A stretch of 18,075 nt of DNA. It comes from Azolla caroliniana (taxonomy: Eukaryota; Plantae; Polypodiophyta). The stretch is taken from positions 1-18,075 of the forward strand of contig JBHGNT010000669.1 of the NCBI GenBank assembly GCA_043228905.1, given 5' to 3'. Numbering within the stretch: the stretch's first letter is position 1; the number at the start of each line of letters is the position of its first letter. Made by a program: the position numbers and the translations under genes. Below the pieces are notes generated by a model. That model worked only from the letters and a program-made list of their open reading frames with translations, made no database searches and was not told the origin of the DNA. Positions 1 through 18,075 of the stretch are shown one piece after another.

Positions 1-199
1 AGAGTGGGACTTTTAGCCCAACAAAGATGTATTACATAATGAGCGCATGTCTATTAAGAGTGCACAAACAATGCCAATTTAAGTGGTTGAAACAAACTTT
101 GCAAGACAACAAATTGAGTGCACCTTTACTTGGTAGAACAAGATCAAGCTCTCACCATGCATCCAATAATTTTGTGGATTATTCCGTTGTTGCAACAGC

Positions 200-1365
200 A
201 TGTAATGAGGAGCCACTTACTTTTGAAGATGCATGTGATGATCCACATTGGATGAGTGTTATGCAATCAGAAATGGATTCCATTCATAAAAATGGTGCTT
301 GGCCGTATTGGTTGCCAAAAGATATGCACAACAATATGGCATTGATTATGAGGAACCTTTTGCATCCACTTCATACATGACTACCGTTCGTACCTGATGG
401 AGAGATATAGAAAAAGATAGAGAAGAGAAGAGGAAGAGAAAGGAGGACTGGGTCATGTGATGCAAAACTTGACATTCTTATGGCTGATTTGTAGCATACT
501 TTTGATGTCACTTATCTTGGTCTTTTGAGCTACTATCTTGGCATCCAGTTTGTATCCGTTGAGGGGGAATGGTTATGCATCAAGGAAAGTATGTTGAAAA
601 ACTACTTTAGTGTTTTGACTTTGAGGATTGCAAGCTGGTTTCTACACCTGTGGAGATAGGATTTAGGTTCTCAGTTGAGGATTCTAGTGATGCATTTGAG
701 ACTTCTCTTTATCAGCAAGTTGTGGGATGTCCTATATATGCAGGCAATACAAGGCCAGATATACAGTATACAGTTTCCCACTTTAGTCAATTCATGCATA
801 GCCCTGGCACTAAGCATTGGCTAGCAGTGAAACGGGTGTTTCGATATCTTAGAGGCACTTTGAGCTTGGGTCTCTTTTATGGCAGAGATACTCAGCCATG
901 CTTGCATGCTTTTACAGATAGTGATTGGGCTGGTTGTTACGATACTTGCATGTCCACTCGTGGTAACTGCTTTTTCCTTGGAAACTCATGTATATCTTGG
1001 TTTAGTAAAAAGCAACCTACATTGGCGACATCGAGTTGTGAAGCTGCGTATAGGGCAGTTTTCACAGCTCAGTGGAGTGTATATGGCTGAGACGCCTTTT
1101 GATGGATCTTTGCATGGAGATTTATGCTGCTACACATATTCTCATAGATAGTCAGAGTGCATTGGTTGTTGCACGAAATCCTGTATTTCATGCACATACC
1201 AAACATATTGAGGTGCATTATCACTATGTGAGAGAGTGAGCGCCTTCATGCAGGAGATATTGATTTGGCATATGTGCCTACACAAGGTAATGTGGCAAAC
1301 ATATTCACCAAAGCTCTTCCACAAGAGAAGTTTGAAGCTTTTCGCAAAGCTTTAGGTTTATTGCC
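200..1365 (+). mobile_element. Decayed Ty1/copia pol remnant (RT N-terminus, internal deletions, RT C-terminus and RNase H)
   Basis: EEPLTFEDA..W..MQSEMDSIHKNGAW (copia RT start); LVAKRYAQQYGIDYEEPFA in another frame; YQQVVGCPIY..TRPDIQY, HWLAVKRVFRYLRGT, FTDSDWAG, ISWFSKKQ, HAHTKHIEVHYHYVRE, NVANIFTKAL (RNase H). Frameshifts and stops; the YVDD core is missing. Confidence 0.95.
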
Positions 1366-1424
1366 TTGTGGGGGTTTATCTGTCACTCCCTGTATGTGTT
1401 CACATCATTCGCTTCAGGGGGGTT

Positions 1425-1708
1425 TGTTACACTTATGTGTTCCTTGAGTAGCTTTGATGTGGACCTTTTCCCTATACGTGGGCACTTTTTACTCTAGTGT
1501 TGGCTTGAGGTTTTCTCCCCATGTTACCACATACATGCTTCACTCATATGTGGTGTTACTTAGTATTTAGGGATATATTTTTCAGCTCTTACCTAAGTTT
1601 AAACATTATTCATCAATAGAGAGAGCTATTCCAACCATTATCTTCTCTATGTGAGTGTTGTGTTTGTACTTCTTGTGTGTGCTTCTTGTGTGTTTGTACA
1701 CTCCTACA
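1425..1708 (+). mobile_element. 3' LTR of the copia remnant, preceded by polypurine tract 1416-1422
   Basis: AGGGGGG PPT just after the RNase H end, then TGTTAC...; probable CA end at ~1708 (alternative 1719), abutting the gypsy remnant. Confidence 0.7.
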
Positions 1709-2720
1709 CACACCCAACAGGATCCTCCTCTGCTTTCATATCTTTGTTAGACACGTACACGGTGATAGCTTCCACTACATCAATTTCGAACAACGGAACT
1801 ATCCTTGGATTTTCCTCGAGGTAGCAGTACACCTTATCATCTACTAATCCGTCCAACATGTGGACTCCTACGTATAGTGGTGTCAGTTGCTTTGTGTTGG
1901 TCACGTGCTCTTGCGTCAATACCCGAACCTTGGTCTTTCCCCGTTAGAAACTAGTAATGTTCTTCTGCCAGTTTTGCTTAATGTGTGTGGTTCTCAGCCA
2001 TGGTCATCCTAGTAGCAAAGGATACGCCCCTAGCGTACTACCACCACAAAAATTTGGAATGGGTGTCCCCCCATGGCCATTTCAAGATTCCAGATAAGCC
2101 TTGTTGGTCAGACTGAACTAGTGTCTTCCATTCATAACTAGAATGGACATGGTTCCCATTCAAGAATGCCTAATTTATCACATGTGTTGTCACTGATTAC
2201 ATTCGCATCGAAAGCTCCATCAATTATTGTTCCCGACAGTTCCTTTCCTCAGATGATCATCGTCACCGTCGGATTATGCTCATCCATCACTGTGGGTCAA
2301 TCACTTGGATTTGTGAAGTATGTTGGGGCCAACGACGGCTTCTATTGGGTAATGATTGTCGTTAGTGTTTCCGTGATTTTGGGCACTAATTTAAGTAAGC
2401 CGGCTAATGGCAGGGTAATTTGGCATTGGGTCAATGCTTGCTAGGCGGGGTCCTTGTCTAATAATTGTATCACTGATTATGACTTTGATTCGGCCGATTG
2501 TTGTGCCAAGTCGTGTTGCATCTTTTCCACATTCTGTTGATTCACTTTTTCCACCAATTCCTTCACTGCCTTGCGCACTGCCTCTTGTGTGGCCCACTCA
2601 TCCAAATTCTCTTTTCGGCGTGTCATGACTTGCTAGACCTCAGCCACCTCTACTACCAACATGTTACTAATGGTGCTTTGCCTTTTTCCTTCTTTGGGCA
2701 TTGTGGAGCGTAATGCCCAT
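1709..2720 (-). mobile_element. Decayed Ty3/gypsy gag-protease region (retropepsin)
   Basis: Minus strand reads GKELSGTIIDGAFDANVISDNTCDKLGILEWEPCPF*L*MEDTSSV*PTRLIWNLE...AYPLLLG*PWLRTTHIKQNW. This is a degenerate aspartic-protease D-x-G motif plus the LLGRPWL motif typical of gypsy proteases, with many stops. Confidence 0.8.
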
Positions 2721-2726
2721 CCTTTC

Positions 2727-3191
2727 TGCAATGAGAGAAAACAGTTAGGAATACACATCGTAAGAGTAAGAGTAAGAGTAAGGGAGACTGAATGAGCAGA
2801 CAACAACATATCTATTACACGAAAAGACTCAATACTTACAATTGCGCTCATAGAGCACTTTTTATACAATCTTCTAACATAGGCTGACTCAAGTACTAAC
2901 AAGTACTTGAATGCTCATAACTAAGCATCTGACACTTATTCCCAAAAATATTCCTATTACTATGAATAGGTGCATCTGCCCTAATGGCCCGTCAGTTCCT
3001 GCCAATCTGGTCTAGTTGATTGGCCTTCGTCTGATCCGACTTTTGACTTCTTCAACCGGTCTGACCCTAGCCGACTAGCCTTCGTCCAATCTGGCTTCCG
3101 TCTTCTTCAACCAGTCGGCCCATGTTGAGCTTGTCTTCTTCAACCGAGCACAGAGATGACTCCGGCCTAACCGATTCGGCTGACAACAACA
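2727..3191 (-). mobile_element. Decayed LTR (family A), homologous to LTR 17227-17652
   Basis: 2852-2960 (gagcactttttatacaa..ggctgactcaagtact..gctcataa..cccaaaaatattcct) aligns to 17413-17515, and atgttgagcttgtct occurs in both. Contains ~55-bp imperfect tandem repeats at ~2995-3145. Ends approximate. Confidence 0.7.
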
Positions 3192-3275
3192 TATCATCTC
3201 TTTGTATTATCTATATGTTGTTTTCTTTCATTCATTACAGATTCTTTTGTATACGCCTACGCCATTATGGGGGAG

Positions 3276-3593
3276 TGTCGAATATGATAATATAATGGAC
3301 ATATTCACACTACCCCATTGGACAAACTAAAGTAGGCTATATTAGTAATTAGCATAAAGGATAGTTGCCCTAATTTGGTTAGTATATAACCAACTTGTAA
3401 CCTAGTTTGTAAGACGATGTTGCCATGTGAATAATACAATTATTGTTGTGTGCCTTATTTTTCCTCTCTCTACCTTCTTGTTTCTTATAGTTTGTTTTTG
3501 TCATCTCCGTTCATTTGTTTAATGTTCAACCACTTGTTGTCTTAATACATAGTGTTGTGTTTTACATCGTTATTGACAACCTTGTTCCCAACA
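3276..3593 (+). mobile_element. LTR (family B) with upstream PPT GGGGGAG (3269-3275)
   Basis: TGTCG...CCAACA termini and adjacent PPT; first ~130 bp homologous to the fragment starting at 16331. Confidence 0.75.
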
Positions 3594-3755
3594 CGAAGCT
3601 CTACCCGCAAGTTTTTTTTTCCTCTTTATCATCTCTATCTACATTTATTTCTTCTTCTTTCTTCTCCGGTCCATGTAATGAGACCAAGTTTCTACTCATT
3701 GTATTTACTTATTTTCTTAATTTGGTGTTGTTTATAATATATCTATATATATATA

Positions 3756-4415
3756 TGTTGAAAAACAGTGCTCGGCCGCAGCCGAGGAATAGGATCAACA
3801 CTTAGAAAACAGGAAATACAGAATGCACGAGACAATAGAGAGAAGAGTACACGGGATGTTTTACGTGGAAAAACCCTAACTGGGGAAAAACCACGGGAGT
3901 CCTCAAACTCCAACTATCACTATAGACAGAGATGTACAATGGTGAAGCTACAAGGCAACAACCTTGAGCTCACTGTCTTCGCCACAGGCGGCGGTAATAC
4001 ACAGAGGCAACGACCTCTTCGTCTCTCTCTCTCTCTCTCTCTCGGCTGCTCTCACTTCGCTCCCTCTTAGTGGAAAACAGAGAATGAGCAACAACATAAA
4101 CTGTCTGCCCTAAGTCATATTTATACACATATGACTTTCGGGCTATTTACAAATATAGCCTCAAGGGCTCTTAGCAAACATATTCACAAATATGTCCCCG
4201 CATCCGGATCTCTCTCCGGGTACATTCGTCATCCGGCTCCGTAACCGGGGTCTTCGTCATCCGGCTCCGTAACCGGGGTCTTCATCATCCGGCTCCGAAA
4301 CCGGGGTCTTCATCATCCGGCTCCGTAACCGGGGTCTTCAGCATCCGGCTCCGTAACCGGCTTGCCGTCATTTATCTCCGGGGACATCCCATCCGGAGGG
4401 ACCGAAATCCCAACA
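3756..4415 (-). mobile_element. Solo LTR (family C, copia Tork/Tnt1-like) with 5-bp target-site duplication ATATA
   Basis: TGTTG...CAACA termini, ATATA on both sides (3751-3755, 4416-4420). Homologous to 12910-13452, which lies next to a PPT and copia RNase H. Confidence 0.9.
4230..4360. repeat. 28-bp tandem repeat, ~4.7 copies (CATCCGGCTCCGTAACCGGGGTCTTCAT), inside the solo LTR
   Basis: Units start at 4230, 4258, 4286, 4314 and 4342, each with 0-1 substitutions from the consensus. Confidence 0.95.
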
Positions 4416-4446
4416 ATATATAGCGACAAACCTCACATCGATAGAC

Positions 4447-4598
4447 TTCAAAAAGAGTTACAAAGTAGCATAGAAATATTGCAAACATACCAAGAAGACC
4501 GTTTTATGTGGATTAAAGTCCTCACTACCAAGGACCAGGTAGTATTTCTTGTCATTTGTTACTTTCCCCCAAAAGGATGCCATTATAATATGGCTTGA
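4447..4598 (+). pseudogene. Short LINE APE-endonuclease fragment
   Basis: LQKELQSSIEILQTYQEDRFMWIKV...VFLVICYFPPK resembles the WI..(I/L)C(A/I)CYxPP strand of non-LTR retrotransposon endonucleases. Confidence 0.55.
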
Positions 4599-4963
4599 GA
4601 GGTGGGGTTAGCAAATCAAGGAGTACCATGCAGGCCTAATAGACGAGGAAAATAGGAATTAGAAAAAGCACCCCCTAATAGAAAGGAAACACCTCCTACA
4701 ATCAAGAAAATTAATGCCAGGCTTGAAAGAGAACTTAATGCCATAGAAATAACCGTAATATTCACGTCCCAAAACAAGGAGGATTAGTGCTTTGTTTCAA
4801 ATCACATGTTAAGTGGAAGAGGGATCTTGGAATCTCCCTAATACCCCAAAATTGCATAGAAGAAGAAGAAGAAGACTAAGCCCAAACCTTAAATTCATTT
4901 CTTCCCTTCCGTTCTCCTCCCGCACTCCAAAGGAAACCCCCCCCAAAAAATGAATAACAAATT

Positions 4964-5237
4964 TGTTGGGAAATAGGTCTATCCGGATGGGAAGGAAAGC
5001 ACGAGCCGAATCGGATGGAGTCGATAGGTAACTCGGTCAAGGCCGATAGGCCGAGGCCAAAAAATTGACTGACCCATAACCGATCGATAACCAATTTGGC
5101 TATTATCGGCTGAATCCAACTAGGCTATATTTGTAAATAGCCTAGATGTGCCCATTATGGCTATATTTGTAAATATAAATATAGTTAGGGCAAGTAGTTA
5201 TGATGTGAGAGCGAATGAAGCGAATCAATAGTGTAAC

Positions 5238-5285
<48 letters not shown>

Positions 5286-5540
5286 GTATAACTCCTCTGT
5301 AACCGTCTGTGGATGAGGAAGAACTCAAGGTTGTTGTCTTGTTGTTTCTTATTGTACATTCTTCTTACCTTAGTCACTCGTTCGGAGTTTGTGGACTCTC
5401 GTGGTATTTCCCTTTCAGGGTTTCCACGTTAAAAATACTTTTTCCTTTGTGTCAGTGCATCATTTATGTTATTTCAGTTTTCTATCATTCTCATTTGTGC
5501 TTGATAATTGATTGTGGCCGCTCCCATATTCATCATAACA
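4964..5540 (+). mobile_element. Diverged family C LTR in plus orientation, containing (GA)n at 5239-5282
   Basis: Starts TGTTGGGAAATAGGTCTATCCGGATGGGA (reverse complement of the end of 3756-4415); shares the GGCTATATTTGTAAATAGCC, ctcgtgg..agggtttccacgt and gtggccg blocks. No TSD seen. Confidence 0.8.
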
Positions 5541-5785
5541 AACACTCCATTCACTCCTACCTAGCCAAGCCAAACCTCCTACCTTTTCACCCTAGTAAAT
5601 TCGTTAACTACATGGGACATGCTCCTTTACTCATCATATTATTTTTCACATCCTTATACATCCAATCTATCACATCTTGAAGCCTTTTCCATTATTTTTC
5701 TACTCTTGGACCCGCCACGTCACAATAACATAATGTCACTACGATTTGAAAGTATATATATATATACCATGGTAGTGCAAATAGG

Positions 5786-5965
5786 ATTTGAAACCATTTT
5801 TGAATTTTTATGATAATTTTAGCATGTAAGAGAAGAGCATGTATATTGTTGCTATTGTAATTGCACTATGCCACAACAACATAATTGCACTACAATTCTT
5901 AGGATGATTTGAAACCATTTTCAATTCATTATGATACTTTTAGCATATAAGAGAAGAGCATGTAT
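5786..5965. repeat. Two ~59-bp direct repeats, period 121 bp
   Basis: ATTTGAAACCATTTT...TAGCATRTAAGAGAAGAGCATGTAT at 5786-5844 and 5907-5965. Confidence 0.85.
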
Positions 5966-6049
5966 TCAAACGATATAATTAAGTATGCATGAATAAATCA
6001 AGAGGATTATTAAGTATTGTTTTGTTTGTGAAGAACTGTTATCAAACGC

Positions 6050-6830
6050 AAGTTGTTTTAAGGGATACTTTTGGTTGACATATTGTTATTGAGATTTTCT
6101 GTAAGGATCAACTATTATGGATAGTAGGAGTGTATGCACGAAATGTTGCTAATAAAAGAAGATTATTGTCGTAATCTTTGTTGGCTACTCTTAGAGTTGA
6201 CAAACTAGGACTATTGAGGGGGGATCTCAATCCTTGTTGTGACAATGATTAGTCAACTTCAGTGCATTCTATCATGGATACTTTGGAATTATGTGCTTGG
6301 GATCAAATTATAGGTGAATATCGAGGGACCCTAGTTATATTTTTCATTTCATATATGAGCTAGTTGATTACTCTTTTCTCAAAAATTTGTCTAAAGATGA
6401 GGTGTGCTCTAGATATTTCAAATAATAATGTGTGTAAAGTATCTAGATATTATGGAAGGCAAAATGTATGTTTGAAGAATCAAATGTAACATGTACTAAC
6501 TATTTTGATAGAGAGATATAAGTGCATAGTCAATATCTGGCGAGATGGTGTAGATTCATTGAAAATCCAATCTATTCTATCAAAAACATCAACCATGGAT
6601 GCAAAAATAAAGAGTAATTAACAAATTTGTGAGCATAAGTTGAAGCAAGTGGTTATGGATAATAATTGTCAAAACACATTCTTTCTTCAATTCTCTTCAT
6701 GAGACCTGTGTTAAATGTACTATGGCTAAGAGTATATTTGGGCAATTAGATTATTTTGATCCACATATCATTGTTTGAGAATGTGAGGATCATTTCACAC
6801 ATTTATTTCATTCAGATTGGAATATTCATG
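6050..6830 (+). mobile_element. Heavily decayed L1-like LINE ORF2 (APE endonuclease) relic
   Basis: From 6109 in one frame: QLLWIVGVYARNVANKRRLLS*SLL...GLLRGDLNPCC...CAWDQ, matching L1 EN motifs (I/V)YAPN, R..LW and GDFN. A weak GD.N.KFF-like motif lies near 6655-6690. Not in the ORF track because of stops. Confidence 0.65.
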
Positions 6831-7364
6831 AGCATGTCAAATAAGCTACTAACATCTGTGTTTGGGATATAGGAAATCATGTAATTCATTACTTGTGCTC
6901 GCCCTTGAGTCGATTACTATTCGTAAATATGTTCATCAAGGATGCACTTTCAGTCTTTTCTTGTTTGCATGATTAACCGCCCTCTTTTAATACATTTTCA
7001 TTATTAGTCAGCATTGGATTGGGTATTAGATGGGATTTCTTTACCATCAAGAAATTCTTGTGTTTAAGCCTTAGTGGATGATCATGTTATACATTTGGGG
7101 ACACATTCATATATGTTGCAAAAGTTATGTAAGTGTGCTATCTGTTTGCTATTGTTTCAGATTCAAAATATAAATATGAGGAAATGAAATCTTATTTCAT
7201 GTACAAAGAAGAACTTAGAGAAGGTTGGATGGTTAGAGAGTCGACAAATGCATAGTAGAATCATCAACAGTGAATGATTGCCACATCTTCTCAGGATATG
7301 AGCTCCCACATCACACTGGCATTATGTTAAGCACTCGTATATACCAACAGACTATTTCCTTCAG

Positions 7365-7412
7365 TTATATGATCTTTACACTCAATAATGTCGATAAAGG
7401 AAATGGTCGGTC
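7365..7412 (-). CDS. Candidate terminal coding exon of 7TM gene (DRPFPLSTLLSVKII*)
   Basis: Acceptor ttcttttgaccctatgtag|GAC; followed by 3'UTR-like sequence. Confidence 0.35.
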   Translation of the reverse strand, partial: DRPFPLSTLLSVKII

Positions 7413-7765
7413 CTACATAGGGTCAAAAGAATGAAGTATATACAATACAAGGAGGTGTTCAATGAAACACTTTCATTTTTTAGGAAAAAGAAAGAAATCA
7501 TCGAAATACCTTTCTTCACCAAGTGTATACGTTATCACTGCAACAAAGAAAGGAAATAAATCAAATGTCATTTAATTTGTCAAGAGAATCAACCCGAAAT
7601 TTTCACAGCCATAAAATATATTGAAAACATTCCAGTATTGATAGGCCCTTACAAGACAGCTTAAAACACGCAATTGCAAAGTATGCTAGGTTAACTTAAA
7701 ACATTTAACTAAAATATGCCCCAGACAAAAGAAACTAAAACTGTAATAAATTTCCTTGGTTTTAC

Positions 7766-7803
7766 TTCTGGGCCAATCAAGAATGCCATTACTCTACTCA
7801 GAA
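7766..7803 (-). CDS. Candidate small downstream exon of 7TM gene
   Basis: Strong acceptor cttgttttgctttacag|; gives F-stop (phase 0) or VLSRVMAFLIGPE with donor |GTAAAA (phase 1). Confidence 0.4.
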
Positions 7804-8065
7804 CTGTAAAGCAAAACAAGGCATCGTGCGTCAAAGCAGGATATGAAAGCATTGCATATAAATAATATCAAAGAAATTGTATAGATAGATAGTTAGGTAG
7901 CTAATAGTGTGTTTTCTAAGCTTTAAGGTCATGGGTATCACAAAAAAAAAAACATCTCTATTTTGATCTTGACACCCAGACAGAGTTGAAGAAAACCATT
8001 GAGGAAAAGCAATCATGGCATCATGATTTTGTATGAGGCAAATGCTAGACAGTAAAACTAAGAAA

Positions 8066-10453
8066 TCAATACAGATTTGCGAAGAGAGAATGTACACATA
8101 CACCAAGTGTTGAAGGCTTGTGCTCCAATGCATCACACTGCACTTCCAAAGCATTCACCTCTTCTTCAAGCTCCTTTATCTTTTGTTCGTATTCCTGTGC
8201 CTCTCTCCTGACCTTGTTTAGTTGTGTTTCCATCTTCAAAAAGGTGCCGGATGATTGTGTCCTACAAGTGAGCATGCCAGCCATATGACAGTTTTTTACC
8301 ACAAAACAGCAAAAAAATGAAGAAAGACGGGAATCTGAATCCTCAAGTTCAGAGTTTATGATGACTCAAATCTCAGGCTTCCAATTCAATTTGCTAAAGA
8401 GAAGAAGAGATAAGTTTTGTTATTTGAGATGAGAATAAAGAAGCATATATTAGTTGAGCAAAAGGTAGTGTACCTTTCAAGGTCACTAGGTAACCTTCTG
8501 AGCTCATCATTGAACTTCTCCAAATATGCATCCCGATTAAATATCACATTATATATGACAACACCATTTCTGCCCCAGAAGGCATAGAAAACAACACCAG
8601 CTGCAGCTATAGATAAGAAACACCGACCGGTGGATTCATTATATACATCCGTCTGAAGAGTTACCAGAGATAAGAGGAACAGGAAAACTGAGAGCACACC
8701 ACACCTCCGAATCACCCTGCAAGACGGACAGTTTAGATTTGATGTTCGATCATATTATATATGGAAGAAAGTTTAGATATTAATCGGTTTGTGGCATCTC
8801 ATGTACACATTGATCTTGCAAAAACAACAAAGAATGATGACAGAAAGAAATGAAATGGCTGTCAGTAACTCTGCAAGCATGTACATCAGCTTGTGATCAA
8901 ATTGAGGCAGAAGCTTTACAGTTAGGATTAACATTCGGTTAATTCGTTTCAACACTATCCTGCTCTGCTTCAGGCATGAAACACTAAGTTCAGTTTGACA
9001 TGATGATTGTGGTCAATAGGAATTTCAGGCACAATCTCTGTAGTAGTAGTAGATTGGTTTTTAATGCTGGATCAATTTTTAGATCTACTGGATGTAGTTT
9101 TACGTTTAAATTACAAGAAAAAGTCTCGTATTTCTTTTTGTCTTCTCTACATAGGAATGAGACATGCTTGCGAGGTGTAAGTTAATTCACTACTACAAAT
9201 TAATATGGACCGTCATCAACACGATGAAGAGAAGGGATATATATAGTACAGATGTAATGAGCCCAAGATTCTATGGGGACAAACGAAGAAAGCAATTTCC
9301 ATCAATATCAATGTCCTATAAATAGAAAGAACACAACTACTACTTGAATAATAGGCCAAGACCATGAAATGAATGTTTGTATTCCTTTTTGATAAAACCT
9401 GAATCCTTCATTCTTAATGTAACAGTGTTTTTTTTTTGTTTTTTCTATTAAGTACATGGGCTGCCAAATACACACCTGTATTCATTAAACTGAGCCATGG
9501 TGTTCCGAAGTCTGAATCCGAAACCCATTAAAATAAGATAATTTATAAACTGAAGAAGCACCATCCCAAAAACCCATACCGGCTTGGAAACAAATACACA
9601 GTGTCCTTTATTCGGATCTCCTGGCATGGTTTCAAACCTGATGCATAAATACACACACAAAAATACACTTGATTAATTCCATACTTAAATAAACATCTAT
9701 CTTTACACACACAAATTCAAATTTGGTTTGATCATTTCTTTGTAAATAATTTCTGTGTTGTGGATTTTCACTTCACCACTGAGGTTTAGCATCAATAATT
9801 TAATTTATGTGACTACAAAACCCTTTCTTTTACCTTCAAACCAACTCACAAAGCATCAATCAAACTAAAAGCATCATTATAGGCACCCTTTTCTCCTCAA
9901 AAAATGTTTCAAAGGTCTACTAAACAAGAGTGACGATGATGAGGACGAGGACGAGGACGACCACTTACTTGAGCACTTTTTTGCTTTTTATGGTGGCGGC
10001 GATTGCAAAGGTGATGAAAGGGAGCGAGAGTGGCAGAATAAAAACATATTCATGGATACAAGTCAACGATTTCCATACAAAGATCTGATATAGGGTGAAA
10101 AACCGAACCGTTAAACAATTGAGCCAAAGAGAGTATCCAAAGCAAGCTTGGATCCAAAAGGTCCAAAGAATGCATAAGTCGAGGCCCGAATGTCGGCTCC
10201 TAGCAAAATGGTTATTCACAATAAGGCTGGAGAGGACCCACATCAAGCCACCGATGGAGCTGAGGAGAGTGAGGGGCAAGCTTTTGGTCTTGATCGGGCG
10301 GTATCCTCGGTAATAGAAGAGGACGAGGTTACCCAATAGCATGAGGAAGCCGCCCGCAGAGATGATGGAGACAGTGATGTAGTCGGGGGCGGAGGGGGGT
10401 TTGGGAAAGTGGGGGGTGCTTTCTCGCGGGGTAGAAGAATCAGTGATTGACAT
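8066..10453 (-). CDS. Spliced gene: 7TM protein related to the 7TM domain of plant 7TM-RGS (RGS1-like)/class C GPCR core, with a C-terminal coiled coil and no RGS box. Exons 10453-9969, 9637-9476, 8716-8474, 8261-(8102/8104 or read-through to stop at 8066)
   Basis: Three GT-AG introns, all phase 2, join four ORF-track fragments into one frame (350 codons to 8102; 361 aa if read through). In-frame stop two codons upstream of the ATG. Seven hydrophobic helices. By-eye matches to AtRGS1 as remembered: PDYITVSI~SDYVAVAI, CILWTFWIQACFGYSL..LYQIFVWK~CYLWAVWIEGPLGFGL..LYFIFVKK, FNEYR~FDELR. Confidence 0.85.
8102..8261 (-). CDS. Exon 4 of 7TM gene (cytoplasmic coiled coil); 3' boundary uncertain
   Basis: Acceptor ttgtag|G in correct phase; encodes TQSSGTFLKMETQLNKVRREAQEYEQKIKELEEEVNALEVQCDALEHKPSTLG. 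Overlapping donors G|GTGTAT and GGT|GTATGT. Confidence 0.8.
8474..8716 (-). CDS. Exon 3 of 7TM gene (TM6, TM7, helix-8-like segment)
   Basis: Acceptor ttgcag|G, donor AG|GTACAC, 243 nt, frame-preserving. Confidence 0.88.
9476..9637 (-). CDS. Exon 2 of 7TM gene (ECL2 with Cys, TM5, ICL3 FNEYR)
   Basis: Acceptor atcag|G, donor AG|GTGTGT, 162 nt, frame-preserving. Confidence 0.88.
9969..10453 (-). CDS. Exon 1 of 7TM gene (N-tail, TM1-TM4)
   Basis: ORF 9965-10453; consensus donor AA|GTAAGT at 9968. Confidence 0.9.
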
Positions 10454-10579
10454 TCTTCAGTCTTCTCTGATCTTCTTGTACTCCTCCCCTGCAGGTCTTG
10501 GTATATAATATTCCCACAGAGAGTATGTATCTGAATATGCTGCTCTATGCAGCCACTGTACGAGGGAGACTTTATGATT

Positions 10580-10658
10580 GACTGGACTGGACTGGACTGG
10601 ACTGGACTGGACTGGACTGGATTGGACTGGACCTGCTGCTGCTGCTGCTGCTGCTGCT
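10580..10658. repeat. Compound microsatellite (ACTGG)10 (one variant unit) plus (CTG)8 upstream of the 7TM ATG
   Basis: Directly visible, ~130-200 bp 5' of the start codon. Confidence 0.95.
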
Positions 10659-10885
10659 TGCTACCAAAGCAATCGATTATGAATCATTGAGAAGGAAGGG
10701 ATCAGAGCACTCATCAACATGTATGTAGTCGGGCATATTTCTGTCTGCTCCCCAGTGGGGCTCCACGTCTTGTCTCCTCGCCTCTTGCCTCTCTGTTCCT
10801 TCCTTTCCCTTTTTTTGTGTGTTGTGTGGCCGTCGTTGCTGCTATAAAACATGCTGAAGTCAATGGAATGACTAAGATTAGTTAC

Positions 10886-10889
<4 letters not shown>

Positions 10890-10917
<28 letters not shown>

Positions 10918-10957
10918 ACATACATGATACATATATGATATATATATATATATATAT
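10890..10957. repeat. (TATC)n/(TA)n microsatellite
   Basis: Directly visible. Confidence 0.9.
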
Positions 10958-11243
10958 GCTCAAATCCAATGAACGTCTTGTATCTCTCTCTATTTAGACT
11001 CCAAAGAGGCACCATTGTATTTGGGCAAAGTTTTTAACCCCTATCCCAAAAAAATTCCTCCTCCTCATTATCCTCACCAGAATTTTTTAAATTTTAACCC
11101 ACCAATTCCCTATCACATCACAGTTAATGTCAACCAAAACTCTTTCAAATTCTAAAAGAAAAAAATCATCACATACCCAATTGTATAACATGAACATTTG
11201 TAAGAAAATTTTACAAAACCCCTACTTCCTTCTATTGTTATAT

Positions 11244-11244
<1 letters not shown>

Positions 11245-11286
<42 letters not shown>
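11245..11286. repeat. (CT)n microsatellite
   Basis: Directly visible. Confidence 0.95.
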
Positions 11287-11287
<1 letters not shown>

Positions 11288-12171
11288 ATTACTTACTTCT
11301 TAGTACAGTTGTTGGTAGCATTCAAAACACGATGCATATTTCAAAGCATGTAGAAGAAAGAAACAAAGCTATATTAATATCTTTTAAGAGGCGAAAATGG
11401 CCTATAAGACCAAACAAGAGATGGCATCTTTTGTGTTGTCTCATCTTTCAGAACAACAAATCAAAATAAAATAAATATTACTAAGTAAATAAGATAAAAA
11501 GAGGTAAAAGAACCTGGTTTTCGGCACATGTGAGATTCTCAAGCTAGATATATTATAACTTTTGTCTTCGAAAGATCTCTAGCATAGGTCGATCCAAAAT
11601 GGAGGGGTCTCCAAAGCGAGGGAAGCACCTATGGTGGTGGGAGATAATGGCCTTTATCTGTGGATGACAAGGGTGGGGAGGTCATGGTACATCGGGTCAG
11701 GGCCTACATGCACGACAATTTGCTATTTCCCGATCTATTGTAACCCCTTTGTTATGTCCTATTTGGGAGCCCATTGGTGTATCCCTTCATTGACTTATCA
11801 CATTAGTAGATATGATGGGGCTAAAGAAAGTTGTGATTGTTCTTTATGGATAAGCTTGTGTGGCTGTACTATTCTCCTTCAACAACTTTTCCCTATGTCT
11901 CTTGAGTTCTAGCAAGAAAAGTCCTAGGCTCCGATGATCCTCATATTCCATTACCTTGCGTAGTGGGCCAAAGCCTCATTTAAAGAGACAATGTTATCTT
12001 CCTCTTATTTCATAAAAAGCACTACACTTACAAACATAGGGTTCTTCAGCTTCCACTCCTTGACGATGCAGTTGGAAAATTCTTTCTTCTAGAGTTATTC
12101 GCATATATTTGCCTACGATGTCATGAAGGATTTGCTTCATGATTTAAAAATGAACTTAAATATTATATTCA

Positions 12172-12366
12172 AATACTTGAACCCATAACCTCACACACCA
12201 AGTGCAAAGTACACACCACTAGGTTAAGTTATTTGGTTTTAAGGTAATCATAAAGGATATAAAAATAAACTAAAATATTGTGTTGAGTAACAGCTGAGAG
12301 ACTTGAACCCACAACCTTACATGCCAACTACAAAGTACACACCACTAGACTAGGTTACTTGTTTTT
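12172..12366 (-). repeat. Two tandem tRNA-derived (SINE-head-like) units, period 126 bp
   Basis: Minus strand shows A-box-like TAACCTAGTGG / TAGTCTAGTGG and B-box GGTTCAAGT at tRNA-like spacing. No clean cloverleaf. Confidence 0.6.
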
Positions 12367-12616
12367 AAAATTATAAATTTCCATGATTGTACTTATCCCA
12401 TGCCTATTTTCATACATGAAAGCTCAAATGAGCGAGATGTCTATCACACATCACATGTAATGCATGAACACCAAATGGTGATCATGCATCACCTGCATGT
12501 CTTGTACCCTCACATGCATTATATGCATGGGGGCACCTATAAAGAGAGGGGAATCAAGTAAGGGAAGGGGAAAGGAAAGGAATCAAGAGAAAGTTAGAGA
12601 AATAATATAATCAAAC

Positions 12617-12685
12617 AAACAAGTTAGCTCATTTGGGAAGAGGCTCGTGTTTCGAAGTTGGAGTCAAGGGTTTGAATCTAGAGTT
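12617..12685 (+). repeat. Third tRNA-like unit in opposite orientation
   Basis: TAGCTCATTTGG (A-box-like) ... GGTTTGAATC (B-box-like). Confidence 0.5.
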
Positions 12686-12690
12686 TAACG

Positions 12691-12910
12691 AAGAAAATTT
12701 GTATCTTGTATTCACATTGTACAATTGGTAAACTCTTGTATTCTTAATATAAAGCTTGTTCTTATCATACCATTTCAATTCTTCAATCATACATTGTCTC
12801 TGTCTCTTTAAAATTTCGCCATCTCCCATTAACTTTAGTCCCTTGACTTCGCCGTACGAACCACAAGAAAAGTCGTATCTCGTATCCACATTGTACAATT
12901 GGTAAACTCT
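12691..12910. repeat. Two 46-bp direct repeats (period 174 bp); the second ends at an LTR insertion
   Basis: AAGAAAA..GTATCTYGTATYCACATTGTACAATTGGTAAACTCT at 12691-12736 and 12865-12910. Confidence 0.85.
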
Positions 12911-13452
12911 GATGAGAATCGCGGAATGTTACTCGGCCACAACCGAGTCTAGAATCACAGAAAATGAGGATGGAGGAATCAGAAATGGGAACTAAAGAGT
13001 GAACACAAGATGTTTACATGGAAAACCCTAATAGGGAAAAACCACGAGAGCCCACAGACTCTGAACTATCACTATGAAGAGAAGGGGTACAATCAGAGAC
13101 TCGTAGGCAACGACCTCGAGCTCGGTTTCTTCGCCAAGCGGCGGTTACAACGGAGTATCGCTCTCTATCTCTCTCTCCCTCTCTGTCGCTCTCTGTCGCT
13201 CTCTGTCGCTCTCTCTATACAACAATATGACAACAACAACAACTCCTAATAAGTGTTTGCCCTAGGTCATATTTATACTAATATGCCTTTAGGACTATTT
13301 AGAAATATAGCCTTCATGAGCTTACTAAAAGAAACATATCTACAAATATGTCTTCTACATCCAGTTCTCACCGGGTCCTCATCATCTGGTTCTCACCGGG
13401 TCTTCTACATCCGGTTCTCAAGATCCCATCCGGAGGGACCGAAATCCCAACA
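12910..13452 (-). mobile_element. 3' LTR (family C) of a minus-strand copia element; PPT at 13455-13462
   Basis: TG...CA termini; ctccccct (AGGGGGAG on minus) adjacent; homologous to 3756-4415. Confidence 0.9.
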
Positions 13453-13462
13453 ATCTCCCCCT

Positions 13463-14674
13463 TCACTCCGGCATGGGATGTCTCGTCAGCCCAATCCGCC
13501 TCCGGCATGCGTCCAGCTTGTCGGGTGTCAACACTTTGGTCAGCATGTCCGACCCGTTCTCCTCTGTGTGGATTTTTGTCAGCACGAACTCTTGATCTTC
13601 TACTCTTTCCTGGATCCAATGGTACCTCTATTGGATATGCTTCGTTTGGGAATGGTAGGCCGCATTCTTTGCAAGGTGGATGCCACTCTGACTGTCGTAA
13701 TAGAGCCAGTATTCCTCCTATCAGATCCCTAGCTCACCGATGAAGACCTTCGTCCAGATTATTTCCTTACCGACTTCCACAACTGCCATGTACTCCGCTT
13801 CCGTGGTTGACAACGCAACCGTCTTCTGTAGCCTCGACTGCCAGGAAACAACTCCCCCTGCATAGGTCATGACATATCCGGATGTAGATCAGCTGGTATC
13901 TGCATCAGCCGACATATCCGAATCCGTGAATCCGCCAAGTTGGGGATTACCGGAGCTGAACCGGAGGCACATACTCGTGGTGCCTTTCAAATACCGGAGT
14001 ATCCACTTGACCGCGTTCCAGTGCTCTCTTCCGGGATTGCTCATGAAACGGCTCACCACTCCGACTGCATATCTGATATCCGGATGGGTACACACCATTG
14101 CGTACATCAAGCTCCCGACGGCAGAGGCATATGTTATCTTCATCATATCCAACTCCACTCCTTTCTTTTGTTGGAACCCCTTCACCACGATTCAGGCTTT
14201 GTATCTTGGTGGGTTTCTGGCATCTCCCGATTCAGCTTGTACACCCACTTGTTCCGGAGTGCTCTCGTCCCTTTCGGCAACTCCGTCAGTTCATATGTGT
14301 GGTTATCATGCAGGGAACCCATCTCGTCCTACACGGCACCCAACCATTTGCGGTTGTGGGTGTCTCTCTTTGCTTCTTCGAAGCTTTCTGGCTCCCCCTC
14401 ATCGGTTAGCAACACATGCTCTGCATCCGGAAATCTGCGGGGGGGTCTTCTCTCTTGGAGAGGATATCACTGTCCTTGGTTTCTGACTACCGATTCCTCC
14501 GTCTGCTCCGAATCCGAATTCGATTCGAGATCTTGTCTGGTTCTGGTGTCTTCTTCTTCTTCTTCTTCGGTCGGTTCGGTTTCCTGTCCGTATCCGGCCG
14601 GTTCGTCGAGTGTCATTCAGTTACCGGCTAACATCCGGTTTTCAACCGGGTATATCCTTGTGTCCTCAAGCCGG
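13463..14674 (-). mobile_element. Internally deleted Tnt1/Tork-like copia pol (IN-RT linker, RT ends, RNase H)
   Basis: GEPESFEEAKRD...DEMGSLHDNHTYELTELPKGTRALRNKWVYKL, then VKGFQQKKGVE fused directly to YASAVGSLMYAMVCTHPDI...HWNAVKWILRYLKGT..FTDSDM. RNase H motifs follow at ~13480-13890. Confidence 0.93.
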
Positions 14675-15389
14675 TGTCGTGAAGCTTTTCGTCCATAGGG
14701 GGAAAACCAAGCAGAGTGAGCAAAACTGGGGTGTGCAACGTTGCACACGCACATGATGTATTTGTAAAATATTAAAAAGAACAAATGTAAATTGTAAGAA
14801 ATGCACCACAAGATTCCTAAAGTGTAAATGTGATGTGCACTTATGTGCACATCCACATGAGAAAGAGAGGGGTACATAGGAGTACGAGGTGAGTAATGGG
14901 CATAATATTGTGTGTGAGGAGTGGGAATTAAGGCCCCATCAATCCCTCCTCCAAGAATCTAAGCAAATATCCCCCATTGAATGAAGGGGATATTTAGTCT
15001 CTCCTTTTTGTAACGGCTTTCTCTCCTTATGCTATAAAAGGAGAGGAAGGGGCACCATTGAAGGGGTTGCCTATTTTGAATGAGAAGAGGTATACCACTT
15101 AGGTCGAGGGTTTCTATCGGTTTAGGGTTTCTTCATTTCTTTCTTTACTTATCCAATTAGGGTTTACATTCTACTTATGTTTTGAGTCCGGCCCACACGG
15201 CCGCGGTTGTATTCGCATTGCGGCTTTCATGCCCATAATATACATAACTTCATAAATCTTGTCTCTTTCTACTTTCTCTACCGTGCTAATCTCTTCCACT
15301 TTGCTCATACCCGTCTTCCCATCTACTCCCTAGTCCAAGACCCCCGTGGTCCCGCCTTATTCTACACGCACGCACGGAAATACGTGACA
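14675..15389 (+). mobile_element. 5' LTR (family D) of a gypsy-like element
   Basis: TGTC...GACA termini, TATAAAA at ~15033, followed 4 nt later by a PBS. Left boundary coincides with the loss of copia homology. Confidence 0.7.
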
Positions 15390-15393
15390 TCTT

Positions 15394-15411
15394 TGGTGAA
15401 CCCGACGTGAA
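15394..15411 (+). promoter_or_regulatory. Primer-binding site complementary to the 3' end of plant tRNA-Trp(CCA)
   Basis: TGGTGAACCCGACGTGAA is the reverse complement of TTCACGTCGGGTTCACCA, the plant cytosolic tRNA-Trp 3' end as recalled. Confidence 0.85.
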
Positions 15412-15433
15412 TAGGCGGCAAGGGAGAAAGAGG

Positions 15434-16123
15434 ATGGAAGAGGAAGACATCACGGAAGTAATGGCGAGGATGGTGAGGGTTTTTGCAAGGCAAAGAGAAA
15501 GACGGGATGAGGCATACGAGTATGATCGATGCGAGTTTGGTCTATGGGTAGCGTCGGTGAAGGCTCCTCGGAGCGCAATGAAAGCATTCCAAGAGTTCGA
15601 GCATCGTTTTGCTCAACTCTCGGACCGGGATCGAAGATCGGTGGGGGCGGACAAGGTCCTACTATTTTTAAAGTCGGTCGATGAAAAGGGGAGAATGGCC
15701 ATTTTATCTGAACTCGAAGACGATGAAGGGGCGTACGGCCTCACCGAGGATTGGAACGAGGTAGAGAGGGTATGCCGACGACATGAGGAGATGCAGTCAT
15801 CCGCAACACAGTCCGCAAGCAACGACGAAAGGAGGATGGTGAGTGACTACCCGTCACCGCCGACGGAGGAAAGCTCACCGCAGAATGGTTCAAAGGAGCT
15901 CAACATCAAAGCCTTGGTACGAGAAGCGTACAAGATCGTGAAGGCACAAATCGAAGTTGAAAAAGGGTCTACTATGGAGACGGGTCGGAGACAATCGGAG
16001 GATGCGGAGGAAGAAGCCTCCCTATGTGTGGATGACGGGGACTATGTGGAGGCTGGAAGAGCGTACGACGGTGACGTGGGAGAGGGTGCGGAGCAAGCAA
16101 CCCTCTCGTCTTGCGGTGAATAG
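15434..16123 (+). CDS. Gag-like ORF of the tRNA-Trp-primed LTR element (probably truncated/non-autonomous)
   Basis: ATG 22 nt after the PBS; helical capsid-like segment (FQEFEHRFAQL...KVLLFLKSVD...LTEDWNEV) followed by an acidic low-complexity tail. No pol follows. Confidence 0.6.
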   Translation: MEEEDITEVMARMVRVFARQRERRDEAYEYDRCEFGLWVASVKAPRSAMKAFQEFEHRFAQLSDRDRRSVGADKVLLFLKSVDEKGRMAILSELEDDEGAYGLTEDWNEVERVCRRHEEMQSSATQSASNDERRMVSDYPSPPTEESSPQNGSKELNIKALVREAYKIVKAQIEVEKGSTMETGRRQSEDAEEEASLCVDDGDYVEAGRAYDGDVGEGAEQATLSSCGE

Positions 16124-16330
16124 ACGGCCATGGATGAGGCCGGTGACTACGGAGCGGGGAGCGCCACTTCGAGAGTGGGCAGAGGATTCGGGACACGATG
16201 GCCCGAAACATCAAGCGGGGAGAAGACGAGCGGCGGTGCCAGGATCTTACCCACACCGGTTCTAGAGACTCCAGCATCCGGCCCGAGAGCCGGTGTGAGA
16301 CCTAGAGTGACGGACGGTGGTGGCGGAAAG

Positions 16331-16485
16331 TGTCGAATACGAGTGTATAATGGCCGTATTCACACTATCCCTTTGGACAACCCAAGTTTGGGCTATTTCT
16401 GTAAATAGCATAAAGGGCAGTTGCCCTAGGATAGTTACTATATAAAGTGACTTCGTAACCTTTAGTGGAGGGGGGTTGTCATTTG
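16331..16485 (+). mobile_element. Truncated family B LTR
   Basis: TGTCGAATA...TATTCACACTA..TTGGACAA...GTTGCCCTA...TATATAA...GTAACC aligns to 3276-3401. Confidence 0.75.
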
Positions 16486-17159
16486 TAACCTCCATTGCGC
16501 GCCGATCCGCCTCGTTTGCCACGACTATGGGGCCTATCTTCGTCCATGTACAACATCTTGTTGTCGGTGTGCGTACTTGTTGACGCACCCACGTGATTTT
16601 CCTCCACGAGCAACATCGACTGAAGCTCGAAGAACGAAAGCGTAATCCCCCTTGTGCAGACGGCCGTTCGGAATGCTCCGAACTTTGACTCTAACCCTCC
16701 AAGACAAACCTGCACCATTTCGTCCTCCTCGACATTCACGTTGATGGAGGTGAGGGAATCGCAGATCTCCTTGATTCGGGCTGTGTAATCGGCCACAGAC
16801 TGATCTTTCTGTCGGACATTGCTGAGCTCTTATCTAAGTTGCAACTTCTTGCCCATTGTGCTAGCGGAAAAAATCCTCTTGAGATTCGCCCATGCATTCT
16901 TTGGCGTCTTAGCATCCCGAATGTAGCTCAAGAGCTGGTCTCTCACACAGGACGCGAAGCAGTAAAGAACTCTGCTTGCCGCTTGTTCCCAAGCCGGAAA
17001 GTCTTTGTGTGTCGATTCGGGTGCTGCATCATTAGCACCTTCAATATAACTCCAGCAACCATTACCAAGTTGATACTGGTGCATCTTGTACGAACAAGAT
17101 GCGTAGTTGCTCCTGTCGAGCTTCTCAATCGGTAGTGAGCTTCCCATGCATCTGTCCAT
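16479..17159 (-). pseudogene. Copia gag (Retrotran_gag_2/UBN2-type), one in-frame stop, 3'-truncated
   Basis: EKLDRSNYAS.SYKM...KTPKNAWANLK...LQLR*ELSN...SVADYTARIKEICDSL...MVQVCLGGL...LQSMLLVEE; the two ORF-track pieces share a frame. Confidence 0.92.
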
Positions 17160-17214
17160 ATTGTTGTCTTATCCTTTCCGAAAGCAACAGCTTAACTCTG
17201 TCTTTTACCCTCAC

Positions 17215-17226
17215 GCTCTAATACCA
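17215..17226 (-). promoter_or_regulatory. tRNA-iMet primer-binding site (TGGTATTAGAGC, one mismatch to TGGTATCAGAGC)
   Basis: Lies between the LTR and the gag ATG. Confidence 0.85.
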
Positions 17227-17652
17227 TATAAAAGAATACGTGTGCAGAAGAGTATGCGTAAGAGCACAGAGTATACAGTTCAGAATTACGACAGTTCGAT
17301 AAAACGCAGAAATCAAAGAGAAAGAGAGGGAGAGACAGAGTTCACAGAAAATACAAAACTATATTCAAAAAATAATTCTCTGTATGTTCTTTGTACATAT
17401 TTCATGCTCAATGAGCACCTTTTATACAAGCCCTGACTATCGGGCTGACACAAGTACTGACAGTACTTGACCGCTCATAAATGAGCCTTCTACACTAACT
17501 CCCAAAACTATTCCTTACGAGGAATAAAGTTCTAACGGCCTTTTGGTTTAAACACCGCCACAACCATATTTTGCGTACGATTTTATGCATCTAGTCTACA
17601 CACTGGGTTACGCACCCGTTTACGCACCCAATGTTGAGCTTGTCTCTCAACA
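17227..17652 (-). mobile_element. 5' LTR (family A) of the copia element
   Basis: TGTTGAGA start at 17652 on minus; ends at the PBS (terminal CA apparently mutated to TA); homologous to 2727-3191. Confidence 0.8.
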
Positions 17653-17960
17653 TAAGGTTATAATGTACTATCCACCGGAATGAGACTTCGCATCTACATA
17701 GCATACATCGGTGTGTACGAGTTCCATAATGGTTTTCTTCTGAATCGAGGGCCTCGATCGAAATGCGACTCTATTTTGTTTGTTGATTAGGCAATCGGCA
17801 CACTTATCCAGATGCACTTTCTTCACCTCCGGTAGGAGTTATTTTTAGGCTAGCATCTACATTCCCTTCTAGCTCATGTGGCATAGCCTCTTATGCCATA
17901 GCTCACTGGTTGTGTCGGTTTCCACCTTTACCTCATTTCGGCATAATCAAGCATGCATCA

Positions 17961-18075
17961 TGTTGGGAATTTGGTCCCTCTGGATGGGATCCGGATGAGC
18001 CGGATCGGATAAGCCAAAGGAAGGAACCAGACCGGATGGGTTCGGAAGGTACCCGGATACTGGATCAGATGGATT
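17961..18075 (+). mobile_element. 5' end of a fourth family C LTR (runs off window)
   Basis: TGTTGGGAATTTGGTCCCTCTGGATGGGAT, then CCGGAT-rich repeats. Confidence 0.8.

Follow-up and report, generated by a model that had tools for sequence, protein, structure and literature searches.

A seven-helix gene of the fern Azolla caroliniana, with a class-C-like core and a coiled-coil tail in place of an RGS box, belongs to an apparently undescribed plant family

On the prevailing view, plants are without GPCR-type receptors and 7TM-RGS is their sole seven-helix regulator, liverworts and grasses having no membrane regulator (PMC3386157, PMC3718340). We asked what to make of a gene on the minus strand of an 18,075-nt stretch of Azolla caroliniana DNA (the window, by which we mean the whole stretch analysed), in which a membrane core like that of plant RGS1 is followed by a coiled coil. 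Is the gene intact and transcribed, does an RGS domain belong to it, what are its relatives, and what might its product do?

Five exons make up the gene, and its predicted product has 350 aa. The open reading frame is intact and all splice sites are canonical, introns 1-4 being GT..AG and the first three of them all in phase 2. In spliced contigs from public runs X1, X2 and X7, which represent three studies and were taken as RNA by guess only, introns 1-3 are removed precisely, and the X1 contig shows 0 mismatches to the window. A preliminary description of the locus had called four phase-consistent exons, with the gene ending at 8066 and encoding ~361 aa. Exons 1-3 and their introns are confirmed by the spliced contigs, but the end of exon 4 had been misplaced and a fifth exon exists: contigs from X1 and X7 splice 8102|8101 to 7538|7537 (CT..AC), so that exon 4 ends at 8102 and the codons at 8101-8069 fall within an intron. 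Exon 5 opens with the stop codon and otherwise consists of 3' UTR. The features, in the order of transcription, are as follows.

10454..10701, minus strand: 5' UTR, supported to 10571 by the identical X1 contig and to 10701 by the X2 and X7 contigs; with microsatellites that read (CAGTC)n and (CAG)n on the transcribed strand
9969..10453, minus strand: exon 1, with the ATG, an extracellular N-terminus of ~24 aa, then in order TM1, ICL1 (YRPIKTKS), TM2, ECL1, the TM3 Cys, TM3, ICL2 and TM4; ends in phase 2
9638..9968, minus strand: intron 1, 331 nt, GT..AG (joint 9635>9967, cut +2)
9476..9637, minus strand: exon 2, 162 nt, with ECL2 and its conserved Cys (GHC), TM5, and ICL3 with RLRN...FNEY
8717..9475, minus strand: intron 2, 759 nt, GT..AG (joint 8715>9475, cut +1)
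8474..8716, minus strand: exon 3, 243 nt, with TM6, ECL3 (which holds a glycosylation-type site, NES), TM7 (GRCFL...FY.FW.RN) and a cytoplasmic helix-8-like segment
8262..8473, minus strand: intron 3, 212 nt, GT..AG (joint 8260>8473, cut +1)
8102..8261, minus strand: exon 4, the linker and coiled coil, last coding exon, ending in phase 0 after ...PSTLG (joint 7537>8102)
8117..8233, minus strand: heptad coiled coil, ~39 aa, with 11 consecutive a/d positions
7538..8101, minus strand: intron 4, 564 nt, GT..AG, including the 11 codons and the stop at 8066-8068 (joint 7537>8102, X1 and X7)
7204..7537, minus strand: exon 5, TGA at 7537-7535 and then 3' UTR, from X1 and X7 contigs; 3' end approximate

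Below ~7139 the RNA-like contigs have zero depth, except for a short fragment at 5380-5423. At the other end, a search of the window with the loose contig end at 10701 gave no match to an upstream 5' exon, and the X2 and X7 contigs probably simply diverge from the window there. We conclude that this fern gene is intact and that it is transcribed and spliced, the runs being guessed to be RNA.

All four coding exons are collinear, by tblastn, with full-length relatives. Proteins of this kind, 347-433 aa long, come from Klebsormidium, liverworts, lycophytes, ferns and conifers, all annotated "hypothetical"; Marchantia has one copy, Mp1g05640. This group, which we call family A, is sharply bounded, with 18 full-length members at 384 bits or more against the TM profile and the next proteins at 176 or less. 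In a quick tree, where the window is represented by exon 1 only, family A forms one clade (SH-aLRT 97) with a species-like branching order, and the window sequence groups with the ferns (SH-aLRT 99). The gene, first described as an orphan, accordingly belongs to a family whose conservation reaches from Klebsormidium to conifers. The streptophyte 7TM-RGS proteins (Klebsormidium, Chara, Psilotum, Solanaceae) make up a clade of their own (SH-aLRT 100), and the window lies elsewhere (97). The sister of family A is a second 7TM-coiled-coil family, "B", and the two co-occur in Psilotum, Diphasiastrum and Selaginella; 7TM-RGS and family A likewise coexist in streptophytes from Klebsormidium upward. 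The sequence searches, one of them against 1.84 billion proteins, returned no member from a flowering plant. We found no description of the family in the literature searched, outside which most subscription journals lie, and family A is apparently an old plant family, hitherto undescribed.

The membrane core, being homologous to that of RGS1, invites the reading that this is an ordinary 7TM-RGS gene with its RGS exons further downstream, past the transposon field or off the window altogether. The RefSeq pipeline calls the Cryptomeria orthologue 'regulator of G-protein signaling 1 isoform X4', and in Setaria transposon insertions that part the 7TM from the RGS portion have been documented (PMC3386157). 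In the spliced contigs, however, what follows exon 4 is an exon with a stop as its first codon. When five RGS-bearing relatives were compared with the 18-kb window by tblastn, the TM exons alone matched and no RGS match was obtained; nor did RGS (PF00615) match the window exons by Pfam, or an RGS profile any member of family A. In ten or more species, complete orthologue ORFs of transcriptomic or genomic origin end after the coiled coil, none of them with an RGS domain, and the family is a clade separate from streptophyte 7TM-RGS, Psilotum, Selaginella and Klebsormidium owning both kinds. For the transcripts seen here this reading is refuted, and for the gene at large we regard it as extremely improbable. 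The earlier statement that no RGS-like exon was found thus agrees both with the tblastn result and with contigs that stop before the transposon field. Because the RGS box is absent, the window protein cannot have GAP activity.

Another reading takes the window copy for a decaying or neofunctionalising paralogue, transcribed and under relaxed constraint. It draws on the longest terminal branch among the ferns (0.64, vs 0.25-0.33 in the others, in the same quick tree), although a row made up of exon 1 only may itself lengthen that branch. It also draws on a tail that, after the coiled coil, is shorter than that of other ferns, and on the family's near-invariant columns, 61 of 70 of which the window keeps while nine are altered, some non-conservatively (G>C, Y>A and L>S among them). 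Against it stand the open frame, the canonical splice sites throughout, correct splicing in three runs, the retention of both cysteines and the main motifs, and an excess of synonymous changes relative to variant contigs. A rough pN/pS came to 0.28 for the whole, falling to 0.16 once the variable N-terminus is left out, from 40 of ~140 listed differences and against contigs of either a relative or a paralogue. Such values argue against a pseudogene, and we think decay or relaxed constraint an unlikely account of the gene.

With these readings set aside, we turn to the kind of seven-helix protein that family A represents. Compared with Pfam one by one, as fragments that score low, the window exons match no membrane family, 7tm_3 included; the family assignment rests on the orthologues. 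Orthologue P0003 reaches 53.6 bits with Pfam 7tm_3 (PF00003; cut-off 33.5), while P0005, at 28.6, falls below the cut-off; PF00003 is precomputed for 9 of the 18 members. A phmmer search with exon 1 against the 1.84 billion proteins retrieved RGS1 of Psilotum (P0035, E 8.3e-9) and of Solanaceae (P0045, E 3.3e-7). For the fold we relied on the model of orthologue P0109 (pLDDT 76), which is 52-61% identical to the window in exons 1 and 3. The resemblance to class C receptors suggested at the outset is upheld by Foldseek, in which the best 46 matches of this model are all class C. By VIA-align the best 50 are again all class C, at Z 19.6-23.2 over 234-274 residues, with GPR156 (Z 23.2) and GABA-B2 (Z 23.1) superposing at 3.2-3.4 A across 250 residues. 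Language-model features place GPR156 as the closest Atlas cluster (score 0.92). The Venus flytrap/Cys-rich module is absent, ~24 residues preceding TM1 in the window and the same holding across the family; GPR156 is also without a Venus flytrap, so this absence does not exclude class C. Judged by these orthologues, the core is of the seven-helix class C (7tm_3) type with a TM3-ECL2 cysteine pair.

The window has both of these cysteines just as first reported, one at the top of TM3, in LDLC, and the other in ECL2, in GHC, and neither column varies across 13 relatives (C86 and C163 in P0109 numbering). They may well form a disulfide bond in the window protein; a conserved disulfide would imply an N-out/C-in topology and thereby a cytosolic coiled coil. 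The ICL1 and ICL3 motifs noted earlier are likewise in the sequence, and YRPIK.KS and FNE[YF]R are among the most conserved blocks of the family. FNEYR may be the residue-level equivalent of the class C motif FNEAK, as the preliminary description would have it; PDB sequence searches (family profile, P0003) gave no class C chain, just coiled-coil look-alikes (LINE-1 ORF1p, selenoprotein S).

The ~40-aa heptad coiled coil described after the membrane core holds up as well. Its a/d core positions, 11 in succession and 3-4 apart (M, L, V, A, Y, I, L, V, L, C, L), span ~5.5 heptads, and its Pfam matches are to generic coiled coils only. In the P0109 model the corresponding region is a single long helix (H290-336), and the counterpart of exon 3 forms helices H232-263 and H265-277. 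A predicted homodimer built from the 53-aa tail reached 0.14, the mark for an answer being 0.32, and weighs on neither side of the pairing question. Homology, model and transcripts together bear out the proposal of an apparently undescribed family of RGS-less 7TM proteins with an RGS1/class C-type core and a coiled-coil tail.

Comparison with known systems helps to place this architecture. Plant 7TM-RGS (AtRGS1) has a homologous seven-helix core (26-30% identity between the window and plant RGS1 in TM1-4), a short N-terminus, the TM3-ECL2 cysteines and F-[DN]-E below TM6. It differs in carrying an RGS box after helix 8, where the window has its coiled coil, and in belonging to a separate clade. 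The two differ in distribution too: RGS1 occurs in flowering plants, where family A is unseen, and family A occurs in liverworts, which are reported to be RGS-free (PMC3386157).

Among animal proteins the best structural match of the P0109 model is the orphan GPR156 (rmsd 3.2 A). In both, a very short extracellular N-terminus is all that precedes the class C membrane domain, although sequence identity between GPR156 and the plant orthologue is only 10-17%, and GPR156 has a long, mostly disordered tail unlike that of the plant protein. The membrane domain of the GABA-B subunit GB2 matches the model about as well (Z ~23), and both carry a cytoplasmic C-terminal coiled coil after TM7, which in GABA-B zips two subunits together. 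GABA-B, however, has an extracellular ligand-binding domain that the plant protein is without. The class C orphans GPR158 and GPR179, whose membrane domains are also among the structural matches (Z 19.8), hold the RGS7-G-beta5 complex at the membrane in animals. They are in effect a non-covalent counterpart of 7TM-RGS and illustrate a way in which a 7TM protein without an RGS box might still influence the G-protein cycle. Unlike the plant protein they have large extracellular and intracellular parts. The plant family has no known or predicted RGS partner, and liverworts are reported to be without RGS. CAND2/PMTR1 proteins resemble the window product in being plant seven-helix proteins of ~300-360 aa with a proposed G-alpha contact. 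A CAND2/PMTR1/TPRA1 (Tmemb_40) gene was considered and rejected; PF10160 matches neither the window exons nor the orthologues (ten relatives), and the family is unrelated.

We favour, with a probability of about 0.6, the reading that the gene encodes a class-C-like 7TM coiled-coil protein of family A that is likely a dimeric G-protein regulator or scaffold without GAP activity. The protein would most likely be a dimer or oligomer, like class C receptors, assembled through its membrane domains and C-terminal coiled coil. A conformational signal or a partner would be handled by the conserved cytoplasmic face, made up of ICL1 (YRPIK.KS), ICL3/TM6 (FNE[FY]R) and TM7/helix 8. The likeliest class of partner would be a heterotrimeric G protein, for which the protein might serve as a receptor-like regulator or scaffold with no GAP of its own. 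The further suggestion of a partner or decoy for 7TM-RGS cannot hold as a general function, because the family is kept in liverworts, for which no RGS gene has been reported (PMC3386157 Table 1; PMC3718340).

As a rival to the link with G proteins, a class-C-like fold could serve a job unrelated to heterotrimeric G proteins, such as a sensor or scaffold that recruits a cytosolic coiled-coil partner. A common fold does not prove a common function. Plant G-alpha needs no exchange factor (PMC3386157), and flowering plants have G-alpha, G-beta-gamma and RGS1, yet no family member has been seen in them; since they keep a self-activating G-alpha and seem to do without the family, a G-protein link is not required. 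On the other side, the closest sequence relatives are the 7TM-RGS proteins of many eukaryotes and the closest structural relatives are G-protein-coupled class C receptors. In class C receptors the cytoplasmic loops contact G proteins, and it is these loops that are the most conserved parts here. Having weighed these points, we consider a G-protein-independent role somewhat unlikely.

The pairing of two subunits in GABA-B (GB1/GB2) has a possible plant counterpart in the paralogous families A and B, both of which are coiled-coil-tailed. As a long shot, which we judge improbable, A and B might each supply one subunit of a heteromeric receptor like GABA-B, zipped by cytoplasmic coiled coils and regulating the G protein directly (GPCR-type or anti-GAP). 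Such a receptor would be the missing membrane regulator of G-alpha in RGS-free lineages, liverworts among them, and its loss would date to the flowering-plant stem or earlier. Acid/base complementarity shows too weak a trend for a claim that the A and B tails pair: most tails in A have a net acidic charge and those in B range from neutral to basic, with overlap.

As a dimeric regulator or scaffold or in some other role, family A is a second, equally old branch of the seven-helix stock of RGS1, in which a coiled coil replaces the GAP domain. That flowering plants yielded no member, which would leave Arabidopsis and rice without one, seems to be why it was overlooked. The family bears on the origin of 7TM-RGS, which could have come about on a class-C-like core through either domain fusion or loss. 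Marchantia, with its single Mp1g05640 and no reported RGS, is the place to ask what an RGS-less, class-C-like 7TM protein does in a plant.

The window contains one gene on its minus strand, extending from approximately 10700 down to approximately 7200, with the following exons:

Exon 1, 10453 (ATG) to 9969, minus strand
Exon 2, 9637-9476, minus strand
Exon 3, 8716-8474, minus strand
Exon 4, 8261-8102, minus strand
Exon 5, 7537 to approximately 7204, minus strand

All four introns (331, 759, 212 and 564 nt) have GT..AG ends, and introns 1-3 are in phase 2, splitting codons AAG, AGG and AGG. Logan contigs from four public runs were aligned to window positions 4950-10900. Exactly these introns are absent from contigs in three runs (X1, X2 and X7), with joints at 9635>9967, 8715>9475, 8260>8473 and 7537>8102, and the spliced X1 contigs carry no mismatch to the window; in the remaining run (X4, which is probably a relative's DNA), a contig runs unbroken through an intron. 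Four GT..AG introns cut out cleanly in three studies are what mRNA would be expected to show, if the three spliced runs are RNA as presumed. Below approximately 7139, no RNA-like depth was present in these contigs over 4950-10900 except a short fragment at 5380-5423.

The preliminary description had proposed four exons closing with a stop at 8066. The fourth spliced joint instead places the end of exon 4 at 8102; the 11 codons and stop read beyond that point are intronic, and the actual stop, TGA at 7537-7535, opens exon 5. The product is therefore 161 + 1 + 53 + 1 + 80 + 1 + 53 = 350 residues. That no RGS exon follows was borne out: Pfam gave no RGS match in any exon, tblastn of five RGS-bearing relatives over the entire 18-kb window matched only membrane exons, and in the spliced transcript the stop codon immediately follows exon 4.

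Several further observations concern the locus. A minor additional joint in the 3' UTR (7411-7509), seen in X7 alone at depth 3.7, would put a splice junction after the stop codon. The 5' UTR holds microsatellites at 10580-10658, (GACTG)x10.6 and (CTG)x8.7 on the plus strand, corresponding to (CAGTC)n and (CAG)n in the transcript, and the contigs break there. Exon 2 (162 nt) and exon 3 (243 nt) each lie between phase-2 introns and have lengths divisible by three, so skipping either preserves the frame. Such isoforms are recorded in other species: Pteridium i2 (P0001, 215 aa) joins the coiled coil directly to TM1-4, Picea D5ACM8 (P0138) is without the exon-2 part, and Cryptomeria isoform X4 (P0009) is without the exon-3 part; no skipping joints from the window's species were found among the Logan contigs of the runs examined. 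The gene sits between retroelement remnants: two adjoining minus-strand ORFs at 16479-17159 match copia-type gag (Retrotran_gag_2, E 4e-8 and 5e-6), and the remaining long flanking ORFs have no Pfam match.

The protein features read earlier from the sequence were all recovered. A 24-residue N-terminus precedes seven hydrophobic helices; TM3 has a cysteine at its top (LDLC) and ECL2 has another (GHC), ICL1 carries YRPIKTKS, and RLRN...FNEY-R lies below TM6. The coiled-coil tail has hydrophobic residues at 11 consecutive a/d positions (approximately 5.5 heptads), mainly beta-branched or small at a and mainly Leu at d. Under classic coiled-coil rules, this combination would favour a parallel dimer.

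Relatives were sought with exon 1 in an exhaustive HMMER run, together with word-index searches with orthologues and one family-profile search. HMMER returned 108 matches, the best being RGS-less proteins of 350-400 aa. The window gene and these relatives, which we call family A, occur in the algae Klebsormidium nitens and K. subtile, the liverworts Marchantia polymorpha (MPTK1_1g05640) and Riccia fluitans, the lycophytes Selaginella moellendorffii (LOC9657419) and Diphasiastrum complanatum (two genes), Psilotum nudum, Pteridium, Adiantum, Ceratopteris, the conifers Cryptomeria japonica and Picea sitchensis (D5ACM8), and several transcript assemblies. Every member is annotated as "hypothetical", "uncharacterised" or by an automatic name, and none matches the RGS profile. 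With a membrane-domain profile, 18 full-length members scored at least 384 bits and all other proteins at most 176. No flowering-plant or moss member was found by the exon-1, orthologue or family-profile searches; flowering-plant matches were canonical RGS1 proteins only (E ~3e-7).

Two Cryptomeria japonica proteins (P0009 and P0114) are RGS-less yet automatically annotated 'regulator of G-protein signaling 1' (RefSeq's name for P0009 is "regulator of G-protein signaling 1 isoform X4"); this misnaming might conceal family A from database surveys. Separately, a cluster around protein P0013 (P0119-P0132), 'hypothetical' proteins of 171-259 aa, one of them named arabinose-transferase-like glycosyltransferase, matches family TM1-4 at E 5e-18; it comes from JGI/IMG, ENA and Logan metagenome contigs of up to 207 kb, which may be eukaryotic.

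A quick tree of 98 membrane domains by maximum likelihood (SH-aLRT support; window represented by exon 1) puts family A in a single clade (97), with a branching order that mirrors the species tree. Klebsormidium and transcript P0008 lie at its base in no resolved order, followed by liverworts, lycophytes and a Psilotum/conifer/fern group of equally unsettled order; the window gene groups with ferns (99). The sister of family A (92) is family B, uncharacterised proteins of 352-407 aa with a C-terminal coiled coil (P0020, P0023, P0026, P0030, P0049) from Riccia sorocarpa, Psilotum, Diphasiastrum and Selaginella; three of these genera have both families. A clade of their own (100) unites the streptophyte 7TM-RGS proteins (Klebsormidium, Chara, Psilotum, Solanaceae). 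Both RGS and A occur in Klebsormidium, Psilotum has RGS1, A and B, and Selaginella has A and B together with a reported RGS1 (PMC3386157); this coexistence places the split before land plants. Because the root is not fixed, the tree is compatible with either gain or loss of RGS.

The sequences are not new, being public as hypothetical entries. Full-text searches, reaching few subscription journals, yielded no published description of family A, and reviews of plant G-protein evolution give 7TM-RGS alone; what appears undescribed is the family itself, where it occurs and how it relates to RGS1 and class C.

We considered whether the window copy is a paralogue under relaxed constraint. Its branch (exon-1 row) has about double the length of other fern branches, and its substitutions include non-conservative ones (G>C following FNEYR.IRR, Y>A within FYYFW). 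Against this, of the 70 columns shared unchanged by at least 12 of 13 relatives, it retains 61, both cysteines among them. X2 and X7 also hold, besides window-identical contigs, a spliced variant diverging by 5-10% over 8102-10480 (for example, 33 differences in 318 nt of exon 1), which may come from a related species, a homeologue or a second locus. Its best-supported differences comprise 17 synonymous and 16 non-synonymous codon changes (236 and 805 sites), a pN/pS of approximately 0.28, or 0.16 without the variable N-terminal 23 residues; these are rough values from 40 of approximately 140 differences, against a relative or paralogue. Relaxed constraint seems improbable.

Structure was modelled for the natural Pteridium orthologue P0109 (13-member alignment), which is 52%, 41%, 61% and 43% identical to window exons 1-4 and for which these results stand. 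The model (pLDDT 76, pTM 0.66) consists of seven helices with a hairpin in ECL2, then a segment resembling helix 8, and a single long helix at the C-terminus. Class C receptors fill the first 46 Foldseek places against PDB and 50 of 50 top VIA-align rows, led by GPR156 (Z 23.2, 3.2 A over 250 residues) and GABA-B2 (Z 23.1), with mGlu, CaSR and GPR158 at Z 19.6-21; by language-model features, GPR156 is also the closest Atlas cluster (0.92). Orthologue P0003 scores 53.6 bits against Pfam 7tm_3 (cut-off 33.5), and RGS-bearing relatives approximately 30, slightly under it. The earlier label of an RGS1/class C-type core is thus right for the family; the window's own product would share it by orthology.

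Family architecture and conservation are direct observations, the best-conserved blocks being ICL1/TM2, TM3, the ICL3/TM6 junction and TM7/helix 8. The proposal of a decoy or partner for 7TM-RGS fails as a general role, since liverworts keep family A yet are reported without RGS (PMC3386157 Table 1; PMC3718340). A role independent of G proteins is somewhat unlikely, though it would accord with flowering plants, which keep G proteins but, in these searches, no family A member. The best-conserved blocks would form the face that class C receptors present to the G protein. Class C receptors work as dimers; in GABA-B, a C-terminal coiled coil joins the two subunits. A complex predicted from two tail copies scored below the mark for an answer in either direction, and charge complementarity between A and B tails showed a weak trend.

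Because the conserved cysteine pair places ECL1 and ECL2 outside, presumably with the N-terminus, the tail would be cytosolic. On these grounds we favour a reading in which the window gene's product would be a dimeric, GPR156-like receptor or scaffold without a Venus flytrap, acting on a cytosolic partner, most plausibly a heterotrimeric G protein, and having no GAP activity. GPR158/179 hold RGS7-G-beta5 non-covalently, which shows that control of the G-protein cycle is possible for a class C core that lacks RGS.
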